Virus genome (UHGV): UHGV-0186982
DNA: 23,918 bases
Origin: a virus
Direction: 5' to 3' (one strand)
In this document: positions 1 to 23,918 of the stretch, in pieces
How the letters are laid out: every line of letters starts with the position of its first letter
Position numbering within the stretch: position 1 is the stretch's first letter
Position numbers and translations under genes: made by a program
The notes under the pieces: generated by a model
Seen by the model: the letters and a program-made list of their open reading frames with translations, nothing else
What the model was told of the DNA's origin: nothing
Database searches by the model: none

Positions 1-4
1 TTAA

Positions 5-78
5 GGCGCGTTAGCAAAGCGGTTATGTAGCGGATTGCAAATCCGTCTAGTCCGGTTCGACTCCGGAACGCGCCTCCA
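5..78 (+). tRNA. cysT: tRNA-Cys (anticodon GCA)
   Basis: 74 nt matching enterobacterial tRNA-Cys almost base for base as I recall it (ggcgcgttagcaaagcgg...gaacgcgcctcca); anticodon loop ttgcaaa; ends in CCA. Confidence 0.9.
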
Positions 79-91
79 ATTTACATCCCGA

Positions 92-177
92 GCCCGGATG
101 GTGGAATCGGTAGACACAAGGGATTTAAAATCCCTCGGCCATAGGCTGTACGAGTTCAAGTCTCGTTCCGGGTACCA
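92..177 (+). tRNA. leuZ: tRNA-Leu (anticodon TAA), long variable arm; likely carries the prophage att core at its 3' end
   Basis: gcccggatggtggaatcggtagacacaagggatttaaaatccc is the canonical 5' half of enterobacterial tRNA-Leu(UAA); T-arm cgagttcaagtctcg; acceptor 3' strand plus CCA at 175..177. Confidence 0.85.
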
Positions 178-221
178 TTGGGATAAAAACCAATAAAATC
201 AATGAAAAGCAGTGTCGTATA

Positions 222-248
222 AAACCACCTTCGGGTGGTTTTTTATTG
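222..248. terminator. Rho-independent terminator, probably bidirectional (tRNA operon and end of int transcript)
   Basis: Hairpin accacc-ttcg-ggtggt followed by tttttt on the plus strand and preceded by an A-run that gives a T-tract on the minus strand. Confidence 0.6.
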
Positions 249-311
249 CCTGTAATTCAGGCCAGTGGCAGCAAAATGGCAGCAGGGTGGCGGCGCTGCT
301 TTTCTCCTCGA

Positions 312-1319
312 CTACCTGACCTCTTCACGATTATCAAAAGGGTTTAACGCAACGGCAGCATCAAGATGATTGGGGGCGAAATGCGCATACCTCATCGTCA
401 TCATGATCGTACTGTGCCCGAGTATCTGCTGAAGCACTAAAATATTCCCCCCACGCATCATAAAGTGACTTGCGAAGGTATGGCGTAGTACATGGGTACG
501 CTGCCCCCTTGGCAACTCAATAGCGGCTCGTGCAAGCGCTGATTTGAATGCTTCGTATGCTGGAGTAAAAAGTGCTCCGCGTTTTTTGGGTAGCAGCTTC
601 TGTAGCTGTTCAGAAATCGGTACAGTTCGATTTTTTTTGCTTTTGGTCTGCGTAAACGTCAACCGGCCAGGCAGAACCTGAGATTGCTTTAAATCCTGCG
701 CCTCGCTCCACCTTGCGCCGGTCGCCAGGCATATCCGCACTATGACCCCCAAATCCTTATTTGCCGATTGATCGCAGGCCGACAAAAGTCGCACTATCTC
801 CTCATCGTAGAGGAAGGCCAGCTCCTGATCCCCCTCCTTGAATTGCCTGATGCCCGACAGTGGGTTATCGCCCTCCCATTCACCCAACCGCTTCATCTCT
901 GAAAAAACCGCGTGCAGGTACGACTGCTCGCGATTTACCGTCGCCTCACTGAGTTTCTTTTTGCCTTTCTGATTCCACTCACCGGCCAATCGTTTTTCAC
1001 GATAAACCGCAAATGTATTTTTATCGAAGCGAGACGCGAGGGGATCGCCCAGGCGCTCGCAAATCGCCAATAACTTCACCTTGCGTTCATCCCCAGATGT
1101 TAGCGTTTTGCCGTGCATTTCGTACCAGCGCTCAACGAAAGCAGAAAGCGTCACCGCGCTGTCGTTTACCTCCTGACTAGTTGCGTTGTTCATGGTGCGG
1201 CGCTCAAAAGAGAGCGCCTCGCCTTTGGTAGCAAACTGCTTACGAATACGCTTTCCGTCACGACCATACGGAAAGCACTGGCATAACCATTTTCCTGATG
1301 TGAGCTTACGAACGGTCAT
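312..1319 (-). CDS. int: Tyrosine recombinase, P2-type phage integrase
   Basis: N-terminus MTVRKLTSGKW...GRDGKRIRKQF and C-terminal HVLRHTFAS...LGHSTIMMTMRYAH (R..HxxR..Y catalytic region). Start placed at the Met matching the P2 Int N-terminal pattern; the longer ORF back to 1403 would overlap the upstream gene by about 100 nt. Confidence 0.9.
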   Translation of the reverse strand: MTVRKLTSGKWLCQCFPYGRDGKRIRKQFATKGEALSFERRTMNNATSQEVNDSAVTLSAFVERWYEMHGKTLTSGDERKVKLLAICERLGDPLASRFDKNTFAVYREKRLAGEWNQKGKKKLSEATVNREQSYLHAVFSEMKRLGEWEGDNPLSGIRQFKEGDQELAFLYDEEIVRLLSACDQSANKDLGVIVRICLATGARWSEAQDLKQSQVLPGRLTFTQTKSKKNRTVPISEQLQKLLPKKRGALFTPAYEAFKSALARAAIELPRGQRTHVLRHTFASHFMMRGGNILVLQQILGHSTIMMTMRYAHFAPNHLDAAVALNPFDNREEVR

Positions 1320-2502
1320 AATTGAACAAATCCACAAATTTAGGCACTTGCTCTGATTTCCTCTCCCAGTAACACCCAGACTGAAGCAATGATATGAAAT
1401 CATCTTGGGTCATTGAGAGTGTACTTGTTGTTATCAGGCGTTTTTTGGTCTCGTCTGGAGTCAAAAGCTCAACCGTAACAGTACCCGGATCATATGATTG
1501 GCTTTCCATGAGGATTGGTGCATCAGTTAGTTTTCTGGGGGTAATTAGACGATTAGGGTTGAAATCACCAGTAAAGCTTCCTTCAAATGATGCGATGGTC
1601 TCGTAACCGGAGAAACAGTCAAATTGTATTTGCAATACCATCGCATGAGGTAATGTTAAAAACTCACTCCAATCTGTGTAGCCTAATTTGTCACTATAAA
1701 AAGTATCGCCGCGCTGGAACTGGTAAGACGTTCCTTGCGTCCATACATCATAGGTGTTTTTTTCAAATGTTATTTTAGTTAGTTTAATGTCTAGCTTGCT
1801 TTTGAATACTTCTTTGATTGCGAATTTCCATCCGGCTGCATAGCCATCAATAAAGTTTGCAATAAGGGCGGTGCTTCTACGAGGCTCTCTTAACGTTCTA
1901 AATGTAAGGGATAGTGCTTCCAAATCTTTTTTCAGCGAATCTACTTCGGAAGTGATTTTCTCTTCATGAATAACATCTAGCTCAGGCGCTTCGTAGGGAA
2001 TCTCACCAGTCTCTATAAAGGCGATGAACTGTTCTTTGCTTATGATAAAGGCGTTTCGAGCCCTTGCCTCTTCAATCTTCCTCCACCCCATATTATCCCC
2101 TACGCAAAGGAAATATAGGTTTGCAGAAACACCGCCTTTAACAGATAAGTTGTTATTCTTCGCTAATTCGGTTAAATATGCTTTGTCAGCCTGCTTAAAA
2201 CCAGTAAAACAGATTTCTAAATTATTTCCTCTTTCCAATTTACGACTAGGGCGTGGCTGCGTTTTCGGTACGATGGATTCTTTGTCCAAAGTAGCATTAA
2301 GCAATTCATCTTCCGACATGAACATTTTCAGAACTCGATCTTTTCTAAAAGTCCTGAATGCCTTTCGATTAATAGAGTAGCCTTGGAAAAACTCATCTCG
2401 CTCAACTACGCGAGTTACACTTTGCCGTGACACCTCTCCTTTGACATTGATGTAATGGAAGAAAGCATTTTTATCTTCATTGATAAGAGATGAATCAAAC
2501 AT
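1306..2502 (-). CDS. Hypothetical 398-aa protein with a BRCT-like central domain; moron inside the repressor-integrase operon
   Basis: Long ORF in an AT-rich block; strong SD (aaggagtg) 7-8 nt upstream of the ATG at 2502; 14-nt overlap with the int start; central segment NLEICFTGFKQ...VSANLYFLCVGDNMGWRKIEEARARNAFIISKEQFIAFI has the BRCT pattern seen at the C-terminus of NAD-dependent DNA ligase. Confidence 0.75.
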   Translation of the reverse strand: MFDSSLINEDKNAFFHYINVKGEVSRQSVTRVVERDEFFQGYSINRKAFRTFRKDRVLKMFMSEDELLNATLDKESIVPKTQPRPSRKLERGNNLEICFTGFKQADKAYLTELAKNNNLSVKGGVSANLYFLCVGDNMGWRKIEEARARNAFIISKEQFIAFIETGEIPYEAPELDVIHEEKITSEVDSLKKDLEALSLTFRTLREPRRSTALIANFIDGYAAGWKFAIKEVFKSKLDIKLTKITFEKNTYDVWTQGTSYQFQRGDTFYSDKLGYTDWSEFLTLPHAMVLQIQFDCFSGYETIASFEGSFTGDFNPNRLITPRKLTDAPILMESQSYDPGTVTVELLTPDETKKRLITTSTLSMTQDDFISLLQSGCYWERKSEQVPKFVDLFNYDRS

Positions 2503-2544
2503 TTATCACTCCTTTATTTTTTTAATTGGCTCTAATTCTGTGAA

Positions 2545-2898
2545 TTAATCGTCACCAGTTTTTACTCGTGGCTTTGATTGCGCAAACGCATCACCAACCG
2601 CCTGTATGTTTAAGCGCGCCGCCTCATCCATCGCGCGGTAGTTTTCTATGAGTTTTTTTTCTTCTTCGCTTTCCGTGACCATGCCATCTGGTTGGAGGGT
2701 CCGTTGCCCAGTAAGTACATACAATATATCAACCCCGATTTTTGCCAGTGCCGAGAGGTATTTTGCATCTGGTGATCTCTCATCTCGTTCGTAGTAGGCC
2801 TGAGAACCACGTGACTGTTCTGCCAGTTTGGCAAAATCTGTTTGATTTAATCCGAGTTTATCCCGCTCCTCGCGAAGCCTGCTTCCGAATGTGGACAT
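2545..2898 (-). CDS. Immunity repressor, HTH XRE-family (cI/C-like)
   Basis: N-terminal HTH LGLNQTDFAKLAEQSRGSQAYYERDE; divergent from the early operon; immediately upstream of int in the same orientation, as in P2 and 186. Confidence 0.8.
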   Translation of the reverse strand: MSTFGSRLREERDKLGLNQTDFAKLAEQSRGSQAYYERDERSPDAKYLSALAKIGVDILYVLTGQRTLQPDGMVTESEEEKKLIENYRAMDEAARLNIQAVGDAFAQSKPRVKTGDD

Positions 2899-2981
2899 AA
2901 ATTGCTTTCCGATCTTGACTTGATTACGTTCGTGATCAAAACTAACTCACACCAACAACTAGCAGATCACAATATACCACT
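2899..2981. promoter_or_regulatory. Lysis-lysogeny switch region: divergent promoters and candidate operator
   Basis: 83-bp gap between divergent repressor and early genes; near-palindrome TTGATTACG-TT-CGTGATCAA (2920..2939, 8 of 9 arm matches); TTGACT -35-like hexamer at 2915..2920; three GATC sites. Confidence 0.5.
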
Positions 2982-3194
2982 ATGACACAAGCACATCATA
3001 TCCAGAGGTCTCGTACGCCTAAGAATAGCGTCGCCGGTGGGGCGCTACCGTTAAGGCTCTCCCCAGAAGAGCGCGCAGCCATTGAGGAAATGGCAAAAGC
3101 CGAATGCCGCTCTGCTTCAAACATGATTCGTATCGTTTTTTTGCGTGGGCTTGAGGTCATGAAGCCTGGGCAAGAGGCACACCCAGAAAACTAG
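2982..3194 (+). CDS. Small early regulator, possible ribbon-helix-helix protein in the Cro/Cox/Apl position
   Basis: First ORF of the rightward operon; LRLSPEERAAIEEMAKAECRSASNMIRIV resembles RHH (CopG/Arc-like) DNA-binding proteins; no clear SD. Confidence 0.5.
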   Translation: MTQAHHIQRSRTPKNSVAGGALPLRLSPEERAAIEEMAKAECRSASNMIRIVFLRGLEVMKPGQEAHPEN

Positions 3195-3213
3195 ACGTGT
3201 ACCGGGGTGAAAC

Positions 3214-3417
3214 ATGTCAGGCGTAACTATCAATTTAAACGTTGCCGCGCCTTATTTATCTCTAAAGGAGTATTCCAGGATTACGGGTATTCCGTTTGAG
3301 ACATGCCGGGGCATGGTGAAGGACGGGCGGATCATCATCCGACCAAAGGAGCTTTCGGGGGGCAAGGTTGAGGTAAATATGATCGCCATGCTCAAGGATG
3401 CCATCGCGAACAGTTAA
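3214..3417 (+). CDS. Small DNA-binding protein, possible excisionase/Cox-like winged helix
   Basis: SD ggggtga upstream of ATG; LSLKEYSRITGIPFETCRGMVKDGRIII is HTH/excisionase-like. Confidence 0.5.
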   Translation: MSGVTINLNVAAPYLSLKEYSRITGIPFETCRGMVKDGRIIIRPKELSGGKVEVNMIAMLKDAIANS

Positions 3418-3429
3418 TAGAGGCAGGGA

Positions 3430-3693
3430 ATGAATAAACGCTACTCAAAACACGGCAAGTATGCGGGAAGTATTCATATCGTGGCGGGCGATAACTTACC
3501 TAAAGTCGTTTGGATAAATAAGCACGCTGGAATTTGCTGCGGCTTCACCATCCGCGTATTACCGCGCAGGGTAGGCAAGAAGCGTTATCAAATCATGAAA
3601 GATGGTGATTCTTTCGGAATTGACTTTGCGTTATCTGAAGCACGCAAAACGATAGATCGTATTATTAATAACAACCGCTTCACCATTCATTAA
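3430..3693 (+). CDS. Hypothetical early protein (87 aa)
   Basis: ORF with SD gaggcaggga before the ATG; tightly packed in the early operon. Confidence 0.5.
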   Translation: MNKRYSKHGKYAGSIHIVAGDNLPKVVWINKHAGICCGFTIRVLPRRVGKKRYQIMKDGDSFGIDFALSEARKTIDRIINNNRFTIH

Positions 3694-3709
3694 ATAACCG
3701 AGGCAGAAA

Positions 3710-4126
3710 ATGAAAAGAGAATACGCAGACAAAATTAACTCACTACTGCAATGCTTCCATTTCAATAAAGAGTTTCTGGAATGGAACCACGATTATTCAC
3801 TTCAACTGTTGCGTCACGGCGCTTCCCACCTTTATCACTTCGCCATGCTCCAGGGAGAGACAGACAAAGCCACTTTGGAGGAACTCCGCAGCATTATTAC
3901 CACCCTCACCAATGGCGAGATCCCTGAGCCATACGATTTGCTCTCACTGGAAGCCGAACAGCCAGAGCCGATTGACCCAAAAGGAAGGACTATGATGTTT
4001 GCTAATCCGCTGGCGGTATCAGTGGAACTTACGCCGGAGATGGTACAACAGCTGAAAGAGACAATGGCGAAAATGGCGAATATCCCCCACAGAATGAGAA
4101 AGCCAACTCTCTATCCTCAGGGATAG
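3710..4126 (+). CDS. Hypothetical early protein (138 aa)
   Basis: ORF with SD gaggcag before the ATG; 16-nt spacing from the preceding gene. Confidence 0.55.
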   Translation: MKREYADKINSLLQCFHFNKEFLEWNHDYSLQLLRHGASHLYHFAMLQGETDKATLEELRSIITTLTNGEIPEPYDLLSLEAEQPEPIDPKGRTMMFANPLAVSVELTPEMVQQLKETMAKMANIPHRMRKPTLYPQG

Positions 4127-4170
4127 GGGGCGAGCCATGTTCAACAAAAAGAAAGCCGGAGATAATCCAA

Positions 4171-4443
4171 ATGACTACCACCGCTGATTTACTGGCTTTG
4201 CGCCAGAAATTGAGATCAGAAAATAATTCTGCTACAGGGACGAGGACTGGTTTCAGTGCCGATCATATTTACAGCCGATCAGGTGCCGCTATTTATCCGG
4301 CAATATTAAGTGATATTAACGATAACGGGTTTGAGGTGAGATGTATTAGAACGGGTGCTGTATTTACCATTAAACCAAACGGATCCATATGTCACGGACT
4401 TATTAAGTCCTTAGAGCGCGAATGGTTCGGCACTAGCAGTTAA
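4171..4443 (+). CDS. Hypothetical early protein (90 aa)
   Basis: ORF with SD ggaga before the ATG. Confidence 0.5.
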   Translation: MTTTADLLALRQKLRSENNSATGTRTGFSADHIYSRSGAAIYPAILSDINDNGFEVRCIRTGAVFTIKPNGSICHGLIKSLEREWFGTSS

Positions 4444-4516
4444 TTAAATTAGTTCGTTGATTTATTAACGGCATTCATTTTGCCGGGGATTCGCTTTGCC
4501 TTTTTCAGGAGGTCGC

Positions 4517-4741
4517 ATGTCGATCAAGTCAATAAAACTGGATGGCGGAATTAGCGATCCAGAGTTTGTGGAAATAAGCGCCAACGCACGGAAACACGAG
4601 CGCGCTCACGTCCTTGGCATGCTCCGTGATTTTGTCGGTCAGCTGAAAAAGGAAAGCGCCACCCCGGAAGAGATTTATTCATCAATCGAACAGTGGGCCA
4701 ACGCCCGCGAATTAACCATCACTGAGGAAAGCAAACAATGA
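4517..4741 (+). CDS. Hypothetical early protein (74 aa)
   Basis: ATG at 4517 preceded by aggagg; the track ORF begins at an upstream TTG (4496) that lacks an RBS; stop overlaps the next gene start (ATGA). Confidence 0.5.
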   Translation: MSIKSIKLDGGISDPEFVEISANARKHERAHVLGMLRDFVGQLKKESATPEEIYSSIEQWANARELTITEESKQ

Positions 4742-5316
4742 ACCATTTAATGATTGATATTGAAACGCTCAGCACCCAGCCGAATGCGGTAATTTGCGCG
4801 ATTGGCGCAGTCTTCTTCGAACCGTCAACCGGAAAAATCGGCCCTTCGTTCTATCAGACCATTGATCCGCGTACCTCGCAGAATCGTGGCGCTCACATCT
4901 CCGCCGACACAGTGATGTGGTGGCTCCGGCAGGATAAAGAACCTATCAGCGAGCTGGTAGGCGCGAAGTCGCATGAAATTGAGGTGATGCTGGATTTTGC
5001 CAAATTTATTGAAGGCACATTCCCTGAAACCACGAAAAAGAATCTGAAGGTCTGGTGCAAGGGCGGTTCGTTTGATTTTCCGATCCTCAAATCTGCATTT
5101 GAGCGCTCATCGCTCGAAGGCGTGCCTATGCTTCCGTGGGGCTACTGGAATGAGTGCTGTTTCCGATCGCTGCTAACCGTGGCCGGTGTTATCGGTTACG
5201 CCCCCCACCCGCGACGCTCAGTCGCACACAACGCTTTAACCGACGCCATCTATCAGGCCGAGCAGGTTTGCGAGATCTGGCAGCGCCTGACTTCCCCGCA
5301 CCTCGAATCATTGTGA
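4738..5316 (+). CDS. DnaQ-like 3'-5' exonuclease
   Basis: N-terminal LMIDIETLSTQP (Exo I motif, D-x-E) and downstream acidic and His motifs (HNALTDA), as in small phage-encoded exonucleases. Confidence 0.75.
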   Translation: MNHLMIDIETLSTQPNAVICAIGAVFFEPSTGKIGPSFYQTIDPRTSQNRGAHISADTVMWWLRQDKEPISELVGAKSHEIEVMLDFAKFIEGTFPETTKKNLKVWCKGGSFDFPILKSAFERSSLEGVPMLPWGYWNECCFRSLLTVAGVIGYAPHPRRSVAHNALTDAIYQAEQVCEIWQRLTSPHLESL

Positions 5317-5320
5317 GGGC

Positions 5321-6283
5321 ATGACAATGATTAAATCACCCATCAAATGGGCGGGCGGTAAAACCCGCGTCATGCCGCAGCTGCTGAAGCATCTGCCGAA
5401 AGCCGATTGCCTGATTGAGCCGTTCGTTGGCAGCGGTACCGTGTTTATGAACACGGAATACCGCCGCTACGTCCTCTGCGATAGCAACCGCGCGCTGATC
5501 AATTTCTTTCTTGTATTGAGGGATGATACAGAGCGCCTGATAGCGGTTGCCCGCAATATATTTCGGGACGGTAACAAAGCAGATAAATATTACTCCGAGC
5601 GCGAAAAATTCAATTACATGTCATGGTATGAATCAGAAAAGGATTGCCGATCGACATTATGGGCGGCGTCCTTTTTGTACCTGAATCGCCACTGCTTCAA
5701 CGGTCTTTATCGTACAAATCTGGACGGCGGTTTTAATGTGTCATTTGGCCGATATAAACAGCCATATTTCCCCGAAGCCGAAATGCGCTTATTCGCCGAA
5801 AAAGCGCGGGATACCAACGCGCTATTTCTTTGCAATGATTTTCGCACTTCTATTCCGTACATCGCGAAGAATCGCCCGGACTCAGTAATTTACTGCGACC
5901 CCCCCTATATCCCGGCAAGCAAATCCGCCAATTTCACCGCATACGGCAAGCCGTTTACCCTGGACGATCATCGTGCTCTGGCTGCAACCCTGCTCGATGC
6001 TCATCGCCAGCACGGCACCCGCGCGGTGATATCCAACAGCGATACCCCGGAAACCCGCGAGATTTATTCCGCTTTCAACCTCCACGCCTTCAGCGTTCGC
6101 CGTTCCGTTAGCGCCAAAAGCCGCGACATGGCCGGTGAAGTGATCGGCGTGATTCCTGATTCAGTCGACTGCTATACGCGTAGTTGCGCTAGCTGCGAAG
6201 ACGTCGAGGAATGCTTAGCGCCGACAGAGATTTGGATCGGGTTTGATATGGCCGCCGGATTTGATAACGGGGAGCCTTTCTGA
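5321..6283 (+). CDS. dam: DNA adenine methyltransferase, Dam family (D12 class N6-adenine MTase)
   Basis: IKWAGGK...EPFVGSGTVF...LYLNR..FNG...FGRYK.PYFPEAE...YCDPPY...NFTAYG closely parallels E. coli Dam as I recall it; has an extra Cys-rich C-terminal tail (CYTRSCASCEDVEEC). Confidence 0.9.
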   Translation: MTMIKSPIKWAGGKTRVMPQLLKHLPKADCLIEPFVGSGTVFMNTEYRRYVLCDSNRALINFFLVLRDDTERLIAVARNIFRDGNKADKYYSEREKFNYMSWYESEKDCRSTLWAASFLYLNRHCFNGLYRTNLDGGFNVSFGRYKQPYFPEAEMRLFAEKARDTNALFLCNDFRTSIPYIAKNRPDSVIYCDPPYIPASKSANFTAYGKPFTLDDHRALAATLLDAHRQHGTRAVISNSDTPETREIYSAFNLHAFSVRRSVSAKSRDMAGEVIGVIPDSVDCYTRSCASCEDVEECLAPTEIWIGFDMAAGFDNGEPF

Positions 6284-6456
6284 TGAACACGCTTGATGCC
6301 GTTGTGACGCGAATTCTGGACGTTCGCCCATATCGCCATTTCTGGGTCGTCGAGGTGGAGGTGCTGTGCTACGGCGATTACAGCAACACGATCATCATCC
6401 GCGATAGTGAAAAAGAAGCCCGCCAGGTTAAACCCGGCGACACGGTAACGATCTGA
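6283..6456 (+). CDS. Small hypothetical protein (57 aa)
   Basis: ATG overlaps the dam stop (TGATG); reads MNTLDAVVTRILDVRPYRHFWVVEVEV...; below the ORF-track size cutoff; coding status uncertain. Confidence 0.35.
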   Translation: MNTLDAVVTRILDVRPYRHFWVVEVEVLCYGDYSNTIIIRDSEKEARQVKPGDTVTI

Positions 6457-6540
6457 GGTACCGCAAATGAACGAAGAAACCAATTACCGCCGCTTCTGGC
6501 GCAATACCGTGATCTGCTGCGCGCTCTGCTCACTGCTGTT

Positions 6541-7653
6541 TTGGCTCCCGATGGGCTGTCTCGCCTTTCGTGTTTTCTCTGTGGTGTGGGAGGCGCTGTG
6601 GTTGCTTATTACAACGAAATAGACCCTCACGCAGCACAGCACCTGCGCAACCTTATCGACGCCGGCCATATTGCGCCGGGCGTCGTTGACACCCGTTCAA
6701 TTGAGGATGTAACCCCCAATGACCTTATCGGATTCAATCAGTGCCATTTCTTCGCCGGGATCGGCGGATGGTCGCTTGCCTTACGCCGCGCAGGATGGCC
6801 AGACAGTCGCCCGGCATGGACAGCATCATGCCCATGCCAGCCTTTCAGCGCGGCAGGCAAAGGACTTGGGTTTGCTGACGAGCGGCACTTATGGCCCTCC
6901 GCACATTGGCTTGTCGGCCAGCGCCGCCCTGTCGTGGTTTTTGGCGAGCAATCTGGCAGCGCTGACGCAGCGGACTGGATCGACCTTGTACAAGCTGACG
7001 TGGAAGCCCTGGGCTATGCCTTCGGGGCGGTTGCGTTTCCGTCTGCGAGCGTCGGCGCGCCGCACCAGAGAGACCGCGCTTATTGGGTGGCCGACGCCGG
7101 CCGCGAACGAGTTCGAACCGAAGGACTTGCAAAGGCTCTTGGAGAGAAGGGAGAAATTCGCGGCCAAGCATGGAAACAACGGGTTTGGCCTGACACTAGG
7201 GCAGGCGGTGCATCTGTTTGCGGGCTGGCCGACACCGACGGCAACGGACGGGAAAGGCGGTTATCAGGGTGGACGAATCCGCAATGGGAAGCTATCGACG
7301 GACAGGCTAGATGTGGCTGCGCAGCTTGCGGGCTGGCCGACGCCGACCACGAGCAACGACCGCTCGCCATGTCCGCAAGAGGCTATGCGGACGTATCGCG
7401 ACAATGGAACAAAGATTCAGAAGCGGCTTCAGGATGTAGCTGCGTTATGCGGCCCGGCCCGGTTAACGGCTTCTGGAGAGATGCTGATTGGCTCCACGGC
7501 CGGGATGGATGGTGGAGGCCAGTTAGACCCGGATCATTCCCGCTGGCTGATGGGATTCCCGCCAGAGTGGGAAGAGTGCGCGCCTACGGAAACGCTATCA
7601 ACATTGAAGCGGCGGCAGCGTTCATAAAAGCGTATATGGCGGCGGAACAATGA
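6541..7653 (+). CDS. DNA cytosine-5 methyltransferase, apparently frameshifted (motifs split between two frames)
   Basis: Frame 1 has motif I-like FLCGVGG, NEID, PCQPFS (motif IV), PHQRDR (motif VIII) and C-terminal GNAINIEAAAAFIKAY (motif X); the overlapping frame 6719..7627 has WPTP repeats and RWLMGFPPEW (motif IX). Stop overlaps the A start (ATGA). Confidence 0.6.
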   Translation: MAPDGLSRLSCFLCGVGGAVVAYYNEIDPHAAQHLRNLIDAGHIAPGVVDTRSIEDVTPNDLIGFNQCHFFAGIGGWSLALRRAGWPDSRPAWTASCPCQPFSAAGKGLGFADERHLWPSAHWLVGQRRPVVVFGEQSGSADAADWIDLVQADVEALGYAFGAVAFPSASVGAPHQRDRAYWVADAGRERVRTEGLAKALGEKGEIRGQAWKQRVWPDTRAGGASVCGLADTDGNGRERRLSGWTNPQWEAIDGQARCGCAACGLADADHEQRPLAMSARGYADVSRQWNKDSEAASGCSCVMRPGPVNGFWRDADWLHGRDGWWRPVRPGSFPLADGIPARVGRVRAYGNAINIEAAAAFIKAYMAAEQ

Positions 7654-10133
7654 CCGCCGCATCAACTGCACCTCACATCGCGCAGCCAGCTCGCGCTGAC
7701 GCCACCCGGTATGATTACGAGTGGCAGAAGCCGAGACCTGCCATTTATGTTGATAAGACTCCTGCTGTTGATCTGGTTGAACTTGGTCAAGAGAAGGAGT
7801 TTTTGGCGTGGGTAAAAGTCACCCTTGCGCCGCTACCTCGCTTTATTCGCCTGCGTCTGGCTTCCCGCGTCGACAGCATTCACACCATGAAGGGCAGACA
7901 CATCGCCCGCCTGGCGCTGCGCGATATCATCCGCAGGGATCTGCCGCCTATCAATATGGTTAATGAGCAATATGCTATTGCGATGACCGATGAGGCTAAA
8001 TCTCAGGCCGATACGGCATTTAAGGGGTTAAACCCGCTTTATCACACGTTTAACACCCTGCATGGGCTGGTTGAGCGCTTTAATCGCCTGCCGGATTTCA
8101 CGCCGGAAGATGTCGAGCTGCTGGCGCAGGATATCGCCATCTATATGCGGTCTGTGCTGAGTGAAGTTCACGAAACTATAGAGACGCAGAGTGATCGCAA
8201 ATATGCCGGGTACCTTTACACCGAAGCGGCCATCCTCGCGCGGCTTTTCTTCCTGACGCCACCGAGCTGGGGAAAGTATTGTCGCGGCGCGTTGTTTATT
8301 GACGAAGCTACTACCGGCATCAGCAAGATGCTGGATGATCGCTACTGGCACCGCAACCTGAAAAAGTACGCCACGCGCTGGCGCGAGCATCTGCACATTG
8401 CTTTTGGCGATGTGAAACGGGGTGCTGCACCGTATTGCAGCAAGCACCACGTTGACGAGTGGGACGCCAGGCGCAAGCGCAGCCGCGCGATCATGGCCCG
8501 CCTTGAACTGGAAGACCAGGATACCAAAGAGCGCATTTCACTTATCGAGCAGATCGATAAGAGCATATCTAACCCGGCGTTGCGCCGCGTTGAACTTATG
8601 ACCCGTATCGGCGGCTTTGAGAAAGTCGCCACCGAAAGCGGCTACGCGGGTCAGTTTTTTACCCTGACAGCGCCATCCAAATACCACGCATATACCGTAT
8701 TCGGTCATCGTAATGCCAAATGGAACGGCGCCAGCCCAAGATCCACGCAGCGCTACCTTAATCGGGTATGGCAGAAAATCCGCGCAGAGCTGGCCCGCCG
8801 CGAAATCCCGGTTTTTGGTCTGCGCGTGGCCGAGTCTCACCACGACGGTACGCCGCACTGGCATGGCCTGCTGTTCTCTTTGCCGGAACATTCCGCCGAG
8901 CTACTGGAAGTGATGGAAGACTACGCCACCCGCGAGGACGCGGAAGAGTTACAGGGTAAGCATGGCAACCAGCCGCGCTTTGACATGAAGCCTATCGATC
9001 ATGAAATCGGCAGCGCCACCGGCTACGTGGTGAAGTACATCAGTAAGAATATTGATGGCTATGCGCTCGATGGTGAAACTGACGACGAGAGCGGCCGGCC
9101 ACTCAAAGAAACATCTAAACATGCTACTGCCTGGGCTTCATGCTGGGGTATCCGTCAGTTTCAGTTTTTAGGCGGCGCGCCGGTGTCTGTCTGGCGCGAG
9201 TTGCGCCGGTTCCGCAATCAGGAGCAGGCCGACAAGATAAACCCACTGTTTGCCGAGCTACACCGCGCGGCCGATGCTGGCGACTGGCAGCAATACACTC
9301 AATTACAGGGGGGCGCACTGGTTGCCCGCCGCGATCTGCCGCTGCGTATCTGGTACCAGCAGAAAGACGAGCCGAATGATTACGGTGAATATCGCGACCT
9401 CATCAAAGGCCTGATGATGCCAGCCGTTCAGATCCCCCCCATTGAAACCCGCCTGCATTCCTACTCAATCGTAAGGAAGAAACCGGAGGTTTTAGACGAC
9501 TCCGGGCAGGCAGTTGACTTTGATTTTGACCTTCCGGGCGCGTCTGCGCCCTCTAGGACTCGTGTCAATAACTGTACCGAGGTTAAAAAACGAACAAATC
9601 AGCCCCCCGGATCACCGCCATTAATGACAGTGCCAGCTGAGCGGGAAGAGCCTGAACAGTTCGAGATCGGTCAGTTAACACGCGAACAGCGAAAACAGGC
9701 GTTTGAAAGCATCCATAACCACAAACCGCAGCGGCATAAATCCCCCGCCGATGAGTTTGAGGCGCTGGCGTACAGCATTACCGTCGGCGACTGTACAGAA
9801 TTTGACACCCGCAGGGCAGAAAGTTATCTCAAGGCCGCCCAGGAGATTAGGCGGAGAGAACAGGTTTTATCACCGGAAATCGCCGGACTGGCGGGCTTAG
9901 TTCAGTCATGGGCGAAAGTGAAGAAGGTGCTGATCAGTAAACCGCAGGCTATACAGCTGGCGCGCGGTAATGAAGTGACGGTGCTGGATACGGTATATCG
10001 AGCGCATCCGGTTACGGGTGAGTTGATCATTGCAGGCGTTGATAAACCGTGGCGCAAAACTCTTGCAGATCATAAGGCCGGCGAGCTAGCGGCTCGCTGG
10101 AAGAAGGCAGCTAAACGGAAAAATGAGAGGTAA
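7650..10133 (+). CDS. A: Replication initiation endonuclease, P2 gpA family (rolling-circle HUH nickase)
   Basis: HUH motif TPHWHGLLF and catalytic tyrosine motif GYVVKYISKNIDGY; 827 aa; position after the early genes. Confidence 0.9.
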   Translation: MTAASTAPHIAQPARADATRYDYEWQKPRPAIYVDKTPAVDLVELGQEKEFLAWVKVTLAPLPRFIRLRLASRVDSIHTMKGRHIARLALRDIIRRDLPPINMVNEQYAIAMTDEAKSQADTAFKGLNPLYHTFNTLHGLVERFNRLPDFTPEDVELLAQDIAIYMRSVLSEVHETIETQSDRKYAGYLYTEAAILARLFFLTPPSWGKYCRGALFIDEATTGISKMLDDRYWHRNLKKYATRWREHLHIAFGDVKRGAAPYCSKHHVDEWDARRKRSRAIMARLELEDQDTKERISLIEQIDKSISNPALRRVELMTRIGGFEKVATESGYAGQFFTLTAPSKYHAYTVFGHRNAKWNGASPRSTQRYLNRVWQKIRAELARREIPVFGLRVAESHHDGTPHWHGLLFSLPEHSAELLEVMEDYATREDAEELQGKHGNQPRFDMKPIDHEIGSATGYVVKYISKNIDGYALDGETDDESGRPLKETSKHATAWASCWGIRQFQFLGGAPVSVWRELRRFRNQEQADKINPLFAELHRAADAGDWQQYTQLQGGALVARRDLPLRIWYQQKDEPNDYGEYRDLIKGLMMPAVQIPPIETRLHSYSIVRKKPEVLDDSGQAVDFDFDLPGASAPSRTRVNNCTEVKKRTNQPPGSPPLMTVPAEREEPEQFEIGQLTREQRKQAFESIHNHKPQRHKSPADEFEALAYSITVGDCTEFDTRRAESYLKAAQEIRRREQVLSPEIAGLAGLVQSWAKVKKVLISKPQAIQLARGNEVTVLDTVYRAHPVTGELIIAGVDKPWRKTLADHKAGELAARWKKAAKRKNER

Positions 10134-10135
10134 AC

Positions 10136-10693
10136 ATGAAGCATTTCAGCACTAAAGCAATCAGATCAGTTATCGCCGAAATGAACCGGCAGGACGAGAA
10201 ATGGGGAGCTGACCGCGATCAACATCCGTTCGTCTGGCAAACCATTCTTAGCGGAGAGGTCGGCGAATTCAGCCAGGCAATTTTACATGATGAATTTGGA
10301 GGCCATAAATCAGGAACGGCACGCGAAGAGATGGTGCAGATCGCCGCCGTCGCTCTCCAGATTATCGAATATTACGATCGCCGCTGCGCGCCTGCGGCGG
10401 AATCTGAACAAGTTCACCCGGCGCTCGCCATGCCGGCCATCCCGGCGGGGCGTGAAAAAATCGGCGGCTGCGACTGGCTGGACTGGAATCAGCTGTCAGC
10501 GCTCGGTCTTATTGTCCGCATTAACGCAGAAATTCTTCACCCGCTTGGACTGGCAATTTTCCGTGATCCGGCTTCCGGCATCTCAGCGGGGGCCATGATT
10601 TCGCCAGATGGTAAATGGGAGTATGCGCCTGATGTTATTGATGGGCTGCGGGTAAGACTCTCCGATCACTCAGGAAAGCACGGTCACTTTTGA
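10136..10693 (+). CDS. Hypothetical protein, possible MazG-like nucleotide pyrophosphohydrolase N-terminal domain
   Basis: SD gagagg before ATG; LSGEVGEF...AREEMVQIAAVALQIIEYY resembles the paired acidic helices of MazG/HisE-type all-alpha NTP-PPases; C-terminal 100 aa unassigned. Confidence 0.45.
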   Translation: MKHFSTKAIRSVIAEMNRQDEKWGADRDQHPFVWQTILSGEVGEFSQAILHDEFGGHKSGTAREEMVQIAAVALQIIEYYDRRCAPAAESEQVHPALAMPAIPAGREKIGGCDWLDWNQLSALGLIVRINAEILHPLGLAIFRDPASGISAGAMISPDGKWEYAPDVIDGLRVRLSDHSGKHGHF

Positions 10694-10769
10694 CCGTGCT
10701 GGCCATTCTATCGAGCACCGCCATTTTTGGCGGTGCTGCAGGTGTTATTTTTTGGGGAGCGAGAAGGCT

Positions 10770-11465
10770 ATGAGTTATCTGGGAAGCAAAGCGGCCAGCG
10801 GTGTTTATCAAAAAATCATCGCTGAAATGCCGCCGCACGATACCTACATTGAAACGCATTTAGGCGGCGGCGCGATCATGCTGCGCAAACCTCCGGCAAA
10901 AGTGAATTGGGGGATCGATATCGACCCGCAAACCATCGAGGCGTTTAACCAGAGCAACCCTGATTTTCTGGATAGGATGGCGGACACCCTATTTATTGAT
11001 GTTGGGGATGCCGTCGAGTTCTTGTGTTGTTTCGATTACGCCTCCGCCGGCCGCGTCTTAATTTATTCTGATCCGCCTTATCTCCATGAAACGCGCTCCA
11101 GCTCCGCGCGCTATCGGCATGAGTACACCGTTGGTGATCATTACCGCCTGCTGGGATTACTCTGCTCGATGCCGGAAAACGTGAGCGTAATCGTATCGGG
11201 GTATCCTTCTTCGGTTTATGACAACGCCCTGCCGCGCTGGCGCAGCAAGGAGTTTCAGGCCATGACGCGCGGCGGCGTTCGTACAGAGAAAATCTGGATG
11301 AACTACCCGGAAGGCCGGGCGTATTCGCACGCGTTCGCCGGTAAAGACTACAACGATCGCTATCGGATTAAACGAAAAGCGCAGAGATGGAAGGAAAAAT
11401 TTGCAGCGTTACCACCCGCCGAGAGGTTGGCGATCATGGTGGCGCTTGGTGAGGTCGAAATTTGA
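10770..11465 (+). CDS. DNA N6-adenine methyltransferase (second D12/Dam-like MTase)
   Basis: N-terminal YLGSKA and catalytic YSDPPY; ATG at 10770 preceded by gagaagg (track ORF starts at upstream TTG 10752). Confidence 0.8.
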   Translation: MSYLGSKAASGVYQKIIAEMPPHDTYIETHLGGGAIMLRKPPAKVNWGIDIDPQTIEAFNQSNPDFLDRMADTLFIDVGDAVEFLCCFDYASAGRVLIYSDPPYLHETRSSSARYRHEYTVGDHYRLLGLLCSMPENVSVIVSGYPSSVYDNALPRWRSKEFQAMTRGGVRTEKIWMNYPEGRAYSHAFAGKDYNDRYRIKRKAQRWKEKFAALPPAERLAIMVALGEVEI

Positions 11466-11583
11466 TTACGTTATTTAATGGAAGAATGATTGTTGTGTGG
11501 TTGATGTTTGCCACTAGTATTGCTATTGTCTATTCATTGTTTGATGCTTGTTTGAGTCTAAATAGAAATCTAATGGTGAAAAT

Positions 11584-11937
11584 ATGTTAAATAATCAGGA
11601 TTATGCTTTCATTAACAATACAGTAAATTCAATTAAATCAACAATGATCAGCCTTGCTAGTGAGTACGGCCCTGATTATTGTTCAGATTTTCTGATTACG
11701 TTCGAATCAATTAAAAACAATACGAGTCGGCTACGACTAACGGATGTGACCATTAACGAATACATATCGCTTATTCGTGGTCATAACATGAACGTTCAGA
11801 GCCATCCACAAGGATTGCTGGTACAAGCTCACGTTAGCTCGATTTTGCTGGCTCCGAATGATGCTGTGGCCCTATCGAATTCTCTCCAGATGTTTCGTGG
11901 CCGCGCAGCCCTCAACGGCGATTACGAGAACATCTAA
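11584..11937 (+). CDS. Hypothetical 117-aa protein in an AT-rich island at the tin/old-equivalent position beside cos
   Basis: Clean ORF in a sharply AT-rich block (about 11466..11940) flanked by GC-rich phage sequence; no recognisable motif. Confidence 0.55.
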   Translation: MLNNQDYAFINNTVNSIKSTMISLASEYGPDYCSDFLITFESIKNNTSRLRLTDVTINEYISLIRGHNMNVQSHPQGLLVQAHVSSILLAPNDAVALSNSLQMFRGRAALNGDYENI

Positions 11938-12082
11938 GCACGAAACGAAATGGTTTTCTATCGCGCAAACTTGCACAAATTTGCACAATTTTTGAAACGA
12001 TGTTTTTGCTATGCAGCGCCAGCACTGGCGGGGCATGGGCAGTCTGCGCAGAGTGCACAAAAAGAGGCATGTTTAGCGCGCA

Positions 12083-12101
12083 GGCGAGGCGGGGGAGCAA
12101 G
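12083..12101. other. cos site (cohesive-end region) of the P2-like genome
   Basis: ggcgaggcgggggagcaag followed by cgcgcgct closely resembles the P2 cos 19-nt end GGCGAGGCGGGGAAAGCAC-TGCGCGCT as I recall it; correct position just upstream of the minus-strand portal gene. Confidence 0.55.
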
Positions 12102-12336
12102 CGCGCGCTTTGGGGGTAGGGAAGGGGTCGGTATACCTCGCCAAAAGCTGCCTGCCGGGCGCGCACTTTCGCGGTGCATCCGGCGAGCGCGTAGGAAAAA
12201 GCCCGCCAGAGTGGCGCTGGCTGCGTCTGGTTGGTGATATGACATTGAAGTGTTGCAGGTTGGCCGACATGGCCAGGAATGGTGATGCTGCAGGTCGGTA
12301 CTGCACCGCCGGGAATGGCAGTGCGGTACCTTCAGA

Positions 12337-13389
12337 TCACTTCGGGGTTTCCAGCAGGGCGTAAGGGTTGAAGCGGATCACCTCTTCACCGAGCCAGTCG
12401 TTAACATGCTTCATCGCTTCCATGACCGGTGTCAGTTCGTTGACCGCGAATACCCTGGCTGCCTTCTCGACGTCGCCGAATGATCCGTTGCCTTCAGGTA
12501 TGGCGCCCATCAGTTGCGGCGGCACGCGGTGAGCCGCAAGCATGTCGTCACGCGTGGAGGACTTCACACCCACAAACTCATCCTTTGCCGATATCTGGCT
12601 GAAGGGCAGGATCTGCACGGCATCTTTGCCGACACCGGGCGCACTCAGCAGGATGTTTTTAAATGCCCCGCCGCGCCGGGTATCGGTCAATGTCTTCTTC
12701 AGGTTCTCCAGGCTTTCCCCGTCAGCCACTGCGCTGCTGACGTAGACAATACAGCCGGCATGCGACCCGTTGTCGTAGTAGAGCTTGCGGAACTTGTCGG
12801 CGGAGTGCGCCAGGTTCGCCGACAGCAGGCCGGCGAAATACTCCGGCATGCCGTAGATCTCCTGGTGAATATCCGGGTTGATCACATGGCACACCGAACC
12901 GGTTTCGAACGGGTGGTCATCAAGGCCAGACTGAATAAACCAGTAGGTGTCTAGGTCGGAACCGCGCCGGGTGTACTTCGCCAGCGAGTTACGAAAGCCC
13001 ATTGGCCCATTCAGGCGGTTGCGCCGCATCTCAAGGTACGCATTGCCGAACACAAACCAGTCGAGCGCAAAGGCGCTGAACGCCTGGCGCGATAACAGTT
13101 TGTGCGGGATAAAGCATCCGGCCAGCACGTTACGCTTGAAGAACAGCGCCGACTGGTGCCAGCTCGCATAGCCGAACTGGCGGGCCAGTCCGTACCAGCT
13201 GATCGGCGTCTCGTAGTACCGGCCATTATTGGCGCAGTACATGTTATCCAGCAGGTCATGAGCACCGGTCACCGGCCACGGGCCGTCGAACGTGAACGCG
13301 CTCAGGCCGGGGGCCGACTTCAGCGCGTCGGCGAGGTCGGCTTGCTCTCTGGCATACTGCCTGCCGCGCGGGGATTTTCGTCTGCTCAT
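12337..13389 (-). CDS. Q: Portal (capsid portal vertex) protein, P2 gpQ family
   Basis: 350 aa; first gene after cos on the minus strand; start overlaps the P stop (TGATG); P2 synteny. Confidence 0.85.
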   Translation of the reverse strand: MSRRKSPRGRQYAREQADLADALKSAPGLSAFTFDGPWPVTGAHDLLDNMYCANNGRYYETPISWYGLARQFGYASWHQSALFFKRNVLAGCFIPHKLLSRQAFSAFALDWFVFGNAYLEMRRNRLNGPMGFRNSLAKYTRRGSDLDTYWFIQSGLDDHPFETGSVCHVINPDIHQEIYGMPEYFAGLLSANLAHSADKFRKLYYDNGSHAGCIVYVSSAVADGESLENLKKTLTDTRRGGAFKNILLSAPGVGKDAVQILPFSQISAKDEFVGVKSSTRDDMLAAHRVPPQLMGAIPEGNGSFGDVEKAARVFAVNELTPVMEAMKHVNDWLGEEVIRFNPYALLETPK

Positions 13390-15110
13390 CAGTACTCCAT
13401 AACAGTCATAGTGTTTCCGCCTTCCTGACCCAGCGGCTCGTTAACGGTGGCGAGCATGGTCGCCCAGGCGAGATCGCCGTGACTCACGCCCCGGGCGCGG
13501 TCGGTGTCGTAGGTGATGACGCCGCCGGGCGTGACCACCTTGCGCACGGCACAGAAAGCGGTGATGAGGTCGTATTCGCCGCGGTCATACTCCCAGCGGC
13601 CAGCGCGGATCAGTTGCAGCATTTTCAGTACCAGCATGCGCTTGCTGGCTGGCGAGAACTGGTAGCACACCGCCGCAGGGAAACGCTTCCTCACGAGCTG
13701 ATAAACCGCCTCACCAATGCCGCTGCCGTCGATACCGATGTGTTGCACGTTGTAGCGTGTGAGCATGTTAATAATCATGGCGGCCTGCGCCTCAAACTCC
13801 ATGCCGCGTACGCGAATGGTTTCAATCGTGCGGAACTTGCCGCTGGGGATCAGTGGCGCCGCGTTAACAGAGATGGCCCCGCTGTCGCCTTTGCCGCTGG
13901 AGCCGTTGGGGTCGTAGCCAATCCACACCGGGCGATCGGCCATTGGTCGCATGGCGTAAGGTTTCCAGTCCGGCCACTCGTCGTAACCGTCTGCGCCGCA
14001 GCTCAGCAGCATGTTGTAGTCAAAGGCGGTCTCACCGTTCTTGATGAAGGTGCAGGCGTAGAGGTTGTCATACTCTTCCGGGCTGTTTTCTTCGCGGATT
14101 TCGTCAATGTCAGTCAGATCCCAGCCGTTATCGACCGCATCCTGCAACGTGACGATCTGGCGCCAGATTTTGTCCGGGCACATCAGCCCGCTGTTAAGCG
14201 TCTTCCAGGACGTGTCGAACTCCACGCGCTTACCGTGGCTGCGGCCTTTGTTGAAGGCTTCACCAGACCAGAAGGGGTACGCTTCGTGACTCTCTGCCGA
14301 TGGCGTGGAGAAGTAGGTGCGCGTCAGTCCTTTCAGCGTCGCCATCGCACCAGCCACTTTCTTCAGGTTGGCAAACTGCCCGACCCAGAAAAATTCGTCA
14401 AAGTACAGGTTGCCGGTGTATGACTGCGCGGTTGCGGCTGACGTGCCGAGAAAGTGCAGCTCCGCGCCGTTGAACAGCTGGATCATGTCACCGCCCTTTA
14501 GCTCAACATCAACTTCAGCAGCAGCGGCACGAATGAAGCTGCGGAACTGGTACGCCTGACGACGACTCGCCGACAGGAAGATCTGGTTGAGCTGGTGCTT
14601 GTATTTCACGTCACCCGTTAGCGCACGCAGCAGCGCCTCGCGGGCAAAGTACCAGGTCGCGCCGACCTGCCGGCTCTTCAGAATGGCCCGGTTACGGTGA
14701 TGAAGGTTTTCATACCAGGTTTTTTGGTGCCAGTGCAGTGAGTCGATGATGCTGGCACGCAGCGCGGAGATCTGCGCCTCTGAAAAGAAGTTTTGTTTCT
14801 TGCGGATCTTCTTCTTCGGCTGCGTCACTGGCGTGCCGTTATCCAGCTTTTTGAGCTGTCGGGTCAGCAGGTCAATTTCCTTGAAGTCGCCCCCGGTCTT
14901 TGTGTCCTTACTGGTGAGCTGGATCAGTCGTGCATCAATGGACGTCGTGACGCGCTGAACTGGCGGCGTGCTGTCCCATTCGTCACGTTTTTTCCATGAG
15001 TAAATCGTATTCTGATTGATACCCATCAGGCGCGCGATTTCCGCCGGGGGGTACCCCTGCCAGTAGAGCTGCCGTGCCCGCAGCATGATGAATGCTTCTT
15101 CAGTCGCCAT
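13389..15110 (-). CDS. P: Terminase large (ATPase) subunit, P2 gpP family
   Basis: 574 aa from ATG at 15110, which has a strong SD gaggagg 4 nt upstream (the track ORF extends to an upstream alternative start at 15182); divergent from O as in P2. Confidence 0.85.
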   Translation of the reverse strand: MATEEAFIMLRARQLYWQGYPPAEIARLMGINQNTIYSWKKRDEWDSTPPVQRVTTSIDARLIQLTSKDTKTGGDFKEIDLLTRQLKKLDNGTPVTQPKKKIRKKQNFFSEAQISALRASIIDSLHWHQKTWYENLHHRNRAILKSRQVGATWYFAREALLRALTGDVKYKHQLNQIFLSASRRQAYQFRSFIRAAAAEVDVELKGGDMIQLFNGAELHFLGTSAATAQSYTGNLYFDEFFWVGQFANLKKVAGAMATLKGLTRTYFSTPSAESHEAYPFWSGEAFNKGRSHGKRVEFDTSWKTLNSGLMCPDKIWRQIVTLQDAVDNGWDLTDIDEIREENSPEEYDNLYACTFIKNGETAFDYNMLLSCGADGYDEWPDWKPYAMRPMADRPVWIGYDPNGSSGKGDSGAISVNAAPLIPSGKFRTIETIRVRGMEFEAQAAMIINMLTRYNVQHIGIDGSGIGEAVYQLVRKRFPAAVCYQFSPASKRMLVLKMLQLIRAGRWEYDRGEYDLITAFCAVRKVVTPGGVITYDTDRARGVSHGDLAWATMLATVNEPLGQEGGNTMTVMEY

Positions 15111-15176
15111 TTGTCCTCCTCGCTTCCTGCCGGGGAGATTAACCCGCGCGCGCGTGCCCTTTCGCCCGCTTTTGGT

Positions 15177-15194
15177 TGTCACAGTTCCCTCACA
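15177..15194. promoter_or_regulatory. P2-type late promoter activator site (TGT-N12-ACA) in the P/O divergent region
   Basis: TGTcacagttccctcACA between the P and O starts; this dyad is the Ogr/Delta-family late-activator site of P2-like late promoters. Confidence 0.5.
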
Positions 15195-15267
15195 ACAACA
15201 ACGCGTTGAGCGCGTGCGGCACCGCCTGCCATCATCACCGGGAACTCAACCAGATGAGCAAAAGAAC

Positions 15268-16101
15268 ATGGCTAATCAGGCAACCACCCGCAAGAAATTT
15301 AAGGTCATGACGTCCGGAACAACGGTCGATGGCCGCAATGTCACCCGCGCACAGCTTCATGCGATGGCGGCAGCGTACAACCCGGCAGTCTATGGCGCGC
15401 GCGTCAACATTGAGCACTATCTTTCCCCGTTCCCTGACAGTGTATTTAGCGCTATGGGGGATGTTGTTGCACTGTCCGCTGAGGATATCAACGAAGGCCC
15501 ACTGACCGGGGAGGCGCATCTCTTTGCAGAGATTGAGCCCACTCAACGCATGAAGGACATGCTGGCCGACGGCAAGAAGGTCTATTCCAGCACCGAAATA
15601 CACCCCAGCTTCCCACTGACGAAAGGCCCGTACCTTATGGGGCTGGCGATGACCGACACCCCGGCAAGCCTGGGTACCGATAAGCTGAAATTCACCGCTG
15701 AAAAGCGCGCCGAGATCATGCGTTTCAGTTCGCAGGATGCAGAAGTCACCTTGTTTACCGCTTCTTTTGAGGCCGAACTGATGCAGGAAAATCAGAACCG
15801 TAATGATTCAGGTAAGGAATGGTTCTCCCGCGTGATGGGCATTCTCGGCAAGGGTCAGAAAACCGACGATCAGCGTTTTAGCCAGGTGCATCAGGCTGTT
15901 GAGGTCGTGGCGCAGTCTCAGGTTGATCTTGGCGAGCAGTTCAGCACCTCCGAACAGGAGCGCCAGCAGGACAAGGCCGCCATTCAGAAGCTGACCACTG
16001 ACCTTGCCGCACTGCGCCAGCAGCTTGAAGGGACGGACGGCAACTTCAGCCAGCGCCAGCCAGCGAACGGCGGCGCTAACGCGCAGCTCGCTGACTACTG
16101 A
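15268..16101 (+). CDS. O: Capsid scaffolding protein, P2 gpO family
   Basis: MANQATTRKKFKVMTSGTTVDGRNVTRAQLHAMAAAYNPAVYGARVNIEHY parallels the P2 gpO N-terminus; start set at ATG 15268 rather than the upstream track start 15085, which would overlap P. Confidence 0.85.
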   Translation: MANQATTRKKFKVMTSGTTVDGRNVTRAQLHAMAAAYNPAVYGARVNIEHYLSPFPDSVFSAMGDVVALSAEDINEGPLTGEAHLFAEIEPTQRMKDMLADGKKVYSSTEIHPSFPLTKGPYLMGLAMTDTPASLGTDKLKFTAEKRAEIMRFSSQDAEVTLFTASFEAELMQENQNRNDSGKEWFSRVMGILGKGQKTDDQRFSQVHQAVEVVAQSQVDLGEQFSTSEQERQQDKAAIQKLTTDLAALRQQLEGTDGNFSQRQPANGGANAQLADY

Positions 16102-16125
16102 TATCCATAACGAGAGAACCCGCAC

Positions 16126-17172
16126 ATGAGAAACTCCACCCGCAGGCACTTTGACGGCTACGTTGCCCGTCAGGCGCAGCTGAACGGCGTCACCGCCGCC
16201 GCCGTCGCGGCGCAATTCAGCGTTGATCCGACCGTGCAGCAGCGCCTTGAGGCCGCAGCGCAGCAGGATGATGCTTTCCTGAAACTGATCAACGTCTTTG
16301 GCGTTGAAGAGCAGATCGGGCAGAAAATCCTGATCGGCAGCAAAGGCCCGCTGGCGGGCGTCAACAACAGCACCACCAACCGTCGCAATCCCGGCGCTAA
16401 CGACCAGATGGACGCGTACAACTATCTGTGCCGTAAAACCAACTACGACTACGCCGTAAGCTATGCGCAGATGGATGCGTGGGCGCATCAGCCGAACTTC
16501 CAGCCGCTGATTAGCTCGGCGATGGCCCGTCAGATGTCGCTCGACCGCATCATGATCGGCTTTAACGGTACCAGCTACGCCGACCCGTCAGACCGCGCAG
16601 CGAATCCGCTGTTGCAGGATTGTGGTATTGGCTGGCTGCAAAAAATCCGCAACGAAGCGGCGCACCGTCGCATTACCGGTGTGACGATCACTTCGCGCAA
16701 CCAGAACAACGCCATTGTCGCCGAGGGCACCTACGGCAACGTAGCGGCTGCGGTCTATGACGCCAAAAACAGCCTCATGGATGAATGGCATAAGCGCAAC
16801 CCTGACAACGTGGTGATTTTGTCCGGTGATCTGCTGACAACCAGCAATTTCCCGACCATCAACGCCATGAGCCAGACCAACCCGAACACCGAAATGCTGG
16901 CCGGTCAGCTGATTGTGGCGCAGGAACGCGTAGGCAACATGCCGACCTTTATCGCGCCTTACATGCCGGGTAACGCCATCCTCATCACGCCGTTTAAAAA
17001 CCTTTCGATCTACTACCAGCGCGGCGGTCTGCGCCGGACGATCAAAGAGGAGCCGGAATACAACCGCGTGGCAACGTACCAGTCCTCGAACGATGACTTC
17101 ATCGTGGAAGACTACGGCGCAGTGGCCTTTATCGACGGCATCACCTTTGCCGAAGCACCGGGCGGCGAGTAA
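16126..17172 (+). CDS. N: Major capsid protein, P2 gpN family
   Basis: 348 aa; AELNGVTAAAVAAQFSVDPTVQQ...GWLQKIRNEA...NLSIYYQRGG matches P2 gpN blocks; SD gagaga. Confidence 0.9.
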   Translation: MRNSTRRHFDGYVARQAQLNGVTAAAVAAQFSVDPTVQQRLEAAAQQDDAFLKLINVFGVEEQIGQKILIGSKGPLAGVNNSTTNRRNPGANDQMDAYNYLCRKTNYDYAVSYAQMDAWAHQPNFQPLISSAMARQMSLDRIMIGFNGTSYADPSDRAANPLLQDCGIGWLQKIRNEAAHRRITGVTITSRNQNNAIVAEGTYGNVAAAVYDAKNSLMDEWHKRNPDNVVILSGDLLTTSNFPTINAMSQTNPNTEMLAGQLIVAQERVGNMPTFIAPYMPGNAILITPFKNLSIYYQRGGLRRTIKEEPEYNRVATYQSSNDDFIVEDYGAVAFIDGITFAEAPGGE

Positions 17173-17218
17173 CCGCGCACTGGCGGGCTTCGGCCCGCCG
17201 TCAATCGGGGAATAAACA

Positions 17219-18133
17219 ATGCTGACACCGGCACAAAAACATTTTCAGAGGGTCATGGCCGAGCGTCATGGCAAAACAGACGAGCAGTCCGATACCGCGC
17301 GGACGGCGCACGAGCAGATCATGCATCGGCTACGCATGGATCAGAGTGCATTAAAGCGAGTGCAGTCTGACCAGGCGAAAGCGGCGATGAAACGCCAGTT
17401 GCTGCCGCATTACGAGGGCTGGATCGAGGGCACGCTCGACGGCGACAGCGGCCGACAGGATGAGGTGATCGTCACCCTGATGGTGTGGGCGATCGATGCC
17501 GGTGATTACGCGCTGGCCGCCCGCATTGGTCGCTATGTCGTCACGCATGGTCTGCTGATGCCCGACCGCTTCAACCGTACCGCCGCAACCGTTCTGGTCG
17601 ATGAGATTTGCGATCCGATACTGGTGCAGGTCAAGGCAGACGATACCACCGACGTCACACCGTATCTGGCGGTGCTCGATGAGGTCGCGGACTTTACCGC
17701 AGGCAGCGATATGCCCGACGTGGTTCGCGCCAAGCTGTGCAAAGCACGAGCCTTTGCGCTGCGTAACGGCACAACCGAAGAGCAGACCACCGCGCTGGCA
17801 CTGTTGCGCCAGGCGCTGACGCTGGATGCGGGCGCCGGGGTGAAAAAAGAGATTGAGCGACTGGCCCGCGTGGTTAAGAAAGCGGCTGCACAGACAGGTA
17901 CTGACGGTACCGATAGCACCGATGGTTCAGATGGCGGAAAAGGCACCGAAGGCGCTGGCGATGCTGGCGGCGATACCGCAGCGGACGGCGCAGGTGCAGG
18001 CGAAGCTGCAGCATCGTCAGATCCGGTGGTAGCGGACAGCGCCACAGCGACCAAAACCACCCGCAAAAGCCCAACCCGTAAACCGGCAGCGCGCAAAACA
18101 ACAGCGAAAAAAACGCCTGCCGCCAAAAAATAA
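17219..18133 (+). CDS. M: Terminase small/endonuclease subunit, P2 gpM family, with a low-complexity basic C-terminal tail
   Basis: MLTPAQKHFQRVMAER...RQLLPHYEGWIEGTLDGDSGRQDEV...AGVKKEIERL parallels P2 gpM; last 80 aa are Gly/Asp/Thr-rich then KTPAAKK-type basic. Confidence 0.85.
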   Translation: MLTPAQKHFQRVMAERHGKTDEQSDTARTAHEQIMHRLRMDQSALKRVQSDQAKAAMKRQLLPHYEGWIEGTLDGDSGRQDEVIVTLMVWAIDAGDYALAARIGRYVVTHGLLMPDRFNRTAATVLVDEICDPILVQVKADDTTDVTPYLAVLDEVADFTAGSDMPDVVRAKLCKARAFALRNGTTEEQTTALALLRQALTLDAGAGVKKEIERLARVVKKAAAQTGTDGTDSTDGSDGGKGTEGAGDAGGDTAADGAGAGEAAASSDPVVADSATATKTTRKSPTRKPAARKTTAKKTPAAKK

Positions 18134-18235
18134 CCGACTTGCGCCCCGTGCGCTGGCGGCGCGGGCGGAGATCTGCAACGCATTGCGTTTACTTTTCTCC
18201 GTCCGCTCACCGCCACCTATTCAGGAGACGACGCG

Positions 18236-18733
18236 ATGAGCCTTGTAGCCGGTCGCACTGTTACTCCCTCTTCGGAGGATGTGCCGGACACTGACGACGG
18301 TGGCGAGAAAGTCACTGCCGGGAGTTTCTGGCCGGAAATCGCCCTGAGCGATGTGCGCATGGAGATGCGTATCAATGGCGCGGTGACCACCTCGCGCCTG
18401 AAGCAAGCCGTTATTGAGGGGGTATCCCACACCCTCGATCAACTGGCTGACTGGCAGGCCGTCCAGCTGGCAGCGGGTTACACCCAACTGGCCGACGTCC
18501 CGGCGGTCGAGGTGAACGGCGAAAGCGTGAAGGTTCATCGCTACCGCCGTGCGGTATTCAGCATCGCTCGCGCGCATATCCTCGGCACTAACCGGGACGT
18601 GGACACCACCGGTGACGCGGGCGAGAAACGCGCCGTCGCGCTGGCTTCACAGGCCGATGATATGTGGCGCGATGCGCGCTGGGCTATCTCCGACATTCGC
18701 GGCACCGTGCGCAATACAGCGGAGGCGTTCTGA
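18236..18733 (+). CDS. L: Head completion/stabilisation protein, gpL position
   Basis: 165 aa between M and X; SD aggaga; stop overlaps the X start (TGATG). Confidence 0.75.
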   Translation: MSLVAGRTVTPSSEDVPDTDDGGEKVTAGSFWPEIALSDVRMEMRINGAVTTSRLKQAVIEGVSHTLDQLADWQAVQLAAGYTQLADVPAVEVNGESVKVHRYRRAVFSIARAHILGTNRDVDTTGDAGEKRAVALASQADDMWRDARWAISDIRGTVRNTAEAF

Positions 18734-18933
18734 TGAAAGTCAAAGCATTGCAGGGCGACACGGTAGATCTGTTATGTCAGCGGCACTACGGCACCACGCA
18801 GGGCGTGACTGAGGCAGTGCTCGCCGCTAACAAAGCGCTGGCCGGTCAGATCTTTCTCGACGCCGGCCAGGTGGTGGAGCTGCCGGAAATCAGCGCCACC
18901 GCGACACAGGAGACCGTGCAGCTATGGACTTAA
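18733..18933 (+). CDS. X: Tail protein X, P2 gpX family
   Basis: 67 aa MKVKALQGDTVDLLCQRHYG...; size and position match P2 gpX. Confidence 0.8.
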   Translation: MKVKALQGDTVDLLCQRHYGTTQGVTEAVLAANKALAGQIFLDAGQVVELPEISATATQETVQLWT

Positions 18934-19205
18934 TCAACCGCATCTGGAATGGCGTGACGTACTCCTGGTCAACGCTGCTGACCAGCATCGGCGTGATGAC
19001 GCAAAAGGACTGGCTGGCCGCCATCGGCGTGCTGATCGGTATCGCTGCCGCCGTGTTCGGTGAGCTGCATCGTCGTCGCATGGCGCGCATTCAGGAGACT
19101 AACAACACGTTGCTGAACGAACTGATCGACGCCATCCGCGACGACACCGAGAACCGCCAGGACGTGAAAGAGCTTATCCGCAGCATCCGGGGAGCGCAGC
19201 GATGA
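18924..19205 (+). CDS. Putative holin (possibly pinholin, given the SAR endolysin)
   Basis: 93 aa with hydrophobic segment WLAAIGVLIGIAAAVFG and charged C-terminus; sits directly before the endolysin. Confidence 0.6.
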   Translation: MDLINRIWNGVTYSWSTLLTSIGVMTQKDWLAAIGVLIGIAAAVFGELHRRRMARIQETNNTLLNELIDAIRDDTENRQDVKELIRSIRGAQR

Positions 19206-19753
19206 AAAAACGCATTATTGCCTGCTCAACCGCCGCGATCATCTCGCTGGCCGCCACGCTGTGGCCGCAGGCGCTGCGAACCAGCCCGGAAGCACAGCAG
19301 AAGATGGCGAAGTACGAGGACTGTCGCAAAACCCCGTACTACTGCCCGGCGGGCGTGCTGACGGTGGGGATCGGCTCCACCTCAAAGGTGGAAAATCGCC
19401 AGTACGCCGAGGGTGAGATCGCCGAGCGCTGGGTTAACGATTTAATGCGTGCCGAAAAATGTACCAACCGTGAGTTTAACGGCGCCGCTGCACCGCAGAA
19501 GGTTTTTGAAAGCATGACTGACGCTAATTTTAACGTCGGCTGCACCGGTCTGGGTTGGTACACCAACAGCAAGAGCCAGAAGGTGCGAACCACTCTCTGG
19601 CGCCACGCGCAGGCCGGTAACTGGCGGGGTGTCTGTGACCGACTGACGGACTTTGTGAACTCCAGCGGCAAGCGATCGCAAGGACTGGTTAACCGCCGGG
19701 AAGATTTCCAGGCGTGGTGCCTGTCTGATCCGGCGCTGAAGGGGGCGAAATGA
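19202..19753 (+). CDS. SAR endolysin (T4-lysozyme-like muramidase with N-terminal signal-anchor-release domain)
   Basis: N-terminal hydrophobic IIACSTAAIISLAATLW; catalytic E-x8-C-x5-T in YEDCRKTPYYCPAGVLT, the E-8-D/C-5-T triad of SAR lysozymes. Confidence 0.85.
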   Translation: MKKRIIACSTAAIISLAATLWPQALRTSPEAQQKMAKYEDCRKTPYYCPAGVLTVGIGSTSKVENRQYAEGEIAERWVNDLMRAEKCTNREFNGAAAPQKVFESMTDANFNVGCTGLGWYTNSKSQKVRTTLWRHAQAGNWRGVCDRLTDFVNSSGKRSQGLVNRREDFQAWCLSDPALKGAK

Positions 19754-20145
19754 AAGCGATAGCTATTCTTGCCATCGTGATGTTTGCCCTGCTGATTGCC
19801 GCCGTCAGCGGCCTTGCGTGGCAAAGCCATAAGCGCGAACAGGCAGAGAAATCACTGACCGACACCCGCAAAGAACTGAAACAGACTGGCGATGTGCTGA
19901 CCGAGGTCAGGGCACTACGCCATGACGTCAATCAGGTTGAGGCCAGGCTGAAGAAGATAAACCAGCAGCGCACCGTAACGGGAGAGCGCCGACGTGAAAA
20001 CATCAAAACCGCACTGGCCGGTAACGACTGTGCCGTTGCTCCTTTGCCTGCTGCTGGCGCTGACAGCCTGTACCAGCGAGCCGAAGAAGTCAGCGCCGCA
20101 GATTATTCAGGAGCCCTTACCCGAAAGCCTGACGGCAAAAACTGA
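19750..20145 (+). CDS. lysB: i-spanin (LysB/Rz-like)
   Basis: N-terminal transmembrane segment AIAILAIVMFALLIAAVSGLA followed by charged, coiled-coil-like sequence; immediately after the endolysin. Confidence 0.75.
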   Translation: MKAIAILAIVMFALLIAAVSGLAWQSHKREQAEKSLTDTRKELKQTGDVLTEVRALRHDVNQVEARLKKINQQRTVTGERRRENIKTALAGNDCAVAPLPAAGADSLYQRAEEVSAADYSGALTRKPDGKN

Positions 20146-20293
20146 CGTCCCGCCGCCGCCGGCCAGGCCGATGACGTGGGGCGGGCTGGCTGTCTGGACG
20201 GATTCATTACTTGACGCGCTGGATACCTGTAACGCCGATAAGGCGGGGATCCGTGAGCTGGAACTACGGCGTATCGCCAGGGGGATAAAGTGA
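19994..20293 (+). CDS. lysC: o-spanin lipoprotein (LysC/Rz1-like), starting inside lysB in another frame
   Basis: Lipobox LLALTAC then Pro-rich PPPPARP; starts inside lysB out of frame, ends by overlapping the R start; true start may be GTG 19994 or GTG 20030. Confidence 0.7.
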   Translation: MKTSKPHWPVTTVPLLLCLLLALTACTSEPKKSAPQIIQEPLPESLTAKTDVPPPPARPMTWGGLAVWTDSLLDALDTCNADKAGIRELELRRIARGIK

Positions 20294-20748
20294 AAAAAGC
20301 TGAACTGCTGCGTGCCGCGCTGATCGCCGGTAACACCTGGTGCAAAGCCAACCCGGAACAAATCACGGTCTGGGTGGAGAAGGGCCATATCCAGATCGAA
20401 GCGACCGGCGAAGCGTCGTTCATGTACCACTACACCATTCAGGTGCTGGCGATGGATTTTCCCGGCCAGATTGATGATCTCATGCTGCCGCTACTGGCGT
20501 GGGTATGGCAGCAGCAGCCCGATCTGCTGCTGAATCCCGACAATAACCGCAAGGTGGAGTTTGACGCCGATATCGTCAATGACGACGTCGCCGACATTCT
20601 GTTTAAGGTGCCTGCCTGGGAGCGCGTGATAGTGGAAATCGTGGACGGAAAACCCGTCGCGAAACATCTGGCGGAGTCGCGTCCGCGCTTTAACGGTGGC
20701 GAGTGGGAGATGGTCTTTGATCCGGAGTCCGGGGGCGCGCTGGTATGA
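20290..20748 (+). CDS. R: Tail completion protein R
   Basis: 152 aa, GTG start; P2 synteny after the lysis genes. Confidence 0.8.
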   Translation: MKKAELLRAALIAGNTWCKANPEQITVWVEKGHIQIEATGEASFMYHYTIQVLAMDFPGQIDDLMLPLLAWVWQQQPDLLLNPDNNRKVEFDADIVNDDVADILFKVPAWERVIVEIVDGKPVAKHLAESRPRFNGGEWEMVFDPESGGALV

Positions 20749-21386
20749 GCAATAACGACGCGTTGTTTCAGCAGCTTGACGAGGTGTTTGCGACCATCCT
20801 GGCGGGCATGTCTCCGGCCGGGCGCCAGCGTACCGCCCGCAGTATCGGAACCACACTGCGCCGGAGCCAAAGCCAGCGTATCGGCAGGCAAGAGGCGCCG
20901 GACGGGGCGAAGTACCCGCAACGCAAACAGCGGATACTGCGTGCGCAGGCGGGCATGCGTTTTATCTGGCAGGGGGAAACCCGCCAGTTGCGCAACTGGC
21001 GGGCCACTCGCGGACGCCACGGGCGCATGCTGACCGGCTTTGATATCGACAGAGGGGATATGCGCTCGTTTTATCGCGAAGATATTGAACGCTACCTCGA
21101 TATCAGCTTCAGACCAGCCAGCCGGAATACGACCAAACGAGAGCAGATGTTTCGCCGTCTGCGTACCGCTCGTTTTCTTAAAACCAGCGCCACGCCTGAC
21201 GGTGTTGAGGTGGGGTATTCCGGCGTGGCTGCGCGTATTGCCCGCATCCATCAGTTCGGCCTGCGCGATAAAGTCAACGACAGCGGCGCGATGGCGACGT
21301 ATCCCCGCCGCGAACTGCTGGGCCTGAGTAAGGCCGACCGCATGGCGATAGCCCGTCAGGTGATCGACTCGCTGGGGGTGCGCTGA
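20745..21386 (+). CDS. S: Tail completion / virion morphogenesis protein S
   Basis: 213 aa Arg-rich protein; ATGA-type overlaps with R and V; P2 synteny. Confidence 0.8.
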   Translation: MSNNDALFQQLDEVFATILAGMSPAGRQRTARSIGTTLRRSQSQRIGRQEAPDGAKYPQRKQRILRAQAGMRFIWQGETRQLRNWRATRGRHGRMLTGFDIDRGDMRSFYREDIERYLDISFRPASRNTTKREQMFRRLRTARFLKTSATPDGVEVGYSGVAARIARIHQFGLRDKVNDSGAMATYPRRELLGLSKADRMAIARQVIDSLGVR

Positions 21387-21964
21387 TGGATCTTGCTGAG
21401 TTGATTCGCCTGCTGGAGAACATTGTGCGAACCGGCACGGTGACGGAGATCGACGAGGGCAAATGGCGCGTTCGCGTGCAAAGCGGTGAACTGGAAACCA
21501 CCTGGCTGCGCTGGAACGCACAGCGCGCCGGTGCGTTTAAAGTATGGGTGCCGCCGTCCATCGGCGAGCAGGTCTGGTTCCTGTGCCTGGGTGGCAATAC
21601 CGACGTCGCCTTTATCGGCGGCAGCCTGTACAGCGACGACAACCCGGCACCAGGCGCGTCGCGCAACGAGATGGTGGTGACGGCGCCGGACGGCGCAAAG
21701 TTCTGCTATGACGCGGAGGCGGGCGCATTGCAGGTGAAGGGCATTAAATCCGCCGTGGTTGAGACATCAGTCAAAATTACGCTGGATACGCCGGAAGTGG
21801 AGTGCACCAACCTGCTGACCACCAAAAAGCTGAACGTCACAGACGGCGGTGAGATGCGCGGTGATATCACCCACAGAGGCGGCTCACTCTCTTCTAACGG
21901 CAAGGTGCTCCACTCCCATAAACACCCTGGCGACAGCGGTGGGCAGACGGGGGAGCCACTATGA
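21386..21964 (+). CDS. V: Baseplate spike/assembly protein V
   Basis: 192 aa; MDLAELIRLLENIVRTGTVTEIDEGKWRVRVQSGELETTWLRW resembles the gpV N-terminal OB-fold region. Confidence 0.85.
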   Translation: MDLAELIRLLENIVRTGTVTEIDEGKWRVRVQSGELETTWLRWNAQRAGAFKVWVPPSIGEQVWFLCLGGNTDVAFIGGSLYSDDNPAPGASRNEMVVTAPDGAKFCYDAEAGALQVKGIKSAVVETSVKITLDTPEVECTNLLTTKKLNVTDGGEMRGDITHRGGSLSSNGKVLHSHKHPGDSGGQTGEPL

Positions 21965-22329
21965 CAGAGCGCTATCGCGGCATGAATGCCGCAGGCACCG
22001 GGACCCTGACCGACGAGGATCATGTGTGGCAGTCGGTTAACGACATTTTGCTGACGCCAGTCGGAAGCCGCCTGATGCGCCGAAATTACGGCTCACTGTG
22101 CCCTGACCTGATCGACAGCCCGCAAAACGACGTCACACGACTGCAACTGATGAGCGCGGCGGTGATAGCGCTGGCGGCGTGGGAGCCGCGCATTGTGCTG
22201 GATACCATCAACGTGACGTACTCCGCCAGCGGCGCCGTGACCGCCGCACTGTCCGGCATGCTGACGGAAACCATGGAAAAAAGCACCCGCGCGGTGACAT
22301 TAAGGGGCGCTAACAATGCCAACGATTGA
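21961..22329 (+). CDS. W: Baseplate protein W (gp25-like)
   Basis: 122 aa; VWQSVNDILLTPVGSRLMRRNYGS...PQND is the GPW/gp25 signature pattern. Confidence 0.85.
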   Translation: MTERYRGMNAAGTGTLTDEDHVWQSVNDILLTPVGSRLMRRNYGSLCPDLIDSPQNDVTRLQLMSAAVIALAAWEPRIVLDTINVTYSASGAVTAALSGMLTETMEKSTRAVTLRGANNAND

Positions 22330-23215
22330 CCTCTCACAATTGCCGAAGCCGACCATTATCGAAGAGCTCGACTTCGAGGCGATCCTGATTGACGTCAAAG
22401 CGCTGATGGTGGCGGCATTTCCTGCTGATCAGCAGTCAGCCGTTGCCGCTGCGCTGGGTCTGGAGTCAGAGCCACTAAACATCATCGCCCAGGCGATGGC
22501 GTACCGTGAGCTGCTTTTGCGCCAGCGCATCAATGAGGGAGTCGCGGCCTGCATGCTCAGTCATTCGACTGGCGACGATCTGGACAATATCGCGGCCAAT
22601 CTGGACACGGAGCGACTCACTATCACGGCGGCGACAGACACTACCGACGCGGTGACGGAAAGCGACGAAGCGCTTCGCCTGCGCGCACAGGCGGCATTTG
22701 AGGGCATGAGCGTCGCTGGGCCATCGGCTGCCTATGAATATTTCGCGCGCAGTGCCAGCGGAAAGGTGGCAGATGTTAAAGCATCCAGCCCGGCACCGGC
22801 GGAGGTGGTCATTGCGGTACTGTCTACAGAGGGTGACGGCACCGCATCGCCGGAGTTGCTGGCCGACGTCGCAGAAGCGGTAAACGATGAGGAAGTGCGC
22901 CCCCTGGGGGATCGGGTCACGGTGCGCAGCGCCGAGATCGTCGATTACGAAATTAACGCCACGCTCTATCTGTACCCAGGGCCGGAGTCAGAGCCGATCA
23001 TCAACGCCGCCGACGCATCGCTGCAAAAATTCCTGAAACAGAACAACAAAAAAATCAGTCGCGACGTCGCGCGCTCCGCCATTTCTGCGGCGCTGCACGT
23101 CCAGGGGGTACAGCGAGTGGTGATCAATTCACCCGTGAACGATATCAAAATCAGCGACGTTCAGGCCGCCCGTAATATCGGTTATCACATTGAAAACGGC
23201 GGAACGGATGAATAG
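22316..23215 (+). CDS. J: Baseplate assembly protein J
   Basis: 299 aa; P2 gpJ size and position. Confidence 0.85.
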   Translation: MPTIDLSQLPKPTIIEELDFEAILIDVKALMVAAFPADQQSAVAAALGLESEPLNIIAQAMAYRELLLRQRINEGVAACMLSHSTGDDLDNIAANLDTERLTITAATDTTDAVTESDEALRLRAQAAFEGMSVAGPSAAYEYFARSASGKVADVKASSPAPAEVVIAVLSTEGDGTASPELLADVAEAVNDEEVRPLGDRVTVRSAEIVDYEINATLYLYPGPESEPIINAADASLQKFLKQNNKKISRDVARSAISAALHVQGVQRVVINSPVNDIKISDVQAARNIGYHIENGGTDE

Positions 23216-23810
23216 CACGTTACTGCCGCCGTCCTCCACTGCATGGATGCGCAGCACAGAGGCCGCCACGGCGAGGCTTTCCGGGATAACCGTCGCGATA
23301 CGCACGCTGTGGACGCCGACCGCCTGCCCGGTTGATTTACTGCCGTATCTGGCCTGGGCGCTGTCTGTCGATCGCTGGGATAAAGACTGGCCGGCGGAAC
23401 GAAAAATAGCGGTTATACAGCGCTCGTACTGGCTTCACCGCCGTAAAGGCACTCGCGCAGCGGTACGGCGCGTGATCGAGGACATGGGGTTTTCTGCCAC
23501 GTTCGCCGAGTGGTTCGACGTCGGCGATCAGCCGGGAACATTCCGGCTTGAAGTGGATGTTAACGAAGTCGGGCTGACACCAAAGACCCTGGATGAATTA
23601 AACCGCCTGATTGGTGACGCAAAGCCAGTCAGCAGGCATCTGGCGCAATTAACCATCGCGACCAGTTCAAAAGGTACGGCATGGACAGGCGCCGCTCTAT
23701 GCGACGGCGAAATTATTACCGTTTATCCGGCTGGGTATCAGCCGGACGAAAGCATTCACTATGACGGCATAGCGTATTACAACGATAACTATCATTACTC
23801 AGGGGATTAA
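23208..23810 (+). CDS. I: Tail/baseplate protein I
   Basis: ATG at 23208 overlaps the J stop (the track begins at upstream TTG 23190); P2 synteny. Confidence 0.8.
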   Translation: MNSTLLPPSSTAWMRSTEAATARLSGITVAIRTLWTPTACPVDLLPYLAWALSVDRWDKDWPAERKIAVIQRSYWLHRRKGTRAAVRRVIEDMGFSATFAEWFDVGDQPGTFRLEVDVNEVGLTPKTLDELNRLIGDAKPVSRHLAQLTIATSSKGTAWTGAALCDGEIITVYPAGYQPDESIHYDGIAYYNDNYHYSGD

Positions 23811-23815
23811 CTGAA

Positions 23816-23918
23816 ATGCCTTCAATCACTGAAAATTCACAATGGGAAAATATTATTCCCTTAATTACCCGCGCGGATAAAGTAGAGGGCGGAAGTGCGG
23901 GCCTGATTAATGTCCAGA
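23816..23918 (+). CDS. H: Tail fibre protein H, N-terminal fragment (truncated by window end)
   Basis: MPSITENSQWENIIPLITRADKVEGGSAGLINVQ starts 5 nt after the I stop; P2 gpH position. Confidence 0.7.
   Translation, partial: MPSITENSQWENIIPLITRADKVEGGSAGLINVQ

Follow-up and report, generated by a model that had tools for sequence, protein, structure and literature searches.

[quoted passage not shown] 2022, PMC9122126). The text of that report, and the part of its supplements covered here, contain no BRCT protein. P2 itself carries old, tin and fun, AT-rich cargo genes at fixed positions whose expression in the lysogen excludes other phages (Vassallo et al. 2022, PMC9519451). In K139 (NC_003313), a P2-related Vibrio phage, the operon cI-orf2-glo-int has a mapped lysogenic promoter, PL; orf2 encodes a BRCT-domain protein and glo is annotated in phage exclusion. 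Fusions of WYL and BRCT domains have also been listed, and a role in sensing ligands for defence systems has been proposed for WYL (Makarova et al. 2014, PMC4012209). We found no description in the literature of a family in which these two domains are joined to the C-terminal domain reported below.

[quoted passage not shown] The window, by which we mean the whole stretch of DNA analysed (23,918 nucleotides of UHGV virus genome UHGV-0186982), is assigned to such an element by its gpA (2e-99), a Dam-type methylase and an Rv2179c-like exonuclease. At the integrase end, ARAGORN places tRNA-Cys and tRNA-Leu genes on the plus strand (5..177); these are the likely flank of the attachment site, and in related loci this flank runs on into pgsA-uvrC. 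The leftward operon, on the minus strand, opens with a 117-aa immunity repressor (2545..2898; Pfam HTH_3, 8.6e-07, and PHROG transcriptional repressor families), continues with the gene under study (1306..2502, from the ORF list) and then with a 335-aa tyrosine integrase (312..1319; Pfam Int_N, 7.4e-32, and Phage_integrase, 4.2e-23), the start of which was set from 335-aa homologues and the sequence.

The junctions between these three genes are tight. The repressor stop is separated from the 398-aa gene by a spacer of 42 nt, within which a Shine-Dalgarno sequence, AAGGAG, can be read on the minus strand (2509..2514), 6 nt 5' of the ATG. At the other end the stop codon occupies 1306-1308, and the integrase begins at the ATG at 1319 (MTVRKL...), 14 nt inside the 398-aa reading frame. 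A consensus scan of the interval between the repressor and the gene returned no terminator-like site. A promoter scan of the same spacer gave one sigma-70-like match (TTCACA-17-AAAAAT, 9/12 positions). As such matches are commoner in shuffled sequence than in the actual one, it does not count as evidence of a separate promoter, although a promoter at this position could still exist. The GC content of the gene is 0.37-0.43, against 0.52-0.53 for the integrase and 0.54-0.64 for the late genes, a difference that suggests acquired cargo. Thus the sequence-only reading, which had proposed an AT-rich gene with its own ribosome-binding site, no preceding terminator and a 14-nt overlap with int, was accurate in each respect, and the features from which it predicted expression together with the repressor are all present. 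Spacer, ribosome-binding site, overlap and lack of a terminator, together with the annotation of K139, lead us to infer that the gene is transcribed with the repressor in the lysogen.

An AlphaFold2 model built on the alignment of the 398-aa family (pLDDT 77) divides the protein into two N-terminal domains, a linker helix and a C-terminal domain. The first unit, at residues ~10-66 (2305..2475, minus strand), with the motif FRTFRKDRV, is predicted to be a WYL-like beta-barrel. It is modelled as five strands at residues 13-61 (pLDDT 78-89), and the Pfam WYL family (PF13280) matches 6 of 25 family members with a best E of 1e-4, the window copy being among those without a match. When the profile of the N-terminal half was compared by hhalign with a WYL-bearing relative (P0072), the probability was 92.6% (4.5e-7), and 74.6% with a WYL protein from another locus (L023); a precomputed PF13280 assignment was also present on one short homologue of the N-terminal half. 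The N-terminal 90 residues had been said to have no recognised match, a statement that these comparisons replace with a putative WYL-like assignment.

The second unit is a BRCT domain of the ligase type at residues ~94-168 (1999..2223, minus strand). The model gives strand-helix-strand-strand-helix-strand-helix at residues 96-165, in the parallel four-stranded sheet flanked by helices that defines the BRCT fold, and Pfam BRCT (PF00533) matches 25/25 family members (best E 1.7e-14), while the window copy taken alone scores 17.9 bits, under the cut-off of 21.3. The three-part architecture with a central BRCT fold, as it had been proposed, is upheld. In alignment with the BRCT of Thermus LigA, T100-G101 and K142 fall on its TG and K; neither G101 nor K142 varies in the alignment of the full-length family or in that of the N-half, and T100, nearly invariant in the first, is invariant in the second. 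On this conservation the phosphate-binding pocket appears to be intact. The BRCT domain is followed by an acidic linker helix at residues 173-200 in the AF2 secondary structure (1903..1986, minus strand), and segment 171-203 has a pI of 4.4.

The remainder of the protein, residues ~201-391 (1330..1902, minus strand), which we call C-dom, bears the motifs RRxxLIAxFxDGYAxGWxFAV, ALDI, WTQG and LLQxG and is modelled as a beta-rich domain at residues 215-391. With residues 196-398 as the query, 413 clusters were recovered from 1.84 billion representative proteins, 121 of them below E 1e-10, the majority being stand-alone and 150-230 aa long. The C-terminal 220 residues had been treated as an unplaced tail; they appear instead to constitute a discrete, widespread and previously undescribed domain. 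No Pfam family corresponds to it, there being only scattered, chance-level matches among 43 members, and comparison with all PDB sequences, by phmmer and with a 43-sequence profile, gave a best E of only 0.17, so that by PDB sequence comparison C-dom may represent a novel fold. C-dom shows no signature of a nuclease, an NTPase or any other enzyme. The only polar residues conserved in it are R209, D238, T255, Q256, Q366 and Q374, and these make up no catalytic motif that can be recognised, in agreement with the earlier statement on this part. The domain is acidic (pI 5.1). A tblastn search of 50,697 phage isolates with C-dom returned none, and PADLOC gave zero matches for a stand-alone C-dom protein (P0033). 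With a stand-alone relative as the query there was one weak match in a Pseudoalteromonas phage, to a gene adjoining the integrase and a LexA-like repressor.

The two halves of the protein also occur apart. Short WYL-BRCT proteins, corresponding to the N-terminal half and often annotated as 'DNA ligase', form at least 240 clusters by profile search, against 4 matches in a single-sequence search that was limited by its word index, and this half alone is a common lysogeny-operon gene of P2-like phages (Peduoviridae). The fused WYL-BRCT and C-dom form is found at more than 20 loci, and at five others (L007, L026, L029, L030 and L043) the same components are split into adjacent and often overlapping N and C genes. 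The order is permuted in P0072, in which C-dom precedes WYL. A SWIM zinc-finger protein of ~115 aa adjoins stand-alone C-dom, on either side, in 16 loci, and SWIM and C-dom are fused in both orders (P0069, P0115 and P0147). Further C-dom genes adjoin K139-Orf2-like BRCT proteins, with a fusion of C-dom to such a protein in P0102; one representative cluster (P0123) joins C-dom to a PD-T4-7-like region (8.3e-12). Among C-dom operons, one contains a RecD2-like helicase (L023) and another a DnaQ/RNase T-like exonuclease (L038). The fused, split, permuted, SWIM and BRCT arrangements indicate that C-dom is the constant element and that its partners are interchangeable nucleic-acid-binding or interaction modules.

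The fused or split gene follows an HTH_3 repressor in the window, Yersinia and Pectobacterium, and an S24/LexA-like repressor in Oceanisphaera and at four further loci (L007, L029, L030 and L051), with the integrase usually one or two genes downstream of the fused gene or split pair. The short N form comes after the CI-like (HTH) repressor of Vibrio phage PV94, follows a 186-type CI in Yersinia ruckeri, and in a Burkholderia phage lies one gene past an XRE regulator. Taking fused, split and short forms together, the family follows at least four repressor families (HTH_3, 186-type CI, S24/LexA-like and XRE). At other loci this slot is occupied, next to homologues, by an Old nuclease (9e-70) and by ABC-3C-type genes (DUF2326, MC6/MC8 and CTD12), and in K139 by glo. 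The hotspot of Rousset et al. (PMC9122126) is this very slot, likewise in P2-related prophages.

A search of 5.8 billion proteins recovered 26 clusters of homologues of the 398-aa protein, mostly full-length and 43-97% identical, with named sources that are Enterobacterales throughout. The family aligns without disruption of the frame and has 60 invariant columns, and PHROG 36782, annotated as function unknown, matches the protein over its full length (2.5e-74). An identical repressor protein was present in at least eight mosaic prophages that differ in their early regions; in 8/8 mosaic prophages with this exact repressor the 398-aa gene comes next and then int, beside pgsA and uvrC. Copies of the gene among these mosaics have diverged by dS up to 0.27 at a dN/dS of 0.08-0.11, which indicates strong purifying selection. 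Within this lineage the gene is fixed in the immunity-integration module and cannot be called a sporadic insertion, as the term 'moron' might suggest. The distribution of the gene is rare and patchy. Of 5,426 complete E. coli genomes 3 carry it, between ytfP and Hok/Gef-ogr; this is the ogr/att end of a P2-like prophage, opposite to the one that it occupies in the window. In Serratia rubidaea it lies in an island near a tRNA locus without an adjacent repressor or integrase ORF. A scan of genome contigs with the full-length family alignment gave 4 loci.

Comparison with known proteins sets the family apart. K139 Orf2 resembles the window protein by BLASTP only across 42 BRCT residues (E 0.005), and the C-dom profile aligned to it by hhalign with a probability of 0.3%, that is, Orf2 lacks C-dom; on both grounds, membership of the 398-aa protein in the K139 Orf2 family was rejected. 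K139-Orf2-like proteins adjoin the 398-aa family in prophages of one type (L048). K139 Glo is periplasmic and unrelated to the 398-aa protein. The products of P2 old, tin and fun have no sequence or domain similarity to it and PADLOC reported no Old, Tin or Fun match; the slots of the P2 exclusion genes are A-Q and Z/fun, whereas that of the 398-aa gene is C-int. Typical WYL regulators are wHTH transcription factors, and from these the 398-aa protein differs in having no HTH and in possessing a novel C-terminal domain. The best sequence relative of its central domain is the BRCT of LigA, both sharing a TG...GxK phosphate-pocket motif. However, Pfam detected no adenylation (KxDG), OB, zinc-finger or HhH domain, and NCBIfam LigA models match residues 41-168 only, scoring 22.4 bits (cut-off 1051) and 19.6 bits (cut-off 444). 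Since the BRCT domain alone matches, identity as a DNA ligase was rejected. A membrane or pore protein was likewise rejected, the maximum 19-residue Kyte-Doolittle window being 0.92, with no hydrophobic segment; by composition the protein is soluble and acidic.

In PADLOC-DB v2.0.0 the sole match was to PDC-S48 (4.3e-05; model positions 303-406/411, protein residues 62-164). PDC-S48 is itself a candidate system, and the segment of it that matches also fits unrelated BRCT proteins. This weak overlap on the BRCT domain is in keeping with the earlier remark that no characterised antiphage protein of this architecture is known. The PADLOC model of PD-T4-7, a validated RelE toxin-like abortive-infection defence gene, found no match in the window protein.

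What might such a protein do? We consider that it could well be an exclusion or defence protein, expressed in the lysogen, that senses DNA structure, an interpretation that we hold to be about evenly balanced between right and wrong, and we regard the protein as a promising new candidate among anti-phage factors. The Rousset hotspot and the K139 operon provide context for the defence role that the sequence-only reading had suggested from the position of the gene. Under this interpretation the prophage would make a cytoplasmic accessory protein during lysogeny, from within the repressor-integrase operon, and the lysogen would be shielded from other phages through superinfection exclusion or an abortive defence. 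The N-terminal half, WYL-like unit and ligase-type BRCT together, would read a feature of foreign DNA such as ssDNA, 5'-phosphorylated nicks or cohesive ends, and the acidic helix would join it to C-dom, the constant output module. As C-dom looks non-enzymatic, it would probably bind or block a replication, ligation or recombination protein, or assemble on DNA; with no catalytic signature in the domain, which is moreover acidic, this step is a guess. A broader proposal, which we advance tentatively and expect may well fail, is that the 398-aa protein represents, in fused form, an undescribed modular immune family, in which a constant C-dom is driven by interchangeable DNA readers (WYL-BRCT, SWIM and K139-Orf2-like BRCT) and is placed in the repressor operon to detect the nicks, ends or ssDNA of incoming phages. 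If so, K139 orf2 and the short WYL-BRCT genes annotated as 'DNA ligase' would share this defence logic.

The gene could instead serve the prophage itself. Regulators of the WYL class, PafBC and DriD among them, respond to the ssDNA that follows damage, and an accessory of lysogeny or induction might sense damage or replication stress through WYL and BRCT and adjust the repressor, excision or integration. Its place directly after repressors of at least four families, its translational coupling to int and the frequency of short WYL-BRCT genes in P2-like lysogeny operons all speak for such a role, and the retention of the gene in all eight mosaics with this repressor allele would fit a lysogeny-related function equally well. 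However, the protein lacks an HTH or any other domain for sequence-specific DNA binding; homologues are found at the ogr/att end of E. coli prophages and in the Serratia island, and SWIM pairs occur without a nearby integrase. The slot otherwise holds defence cargo and the AT-rich composition suggests acquisition. To our knowledge, the reference phages P2 and 186 do without the gene. We judge a lysogeny accessory, the chief rival, to be unlikely, while deserving of serious consideration; were it correct, SOS-insensitive repressors could gain damage sensing.

Benefit to the host is a further option, in which the protein would be an accessory of DNA repair or damage tolerance acquired by lysogenic conversion, binding nicks or gaps and recruiting or shielding repair enzymes. 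The retained phosphate pocket of a ligase-like BRCT is compatible with this, as are the RecD2-like helicase and the DnaQ/RNase T-like exonuclease in C-dom operons, but these neighbours are single cases and are typical of defence systems too. The protein contains no catalytic repair domain, its match to LigA is limited to BRCT, and the rarity of the gene speaks against a repair role of general benefit, all of which makes this option quite improbable. An acidic C-dom might also recall some DNA-mimic inhibitors, and phages encode many BRCT-bearing proteins, so that a counter-defence factor, for instance a decoy for ligase or DNA ends that shields prophage or phage DNA, can be imagined. Yet the gene lies in the leftward lysogeny operon and not in an early lytic operon, C-dom is present in prophages but absent from the 50,697 phage isolates, and the sole anti-defence match was a chance-level one to Tad8 in 1/25 members (E 0.15); we think a counter-defence function very improbable indeed.

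The locus thus presents an uncharacterised family, with a domain that by sequence has a novel fold, in a kind of hotspot already known. Should the protein tune lysogeny, it would represent a new class of accessory in P2-like repressor operons. Should it act in defence, it would contribute a family with no recognisable enzyme among its three domains, along with a new protein fold; the cI-int hotspot would extend from Vibrio to enterobacterial P2-like prophages, and K139 orf2, with hundreds of WYL-BRCT genes mislabelled as DNA ligase, would acquire a testable function. BRCT is a classic module of eukaryotic DNA-damage signalling, and a bacterial sensor for immunity or lysogeny built upon it would offer a useful comparison with damage signalling in eukaryotes.

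The interval between repressor and integrase, in which the 398-aa gene lies, holds additional cargo in several relatives. In one group of viral contigs (L048-L050, L053, L056 and L057) a second BRCT protein of 294–305 aa is encoded at approximately 6645-7568, between a 392-aa homologue of the 398-aa protein and the integrase, and it shares 35% identity with Orf2, the BRCT protein of the Vibrio phage K139 operon cI-orf2-glo-int. In these same contigs the repressor and the homologue are separated by a 203-aa protein, whose counterpart in Pectobacterium (L005) is recorded as Flk_N-like. Because the 203-aa protein, the homologue and the second BRCT protein occur here together, the slot can accommodate three cargo genes. 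At locus L007 an ABC-3C-type conflict system (DUF2326, MC6/MC8 and CTD12; 8804-11380) is placed between the integrase and a gene pair in which the WYL-BRCT half and the C-terminal domain are encoded separately.

The homologue in E. coli (ytfP locus; L001-L004, L014 and L082) belongs to a P2-like prophage, or to a remnant of one, and sits at its ogr end, in every case with one or two Hok/Gef toxin genes beside it. In three viral contigs (L052, L054 and L055) a frameshifted allele breaks the gene into a WYL fragment of 100 aa and a fragment of 328 aa comprising the BRCT and C-terminal domains. The protein collection groups 325 sequences under the truncated form of 329 aa (P0024), although in complete E. 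coli genomes the 398-aa version is intact.

Where the C-terminal domain stands alone with its SWIM zinc-finger partner, two such pairs are parts of larger operons. That of L023 (1351-5580) encodes, in order, a RecD2-like SF1 helicase, a WYL protein, the SWIM protein and the C-terminal domain, while that of L038 (713-2274) encodes the SWIM protein, the C-terminal domain and a DnaQ/RNase T-like exonuclease. Ten separate stretches of a 1559-aa protein (P0140), for which Pfam returned no match, resemble the long beta-hairpin part of the C-terminal domain; the hairpin may be the repeating unit of this protein, or the match may be spurious and due to low complexity. Of the sequenced phage isolates, Pseudoalteromonas phage vB_Psp_PY3 (L076) alone has a sequence resembling the C-terminal domain, and the match there is weak (E 4e-4 over 75 residues); it lies in a 369-aa hypothetical gene (2006-3115) flanked by an integrase on one side and a LexA-family repressor on the other.

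Elsewhere in the window, the classical P2 cargo slot (10136-12237), flanked by gpA (7650-10133) and by the portal gene on the minus strand (12337-13389), contains ORFs of 185, 237 and 117 aa, and the second of these includes DPPY, a motif characteristic of N6-adenine methyltransferases. Directly before gpA is a GC-rich ORF (6541-7653; 0.62–0.64 GC; 302–370 aa depending on start choice) without a match in Pfam, the position of which is occupied in sister prophages by a PF00145 cytosine methylase or a PAPS-reductase-like gene. The three ORFs between gpA and the portal gene could be additional genes for accessory or defence functions.

Follow-up and report, generated by a model that had tools for sequence, protein, structure and literature searches.

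What is the 83-bp gap between the divergent repressor and early genes of this prophage for, and do the near-palindrome and the three GATC sites within it control the choice between lysogeny and lysis? The locus belongs to a stretch of 23,918 nucleotides of UHGV virus genome UHGV-0186982 (the whole of which is called the window here). The window represents the left end of a P2-like (Peduoviridae) prophage, with P2-type backbone genes that include a GPA replication protein, a P2-type integrase with an Int_N domain (Pfam) and, on the right, P2-like late genes. The switch would set a leftward 117-aa XRE-type HTH repressor against a rightward early operon, whose predicted order is an Arc-like ribbon-helix-helix (RHH) protein, a Cox-like protein, further genes including a Dam methylase, and then replication protein A. 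The gap itself (2899–2981) is bounded by the first two of the following genes.

2545–2898, minus strand: immunity repressor gene, 117 aa (open reading frame; Pfam HTH_3)
2982–3194, plus strand: early gene 1, encoding a 70-aa Arc-like ribbon-helix-helix protein (match to phrog_3431, "Arc-like repressor," at E = 3e-22)
3214–3417, plus strand: early gene 2, encoding a 67-aa Cox-like excisionase/repressor (match to phrog_575, "Cox-like excisionase and repressor," at E = 1.8e-25)
5321–6283, plus strand: phage Dam, a D12-class N6-adenine methyltransferase in the early operon (Pfam MethyltransfD12, E = 4e-58)

The RHH open reading frame also gives a weak Pfam match to NikA-like RHH proteins, and its counterpart in Escherichia phage 520873 carries the annotation "Arc-like repressor." DNA searches with 2400–3700 did not uncover any close counterpart to the immunity region; the downstream DUF4761 gene was the only match in the phage collection, and the RHH/Cox part (75% identity) the only one in E. 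coli genomes. No CII- or Tum-like gene was recognized among the annotated open reading frames of the window, and its eight one-mismatch LexA boxes (6.1 expected), none of them in a regulatory position, offer no link to the SOS response.

The initial annotation had proposed that a 20-bp near-palindrome, TTGATTACG-TT-CGTGATCAA, is the operator of a dimeric HTH repressor. This sequence is present at 2920–2939 as described, and its arms are complementary at eight of nine positions (the mismatch is T2925, where C would be expected). Comparison with about 60 related switch regions refines its core to an 18-bp inverted repeat of two 7-bp half-sites separated by 4 bp (7-4-7), TGATTAC-gttc-GTGATCA, at 2921–2938. 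The palindrome alone is weak evidence, and it is the comparison among loci that makes the case a strong one: the window contains nine 9-2-9 inverted repeats with no more than one mismatch (3.2 ± 1.5 in Markov simulations), and the probability that any given 83 bp contain one is about 0.007. A seeded repeat search of 2850–3050 did not report the palindrome because its arms lack an exact 6-bp seed, and inverted repeats were scored with our own script instead. The sequence TGATCAC-N4-GTGATCA, with up to three mismatches allowed, has a single match in the window, at 2921–2938, and so even at that tolerance the window holds no tandem cooperative operators in the style of OR1–OR3 or OL1–OL3. The half-site, for which the initial annotation had suggested a search elsewhere in the prophage, is otherwise found only as isolated GTGATCA 7-mers (at 11134, 12879, and 23120) at chance frequency. 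A CRP site was considered for the TGTGA-like words here and was rejected by inspection, the spacing being 11 instead of 6.

The position of this inverted repeat relative to the predicted lytic promoter (Pe) gives it its likely meaning. The elements concerned are as follows.

2915–2920, plus strand: Pe −35 hexamer TTGACT (all enteric and Burkholderia relatives have TTGACn or TTGGCA here)
2921–2938, no strand assigned: predicted operator, 18-bp 7-4-7 inverted repeat (recurs at a fixed position; takes up the Pe spacer and extends onto the first −10 base)
2938–2943, plus strand: Pe −10 hexamer AAAACT (17 bp past the −35; matches the consensus at three of six positions, among them the critical A (position 2) and T (position 6))
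2950–2951, plus strand: predicted Pe transcription start, a conserved C-A pair (36 of 37 segments have the A at 2951, which follows the −10 by 8 nt)

The TTGACT hexamer is where the initial annotation had placed it, and the operator proposal holds up, since every related switch has an 18-bp 7-4-7 dyad in this place that varies with the recognition helix of its repressor; it is refined in that the core fills the spacer and reaches the first −10 base, and does not chiefly overlap the −35. In the predicted Pe the operator occupies the whole 17 bp between the conserved TTGACn and a conserved nAnnnT, in which A2939 and T2943 are each 92% conserved among 37 distinct switch segments; relatives have AAGAAT, AATACT, CATACT, or AATAAT at the −10 position. 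A consensus promoter/terminator scan of 2899–2981 called neither Pe nor the repressor promoter Pc that is discussed below, and both calls are therefore based on conservation across loci.

At every related locus the order is the same: TTGACn, a 7-4-7 inverted repeat immediately behind it, and then nAnnnT. The loci fall into 12 immunity types, each of which has its own, different palindrome at the operator position. The best inverted-repeat scores of the 12 types sum to 72, compared with 44.0 ± 2.9 in shuffled sequences (maximum 58 in 200,000; z about 9.6). Recognition helices and the half-sites that accompany them include the following.

QSRGSQAYYE: TGATCAC..GTGATCA
CSRNAQAIYE: TGACCAA..ATGGTCA
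VKKLTQLNYE: GGTATAA..TTATACC (type B)
VKKLTQLRYE: GGTATCT..TGATACC
VSTRTWGKYE: TAGGAAC..CTTCCTT
VAFRTYCDYE: TTTGCAG..CTGCAAA
IAKNTQLNYE: GTCCCAA..TTGGGAC
VGKTTQINYE: GGTTCAT..ATGAACC

As judged from these alignments, it is the recognition helix of the repressor that the palindrome follows, and not the neighboring RHH or Cox-like genes. All relatives of types A and A′ have an identical or related operator, and among those found by protein homology the GTGATCA of the right arm never varies. Degeneracy is seen in the left half-site, which agrees at six of seven positions in the window, five of seven in locus L012, and only four of seven in the A′ group, and in the Yersinia and Burkholderia types the half-sites are complementary at only five of seven positions. 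A scan of viral contigs for TTGACNTGAN8GTGATCAA gave 29 matches, of which five are real switch regions (L054, L057, L059, L060, and L069) and the rest chance; because the pattern is biased for the right arm, these loci were left out of the claim that this arm is invariant. Part of the covariation between repressor and operator is simple linkage, since the two are physically adjacent, and the independent evidence is the dyad symmetry that recurs at one fixed position rather than covariation alone. Near-identity between heteroimmune phages resumes at about 2957–2961, the apparent exchange point.

The repressor is of a build that would suit such a site. Its AF2 model (pLDDT 84.7) has an N-terminal five-helix XRE/Cro-C1 HTH domain (Pfam HTH_3, E = 8.6e-7, above the gathering score), a linker, and a C-terminal two-helix hairpin of 30 residues; Pfam gave no match to a Peptidase_S24 (LexA-like autocleavage) domain. 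The best fold matches of the model are the N-terminal domains of P22 c2 and 434 repressors (rmsd 1.4–1.7 Å; structures 3jxb and 2r1j, with 2or1 in addition), and it superposes on the operator-bound P22 c2 domain with an rmsd of 1.4–1.5 Å over 65 residues at 31% identity. Among PDB sequences at E ≤ 0.01 its sole match is ImmR (7t8i; E = 6e-4, which is marginal), and P2 C is not matched. Ninety-nine homologs were found, annotated only as HTH proteins or prophage regulators; in the repressor alignment the variable residues are concentrated in helix 2/3, and the N-terminus and the C-terminal hairpin are conserved. From the dyad symmetry of the site and the helical hairpin of the modeled C-terminus we infer that the repressor binds as a dimer. 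It would act as the DNA-binding half of the lambdoid CI repressors does and is not a full member of the CI architecture. A literature search found no experimental work (binding, footprint, or transcripts) on this repressor family.

Facing Pe, and in the block that is shared among immunity types, lies a candidate for the promoter of the repressor gene.

2971–2979, minus strand: candidate Pc, extended −10 element TGGTATATT, facing Pe (conserved across 37 segments)
2963–2964, minus strand: predicted Pc transcription start (minus-strand pyrimidine at 2964 and purine at 2963; the purine is present in 35 of 37 segments)

The TG and TATATT of this element are invariant in the 37 segments and the "n" of TGn is any of the four bases; some of these positions were fixed by the pattern used to anchor the alignment, and C2978, which is free of that pattern, is conserved in 37 of 37. 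Burkholderia relatives have TATACT in the equivalent place, and no −35 is recognizable. The conserved promoter-like elements suggest a face-to-face layout in which Pe would start rightward near 2951 and Pc leftward near 2963, and a Pc start there would give the repressor mRNA a 65-nt leader that crosses the operator. The block with the candidate Pc is at once leader and start region for the RHH gene, and that role alone could explain its conservation. Two other features of the block were considered. AGATCAC at 2964–2970 was rejected as a third repressor half-site, as the identical sequence adjoins repressors of types B, C, D, H, and I; and CACAA occurs at 2968 and 2986, 18 bp apart, a possible but unconvincing pair of RHH-type repeats.

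We conclude that the palindrome is very probably the single site at which the repressor of this P2-like prophage acts on the lytic promoter, keeping the phage silent. Each subunit of a repressor dimer would place its recognition helix (QSRGSQAYYE) in the major groove of one outer 7-bp half-site, the central 4 bp remaining uncontacted as with P22 c2, and the bound protein would shut RNA polymerase out of Pe. The promoter of the repressor's own gene is probably the extended −10 element on the opposite strand; it would be aimed at Pe from about 12 bp away and therefore be subject to mutual exclusion or interference, like P2 Pe/Pc and 186 pR/pL, so that repression of Pe would bring an indirect gain for repressor synthesis. 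Two of the three GATC sites would be there by virtue of sequence function, one as part of the half-site consensus and the other of the conserved Pc block, and the third would be fortuitous. Taken as a whole (a single 18-bp operator in Pe, occlusion by the repressor, the candidate Pc, and GATC sites explained by sequence function) we regard this scheme as likely. The operator portion of it is well supported, if by computation only, because palindromes at a fixed position track the recognition helix and the repressor model superposes on the P22 c2 domain.

Could the inverted repeat serve some other purpose? It might act in RNA, as a 7-bp stem with a 4-nt loop in the leftward repressor leader that affects mRNA stability or translation, and the 65-nt leader would indeed hold it if Pc starts near 2963; the 7-4-7 dyad is also kept in every immunity type. 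We nevertheless find this very improbable, as selection for pairing predicts the opposite of what is seen in types A and A′, where one arm stays constant and the other has drifted down to four or five of seven complementary positions. The mismatch in the window is moreover C-A in the minus-strand RNA, hence not a wobble pair, the dyad follows the repressor recognition helix, and its fixed place between −35 and −10 is accounted for by promoter occlusion instead. Another candidate for the protein that binds here is one of the two whose genes adjoin the palindrome on the other side, the Arc-like RHH protein or the Cox-like protein, in place of the HTH repressor. Such proteins do bind switch regions in other phages: Arc and Mnt do so in P22, and P2 Cox is described as doing so in its own phage (PMC1904263, PMC3936717). 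Here, however, loci L013, L014, L011, and L082 have RHH proteins 93–97% and Cox-like proteins 97–100% identical to those of the window and yet have different palindromes; L013 in particular (RHH 96%, Cox-like 100%, repressor only 60% identical) has a wholly different one. Conversely, L006, L012, and L084 keep the GTGATCA site with RHH proteins only 47–49% identical. The β-strand region of the RHH proteins (…(L/M)RL(S/T)…) is common across types, which fits a target in the shared block at about 2957–2981, and the idea that they or the Cox-like proteins own the palindrome is, if anything, a little less probable than a role in RNA. That the palindrome is simply a chance occurrence without function is scarcely credible, in spite of the nine comparable inverted repeats in a window where about three are expected; a dyad at the same promoter position in 12 types and a right arm conserved among relatives that were found by protein homology both speak against it.

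The initial annotation had counted three GATC sites in the gap, pointed to the Dam methylase of the phage, and suggested that methylation could modulate the switch. The sites are there:

2911–2914, no strand assigned: GATC site 1, in the interval that separates the −35 from the repressor start codon (unconserved)
2934–2937, no strand assigned: GATC site 2, within the right half-site GTGATCA of the operator
2965–2968, no strand assigned: GATC site 3, in the block common to all enteric immunity types, between the candidate Pc −10 and start

The methylase is equally real. The product of 5321–6283 aligns over its full length with E. coli Dam (2g1p; E = 8e-65) and keeps K9, N120, L122, R124, R137, Y138, K139, and the DPPY motif, with differences at Y119F and P134S; most of the residues that contact GATC in the E. 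coli structure are retained. Conservation differs among the three sites. Site 1 is kept in only two of 34 segments, the window and L087, and L088, whose repressor is 98% identical, has AATC in its place. Site 2 is present in all 15 segments of types A and A′, which are closely related, and in none of the other immunity types. Site 3 (−17, counted from the RHH ATG) occurs in 31 of 34 distinct enteric segments, irrespective of operator type, and its conservation does not exceed that of the surrounding block. Finding three GATC sites in 83 bp chosen beforehand has a probability of about 0.010; the cluster is not unusual by itself, as the window holds fewer such triplets (four) than random placement would give (9.2 ± 3.2).

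A Dam-sensitive switch would be an addition to the operator model, in which methylation of site 2 shifts the affinity of the repressor, and/or that of site 3 shifts Pc or recruits SeqA, and lysis-lysogeny is biased as a result; the candidate states are hemimethylation after replication, protection by bound repressor, and a burst of phage Dam after derepression. The invariance of GATC in the right half-site and its frequency at −17 are compatible with this, and so is the place of the phage dam gene within the repressed early operon, with most of the GATC-contact residues kept. Both methylatable adenines of site 2 would, by analogy, lie in the outer half-site, where P22-type repressors make their major-groove contacts. 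IS10 pIN, agn43/OxyR, and pap/Lrp are known Dam-sensitive promoters or regulator sites, and at agn43 OxyR and Dam compete. Promoters also hold rare unmethylated GATC sites that are apparently shielded by bound proteins, most of which become methylated when Dam is overexpressed (PMC6092372); a GATC in the intA promoter of prophage ST64B competes with IHF and controls reintegration (PMC12455584); Fur at sci1 is reported to compete with Dam (PMC3145626); and λ pR is stimulated by SeqA through GATC sites, as cited in PMC2777414. By analogy, a bound protein could compete with Dam at the window GATC, which like these systems combines a GATC in a predicted regulator site (2934) with one in a candidate promoter core (2965) and a Dam-positive host. 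Unlike them, it has its operator GATC as a trait of one specificity lineage (A and A′) among twelve and not of the whole switch family. The left arm has a GATC in only four of the 15 A/A′ segments and has none in the window, and phage Dam also accompanies the GATC-free operators of types B, C, and H. Enterobacterial hosts carry their own Dam, and the phage enzyme is therefore not needed to methylate the switch sites, which the host would normally do. Nor are the GATC sites conserved beyond what their surroundings require, the right-arm GATC being part of the half-site consensus. We consider methylation sensitivity unlikely, and these sequence comparisons do not support Dam methylation as a regulatory design of the switch, or do so only weakly; a literature search found no Dam control of a P2-like switch. 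Still less likely, to our minds, is a more elaborate scheme in which repressor and Dam compete at the operator and a Pe-driven burst of methylase modifies the operator and/or Pc, after which the repressor could not regain control.

How does this switch compare with known ones? It shares with P22 c2 and 434 a repressor with a five-helix Cro/C1-type HTH domain, an operator that is an 18-bp dyad in which the outer 7-bp half-sites are conserved and the four base pairs at the center vary and are mostly A/T-rich (P22 c2 itself has 18-bp sites whose four central base pairs are not contacted), and the overlap of that operator with the (here predicted) lytic promoter. The λ CI, P22 c2, and 434 cI repressors have a C-terminal S24 peptidase domain and undergo RecA-dependent induction, whereas the present repressor has a short two-helix hairpin in place of the S24 domain; it also has one operator instead of a cooperative OR1-3/OL array, and the phage backbone is P2-like, not lambdoid. 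Coliphage 186 (CI, Apl, pR/pL) differs in its CI repressor, which is larger, multimeric, and served by several operators, and in that no CII-/Tum-like gene is recognized in the window and LexA boxes are not above chance there. The likeness to 186 lies in the P2-like backbone, a small DNA-binding protein encoded first in the early operon, and (predicted) face-to-face promoters, all of which fit the account of 186 and its face-to-face lytic and lysogenic promoters in PMC7498355. P2, W-Φ, and P2 Hy dis belong to the same phage family and share divergent genes, a Cox-like protein, and promoters that are apparently convergent with overlapping transcripts (predicted here). In the P2-type switch the repressor is described as blocking Pe (PMC1904263), and the C proteins, of which that of P2 has a reported crystal structure (PMC2995052), as binding two direct repeats (PMC2995052, PMC1904268); the window site is an inverted repeat instead, and the early operon opens with an additional Arc-like RHH gene, ahead of the Cox-like gene. 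Nilsson and Haggard-Ljungquist (2011) could not identify regulators of the P2-C/Cox or 186-CI/Apl type in ΦE202, Φ52237, ΦCTX, and ΦRSA1 (PMC3448106), and homologs of the window repressor are present in phages of the Φ52237 and Ralstonia groups.

As a switch element the palindrome is of an ordinary kind, and the Peduoviridae switch type to which it belongs has received little study. The switch findings will not surprise phage biologists, and the Dam link would be of interest only if it were shown experimentally; were the more elaborate scheme true, the early-operon Dam would be a commitment device, giving methylation-based positive feedback in a phage lysis-lysogeny switch. The element would define the immunity determinant of this prophage and of a widespread P2-like group found in Raoultella, Klebsiella, Serratia, Yersinia, E. 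coli, Burkholderia, and others, whose regulators the searchable literature labels "not of the P2 or 186 type" or "putative repressor." The 7-4-7 rule lets the superinfection-immunity group of such a prophage be read from its recognition helix and the 18-mer after TTGACn, and the twelve natural pairs of helix and half-site form a small data set for the rules of HTH recognition. The apparent exchange point near 2957–2961 shows that immunity cassettes have been swapped against a shared Arc-like/Cox-like module.

The window covers the left portion of a P2-like prophage. Besides the genes listed below, its rightward operon encodes small proteins of unknown function (Pe is the predicted rightward early, or lytic, promoter).

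Features of the switch region and its flanking genes
312-1403, minus strand, integrase (Int_N and Phage_integrase domains)
1306-2502, minus strand, 398-aa cargo ORF
2545-2898, minus strand, 117-aa HTH_3 protein (repressor)
2915-2920, plus strand, predicted Pe -35, TTGACT
2938-2943, plus strand, predicted Pe -10, AAAACT (weak in the window)
2982, plus strand, start of the rightward operon
2982-3194, plus strand, Arc-like ribbon-helix-helix (RHH) protein, rightward operon
3214-3417, plus strand, Cox-like protein, rightward operon
4738-5316, plus strand, 3'-5' exoribonuclease Rv2179c-like protein (Pfam E=1.7e-51), early operon, immediately 5' of the Dam gene
5321-6283, plus strand, D12-class adenine methyltransferase (phage Dam), rightward operon
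7650-10133, plus strand, P2 GPA replication protein, rightward operon

The 398-aa ORF sits between the integrase and repressor genes. Its N-terminal part resembles a BRCT domain (Pfam BRCT E=0.004), and it matches phrog_2561 (annotated "DNA ligase," E=1e-35), phrog_36782 (unknown function, E=2.5e-74) and, weakly, the PADLOC candidate defence protein PDC-S48 (E=4e-5). In related prophages other genes occupy this slot (encoding 291, 199 or 327 aa, or 185 plus 140 aa; in further relatives a BRCT protein and a membrane protein). The slot resembles a hotspot for variable cargo, possibly with a role in defence. The longest integrase ORF (363 aa) shares 98 nt with the 3' end of the 398-aa ORF, and since integrases called in relatives have 335-341 aa, the true start is probably ~25 codons downstream. 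A second DNA methyltransferase-like ORF (10752-11465, plus strand, 237 aa, TTG start) lies 3' of the replication gene and matches phrog_56 (E=1.5e-36) and PADLOC MTase_II (E=1e-23); a Pfam search gave no match.

The 83-bp gap between the repressor gene and the rightward operon (2899-2981) contains, as the initial annotation had pointed out, a -35-like TTGACT hexamer (2915-2920), a 20-bp near-palindrome, TTGATTACG-TT-CGTGATCAA (2920-2939, 8 of 9 arm positions complementary), and three GATC sites (starting at 2911, 2934 and 2965). Without comparison the palindrome does not stand out statistically: 9-2-9 inverted repeats with one mismatch or none number nine in the window versus about three expected, and a given 83-bp stretch would contain one with a probability of ~0.007. 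Switch regions with relatives of the repressor were compared across GTDB genomes (L001-L008), IMG/VR contigs (L011-L048), contigs with close repressor homologues (L079-L088), one prophage of E. coli (L010) and the Xuanwuvirus (Peduoviridae) Escherichia phage 520873 (L078). Aligned with the RHH start codon as anchor, the enteric loci match almost without gaps, and the distance from the -35 to the RHH ATG differs by only 1-2 nt. Each has TTGACn, then an 18-bp inverted repeat of two 7-bp arms around a 4-bp center (7-4-7), then an nAnnnT hexamer 17 bp after TTGACn. Twelve immunity types have twelve different palindromes at this one position, with a summed dyad score of 72 versus 44.0±2.9 for shuffled sequences (maximum 58 in 200,000 shuffles). 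In this frame the window site, of the type A/A' group, is TGATTAC-gttc-GTGATCA (2921-2938, 18 bp), and no other site in the whole window matches the group consensus TGATCAC-N4-GTGATCA with up to three mismatches. The earlier proposal that the palindrome is an operator of the HTH repressor is very probably correct, since the dyad recurs at a fixed position and changes with the recognition helix; its extent is refined to the 18-bp 7-4-7 repeat in the Pe spacer. Yersinia-type loci (L002-L005, L017-L034) have a second palindrome, AGGAAT-N4-ATTCCT, upstream of the -35 and ~35 bp left of the one in the spacer, and their longest repressor ORF starts at a CAT within the promoter-proximal palindrome, so loci of this type may use an alternative start codon or have a second operator.

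Three findings indicate that the palindrome is read by the leftward HTH protein, whose nearest relative in the protein collection is 98% identical (Raoultella planticola). Across immunity types the palindrome differs whenever the predicted recognition helix differs, and small helix changes pair with small half-site changes (SRGSQAYYE with GTGATCA and SRNAQAIYE with ATGGTCA; LTQLNYE with GGTATAA and LTQLRYE with GGTATCT); variability in the repressor alignment lies almost only in helices 2 and 3, the remainder being conserved. The palindrome does not follow the early genes: the heteroimmune locus L013 has an RHH protein 96% and a Cox-like protein 100% identical to those of the window, yet its repressor is only 60% identical and its palindrome unrelated, while L006, L012 and L084 retain GTGATCA though their RHH proteins are only 47-49% identical. 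In the AF2 model of the repressor (pLDDT 84.7) a linker joins a five-helix HTH domain to a C-terminal helical hairpin, and the modelled HTH domain superposes on operator-bound P22 c2 (rmsd 1.4-1.5 Å) and on the 434 repressor. As a dimer, P22 repressor occupies an 18-bp site without contacting the central four base pairs (PMC4267663); the operators compared here have the same geometry, with mostly A/T-rich central tetrads, and the modelled structure fits the HTH protein as operator reader. The covariation is in part linkage, because repressor gene and operator are adjacent; the argument independent of linkage is the dyad symmetry recurring at one fixed promoter position. In L009 (a Pseudomonadota MAG, 3001-3150) only the conserved C-terminal repressor hairpin matches (residues 61-114, 67% identity), adjoining a tRNA-like sequence; it probably represents what remains of a prophage at an attachment site.

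Given the predicted Pe hexamers, the operator fills the Pe spacer and touches the -10, a classical arrangement for excluding RNA polymerase. In the -10, A 2939 and T 2943 each show 92% conservation among 37 distinct segments, and the C-A pair conserved at 2950/2951 is compatible with a transcription start near 2951. All enteric immunity types share a block directly 5' of the RHH ATG, CTTAGnnGATCACAATATAnCAyTATG, which reads TGnTATATT on the minus strand; in the 37 segments TG and the hexamer are invariant and n is all four bases, some invariant positions being imposed by the anchoring pattern, though not the G of TG. This is the signature of an extended -10 promoter, the candidate leftward repressor promoter Pc, which would start near 2963 and direct transcription across the operator and on into the repressor gene. 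The two promoters would lie face to face, ~12 bp apart, and repression of Pe would relieve interference on Pc; Pc, the facing arrangement and this relief are plausible predictions. A consensus promoter scan called neither promoter. The Pc block doubles as the RHH gene leader, and no Shine-Dalgarno sequence precedes the conserved ATG. The RHH protein (2982-3194, and its equivalents in L001-L088) keeps its N-terminal arm QRSRxPK and β-strand (L/M)RL(S/T) across immunity types, and the shared block 2957-2981 is an obvious candidate for its DNA target.

Near-identity between the window and heteroimmune relatives resumes rightward from about 2957-2961, an apparent recombination junction, which suggests that repressor, operator and Pe core form an exchangeable immunity cassette. 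Pc and the Arc-like and Cox-like genes would be the shared module against which it appears to be exchanged.

The initial annotation had also suggested that methylation by a phage-encoded Dam could modulate the switch. In E. coli Dam, K9, N120, L122, R124, R137-K139 and DPPY are the GATC-contacting and catalytic residues. The methyltransferase at 5321-6283 is indeed a Dam homologue, aligning end to end with the E. coli enzyme (2g1p, E=8e-65) and retaining all of these, so GATC specificity is likely. The cluster of three sites is by itself not striking (P ~0.010 for a chosen 83 bp; four such triplets in the window versus about nine under random placement), and in the enteric switch segments GATC is confined to four positions.

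GATC positions in 34 distinct enteric switch segments
-17 from the RHH ATG (window 2965), 31 of 34, in candidate Pc between -10 and start
Right operator arm (window 2934), 15 of 34, all type A or A'
Left operator arm (GATT in the window), 4 of 34
-71 (window 2911), 2 of 34

The site at 2911 is fortuitous, being so rare and missing from L088 despite a 98% identical repressor; that at 2934, found in the right arm of types A and A' only, belongs to the half-site read by the repressor, and that at 2965, present in nearly all segments, to a block conserved as a whole. An effect of methylation is physically possible, because the contacted outer half-site and the promoter discriminator both contain methylatable adenines, and there are precedents for competition between proteins and Dam at promoters (PMC6092372; PMC12455584) and, as cited in PMC2777414, for SeqA acting at a phage promoter. 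However, operators of the other immunity types lack GATC, the phage Dam gene also accompanies type B, C and H operators, and the sequences give no sign that methylation control shaped the switch; we consider such modulation an improbable addition to control by the repressor.

Acting on a single operator, the repressor would resemble in function the DNA-binding half of the P22 c2 or 434 protein, without the S24 cleavage domain and tandem operators of lambdoid repressors. Promoter layout and the Cox-like gene resemble the P2 switch, to which the window adds an Arc-like first gene; facing promoters are described for both P2 (Pe/Pc) and 186 (pR/pL). P2 C binds direct repeats, whereas the window site is an inverted repeat, so the repressor is not of the P2 C type. 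Phages phiE202, phi52237, phiCTX and phiRSA1 have, according to Nilsson and Haggard-Ljungquist (PMC3448106), regulators of neither P2 nor 186 type. The window repressor has homologues in phi52237-group Burkholderia phages and KL3, as well as in many Ralstonia and some Pseudomonas phages. These are annotated by homology only, for example KL3 gp13 "repressor" (PMC3091744), and we found no experimental operator mapping for this repressor family in the literature searched. The mechanism itself is ordinary; the 18-bp 7-4-7 site in the Pe spacer and the rule that holds across the family are the new details.

Follow-up and report, generated by a model that had tools for sequence, protein, structure and literature searches.

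A conserved gene nested in the C5 methyltransferase gene of a P2-like Klebsiella prophage, a candidate second chain of the enzyme

The C5 cytosine methyltransferase (MTase) gene of a P2-like (Peduoviridae) Klebsiella prophage contains a second gene in another reading frame. There is good support for this nested open reading frame (ORF), F2, being a genuine coding gene. The window analyzed, 23,918 nucleotides of UHGV virus genome UHGV-0186982, spans the early and right-end region of the prophage and includes two further MTase genes (Table 1). On balance, we lean slightly toward a reading in which the three solitary MTases serve escape from restriction and the C5 gene yields two chains, F1 and F2, of one enzyme. 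F1 would be the catalytic chain, carrying the AdoMet and catalytic motifs I and IV to VIII and, later, motif X in a conserved C terminus, with approximately 120 unconstrained, disordered residues in the place expected for the target-recognition domain. F2 would be made from its own ribosome-binding site and ATG inside F1 codons, would give DNA recognition via shuffled GWPTPxAxD modules, and would add a motif-IX-like element through a C-terminal L-x-P-x5-WLMGFP segment. The two would assemble as one enzyme, like the alpha and beta chains of M.EcoHK31I. Physical association of F1 with F2, a need for F2 in methylation, and an anti-restriction role are what we infer.

Table 1. Features of the window
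Feature	Position	Strand	Remarks
Integrase	312-1403
Repressor	2545-2898
Rv2179c-like DEDDh 3'-5' exoribonuclease	4738-5316	+	PF16473 (E 2e-51); phrog_255 'exonuclease'; directly 5' of Dam
Dam-family N6-adenine MTase	5321-6283	+	ATG start, 320 aa
Dam C-terminal extension	6140-6280	+	Beyond E. coli Dam alignment; conserved end WIGFD..GFDNGEPF
C5 cytosine MTase frame F1, alpha-like chain	6598-7653	+	351 aa from GTG 6598
F2 translation-start region	6694-6721	+	Within F1 codons R33-SIEDV-TPN
Nested ORF F2, candidate beta-like chain	6719-7627	+	302 aa, +1 frame of F1
Middle segment	7079-7438	+	F2, three (L)AGWPTPxAxD modules (7085, 7223, 7331); F1, unconserved open linker
C-terminal segment	7439-7624	+	Both frames constrained
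gpA, replication nickase	7650-10133
185-aa ORF (DUF7415)	10136-10693	+	PF24187 (E 2e-10); PHROGs of unknown function
Third MTase, divergent D12-like (alpha-class) amino-MTase	10770-11465	+	231 aa, gpA-gpQ hotspot
117-aa ORF	11584-11937	+	Low-GC stretch adjoining presumed cos region
Portal and terminase	12337-15182

The sequence-only reading had placed a single C5 MTase gene at 6541 to 7653. C5 profiles and motifs are indeed present there, but the region holds two fully overlapping genes rather than one. The longest ORF of F1 opens with TTG at 6541; its start is likely GTG 6598, judging from a GGGAGG 4 nt upstream and the PGAP start in a relative with 82% identity (L001), and its stop overlaps the gpA start (ATGA). 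F1 matched PF00145 (E 2.7e-11) and, over its full length, phrog_363 (E 1e-84). Motif I (FAGIGG, 6751 to 6768) and motifs IV to VIII (a region including PCQPFS at 6832 to 6849, FGEQ at 6940 to 6951, and QRDRAYW at 7066 to 7086) aligned with M.HhaI, and similarity to both Pfam and M.HhaI ends at motif VIII. In the AF2 model of F1, order was confined to the catalytic domain and a C-terminal helix, with residues 170 to 302 at a pLDDT of 25 to 30; because the input alignment was shallow (57 to 98% identity), this disordered middle may be partly an artifact. Using Foldseek, only about 180 columns of the modeled N domain could be aligned to M.HhaI and DNMT2. The annotated C5 chain alone is without a conserved target-recognition region.

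Both frames are protein coding and under purifying selection, with the middle of F1 unconstrained. In all 85 related loci F2 was the +1 frame and was free of stops for 249 to 380 codons, whereas permutation of F1-synonymous codons introduced a mean of 4.6 stops (none in 154 of 17,200 shuffles) and the +2 frame contained 10 to 32 stops per locus. F1 is likewise kept open, as F2-synonymous shuffles predicted approximately 8 stops and only one of 8,400 had none. Between distant loci, F2 similarity lay at z 10 to 15 over F1-preserving shuffles, and reciprocal shuffles gave z values for F2 given F1 and for F1 given F2 of 6.4 and 11.5 in the N third, 9.5 and 1.4 in the middle third, and 7.8 and 6.4 in the C third; taken alone this test is not frame specific, as the noncoding +2 frame gives z values of 2 to 7. 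Codon periodicity, measured as the peak of variability, fell on the F1 third position in the N third and on the F2 third position in the middle and C thirds. Synonymous codon differences in F1 were 0.48 before the overlap, 0.24 to 0.33 within it, and 0.64 after it. F2 matched phrog_1008 (E 2e-31) and phrog_31772 (E 3e-44), and its profile found at least 5,118 matches in 90% clusters and 18,515 clusters at 50% identity; no match was found in Pfam, NCBIfam, PADLOC, or PDB. Standard annotation misses a strongly conserved 302-codon gene within a C5 MTase gene, the two overlapping for approximately 300 codons with both frames conserved over thousands of clusters. The PGAP annotation is without F2.

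The start signals of F2, an SD and an ATG, lie at a fixed site in F1 (RSIEDV codons). Most relatives read GAA (A/C)GG AGY ATT GAA G-ATG-T at this site, that is, (A)GGAG, an 8-nt spacer, and an ATG in the +1 frame, and the rare Arg codon AGG is enriched at the SD position (22 of 66 loci, versus 7% gene-wide). The window has GAGG at 6703 to 6706, a mini-ORF (ATG-TAA) at 6707 to 6712, and the F2 ATG at 6719, its lineage using the second ATG, 12 nt past GAGG. With such spacing from a weak GAGG, the F2 start is less certain in the window than in its relatives.

Among relatives, the WPTP modules of F2 range from one to six copies and are shuffled in order. In the C-terminal segment, F2 encodes GPARLTASGE..QLDPDHSRWLMGFPPEW (nt 7451 to 7570), which is motif-IX-like, and F1 encodes GFWRDADWL..RPVRPGSFPLADG..YGNAI (nt 7468 to 7599), containing motif X; invariant columns occur in both proteins over identical nucleotides. 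A chimera with the motif-IX-like segment of F2 placed ahead of motif X of F1 raised the PF00145 score from 45 to 46 bits to 51.6 bits, a gain of only about 5 bits. The F2 profile had no sequence match in PDB, hhalign of F2 against E. coli Dcm found nothing, and with the threshold relaxed to E <= 1 there was still no PF00145 match for any member of the F2 alignment. The AF2 model of F2 was poor (pLDDT 58.5, pTM 0.25). F2 would be a subunit of the C5 MTase and is probably the missing second part of the enzyme.

The closest precedent for F1 and F2 is M.EcoHK31I, the heterodimeric C5 enzyme of E. coli HK31 (YGGCCR), the work of Lee, Kam and Shaw (1995) being taken here from its description in PMC2836561 and PMC3404938. 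As described in those sources, alpha carries motifs I to VIII and X, beta is credited with motif IX, and activity needs both (PMC2836561, PMC3404938). By that description, the coding sequence for its second chain also lies wholly inside that for the first and is read in a different frame; however, the analogy is incomplete because alpha still has its target-recognition domain and beta has only 176 aa. The corresponding variable region of F1 is unconstrained, and F2 has approximately 300 aa (250 to 580 in relatives), covers nearly the whole gene, and bears a variable array of WPTP modules at the expected recognition-domain position, unlike M.EcoHK31I as described. The same accounts present M.EcoHK31I as a member of a restriction-modification (RM) system, whereas the F1/F2 gene is solitary in phages. 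M.AquI is a two-subunit C5 MTase in which motifs I to VIII belong to alpha, and the distal part of the variable region together with motifs IX and X belongs to beta (PMC3404938). It is likewise a natural C5 MTase split at the variable region into two polypeptides, but the split is sequential rather than a full-length nested frame. The Bacillus phages SPR, phi3T, and rho11s encode solitary multispecific C5 MTases whose variable region holds recognition modules that are arranged in tandem and can be exchanged. In F2, too, the modules differ in number (one to six) and order; in the Bacillus enzymes, however, the modules share a polypeptide and frame with the catalytic motifs, and the likeness drawn is one of layout. 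Fully nested phage genes are exemplified by lambda Rz/Rz1 (PMC9409062). There, too, a gene is embedded on the same strand in the +1 frame, and its product cooperates with that of its host gene. Rz1 has about 60 codons, compared with the overlap of about 300 codons for F1/F2.

All three MTase genes that the sequence-only reading had listed in this prophage were found where it had placed them, by family profile matches and motifs, and its view that they stand without a cognate nuclease also held: scanning the flanking ORFs against Pfam, PHROGs, PADLOC, and NCBIfam revealed no restriction endonuclease. The same databases identified no nuclease family beside the MTases other than the DEDDh exoribonuclease, for which identity as a restriction endonuclease is excluded, and the nickase gpA. 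The Dam and C5 genes are part of the early operon, with translational coupling to the adjacent genes. Such an MTase trio is ordinary for a P2-like Klebsiella prophage and also occurs in other Peduoviridae (Klebsiella phage 3LV2017 and Salmonella phages SEN5 and SW5). Solitary phage MTase genes are usually interpreted as a means of self-methylation against host restriction. By analogy with other phage MTases, the three enzymes most likely methylate phage DNA, as well as host DNA in the lysogen, and so would allow escape from restriction.

The third MTase, initiated at ATG 10770 within an ORF of 10752 to 11465, had been read as a second N6A MTase of the D12 class. It is divergent, scoring under the curated cutoffs of PF02086 (18.9 bits versus 22) and TIGR00571 (32 versus 115); even so, its sequence clearly marks it as an MTase, with matches to phrog_56 (E 1.5e-36) and PADLOC MTase_II (E 1e-23) and the motifs YLGSK, HLGGGA, and DPPY (nt 11070 to 11081). 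Homologs with 70 to 93% identity are found in phages 3LV2017, SEN5, and SW5. Like the Dam-like enzyme, it is a conventional single-chain enzyme. The cos-proximal gpA-gpQ region is a hotspot for defense cargo in P2-like phages (PMC9122126), and because two ORFs without an assigned function adjoin the gene there, it is the MTase for which the label of orphan is least certain among the three. The 185-aa ORF had no match in PADLOC or NCBIfam, and the 117-aa ORF had no family in Pfam, PHROGs, PADLOC, or NCBIfam and no homolog among the fetched loci.

That F2 is not a gene, its frame being open through chance, base composition (G+C), or nucleotide constraint such as RNA structure and its entries spread through databases by gene callers, is extremely improbable. 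A G+C content of 57 to 61% does lengthen random ORFs, the shuffle z also responds in the noncoding +2 frame, and PGAP makes no F2 call; against this, F2 is stop-free in 86 of 86 loci where 4.6 stops would be expected and the +2 frame has 10 to 32, amino acid identity is 32 to 52% across phages of Rhodobacter, Burkholderia, Pseudomonas, and enterobacteria, wobble periodicity is in phase with F2 in the part of F1 that lacks constraint, and the start signal is conserved. Single-frame fusions of an F1 N terminus to an F2 C terminus do occur naturally in Klebsiella genomes (P0111 to P0120), joined at a variable-length G8 tract, and the codon periodicity is that of F1 in the N third but that of F2 in the rest. 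Both observations favor an enzyme made as a single chain that passes from the F1 N terminus into the F2 middle and C terminus, and possibly back, by programmed +1 frameshifting, transcriptional slippage, or a phase-variable tract, the long ORFs being by-products. We regard this as very improbable, since a fusion-only product would need neither the open, constrained N third of F2 (z 6.4) with its conserved SD and ATG upstream, nor an F1 middle that is stop-free although unconserved, nor a constrained F1 C third (z 6.4). The G tract, moreover, occurs in just 4 of 86 loci and is lacking in the window, and the remaining fusions (P0171 and P0220) are singletons and likely assembly errors.

F2 might instead be a translated, overprinted protein with a function other than methylation (it could be a regulator, an anti-defense factor, or a DNA-binding accessory protein), leaving F1 as a minimal MTase acting alone. 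This alternative, unlikely but to be taken seriously, agrees with the lack of detected homology between F2 and any MTase profile or structure and with a predicted, mostly nonglobular character like that of many overprinted proteins, and the conserved 60-residue C terminus of F1 could serve as a minimal recognition element. However, the catalytic domain and C terminus of F1 amount to only about 235 ordered residues, and the small-domain counterpart is absent from its Foldseek alignment of about 180 columns with M.HhaI. The conserved F2 modules coincide with the expected position of the target-recognition domain, WLMGFP lies where motif IX is expected, just 5' of F1 motif X, and M.EcoHK31I provides a precedent, all of which argue for the two-chain enzyme. 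The solitary status of the MTases would in turn be lost for at least one if the third MTase formed an RM-like or other defense cassette with the 185-aa ORF, the 117-aa ORF, or both. Its place in the defense hotspot of P2-like phages (PMC9122126), the failure of Pfam, PHROGs, PADLOC, and NCBIfam to give either neighbor a function, and weak PADLOC matches of both adenine MTases to PD-Lambda-5_B point in this direction. Such a cassette is nevertheless improbable, as the homolog in phage 3LV2017 has neither ORF beside it, the neighbors showed neither a nuclease motif nor a nuclease family, and 117 and 185 aa are small for a restriction endonuclease.

The Dam-family protein matched PF02086 (E 4e-58, residues 10 to 262), TIGR00571 'dam' (249.9 bits; cutoff, 114.85), E. 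coli Dam 2g1p (E 8e-65, residues 6 to 267), and the PADLOC 'orphan methyltransferase' profile (E 1e-85), with the motifs WAGGK, FVGSG, and DPPY (nt 5897 to 5908). Similarity to E. coli Dam extends across the entire catalytic core (222 bits), with DPPY and FxGxG kept, but the equivalog cutoff of the host Dam family is not reached (260 versus 441 bits). It differs from E. coli Dam in adding a variable C-terminal tail of approximately 50 residues, which is Cys rich in many relatives and missing altogether from several. As had been noted from the sequence, residues 284 to 298 (nt 6170 to 6214) form a cluster, CYTRSCASCEDVEEC, with C-x4-C-x2-C-x5-C spacing that E. coli Dam lacks; the cluster is located past the end of the alignment to that protein. 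The accompanying suggestion of a zinc-binding tail is plausible for the tail family, because VCDGCGRSGGGYCPDCG (CxxC-x8-CxxC) occurs in many relatives, but the four Cys residues are not kept in the tails most like that of the window, where Trp and His replace Cys 3 and Cys 4 (C..C..W..H).

A C5 cytosine methyltransferase gene is present where the sequence-only reading had placed it, but the same gene also appears to encode a second protein. The ORF listing contained a 302-codon ORF with an ATG start (F2), lying within the methyltransferase frame (F1) and in its +1 frame. In phage protein families, F1 matched phrog_363 (E 1e-84) and F2 matched phrog_1008 (E 2e-31) and phrog_31772 (E 3e-44); an example peptide of F2 is LTWKPWAMPSGR. 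PGAP calls F1 only, and the record of phage K1ind3 carries both ORFs, annotated as "C-specific methylase" and, for F2, "Mte8-like protein." Using tblastn, F2 was identified in 217 phage records, from phages of Klebsiella, Escherichia, Salmonella (including epsilon15), Rhodobacter, Burkholderia, Xanthomonas, and Pseudomonas. Among the matches listed, nearly all lay beneath cytosine or DNA methylase annotations and a few beneath generic labels, and in the loci examined the match read +1 relative to the annotated CDS. An F2 search recovered at least 5,118 clusters at 90% identity, and a profile search recovered 18,515 clusters at 50% identity (E <= 1e-3), with 7,471 at E <= 1e-30. A Pfam scan of 86 F2 family members at E <= 1 returned no family. 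In the literature searched, no description of the nested pair or of "Mte8" was found for this phage family, and prior database traces of F2 consisted of the two PHROG families and the "Mte8-like" annotation.

Features of the prophage and of its methyltransferase genes, with positions in nucleotides of the window
Feature	Position	Strand	Description
Integrase	312-1403	-	Prophage context
398-aa ORF	1306-2502	-	Between integrase and repressor
HTH repressor	2545-2898	-	Prophage context
Dam-like methyltransferase	5321-6283	+	
Cys cluster of the Dam-like protein	6170-6214	+	CYTRSCASCEDVEEC
57-aa ORF	6283-6456		phrog_8110
51-aa ORF	6467-6622		Hydrophobic
F1, C5 methyltransferase frame	6598-7653	+	351 aa; longest ORF starts at TTG 6541
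Mini-ORF ATG TAA	6707-6712	+	+1 frame of F1
F2, nested ORF	6719-7627	+	302 aa; +1 frame of F1
Replication nickase gpA	7650-10133	+	PF05840 (E 2e-99); closes the rightward early operon
Third methyltransferase	10770-11465	+	ATG start
Portal and terminase genes	12337-15182	-	Followed by capsid and tail genes

Coding tests were performed on 85 loci together with the window, 80 of the loci being from viral contigs. F2 occupied the +1 frame in all 85 and was open for 249 to 380 codons. When the synonymous codons of F1 were permuted, a mean of 4.6 stops arose in the F2 frame, and zero stops were obtained in only 154 of 17,200 shuffles; the +2 frame held 10 to 32 stops per locus. For F2-synonymous shuffles, about 8 F1 stops per locus were expected, and zero was obtained in only 1 of 8,400. 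Between the window and loci in which F1 is only 43 to 55% identical, F2 similarity was 10 to 15 SD above shuffles, and the noncoding +2 frame, used as a control, likewise rose by 2 to 7 SD, so that the shuffle z reflects extra nucleotide constraint and is not frame specific. The case for F2 therefore rests on the openness of the ORF, periodicity, and the start signal.

In the N-terminal third of the overlap (positions 6719 to 7078), both frames were independently constrained (z of 6.4 for F2 given F1 and 11.5 for F1 given F2). F2 alone was constrained in the middle third (7079 to 7438; z of 9.5 versus 1.4 for F1), and both frames were constrained in the C-terminal third (7439 to 7624; 7.8 for F2 and 6.4 for F1). 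The most variable codon position was the third position of F1 in the N-terminal third and the third position of F2 in the middle and C-terminal thirds. Synonymous codon differences in F1 were 0.48 before the overlap and 0.64 after it; inside, they were 0.33, 0.24, and 0.28. On these sequence comparisons, F1 and F2 have the properties of two full-length translated frames, and dual coding with an unconstrained F1 linker is demonstrated at that level. One related locus, L032 (IMGVR_UViG_2636416133_000009), has an F1 that is closed early (272 codons) and an open F2; it is the only such case among the 86 loci, L071 aside, which runs off its contig end. L032 may have lost the F1 C terminus through a natural knockout, or it may be misassembled.

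The start signal of F2 lies within codons for an invariant F1 peptide, (E)RSIEDV, which most loci encode as GAA (A/C)GG AGY ATT GAA GAT GTN. The RSIEDV codons yield (A)GGAG, an 8-nt spacer, and then a +1-frame ATG. For the Arg of this peptide, 22 of 66 distinct loci use the rare codon AGG, compared with 7% gene-wide. In the lineage of the window, a two-codon mini-ORF (ATG TAA) stands where most relatives start F2, and F2 begins at the next ATG, 12 nt after GAGG. Because of the TAA following the first ATG and the 12-nt spacing, the start of F2 is less certain in the window than in its relatives. The mini-ORF may allow reinitiation or may lower F2 expression.

F1 carries motifs I, IV, VI, and VIII in one chain (FAGIGG, PCQPFS, FGEQ, and QRDR) and aligns to residues 3 to 33 and 73 to 173 of M.HhaI, which correspond to motif I and motifs IV to VIII only. 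Both the Pfam and the M.HhaI matches end at motif VIII, and no folded target-recognition domain or motif IX was found in F1 between motifs VIII and X. Its middle region, where z was 1.4, is rich in gaps in the alignment. AF2 modeled the catalytic domain and one C-terminal helix as ordered and gave residues 170 to 302 a pLDDT of 25 to 30; the Foldseek matches of the model (M.HhaI, DNMT2, and M.HaeIII) extended over no more than about 180 columns. From the limits of the M.HhaI alignment, the low pLDDT, and the Foldseek coverage, F1 is predicted to lack a conserved, folded target-recognition region. At its C terminus, in the place of motif X (GN-x-V/I plus a helix), YGNAI is invariant and is followed by a predicted helix (residues 336 to 350), a candidate motif that no profile scored. 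The order of elements in the N-terminal part of F1 also seems unusual for a C5 methyltransferase. Residues 1 to 57 (positions 6598 to 6770) are highly conserved and confidently modeled, with YYNEID..RSIEDV preceding motif I (FAGIGG), and elements resembling motifs II and III apparently lie N-terminal to motif I. Motif IV follows motif I nearly directly, and PF00145 covers model positions 66 to 160 only.

Three conserved parts were identified in F2: a helix-hairpin, GSTLYKLTWKPW..PSGR..RLRASARRT; one to six (L)AGWPTPxAxD modules, which vary in number and order among relatives; and a C terminus, GPARLTASGE..GQLNPxHSRWLMGxPxEW. Within F2, QLDPDHSRWLMGFPPEW resembles by eye the C5 motif IX of Dcm, RLTPRECARLMGF. 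The core of this segment (L269, P271, S274, W276, L277, M278, G279, and W284) is invariant or nearly so in the 86-sequence alignment, and its nucleotides lie directly upstream of those for the candidate motif X of F1. The likeness did not reach significance. A chimera joining the F1 N-terminal domain, the motif-IX-like segment of F2, and motif X of F1 gained only about 5 bits in Pfam, and hhalign against Escherichia coli Dcm returned nothing. A profile search of PDB, a search with the C-terminal peptide, and scans of Pfam, NCBIfam, and PADLOC linked F2 to no known protein. AF2 modeled F2 poorly (pLDDT 58.5) and thus gave no usable fold comparison, the Foldseek hits of the model being noise. 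Four F2 homologs of Rhodobacter type (P0121, P0125, P0142, and P0409) carry an HNH endonuclease domain as an insertion in the F2 frame, right behind WLMGxP. A duplicated F2 C terminus flanks the domain in P0142, an arrangement that suggests a mobile HNH element targeting this gene. An HNH domain was rejected as a feature of the F2 family, since it looks like a mobile insertion between duplicated F2 ends.

In published accounts, M.EcoHK31I is a natural heterodimeric C5 methyltransferase that requires both chains for activity, with motifs I to VIII, motif X, and the recognition domain on the alpha chain and motif IX on the beta chain (PMC2836561, PMC3404938). As in that enzyme, F2 lies wholly within the first gene in another frame and is itself under selection, and the catalytic motifs and the candidate motif X are on the large chain, F1, a likeness drawn by description. 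Unlike the beta chain, F2 is far longer and spans nearly the whole gene. The conserved modular region is in F2, and the variable region of F1 is unconstrained and predicted to be disordered, in contrast to the alpha chain; the gene in the window is also, unlike M.EcoHK31I, solitary and phage-borne. The nested second gene represents a variation on an architecture for which a single characterized enzyme is known.

In the mechanism that we propose, and consider somewhat more likely than not, both F1 and F2 would be translated from the early transcript, and F2 would bind F1 and supply DNA recognition and a motif-IX element. The heterodimer would then methylate cytosines in phage DNA and, with the Dam-like and D12-like enzymes, shield replicating or packaged DNA from restriction. 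That F1 and F2 associate, that F2 is required, and that the enzyme counters restriction are what we infer. A further-reaching reading, possible but short of probable, is that a very large group of phage C5 methyltransferases, as yet unannotated, has F2 as its trans-acting DNA-recognition subunit, with a modular array of exchangeable WPTP units carried in the +1 frame. F2 might instead be a real protein with a role unrelated to methylation, which we consider rather unlikely. That F2 is an artefact is extremely improbable, given a frame that stays open in every locus.

It is also very unlikely that the enzyme is a frameshift fusion of F1 and F2. Natural fusion proteins (P0111 to P0120) from close Klebsiella relatives do join the N terminus of F1 to the C terminus of F2 at a G8 tract, but this tract is lineage specific and absent from the window, whose gene has no homopolymer of 6 nt or longer. 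As a general mechanism, frameshifting or fusion was rejected because no more than 4 of the 86 loci carry the G8 tract; openness, constraint, periodicity, and the start evidence together weigh against frameshifting as a general explanation for these loci. A methyltransferase "restored" by two frameshifts (F1 to F2 to F1) was likewise rejected, as the N-terminal third of F2 is selected and the middle of F1 is kept open. The tract was located at the F1/F2 joining point at 7516 to 7523 in L001, the 82%-identical Klebsiella relative, and at 2923 to 2930 in three further related loci (L007 to L009). Junctions in P0111 to P0120 differ by one G-encoded Gly (TGGV, TGGGV, or TGGGGV), and the variation in G8 length may reflect either a phase-variable methylase or sequencing error at the homopolymer.

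If F2 is the recognition subunit of a split enzyme, one stretch of DNA would evolve specificity in the F2 frame and catalysis in the F1 frame, and current "DNA cytosine methyltransferase" annotations would cover half of the enzyme. Few fully nested gene pairs of double-stranded DNA phages would then be longer or more widespread than this one, which has over 18,000 clusters at 50% identity. About 900 nt carry two frames under purifying selection, from Rhodobacter phages to Klebsiella prophages, a range that makes the pair a natural system for the coevolution of two proteins on one sequence. As PGAP calls one chain and Pfam has no F2 family, specificity prediction, cloning, and methylome assignment from the annotated ORF only may fail or mislead. 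Should the F2 modules set specificity, module shuffling would offer phages a simple route to change or widen anti-restriction protection, and the split architecture, already used in M.EcoHK31I for targeted methylation, would gain thousands of natural variants.

The Dam-family assignment of the gene upstream was borne out, with scores far exceeding the curated cutoffs (TIGR00571, 249.9 bits against 114.85; PF02086, 197 bits against 22). Its product aligned over residues 6 to 267 with E. coli Dam (2g1p; E 8e-65) and has the motifs WAGGK (residues 10 to 14), FVGSG (35 to 39), and DPPY (193 to 196). The C-x4-C-x2-C-x5-C spacing reported for its tail was confirmed, as was the absence of this Cys-cluster tail from E. 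coli Dam, the final approximately 50 residues lying outside the alignment to 2g1p. In many prophage relatives of this Dam protein, another Cys4 motif, VCDGCGRSGGGYCPDCG, takes the same place; the tails closest to that of the window have C..C..W..H at the four Cys positions, and some relatives end at ..VIGVL with the tail absent. As for the suggestion that the tail could bind zinc, the Cys4 motif, present in many relatives and variable or absent in others, makes a small metal-binding knuckle plausible for the tail family, but it is not conserved in the closest tails.

The third methyltransferase was found at the place claimed for it. It scored below the curated cutoffs (PF02086, 18.9 bits against 22; TIGR00571, 32 against 115), and a PDB sequence search gave no match. 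It was recognized by phrog_56 (E 1.5e-36) and PADLOC MTase_II (E 1e-23) and has motifs in the alpha-class order (YLGSK, residues 3 to 7; HLGGGA, 30 to 35; DPPY, 101 to 104); on its sequence it is placed as a distant relative of the D12-class N6-adenine methyltransferases. The gene occupies the gpA-gpQ interval (gpQ being the portal gene), the cos-proximal defense hotspot of P2-like phages (PMC9122126), and is flanked by two ORFs without assignable function (10136 to 10693 and 11584 to 11937). That it forms part of a hotspot defense cassette is unlikely; its homolog in Klebsiella phage 3LV2017 occurs without either flanking ORF. That homolog (L002, 7540 to 8230) is split by a frameshift into two tblastn pieces, which may mean that the gene is dispensable or that the record is erroneous.

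Three orphan methyltransferases in one prophage had been proposed, and this is correct as stated. No restriction endonuclease family was detected in the flanking ORFs with Pfam, PHROGs, PADLOC, or NCBIfam, the only nuclease-type neighbors being a DEDDh exoribonuclease-like gene upstream of Dam and gpA. Across these four libraries, no cognate endonuclease gene, as expected of a type II restriction-modification system, was found beside a methyltransferase. Three solitary methyltransferases in a prophage are routine phage biology.

The window is a P2-like (Peduoviridae) prophage. Its closest relatives are Klebsiella prophages and Klebsiella phage 3LV2017, and the top protein match of the C5 methyltransferase, from K. 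pneumoniae, is 98% identical. The 398-aa ORF lies in a low-GC stretch (about 40 to 44%) and overlaps the end of the annotated integrase ORF by approximately 100 nt. It has weak matches to BRCT/LigA C-terminus families (Pfam, E 0.004; NCBIfam, E 4e-5) and to PADLOC PDC-S48 (E 4e-5). The ORF resembles acquired cargo (a moron) and is possibly defense related. Of the two small ORFs between the Dam-like and C5 genes, the first has its start on the Dam stop codon (TGATG), and both are kept in Klebsiella relatives.

Follow-up and report, generated by a model that had tools for sequence, protein, structure and literature searches.

How can a single locus carry the conserved elements of one C5 cytosine DNA methyltransferase in two reading frames? 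The question is raised by positions 6541 to 7653 of virus genome UHGV-0186982, within a window (the whole stretch of DNA that was analysed) of 23,918 nucleotides. A sequence-only reading had assigned the N-terminal motifs and motif X to frame 1 and the middle segment to frame 2, and had explained the division by indel errors, a decaying pseudogene or, less likely, recoding.

Two open reading frames at one locus

On its motif content, the locus is predicted to encode a C5 cytosine DNA methyltransferase. Frame 1 has zero stops from 6541 to 7653 and forms one uninterrupted open reading frame (alpha), open already from TTG 6541. The alpha gene (6598..7653, + strand), the proposed large subunit, encodes 351 amino acids from GTG 6598, which is preceded by GGAGG at 6589-6593 and is equivalent to the annotated start in homologues. 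Its stop overlaps the start of gene A as ATGA (7650-7653). In order, frame 1 reads YYNEID, FFAGIGG (6748-6768), PCQPFS (6832-6849), GEQS and QRDR (7066-7077), and it ends with YGNAINIEAAAAFIKAYM from 7585; the placement of the N-terminal motifs, motif X and the ATGA overlap in this frame had thus been seen correctly. The motif II-like YYNEID precedes motif I, an unusual order.

Motifs I (FFAGIGG), VI (GEQS) and VIII (QRDR) of alpha align with the canonical C5 methyltransferase motifs, and the catalytic Cys of motif IV lies within PCQPFS in its P-C-Q-x-F-S context. Against canonical phage enzymes, hhalign gives 96.6% probability across motifs I and IV-VIII, and alpha matches phrog_363 over its full length (E 1e-84). 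The single Pfam match, PF00145, covers residues 94-184 (E 2.7e-11; profile positions 66-160). This restriction to frame-1 residues fits a split of the motifs between frames, and the division of conserved elements between frames 1 and 2 is borne out by the sequence and the Pfam span. At the end of alpha, YGNAINIEAAAAFIKAYM gives the best local alignment with canonical motif X in hhalign, a weak one (E 0.42), and the Pfam match stops short of this segment. Between motifs VIII and X, alpha's own frame contains neither motif IX nor a recognisable target-recognition region. The AlphaFold2 model of alpha, built on a shallow alignment, has a mean pLDDT of 47.0, with values of 21-38 across 7085-7450 and about 60-70 for a predicted C-terminal helix (residues 336-350); a Foldseek search of this model against the PDB yielded only generic Rossmann/flavodoxin matches (E above 0.04). 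The neighbours are a Dam methylase of the D12 class (5321..6283), two small open reading frames and the replication gene A (7650..10133), with no partner restriction endonuclease gene among them, and the gene is an orphan methyltransferase.

Frame 2, +1 relative to alpha, holds a second complete open reading frame (beta; 6719..7627, + strand), which runs uninterrupted from ATG 6719-6721 to the stop at 7625-7627. This proposed small subunit of 302 amino acids lies wholly inside alpha and covers 86% of its length. GWPTP occurs in it three times (7085, 7223 and 7331) and RWLMGFPPEW once (7541-7570), in agreement with the three WPTP repeats and the RWLMGFPPEW reported earlier for the middle segment. 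The repeated DNA unit described there is confirmed as well: GGCTGGCCGACNCCGAC has three copies, at the same three positions and with at most two mismatches, against 0 expected from 100 shuffles. Peptide stretches of beta that are unique to frame 2 include GWPTPAANEFEPK and LTASGEMLIGSTAGMDGGGQLDPDHSR. Beta has 5118 relatives by word index and 11,181 representatives at 50% identity, and matches phrog_1008 (E 2e-31) and phrog_31772 (E 3e-44), each labelled DNA methyltransferase. The top 150 matches of an exhaustive representative search with beta were all proteins of the nested type, so single-frame ancestors are not visible among these.

Since frame 1 is free of stops over 6541-7653 and frame 2 is a complete open reading frame, no shift is needed for full translation of either. 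The changeovers proposed near 7080..7095 and 7585..7600 are therefore right as positions, the dominant frame switching at about 7085 and about 7575, and wrong as required frameshifts. The same openness bears on sequencing or assembly indel errors and on decay into a pseudogene. A poly-G tract of variable length does produce real or artefactual frame changes in some Klebsiella relatives; nothing in this argument is specific to the window, where the tract is absent and both frames are free of stops. Closely similar proteins are moreover found in independent assemblies (alpha 98% identical in P0269, beta 91% identical in P0001). Among 86 related loci, 82 keep the layout: in these, the +1 frame is open for no less than 85% of the stretch between PCQ and the stop of alpha (median 0.96). 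With both frames intact here, in these loci and in distant phages, and under purifying selection as mapped below, indel errors and decay are excluded for practical purposes.

The beta initiation region (6703..6721, + strand) consists of GAGG at 6703-6706, a two-codon ATG-TAA mini-ORF at 6707-6712 and the beta ATG. The start codon of beta is conserved: in 41/41 non-redundant homologues, frame 2 has an ATG at position -42 or -38 (in codons, relative to PCQ) and stays open from there, and most of these homologues have a Shine-Dalgarno sequence. In the -42 class, the usual element is AGGAG or GGAG, placed 8 nt before the ATG; in the -38 class, which includes the window, GAGG lies 12 nt upstream. 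By synonymous resampling of alpha, this start configuration has a mean probability of 0.25 per sequence. The 12-nt Shine-Dalgarno spacing in the window's clade is long and counts against the beta reading.

Selection mapped along the locus

The selected frame was inferred along the locus from fourfold-site divergence between homologues, with bootstrap confidence intervals (CI), and stop counts were compared with expectations from synonymous resampling. Five successive segments on the + strand can be distinguished. The first (6607..6828), from YYNEID through FFAGIGG to just before PCQ, is constrained in alpha only: pairwise divergence at frame-1 fourfold sites is 0.570 (CI 0.531-0.607), amino-acid difference in frame 2 is 0.42-0.58, and conservation falls on the 'fourfold' sites of frame 2. 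The N-terminal 37 codons of beta (from 6719 to 6828) are accordingly open and without constraint.

The second segment (6829..7084) carries motifs IV-VIII of alpha together with ASLSARQ...GSTLYKLTWKPWAMPSGRLRFRLRASARRT of beta and is constrained in both frames. Frame-1 fourfold divergence drops to 0.243 (CI 0.170-0.324) at unchanged amino-acid divergence, and frame-2 fourfold divergence is 0.233 (CI 0.168-0.298). Frame 2 has 0 stops in 39/39 homologues, against 1.0-2.4 expected, a count over phylogenetically related sequences and hence over non-independent trials; the same applies to the other counts across homologues given here.

In the third segment (7085 to about 7450), which holds the three GWPTP modules, the pattern is that of beta alone. 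Pairwise divergence at frame-2 fourfold sites, taken over 7085-7438, is 0.585 (CI 0.553-0.613), the frame-2 wobble position is the most variable one, and frame 1 shows no amino-acid conservation. The modules vary in number and type among homologues, being gained, lost or swapped whole, yet they are kept as frame-2 protein; modules such as GWPTPAANEFEPKDLQRLLERRE..GNNGFGLTLGQA are retained as protein between homologues that are ~50% identical overall. Frame 1 nevertheless has 0 stops here in 39/39 homologues, against 3.6-7.3 expected from synonymous resampling (P(0) 0.000-0.022 per sequence). Judged from these patterns, alpha across 7085-7450 is a spacer, free of constraint yet maintained open.

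The fourth segment (about 7451..7575) is again constrained in both frames, with GPARLTASGEMLIGSTAGMDGGGQLDPDHSRWLMGFPPEW of beta, including its motif IX-like part at 7541-7570, laid over PGPVNGFWRDADWLHGRDGWWRPVRPGSFPLADGIPARVGR of alpha. Taken over 7454-7570, fourfold divergence is 0.279 in frame 2 (CI 0.196-0.367), roughly one half of the value in the beta-only segment before it, and 0.137 in frame 1; many residues are invariant in either frame. The last segment (7576..7650) belongs to alpha alone and comprises motif X, with YGNAI at 7585-7599 and the helix after it. The frame-1 wobble position is once more the most variable (diversity 0.48-0.57) and frame-1 fourfold divergence is 0.477. GNA[IV] stays constant in frame 1 while frame 2 varies (TETLS, TATRS, TAMPS), and the variable tail of beta, which ends at 7627 in the window, differs in length among homologues. 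The bootstrap intervals of single- and double-coded segments do not overlap. Purifying selection thus acts on each of the two frames, in delimited segments.

Could frame 2 nevertheless be conserved passively, as a by-product of selection on frame 1 or of a constraint at the nucleic-acid level, with no beta protein made? Annotation at NCBI, which calls the frame-1 ORF alone, would agree with this, and in the two overlap segments conserving one frame necessarily conserves the other. The argument does not extend to 7085-7450, where substitutions follow frame 2 and frame 1 is both unconserved and modelled at low pLDDT. Neither does it account for modules that are shuffled as units and kept as protein across homologues of 50% identity, nor for a +1 frame that is open in 82 of 86 loci when four canonical in-frame C5 methyltransferase genes have 9-23 stops in theirs. 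Passive conservation is thus highly improbable.

Recoding into a single polypeptide would take two ribosomal frameshifts, +1 near 7085 and -1 near 7580 to 7590. It has in its favour that the motifs follow each other in the DNA as in an ordinary single-chain enzyme (frame 1 for I-VIII, frame 2 for the repeats and the IX-like segment, frame 1 again for X). Frame 2, however, is selected for 85 codons upstream of the putative shift site and has its own conserved ATG, and frameshifting would not demand the openness of frame 1 that is seen through the middle of all 39 homologues. By inspection of the sequence, there is neither a stop or rare-codon pause site at 7075-7100 nor an X XXY YYZ heptamer at 7565-7595. 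The gap from FPPEW to YGNA is ~6 codons, compared with ~20 residues from motif IX to motif X in the canonical enzymes compared. We know of no precedent for two compensating programmed shifts within one bacterial gene. Recoding, the least favoured explanation of the earlier reading, is therefore unsupported and very unlikely.

The sequence-only reading had named two outcomes that would speak against a split gene, namely homologues reading continuously in frame 1 across the middle and frame-2 motifs lacking conservation. The first is what is found, in 39/39 homologues; the second is not, as the frame-2 motifs are strongly conserved. The combination leads to two overlapping genes, an option absent from that reading.

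A candidate two-chain methyltransferase

We propose that alpha and beta jointly encode one two-polypeptide C5 cytosine DNA methyltransferase, a reading to which we assign a probability of roughly three in four. Alpha would be translated straight through in frame 1, from 6598 to 7653, and would supply the large catalytic, AdoMet-binding domain with motifs I (FFAGIGG), IV (PCQPFS), VI (GEQ) and VIII (QRDR), followed by a long spacer that needs only to be open, a conserved segment of 40 residues and motif X (GNAI). Beta, with its own ATG at 6719 and its end at 7627, would be a separate translation product of the +1 frame and would supply the parts missing from alpha between motifs VIII and X: an N-terminus that is conserved and Arg-rich, a variable number of GWPTP modules and the motif IX-like QL(N/D)PxxSRWLMGFPPEW. 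The GWPTP modules would sit where ordinary enzymes have their target-recognition region, and beta may be the specificity determinant. Beta protein is presumably produced, and the two chains would associate to form the DNA-binding cleft, as experiments have shown for M.EcoHK31I. As an orphan enzyme encoded beside a Dam methylase, within the early operon of a P2-like prophage, the complex may methylate phage (and host) DNA, most plausibly as an escape from restriction.

The assignment of a motif IX to beta is tentative: the segment at 7541-7570 is recognised by its pattern, and its matches are not significant. The beta segment QLDPDHSRWLMGFPPEW resembles the canonical RRLTPxECERLQGFPDxW and is colinear with it, with weak matches only (E 0.61; E 0.25 to phrog_116). 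Against six canonical phage C5 methyltransferases, the best local hhalign match of beta pairs LDPDHSRWLMGFPP with LTPIECERLQGFPD and is non-significant (E 0.61); when beta and a hand-made chimera of frames 1-2-1 were aligned with the same six enzymes, motifs IX and X were the best local matches, again non-significant. Searches of Pfam with beta, the chimera and C-terminal pieces retrieved no motif IX or X, and a search of NCBIfam with frame 2 retrieved nothing. The beta profile gave a chance match only to PDB sequences (E 1.2) and an hhalign probability of 0.2 to M.HhaI. The order of elements does follow the canonical enzymes: alpha motifs IV-VIII correspond to positions 274-378 of phrog_116, the motif IX-like part of beta to positions 436-469 (weakly, E 0.25), and the alpha tail aligns to motif X.

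Given these values, beta might be real and separately translated, yet serve a function unrelated to methylation (e.g., as a regulator or anti-defence factor), with alpha working alone or inactive. The lack of a significant profile match of beta to motif IX or to the target-recognition region of known methyltransferases would fit, as would its AlphaFold2 model, which has no confident fold (mean pLDDT 43.7, shallow alignment), and the fact that alpha retains a conserved segment of its own just 5' of motif X. Alpha, however, encodes neither motif IX nor a recognisable target-recognition region when read in its own frame, where the residues between motif VIII and that conserved segment are unconstrained. 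The motif IX-like sequence lies at the colinear position in the DNA, a few codons before motif X of alpha, and the nested pair is retained together in very distant phages, including a cyanophage in which the C-terminus of beta matches phrog_10223, labelled 'DNA methyltransferase' (E 6e-4). M.EcoHK31I is also a precedent for this nested layout. An unrelated function of beta is hence unlikely.

M.EcoHK31I of E. coli HK31 is a C5 methyltransferase of two polypeptides (Lee, Kam and Shaw, 1995, as described in PMC2836561 and PMC3404938). According to these descriptions, its beta chain is encoded entirely in another frame of the alpha gene, motifs I-VIII and X reside on alpha and motif IX on beta, and activity needs both chains. 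The proposed two-chain enzyme resembles it in layout, with a beta ORF lying wholly within the alpha gene in a different frame. The N-terminus of M.EcoHK31I beta matters for association with alpha, and the N-terminal part of beta in the window is conserved where it is doubly coded with alpha motifs IV-VIII. Three differences stand out. Beta in the window has 302 amino acids and extends over 86% of alpha. M.EcoHK31I is part of a restriction-modification pair, whereas the window gene is an orphan between a Dam methylase and replication gene A in a P2-like prophage. The target-recognition domain of M.EcoHK31I is stated to be on alpha, whereas in the window the variable, selected modules are in beta and the corresponding stretch of alpha is unconstrained.

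M.AquI is another natural C5 methyltransferase of two polypeptides, as proposed for the window, and its chains must associate; as described in PMC3404938, its split point falls in the variable region that separates motifs VIII and IX. That split is sequential, with motifs I-VIII and half of the variable region on one chain and the rest with motifs IX-X on the other, whereas beta in the window is nested and motif X remains on alpha. Canonical phage C5 methyltransferases (PF00145; e.g., those of Vibrio phage 1.046.O and Streptococcus phage Javan64) have motifs I, IV, VI and VIII in common with alpha and show the same DNA order of motif VIII, variable region, IX and X. In these enzymes, all elements are in one frame, whereas the window locus has the variable region and the IX-like segment in the +1 frame; alpha also differs in placing its motif II-like YYNEID ahead of motif I.

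Family-wide distribution and significance

The arrangement of two open frames is family-wide and extends across hundreds of phages. The 86 related loci range from Klebsiella P2-like prophages, N15 and epsilon15 to Rhodobacter phages and a cyanophage, and their +2 (third) frame has a median of 12 stops. The nested ORF is also found in N15 (gp58), K1G, Rhodobacter phage RcPescado and Synechococcus phage Yong-M2-251. In the cyanophage member, alpha is a conventional ENV/GNGVVP enzyme and the +1 frame reads RRSLNPLFVEWLMGWPPGWT. Phage K1G is one of the few records in which both ORFs are annotated: ORF31 as 'putative C-specific methylase' and the nested ORF30 as 'putative Mte8-like protein', a pair of the same family and the same +1 nesting that is known by these labels only, no functional interpretation having been found in the searchable literature. 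A wider literature search on the nested ORF of this family, on 'Mte8' and on YGGCCR enzymes returned annotation labels and the M.EcoHK31I papers only. Being an m4C enzyme, the Paracoccus enzyme with YGGCCR specificity is not relevant here, and a search for a Paracoccus phage member linking a 'relaxed specificity' result (PMC3925955) to the nested-ORF family found none.

We judge it an even chance that the nested alpha/beta pair is the standard, ancient layout of C5 methyltransferases in a very large family (>10,000 clusters at 50% identity) of phages and prophages. Its members range over P2-like prophages of enterobacteria, N15, epsilon15, Rhodobacter phages and cyanophages. If so, some 130 codons would be under selection in two frames at once, specificity would be carried by beta in the form of exchangeable GWPTP modules whose shuffling retargets or broadens methylation, and public annotation, by calling a single ORF of the pair, would systematically miss half of the enzyme.

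If the proposed two-chain enzyme is real, common 'orphan Dcm-like' genes of phages would be obligate two-chain enzymes with the second chain hidden in the +1 frame, while genome annotation names alpha alone or, in some records, beta alone. Codon optimisation or synonymous recoding of alpha would then destroy beta and yield an inactive enzyme, and specificity predicted from alpha alone would be wrong. As a case of same-strand dual coding in viruses that infect bacteria, the locus would be among the longer and better conserved ones (86% nested; 85 plus about 40 codons doubly selected), and it offers a good natural system for the evolution of overlapping genes. The variable GWPTP modules of beta suggest that phages may gain new methylation specificities by a modular route in their restriction arms race with the host.

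The two open frames and their setting

This region of the window lies within a P2-like (Peduoviridae-type) prophage, in its early operon. There, a Dam methylase of the D12 class (5321..6283; PF02086, E 4e-58) is separated by two small ORFs from the methyltransferase gene, which is directly followed by replication gene A (7650..10133; PF05840, E 2e-99). Klebsiella prophages are the closest public relatives: a stretch of CP052639 is 93.5% identical with the same gene order, and a K. pneumoniae protein (P0269) is 98% identical to that of the window. The Dam methylase carries an extension of ~58 aa past its Pfam domain (residues 10-262 of 320) that is rich in Cys and acidic residues (..CYTRSCASCEDVEECLAPTE..). 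A hydrophobic, Cys-rich 51-aa ORF at 6467-6622 (MNEETNYRRFWRNTVICCALCSLLFWLPMGCLAFRVF...) overlaps the start of the methyltransferase gene by 25 nt; its Klebsiella counterpart is annotated as hypothetical protein, and its predicted product may be a small membrane protein.

The sequence-only reading described C5-methyltransferase motifs divided between two frames, and this description holds. Frame 1 carries YYNEID, FFAGIGG, PCQPFS, GEQS, QRDR and the terminal YGNAINIEAAAAFIKAYM, while frame 2 carries three GWPTP modules (7085, 7223 and 7331) and RWLMGFPPEW; the repeated DNA unit is present in three copies, with zero expected. The Pfam C5-methylase match is confined to frame-1 residues 94-184. 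Frame 1 is one ORF from 6541 to 7653 with zero stops (alpha), and frame 2 holds a complete ORF of 302 aa from the ATG at 6719 to a stop at 7627 (beta). Neither frame is broken; within its family the gene is intact and ordinary.

Within alpha (6607-6768), a motif II-like YYNEIDPHAAQ precedes the Gly loop of motif I (FFAGIGG) by ~45 residues. Since hhalign places the former at canonical positions 28-39 and the latter at 7-13, the N-terminal motif order looks permuted compared to ordinary C5-methyltransferases. AlphaFold models this part with confidence (pLDDT 80-94).

Selection along the frames and the start of beta

Fourfold-degenerate-site divergence was derived from codon alignments of 41 non-redundant sequences. 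Between 6607 and 6828 only frame 1 behaves as coding (0.570, 95% CI 0.531-0.607; frame 2 0.09-0.20), and the frame-2 translation lacks conservation. From 6829 to 7084 both frames are constrained (frame 1 0.243, 95% CI 0.170-0.324; frame 2 0.233, 0.168-0.298): synonymous divergence drops in frame 1 at unchanged amino-acid divergence (0.25), which marks a second constraint. The middle (7085-7438) belongs to frame 2 only (0.585, 95% CI 0.553-0.613), with its wobble position the most variable and frame 1 devoid of conservation. Double constraint returns at 7454-7570 (frame 1 0.137; frame 2 0.279, 95% CI 0.196-0.367), and from 7576 to 7650 only frame 1 is selected (0.477, 95% CI 0.360-0.585), its wobble again being most variable; here frame 1 retains GNA[IV] and the frame-2 reading drifts (TETLS, TATRS, TAMPS).

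Though unconstrained as protein, frame 1 contains no stop across the frame-2-coded middle in 39/39 homologues, a count that, like the others across homologues, does not represent independent trials as homologues share ancestry. Synonymous resampling of the frame-2 codons predicts 3.6-7.3 frame-1 stops, with P(0) of 0.000-0.022 per sequence. A frame-1 ribosome must therefore read through to motif X. Synonymous divergence in the single-frame segments approaches saturation (~0.57-0.59), so openness and start codon have been maintained through extensive change.

A frame-2 ATG lies 42 or 38 codons upstream of the start of motif IV (PCQPFS, 6832-6849) in 41/41 sequences, with no frame-2 stop thereafter; synonymous resampling of alpha gives such a configuration at a mean probability of 0.25. 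The -42 ATG usually has AGGAG or GGAG 8 nt upstream. In the window's clade a TAA directly follows this ATG and beta starts instead at -38 (6719), with GAGG 12 nt upstream. The first ~37 codons of beta are open without protein conservation. The resulting two-codon mini-ORF (ATG-TAA, frame 2, 6707-6712), 6 nt before the beta ATG, is conserved across the window's clade, whose frame 2 reads 'M*PPM', and in other clades beta begins at this upstream ATG. The mini-ORF may affect beta initiation, e.g., by reinitiation.

A single chain produced by double frameshifting, the recoding that had been considered earlier, is at odds with these patterns. Frame-2 selection starts 85 codons before the supposed +1 site, the beta start codon is conserved, and frame 1 is kept open where frameshifting would make this unnecessary. 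Moreover, FPPEW and YGNA are only ~6 codons apart, whereas motifs IX and X of the aligned canonical enzymes are separated by ~20 residues. No slippery or pause sequence was seen by eye at either junction. The data as a whole appear to require two translated products from one DNA stretch, with beta presumably translated.

Spread of the nested layout

In the Klebsiella record, Salmonella phage SI7 and Escherichia phage ESSI2_ev129, the gene is annotated as a single continuous frame-1 protein, and 3/3 have a long open frame 2 with LYKLTWKxWxMPSGRxRFRLRASxRRT..GWPTP..GGQLNPxxSRWLMGLPPEW. Of 86 loci with an alpha-type ORF (from 80 fetched viral loci plus annotated phage records), 82 keep at least 85% of the stretch between PCQ and the alpha stop open in the +1 frame (median 0.96). 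The median number of stops in the +2 frame is 12, and four canonical single-frame phage C5-methyltransferase genes, taken as controls, have 9-23 in their +1 frame. Indel errors or decay, proposed earlier for the gene, fit even less than frameshifting, given two complete ORFs here and the same layout in these relatives. Homologues do run continuously in frame 1 across the middle, one of two outcomes that the sequence-only reading had set against its own interpretation; the other, a lack of conservation of the frame-2 motifs, is not seen, as these are strongly conserved.

A word-index search gives 5118 relatives of the frame-2 protein, and an exhaustive search gives 11,181 representatives at 50% identity. 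PHROGs keeps the frames in separate families, phrog_363 (frame 1) and phrog_1008 and phrog_31772 (frame 2), all labelled DNA methyltransferase. Nesting also occurs in phage N15 gp58, Rhodobacter phage RcPescado gp22 and Synechococcus phage Yong-M2-251; the alpha of this cyanophage is a conventional enzyme (ENV...GNGVVP), with WPTA/WPAP repeats and RRSLNPLFVEWLMGWPPGWT in the +1 frame. In phage K1G, which has the nesting too, both ORFs are annotated ('C-specific methylase' and, nested in it, 'Mte8-like protein').

The few exceptions may be inactivated copies, internal-beta-start variants or assembly errors: a frame-2 stop within the first overlap segment leaves a 189-aa beta in L013 and L015, and frame changes swap the frames upstream in L034, L036 and L069. 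In Klebsiella relatives the first GWPTP module contains a poly-G tract (CP052639 ~3190-3200; alignment columns ~806-815), which is absent from the window because a different module occupies that place. At G8 alpha and beta stay separate. Database proteins with ...QPTGG/GGG/GGGG-VNLQ... imply G7, G10 and G13 variants, in which the alpha N-terminus is fused to the beta C-terminus, beta is truncated and motif X is lost (proteins listed with this tract: P0111, P0112, P0115, P0117, P0118, P0120). This could be methyltransferase phase variation or homopolymer sequencing error.

Relation to known two-chain enzymes

Motifs I-VIII and X make up the large domain of C5-methyltransferases, and motif IX together with the variable region makes up the small domain (PMC3404938); alpha would therefore correspond to the large and beta to the small domain. 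Assignment of motif IX to the beta C-terminal QLDPDHSRWLMGFPPEW rests on pattern and position: it resembles canonical RRLTPxECERLQGFPDxW and is the best local hhalign match (canonical positions 417-430), albeit not statistically significant. The same holds for the alignment of the alpha tail to motif X (positions 448-472) and for a weak phrog_116 match of the cyanophage beta, colinear with that of alpha. Structure prediction gave no usable models of alpha or beta. Heterodimer formation, activity, specificity and a biological role are presumed for the pair.

By its published description, M.EcoHK31I matches this layout, with motifs I-VIII and X on alpha, motif IX on beta, both chains needed and the beta N-terminus contributing to association (PMC2836561, PMC3404938). 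The mechanism, a nested two-polypeptide C5 methyltransferase, is of a kind already known, from a single characterized enzyme. In contrast, the window gene is an orphan phage gene without endonuclease partner, its beta (302 aa) covers 86% of alpha, its selected, variable modules between motifs VIII and X are carried by beta and not by alpha, and it has two separate doubly constrained segments. We found no description in the searchable literature of nesting as a property of this large phage family. It is the architecture of the family, rather than the window's own gene, that is noteworthy. Two Paracoccus aminophilus prophage m5C methyltransferases, JCM7686_0772 and JCM7686_2655, were cloned as whole genes and proved relaxed in their specificity, partially protecting CCNGG, CCWGG, AGCT, CCGG and further sites (PMC3925955). 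If they belong to the alpha/beta family, this would demonstrate activity of the whole gene and would fit multi-module recognition.

Follow-up and report, generated by a model that had tools for sequence, protein, structure and literature searches.

The region between gpA and gpQ beside cos is the site at which P2 carries old and tin, and many defence systems have been found there elsewhere (PMC9122126; PMC13586616). This hotspot has been documented for P2-like phages of E. coli, Klebsiella and Salmonella, with K. pneumoniae included in PMC13586616, and is itself already known biology. A second group of described systems consists of regulators with phased binding sites. P2 Cox is a winged helix-turn-helix (HTH) protein that oligomerises on cox-boxes 10–11 bases apart, blocks a promoter and is autoregulating (PMC3936717), and the sites of 186 Apl and of other recombination directionality factors described in PMC7498355 are direct repeats one helical turn apart. 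Integron cassettes, too, have in some instances been reported to encode phage defence.

Here, we describe a locus that shares features with these systems. The window, that is, the whole stretch of DNA analysed (23,918 nucleotides; virus genome UHGV-0186982), is a P2-like prophage of Klebsiella, and its cos-proximal slot holds an AT-rich, horizontally exchanged, single-gene cargo cassette of about 500 bp. The cassette resembles P2 old and tin in occupying the same slot by cos, in being AT-rich, in being swapped between similar phages and in its likely possession of a promoter of its own, whereas it is unrelated in sequence and fold to Old (ATPase plus TOPRIM) and is far smaller, with one gene for 117 amino acids (aa). 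Its product is like P2 Cox, 186 Apl, lambda Xis and RdfS (PMC3936717, PMC7498355, PMC11963761) in being a small protein of predicted winged-helix type with promoter-overlapping repeats of 10–11 nt, and unlike them in its extra long N- and C-terminal helices and in its homes, which are a cargo slot, plasmids and an integron. The best explanation, to which we assign a probability of roughly 0.45, is an exchanged single-gene cassette for a self-repressing, repeat-binding winged-helix protein.

Position and composition of the island

The island lies between the gpA and gpQ homologues and adjoins the cos-like core (Table 1). An earlier note on this DNA, made from its letters, had placed the slot between gene A and cos; this is right as far as the gpA–gpQ interval goes, but two genes, the DUF7415 ORF and the 231-aa methyltransferase, separate the island from gene A. 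We take the core GGCGAGGCGGGG to be cos from its likeness to the P2 cohesive-end sequence. A second basis for the assignment is that the hotspot adjoins cos (PMC9122126). The 231-aa enzyme is the third of three DNA methyltransferases in the prophage; it matches PHROG 56 at 1.5e-36 and PADLOC MTase_II at 1.1e-23, with Pfam D12 below threshold, and is conserved in 80 IMG/VR loci. The integrase, the 398-aa orphan, the C-type repressor and the large terminase are, like the portal gene, encoded on the − strand.

Table 1. Features of the prophage and of the slot, in coordinates of the window.
Feature	Position	Strand	Evidence or remark
Integrase	312–1403		
398-aa AT-rich orphan	1306–2502		
C-type repressor	2545–2898		
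Early genes, including DEDDh exonuclease, Dam-type methyltransferase and C5 methyltransferase	between C repressor and gpA		
gpA (gene A)	7650–10133		Phage_GPA 2e-99
185-aa DUF7415 ORF	10136–10693		between gpA and the 231-aa methyltransferase
Left slot anchor: 231-aa D12-like DNA methyltransferase, DPPY motif, last conserved early gene	10770–11465	+	PHROG 56, PADLOC
Cargo cassette, present here and absent in empty-slot relatives	11466–11965		alignment with L017, L039 and others; GC; slot lengths
Promoter-like element: −35 TTGATG (11501–11506), 17-nt spacer, −10 TATTGT (11524–11529)	11501–11529	+	conservation
Three head-to-tail 11-nt direct repeats, ATTGTCTATTC / ATTGTTTGATG / CTTGTTTGAGT	11525–11557	+	overlap the −10 and early leader
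Shine-Dalgarno-like GGTGA	11575–11579	+	4 nt before the ATG, read from sequence
117-aa protein gene: predicted long N-terminal helix, winged-helix core, long C-terminal helix	11584–11937	+	ORF, selection, family, AlphaFold2
Right slot anchor: conserved cos-proximal non-coding block	11973–12336		conserved in all relatives aligned
cos-like core GGCGAGGCGGGG	12083–12094		unique match, 0.02 expected by chance
Portal gene (gpQ homologue), far hotspot boundary	12337–13389	−	Pfam Phage_portal 1e-14
Large terminase	13389–15182		

The sharp AT-rich block described in the earlier note is a quantitative break in composition. GC per 300-nt window drops from 0.56 (11150–11449) to 0.327 (11450–11749) and has returned to 0.58 by 11900; over 11466–11940 the fall is from about 0.55 to 0.31–0.42. 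GC is 0.305 in the non-coding part (11466–11583) and 0.415 in the ORF, compared with 0.55 for the whole window, and GC3 is 0.43 in the ORF versus 0.61–0.62 for gene A and the methyltransferase. Besides the island, the window has two other AT-rich areas, at about 1160–2500 and about 3250–4300. Alignment with empty-slot relatives shows that the inserted block starts at the stop codon of the methyltransferase (11465) and reaches about 11965, with its right border just 5′ of the conserved sequence GCACAAATTTGCACAATTTTTGAAACG (11973–11999), which is common to all relatives aligned.

Variability of the slot in relatives

The slot was surveyed in 84 loci, comprising 80 IMG/VR loci with the same methyltransferase together with the window, L001, L002 and L006, and slot lengths were measured from the methyltransferase to the portal gene in the 73 loci that have both anchors. 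Lengths range from 399 to 5223 bp; the slot is empty in 16 relatives (about 400 bp, GC about 0.60), while the longest has a GC of about 0.41, and more than 30 cargo architectures occur across the survey. The variability of the slot is thereby demonstrated directly in this lineage. Comparison of the same interval among relatives had been proposed as a check, and the differing content, including the empty slots, together with the literature, lengths of up to 5.2 kb and the defence systems of relatives (see below), upholds the view of the site as equivalent to the variable tin/old hotspot.

The 117-aa gene is present in four of the 84 loci, namely the window, L002, L006 and L045 (the same contig as L010). 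The cargo of the window is 96% identical to that of L006, though the flanks are 86–92% identical, and 73% identical to that of L002, though the flanks are 89–94% identical; cargo and backbone thus have different histories. The compositional break, the patchy presence and the discordant divergence of cargo and flanks together argue for horizontal exchange of the cassette, as the earlier note had suspected from composition.

The gene and its family

The ORF had been called a clean one, and its coordinates are exact. Compared with the Raoultella allele (79% identical), the ORF has 94 nucleotide differences, 61 of them in third codon positions, with a pN/pS of 0.145; against a 97% allele, pN/pS is 0.128. 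This purifying selection (pN/pS 0.13–0.15, with an excess of position-3 changes) indicates a real gene and not a chance ORF, and the alignment of M1 and L2 throughout the family supports the ATG start. A 42-aa hydrophobic ORF (11462–11590) was considered as a partner peptide and rejected, since L002 lacks it, L006 carries it with a frameshift, and six of its seven nucleotide differences from L010 lie at codon positions 1 and 2, as in a sequence that is not a gene. Rfam gave no family match in the island region.

A word-indexed search of 5.8 billion clusters recovered three family clusters, and an exhaustive HMM search (1.84 billion representatives) with a profile search recovered about 14. Apart from one 92-aa fragment, family members are 113–118 aa long; they are 29–40% identical to the window protein, mostly acidic (pI 4.8–6.8) and invariant at G29, K44, R49, R51, Y60 and R105. 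The window's own cluster is annotated as ‘hypothetical protein’ in several hundred contigs of K. pneumoniae, K. michiganensis and K. oxytoca. On sequence grounds, the protein can be assigned to a tiny, very rare, unnamed family and is not a true orphan.

Neither the protein nor any of the 14 members had a significant match in Pfam, PHROGs, PADLOC or NCBIfam. For the 14 members, no Pfam entry exceeded threshold (the best was HTH_45 at 0.16, with Trp_repressor at 0.0046 in one member). PADLOC-DB 2.0, which covers known and candidate defence proteins, returned 0 families at E up to 1 for the window protein. A profile search of PDB sequences gave no match to the protein. The family was absent from 185,579 species-representative genomes (scanned twice), from INPHARED phages and PLSDB plasmids by tblastn, and from 5,426 complete E. 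coli genomes by blastn. The earlier description of an orphan without a recognisable motif is thus correct with respect to family libraries, but gives way to a family of about 14 clusters with a predicted winged-helix fold and upstream repeats.

The homes of the family are accessory DNA throughout. The first is this slot in P2-like prophages, of Klebsiella as well as Raoultella; in Raoultella L002, the gene is followed by an 83-aa ORF and a 167-aa DUF4760 protein. The second is one cassette of a Vibrio parahaemolyticus chromosomal integron, with attC-type repeats on either side; it is inverted relative to the neighbouring cassettes and must therefore bring its own promoter. The third home consists of four small low-GC plasmid contigs, in which the gene lies 200–230 bp upstream of a PF03090-type rep on the same strand. 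In the fourth (L009), the gene is followed, 180 nt downstream, by that for a full-length PDC-S39 candidate defence protein (1.9e-218) with DUF7380 and DUF4209 domains and an RNAVAH HEPN-like motif, DUF4209 being classed as HEPN (PMC3710099). No neighbour recurs across the phage, plasmid, integron and L009 contexts, so that the gene is a stand-alone unit; in the window, L006, L010 and also the integron cassette it is solitary, yet under purifying selection. A conserved adjacent partner, as in type II toxin–antitoxin systems, is likewise missing, for no neighbour is recurrent and the 42-aa ORF is not conserved coding sequence. None of the phage, plasmid or integron loci has a ParM, ParA or TubZ partner NTPase in the operon.

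Predicted fold

Profile searches and structure prediction had been suggested as checks, and while the former found no curated family, the latter yielded a confident model. This became possible only once the exhaustive HMM search had supplied diverse homologues: AlphaFold gave a pLDDT of 42 on four near-identical rows, whereas AlphaFold2 with the diverse 14-row alignment gave a pLDDT of 89.9 and a pTM of 0.79 for the 117-aa protein. The predicted elements are a helix (4–28), a strand (33–39), two helices (40–47 and 54–65), two strands (70–74 and 77–83) and a helix (91–110). The modelled topology, H-E-H-H-E-E-H, contains the H-S-H-H-S-S order of a winged HTH and corresponds to a winged-helix core flanked by two long amphipathic helices, with a largely hydrophobic third helix as the putative recognition helix. 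The fold class is reasonably clear from the model.

Foldseek found no significant match in the PDB; weak entries, all with E of at least 0.23, included PecS, PadR-like and MarR proteins. The predicted protein is like MarR and PadR in its winged-helix core and in N- and C-terminal helices that may form a dimer interface. It is unlike them in having no Pfam or NCBIfam match and in being preceded by direct repeats, whereas MarR/PadR-type dimers typically bind palindromic operators. The single good structural match is A0A1Y0SV42, an uncharacterised 93-aa protein of the Pseudomonas jumbo phage Noxifer (Foldseek E 6.9e-4, TM 0.82 on target, 1.7 Å over 92 columns, 13% identity). This likeness is one of fold and adds nothing functional, as the Noxifer protein is itself uncharacterised.

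Promoter-like element and 11-nt repeats

The earlier note had expected a promoter in the AT-rich DNA upstream of the gene, and such an element is probably present. In the alignment of the window and L006 with Raoultella L002 and L003, the two hexamers have kept their sequences and the distance between them, whereas the spacer sequence has diverged. A strict sigma-70 consensus scan of 11200–12400 reported no promoter on the + strand, with the TTGATG/TATTGT pair below threshold, so that the promoter is suggested by its conservation and not by consensus strength.

Direct repeats with an 11-nt period precede every family member. In the window, three units cover the −10 and the early leader; the corresponding units of plasmid L008 are ATTGTGTTGTT / ATTGTTTGGTT / CTTGTTTGAGT, and the Raoultella upstream region has six or seven. 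The window and L008 share 26 of 32 ungapped upstream positions (0/300 dinucleotide shuffles, z 5.3) despite a protein identity of only about 36%, and the ungapped upstream block reaches a z of 7.2 in a five-locus set. Lag-11 autocorrelation has a z of 3.6 in the window, where, as in L008, L096, L098 and the Vibrio locus L007, it is the strongest of all lags. The combined z is 7.9 over 12 loci (6.6 for the phage/plasmid subgroup and 4.9 for the Vibrio subgroup), and all other lags stay at or below 3.1, the highest of them being the lag-22 harmonic in the phage/plasmid subgroup. The repeat unit differs by protein subgroup, being of MTTGTYT type in one and of CCTTAAG type in the other.

The claim of repeats is founded solely on cross-locus conservation and these lag-11 tests, not on repeats picked by eye. 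Counting 7-mer repeats within a locus gave no significant result (window P 0.41), and the 9–10-mer core occurs per replicon at about chance frequency. TRF reported period-11 arrays in L008 (7.9 copies) and L015 (CCTTAAGAGAT, 2.7 exact copies) and no array in the window or L002.

Proposed mechanism

The cassette carries its own promoter-like element, 11-nt-phased repeats over the −10 and early leader, and one 117-aa gene. The protein would bind head-to-tail on the upstream repeats with one protomer per helical turn, and the repeat-bound protein would repress its own promoter. That the repeats cover the −10, are spaced by a helical turn and have a unit that tracks the protein subgroup points to a cognate, cooperative autoregulatory protein–DNA pair, from which we infer DNA binding, autoregulation and oligomerisation. 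Several observations count against this model. The protein has no sequence match to any DNA-binding family, its pI is acidic and its third helix hydrophobic, and the phased T-tracts could represent intrinsic curvature of an AT-rich promoter. The negative outcomes of the within-locus count, of the core-motif count, of TRF in the window and L002 and of the PADLOC search weigh in the same direction.

The spacing upstream of the gene, with direct repeats about one helical turn apart to which the protein may bind, is that of Cox, Apl and Xis. Homology to Cox was considered and rejected, with hhalign probabilities of 0.04% against a Phage_Cox protein (L002 1711–1983) and 0.07% against the ORF at the cox position of the window. 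The placement also differs from that of a directionality factor, as some 10 kb separate the gene from the integrase and C repressor and it is not by att. By analogy, then, the protein may work like Cox, without being a member of its family. Type III toxin–antitoxin systems, in which repeats precede a toxin gene, were likewise discarded as a parallel; their repeat units are about 36 nt long, compared with 11 nt here, and the fold is unrelated.

Alternative explanations

The alternative that survives best holds that the protein acts on a protein or small molecule, either as a Tin-like exclusion factor or as an anti-defence factor, and that the 11-nt phasing reflects promoter architecture or curvature. 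We consider it unlikely, albeit by no means negligible. The acidity of the protein and the hydrophobic third helix would suit a target other than DNA, as would the fact that the sole good viral structural match is the uncharacterised Noxifer protein; such a target would not, however, explain why the upstream block is conserved in sequence, beyond its phasing, between very divergent members, or why each protein subgroup has a repeat unit of its own, as a cognate protein–DNA pair predicts. For an anti-defence role in particular, the prophage invests heavily in anti-restriction with its three DNA methyltransferases, and genes of that kind benefit small plasmids and phages alike, but recognisable ones are rare in P2-like phages (28/1511 elements; PMC13586616).

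The gene could also be a regulator of plasmid-type replication, copy control or maintenance, in which an iteron-like array is paired with its binder, and a passenger of little or no benefit to the lysogen here. The homologues just upstream of rep on the four small plasmid contigs, and the recurrence of TTGTTTGAG about 25 nt before rep in L008 and L098, are what such a regulator would lead one to expect. The adjacency is weak evidence, however, because these plasmids have only two to six genes and represent two related lineages, and motif counts are at chance level. Moreover, the gene is under purifying selection in prophages that replicate by gpA and is also kept in an integron without a rep, which makes this explanation improbable. 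The described systems of this sort, ParR/parC, TubR/tubC and RepE/RepA, differ from the locus, which has no partner NTPase or full Rep architecture and has short units in 3–8 copies; in addition, ParR has a ribbon–helix–helix fold.

Least probable of all is that the gene is the regulator of a two-part system that has lost its effector here, for although the 83-aa ORF and DUF4760 membrane protein of L002 and the PDC-S39 HEPN-type protein of L009 could be such effectors, no partner recurs across the family, DUF4760 occurs alone, without this gene, in six other slots and is thus separate cargo, the gene is maintained by purifying selection where it is solitary, and the 42-aa upstream ORF has the frameshift, absence and codon-position pattern of non-coding DNA.

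Possible role for the carrier and cargo of related slots

Under the preferred reading of a self-repressing, repeat-binding protein, the most likely benefit to the lysogen would be that competing phages, or mobile DNA of other kinds, are excluded. This is the weakest step of the account and, taken by itself, a doubtful one; it derives from the location in a defence hotspot, the occurrence in an integron cassette and on small plasmids, and the adjacency to PDC-S39. A more specific version, in which the gene is a minimal one-gene immunity or exclusion module whose self-regulated winged-helix protein polymerises on 11-nt repeats and, in the lysogen, also coats, silences or senses matching arrays on incoming phage or plasmid DNA, and which is shuttled among P2 hotspots, integrons and small plasmids, appears to us unlikely. 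The earlier note had implied antiviral cargo; the protein has no PADLOC match, and the cis-repeats point first to a DNA-binding autoregulated protein. The cargo is best described as an unnamed, small, presumably autoregulated DNA-binding accessory gene, whose location alone makes a defence role plausible.

The value of the locus lies in a compact, rare family that recurs in three mobile cargo stores, namely a phage hotspot, an integron cassette and small plasmids. A confident predicted fold and a conserved cis-element provide a concrete and cheap hypothesis, that the protein binds its own 11-nt repeats. If it proved antiviral, it would rank with the smallest self-contained defence modules known, and the cargo of hotspots, integrons and plasmids would be shown to overlap; if it were only an autoregulator, it would be an ordinary accessory gene.

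Known defence genes also lie in the slots of relatives. Among representative cargo genes, matches include Shedu SduA (2e-194), Septu PtuA (3e-118) and a type II restriction enzyme (REase_II, 2e-93) beside a C5 methylase. Further cargo comprises NsnA/PD-T4-2-like, AbiLi, AriA/PD-T4-4-like and RmrA-like proteins, a PDC-M03 fusion and a ParE/HTH toxin–antitoxin pair. The ParE/HTH pair is also present, unannotated, in Klebsiella phage 3LV2017.

Cargo and boundaries of the cos-proximal slot

The variable slot between the methyltransferase and portal genes carries other cargo in P2-like relatives of the prophage (see the table of features). In Klebsiella phage 3LV2017 (NC_047817, RefSeq; L001), the 1.4 kb methyltransferase-portal gap is unannotated and holds a toxin-antitoxin pair, in which the toxin is of the ParE/RelE type (92 aa; PF05016, 6e-7) and the antitoxin is an HTH_3 protein (124 aa; 7e-13). 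The same pair is present in locus L023. In about six relatives the slot's only cargo is a DUF4760 protein (167 aa) that has a membrane helix at its N terminus, and its gene follows the 117-aa gene in the Raoultella locus (L002). PADLOC has no model for the DUF4760 protein and the domain is mentioned in just one paper of the literature searched; the protein merits testing as a candidate single-gene cargo. On the right side, inside the conserved cos-proximal block, a terminator-like hairpin and the T run after it likely mark where the Q-P late operon ends.

On the left, the position of the 185-aa ORF is occupied by a 71-aa ORF in the P2-like locus L006 and by nothing in L002, and is therefore variable too. 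The prophage encodes three DNA methyltransferases, which suggests a heavy investment in evading host restriction.

Features of the prophage and of related loci
Feature	Position	Strand	Context or match
398-aa ORF	window 1306-2502	-	between integrase (312-1403) and C-type repressor (2545-2898)
Dam-type D12 DNA methyltransferase	window 5321-6283		match 4.4e-58
C5 cytosine DNA methyltransferase	window 6541-7653
185-aa ORF	window 10136-10693		between gpA and methyltransferase; DUF7415 C-terminal part; PHROG 24212 + 33705
Short D12-like DNA methyltransferase	window 10770-11465		DPPY motif
Terminator-like hairpin, then T run	window 12204-12221	-	just downstream of portal gene stop
Toxin-antitoxin pair, unannotated	L001 3833-4571	-	inside methyltransferase-portal gap
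167-aa DUF4760 protein	L085 6731-7234; L002 10786-11289; also L022, L078, L080, L084
105-aa acidic ORF	L011 477-797; also L012		CxxxC...CxxC motifs; Vibrio-type subgroup
PDC-S39 protein, 612 aa, candidate defence	L009 797-2635		DUF7380 + DUF4209; directly downstream of family member
Exact TTGTTTGAG	L008 647-655; L098 3200-3208		~25 nt upstream of plasmid rep start codon

A second AT-rich island near the integrase

The 398-aa ORF lies in a second AT-rich island of the window (GC ~0.36-0.44), has no match in Pfam and has a weak, partial match to PDC-S48 (4.3e-5, PADLOC). P2-like phages have a minor integrase-proximal cargo hotspot (PMC13586616), and this is probably the place that the island occupies.

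Homologues outside P2-like phages

In the Vibrio-type subgroup (L011, L012), the 3' end of the homologue is overlapped by ~60 nt by the 105-aa acidic ORF, which is followed by a convergent Endonuclease_1 gene; this CxxxC...CxxC ORF is absent from the Vibrio integron cassette L007. The PDC-S39 protein beside the family member in L009 has the motif RNAVAH, as is typical for HEPN RNases.

Family members also reside on small plasmid contigs. One of these, L097 (7146 bp), is probably a complete circular plasmid because it has a 127-nt terminal direct overlap. Besides the family member it encodes rep and a resolvase, along with an ORF of 250 aa and an HTH/coiled-coil ORF of 137 aa. In the plasmid contigs L008 and L098, TTGTTTGAG, which forms the core of the final repeat unit upstream of the 117-aa gene, occurs at counts not above chance, and its placement before rep in both hints that the family protein might also regulate plasmid rep.
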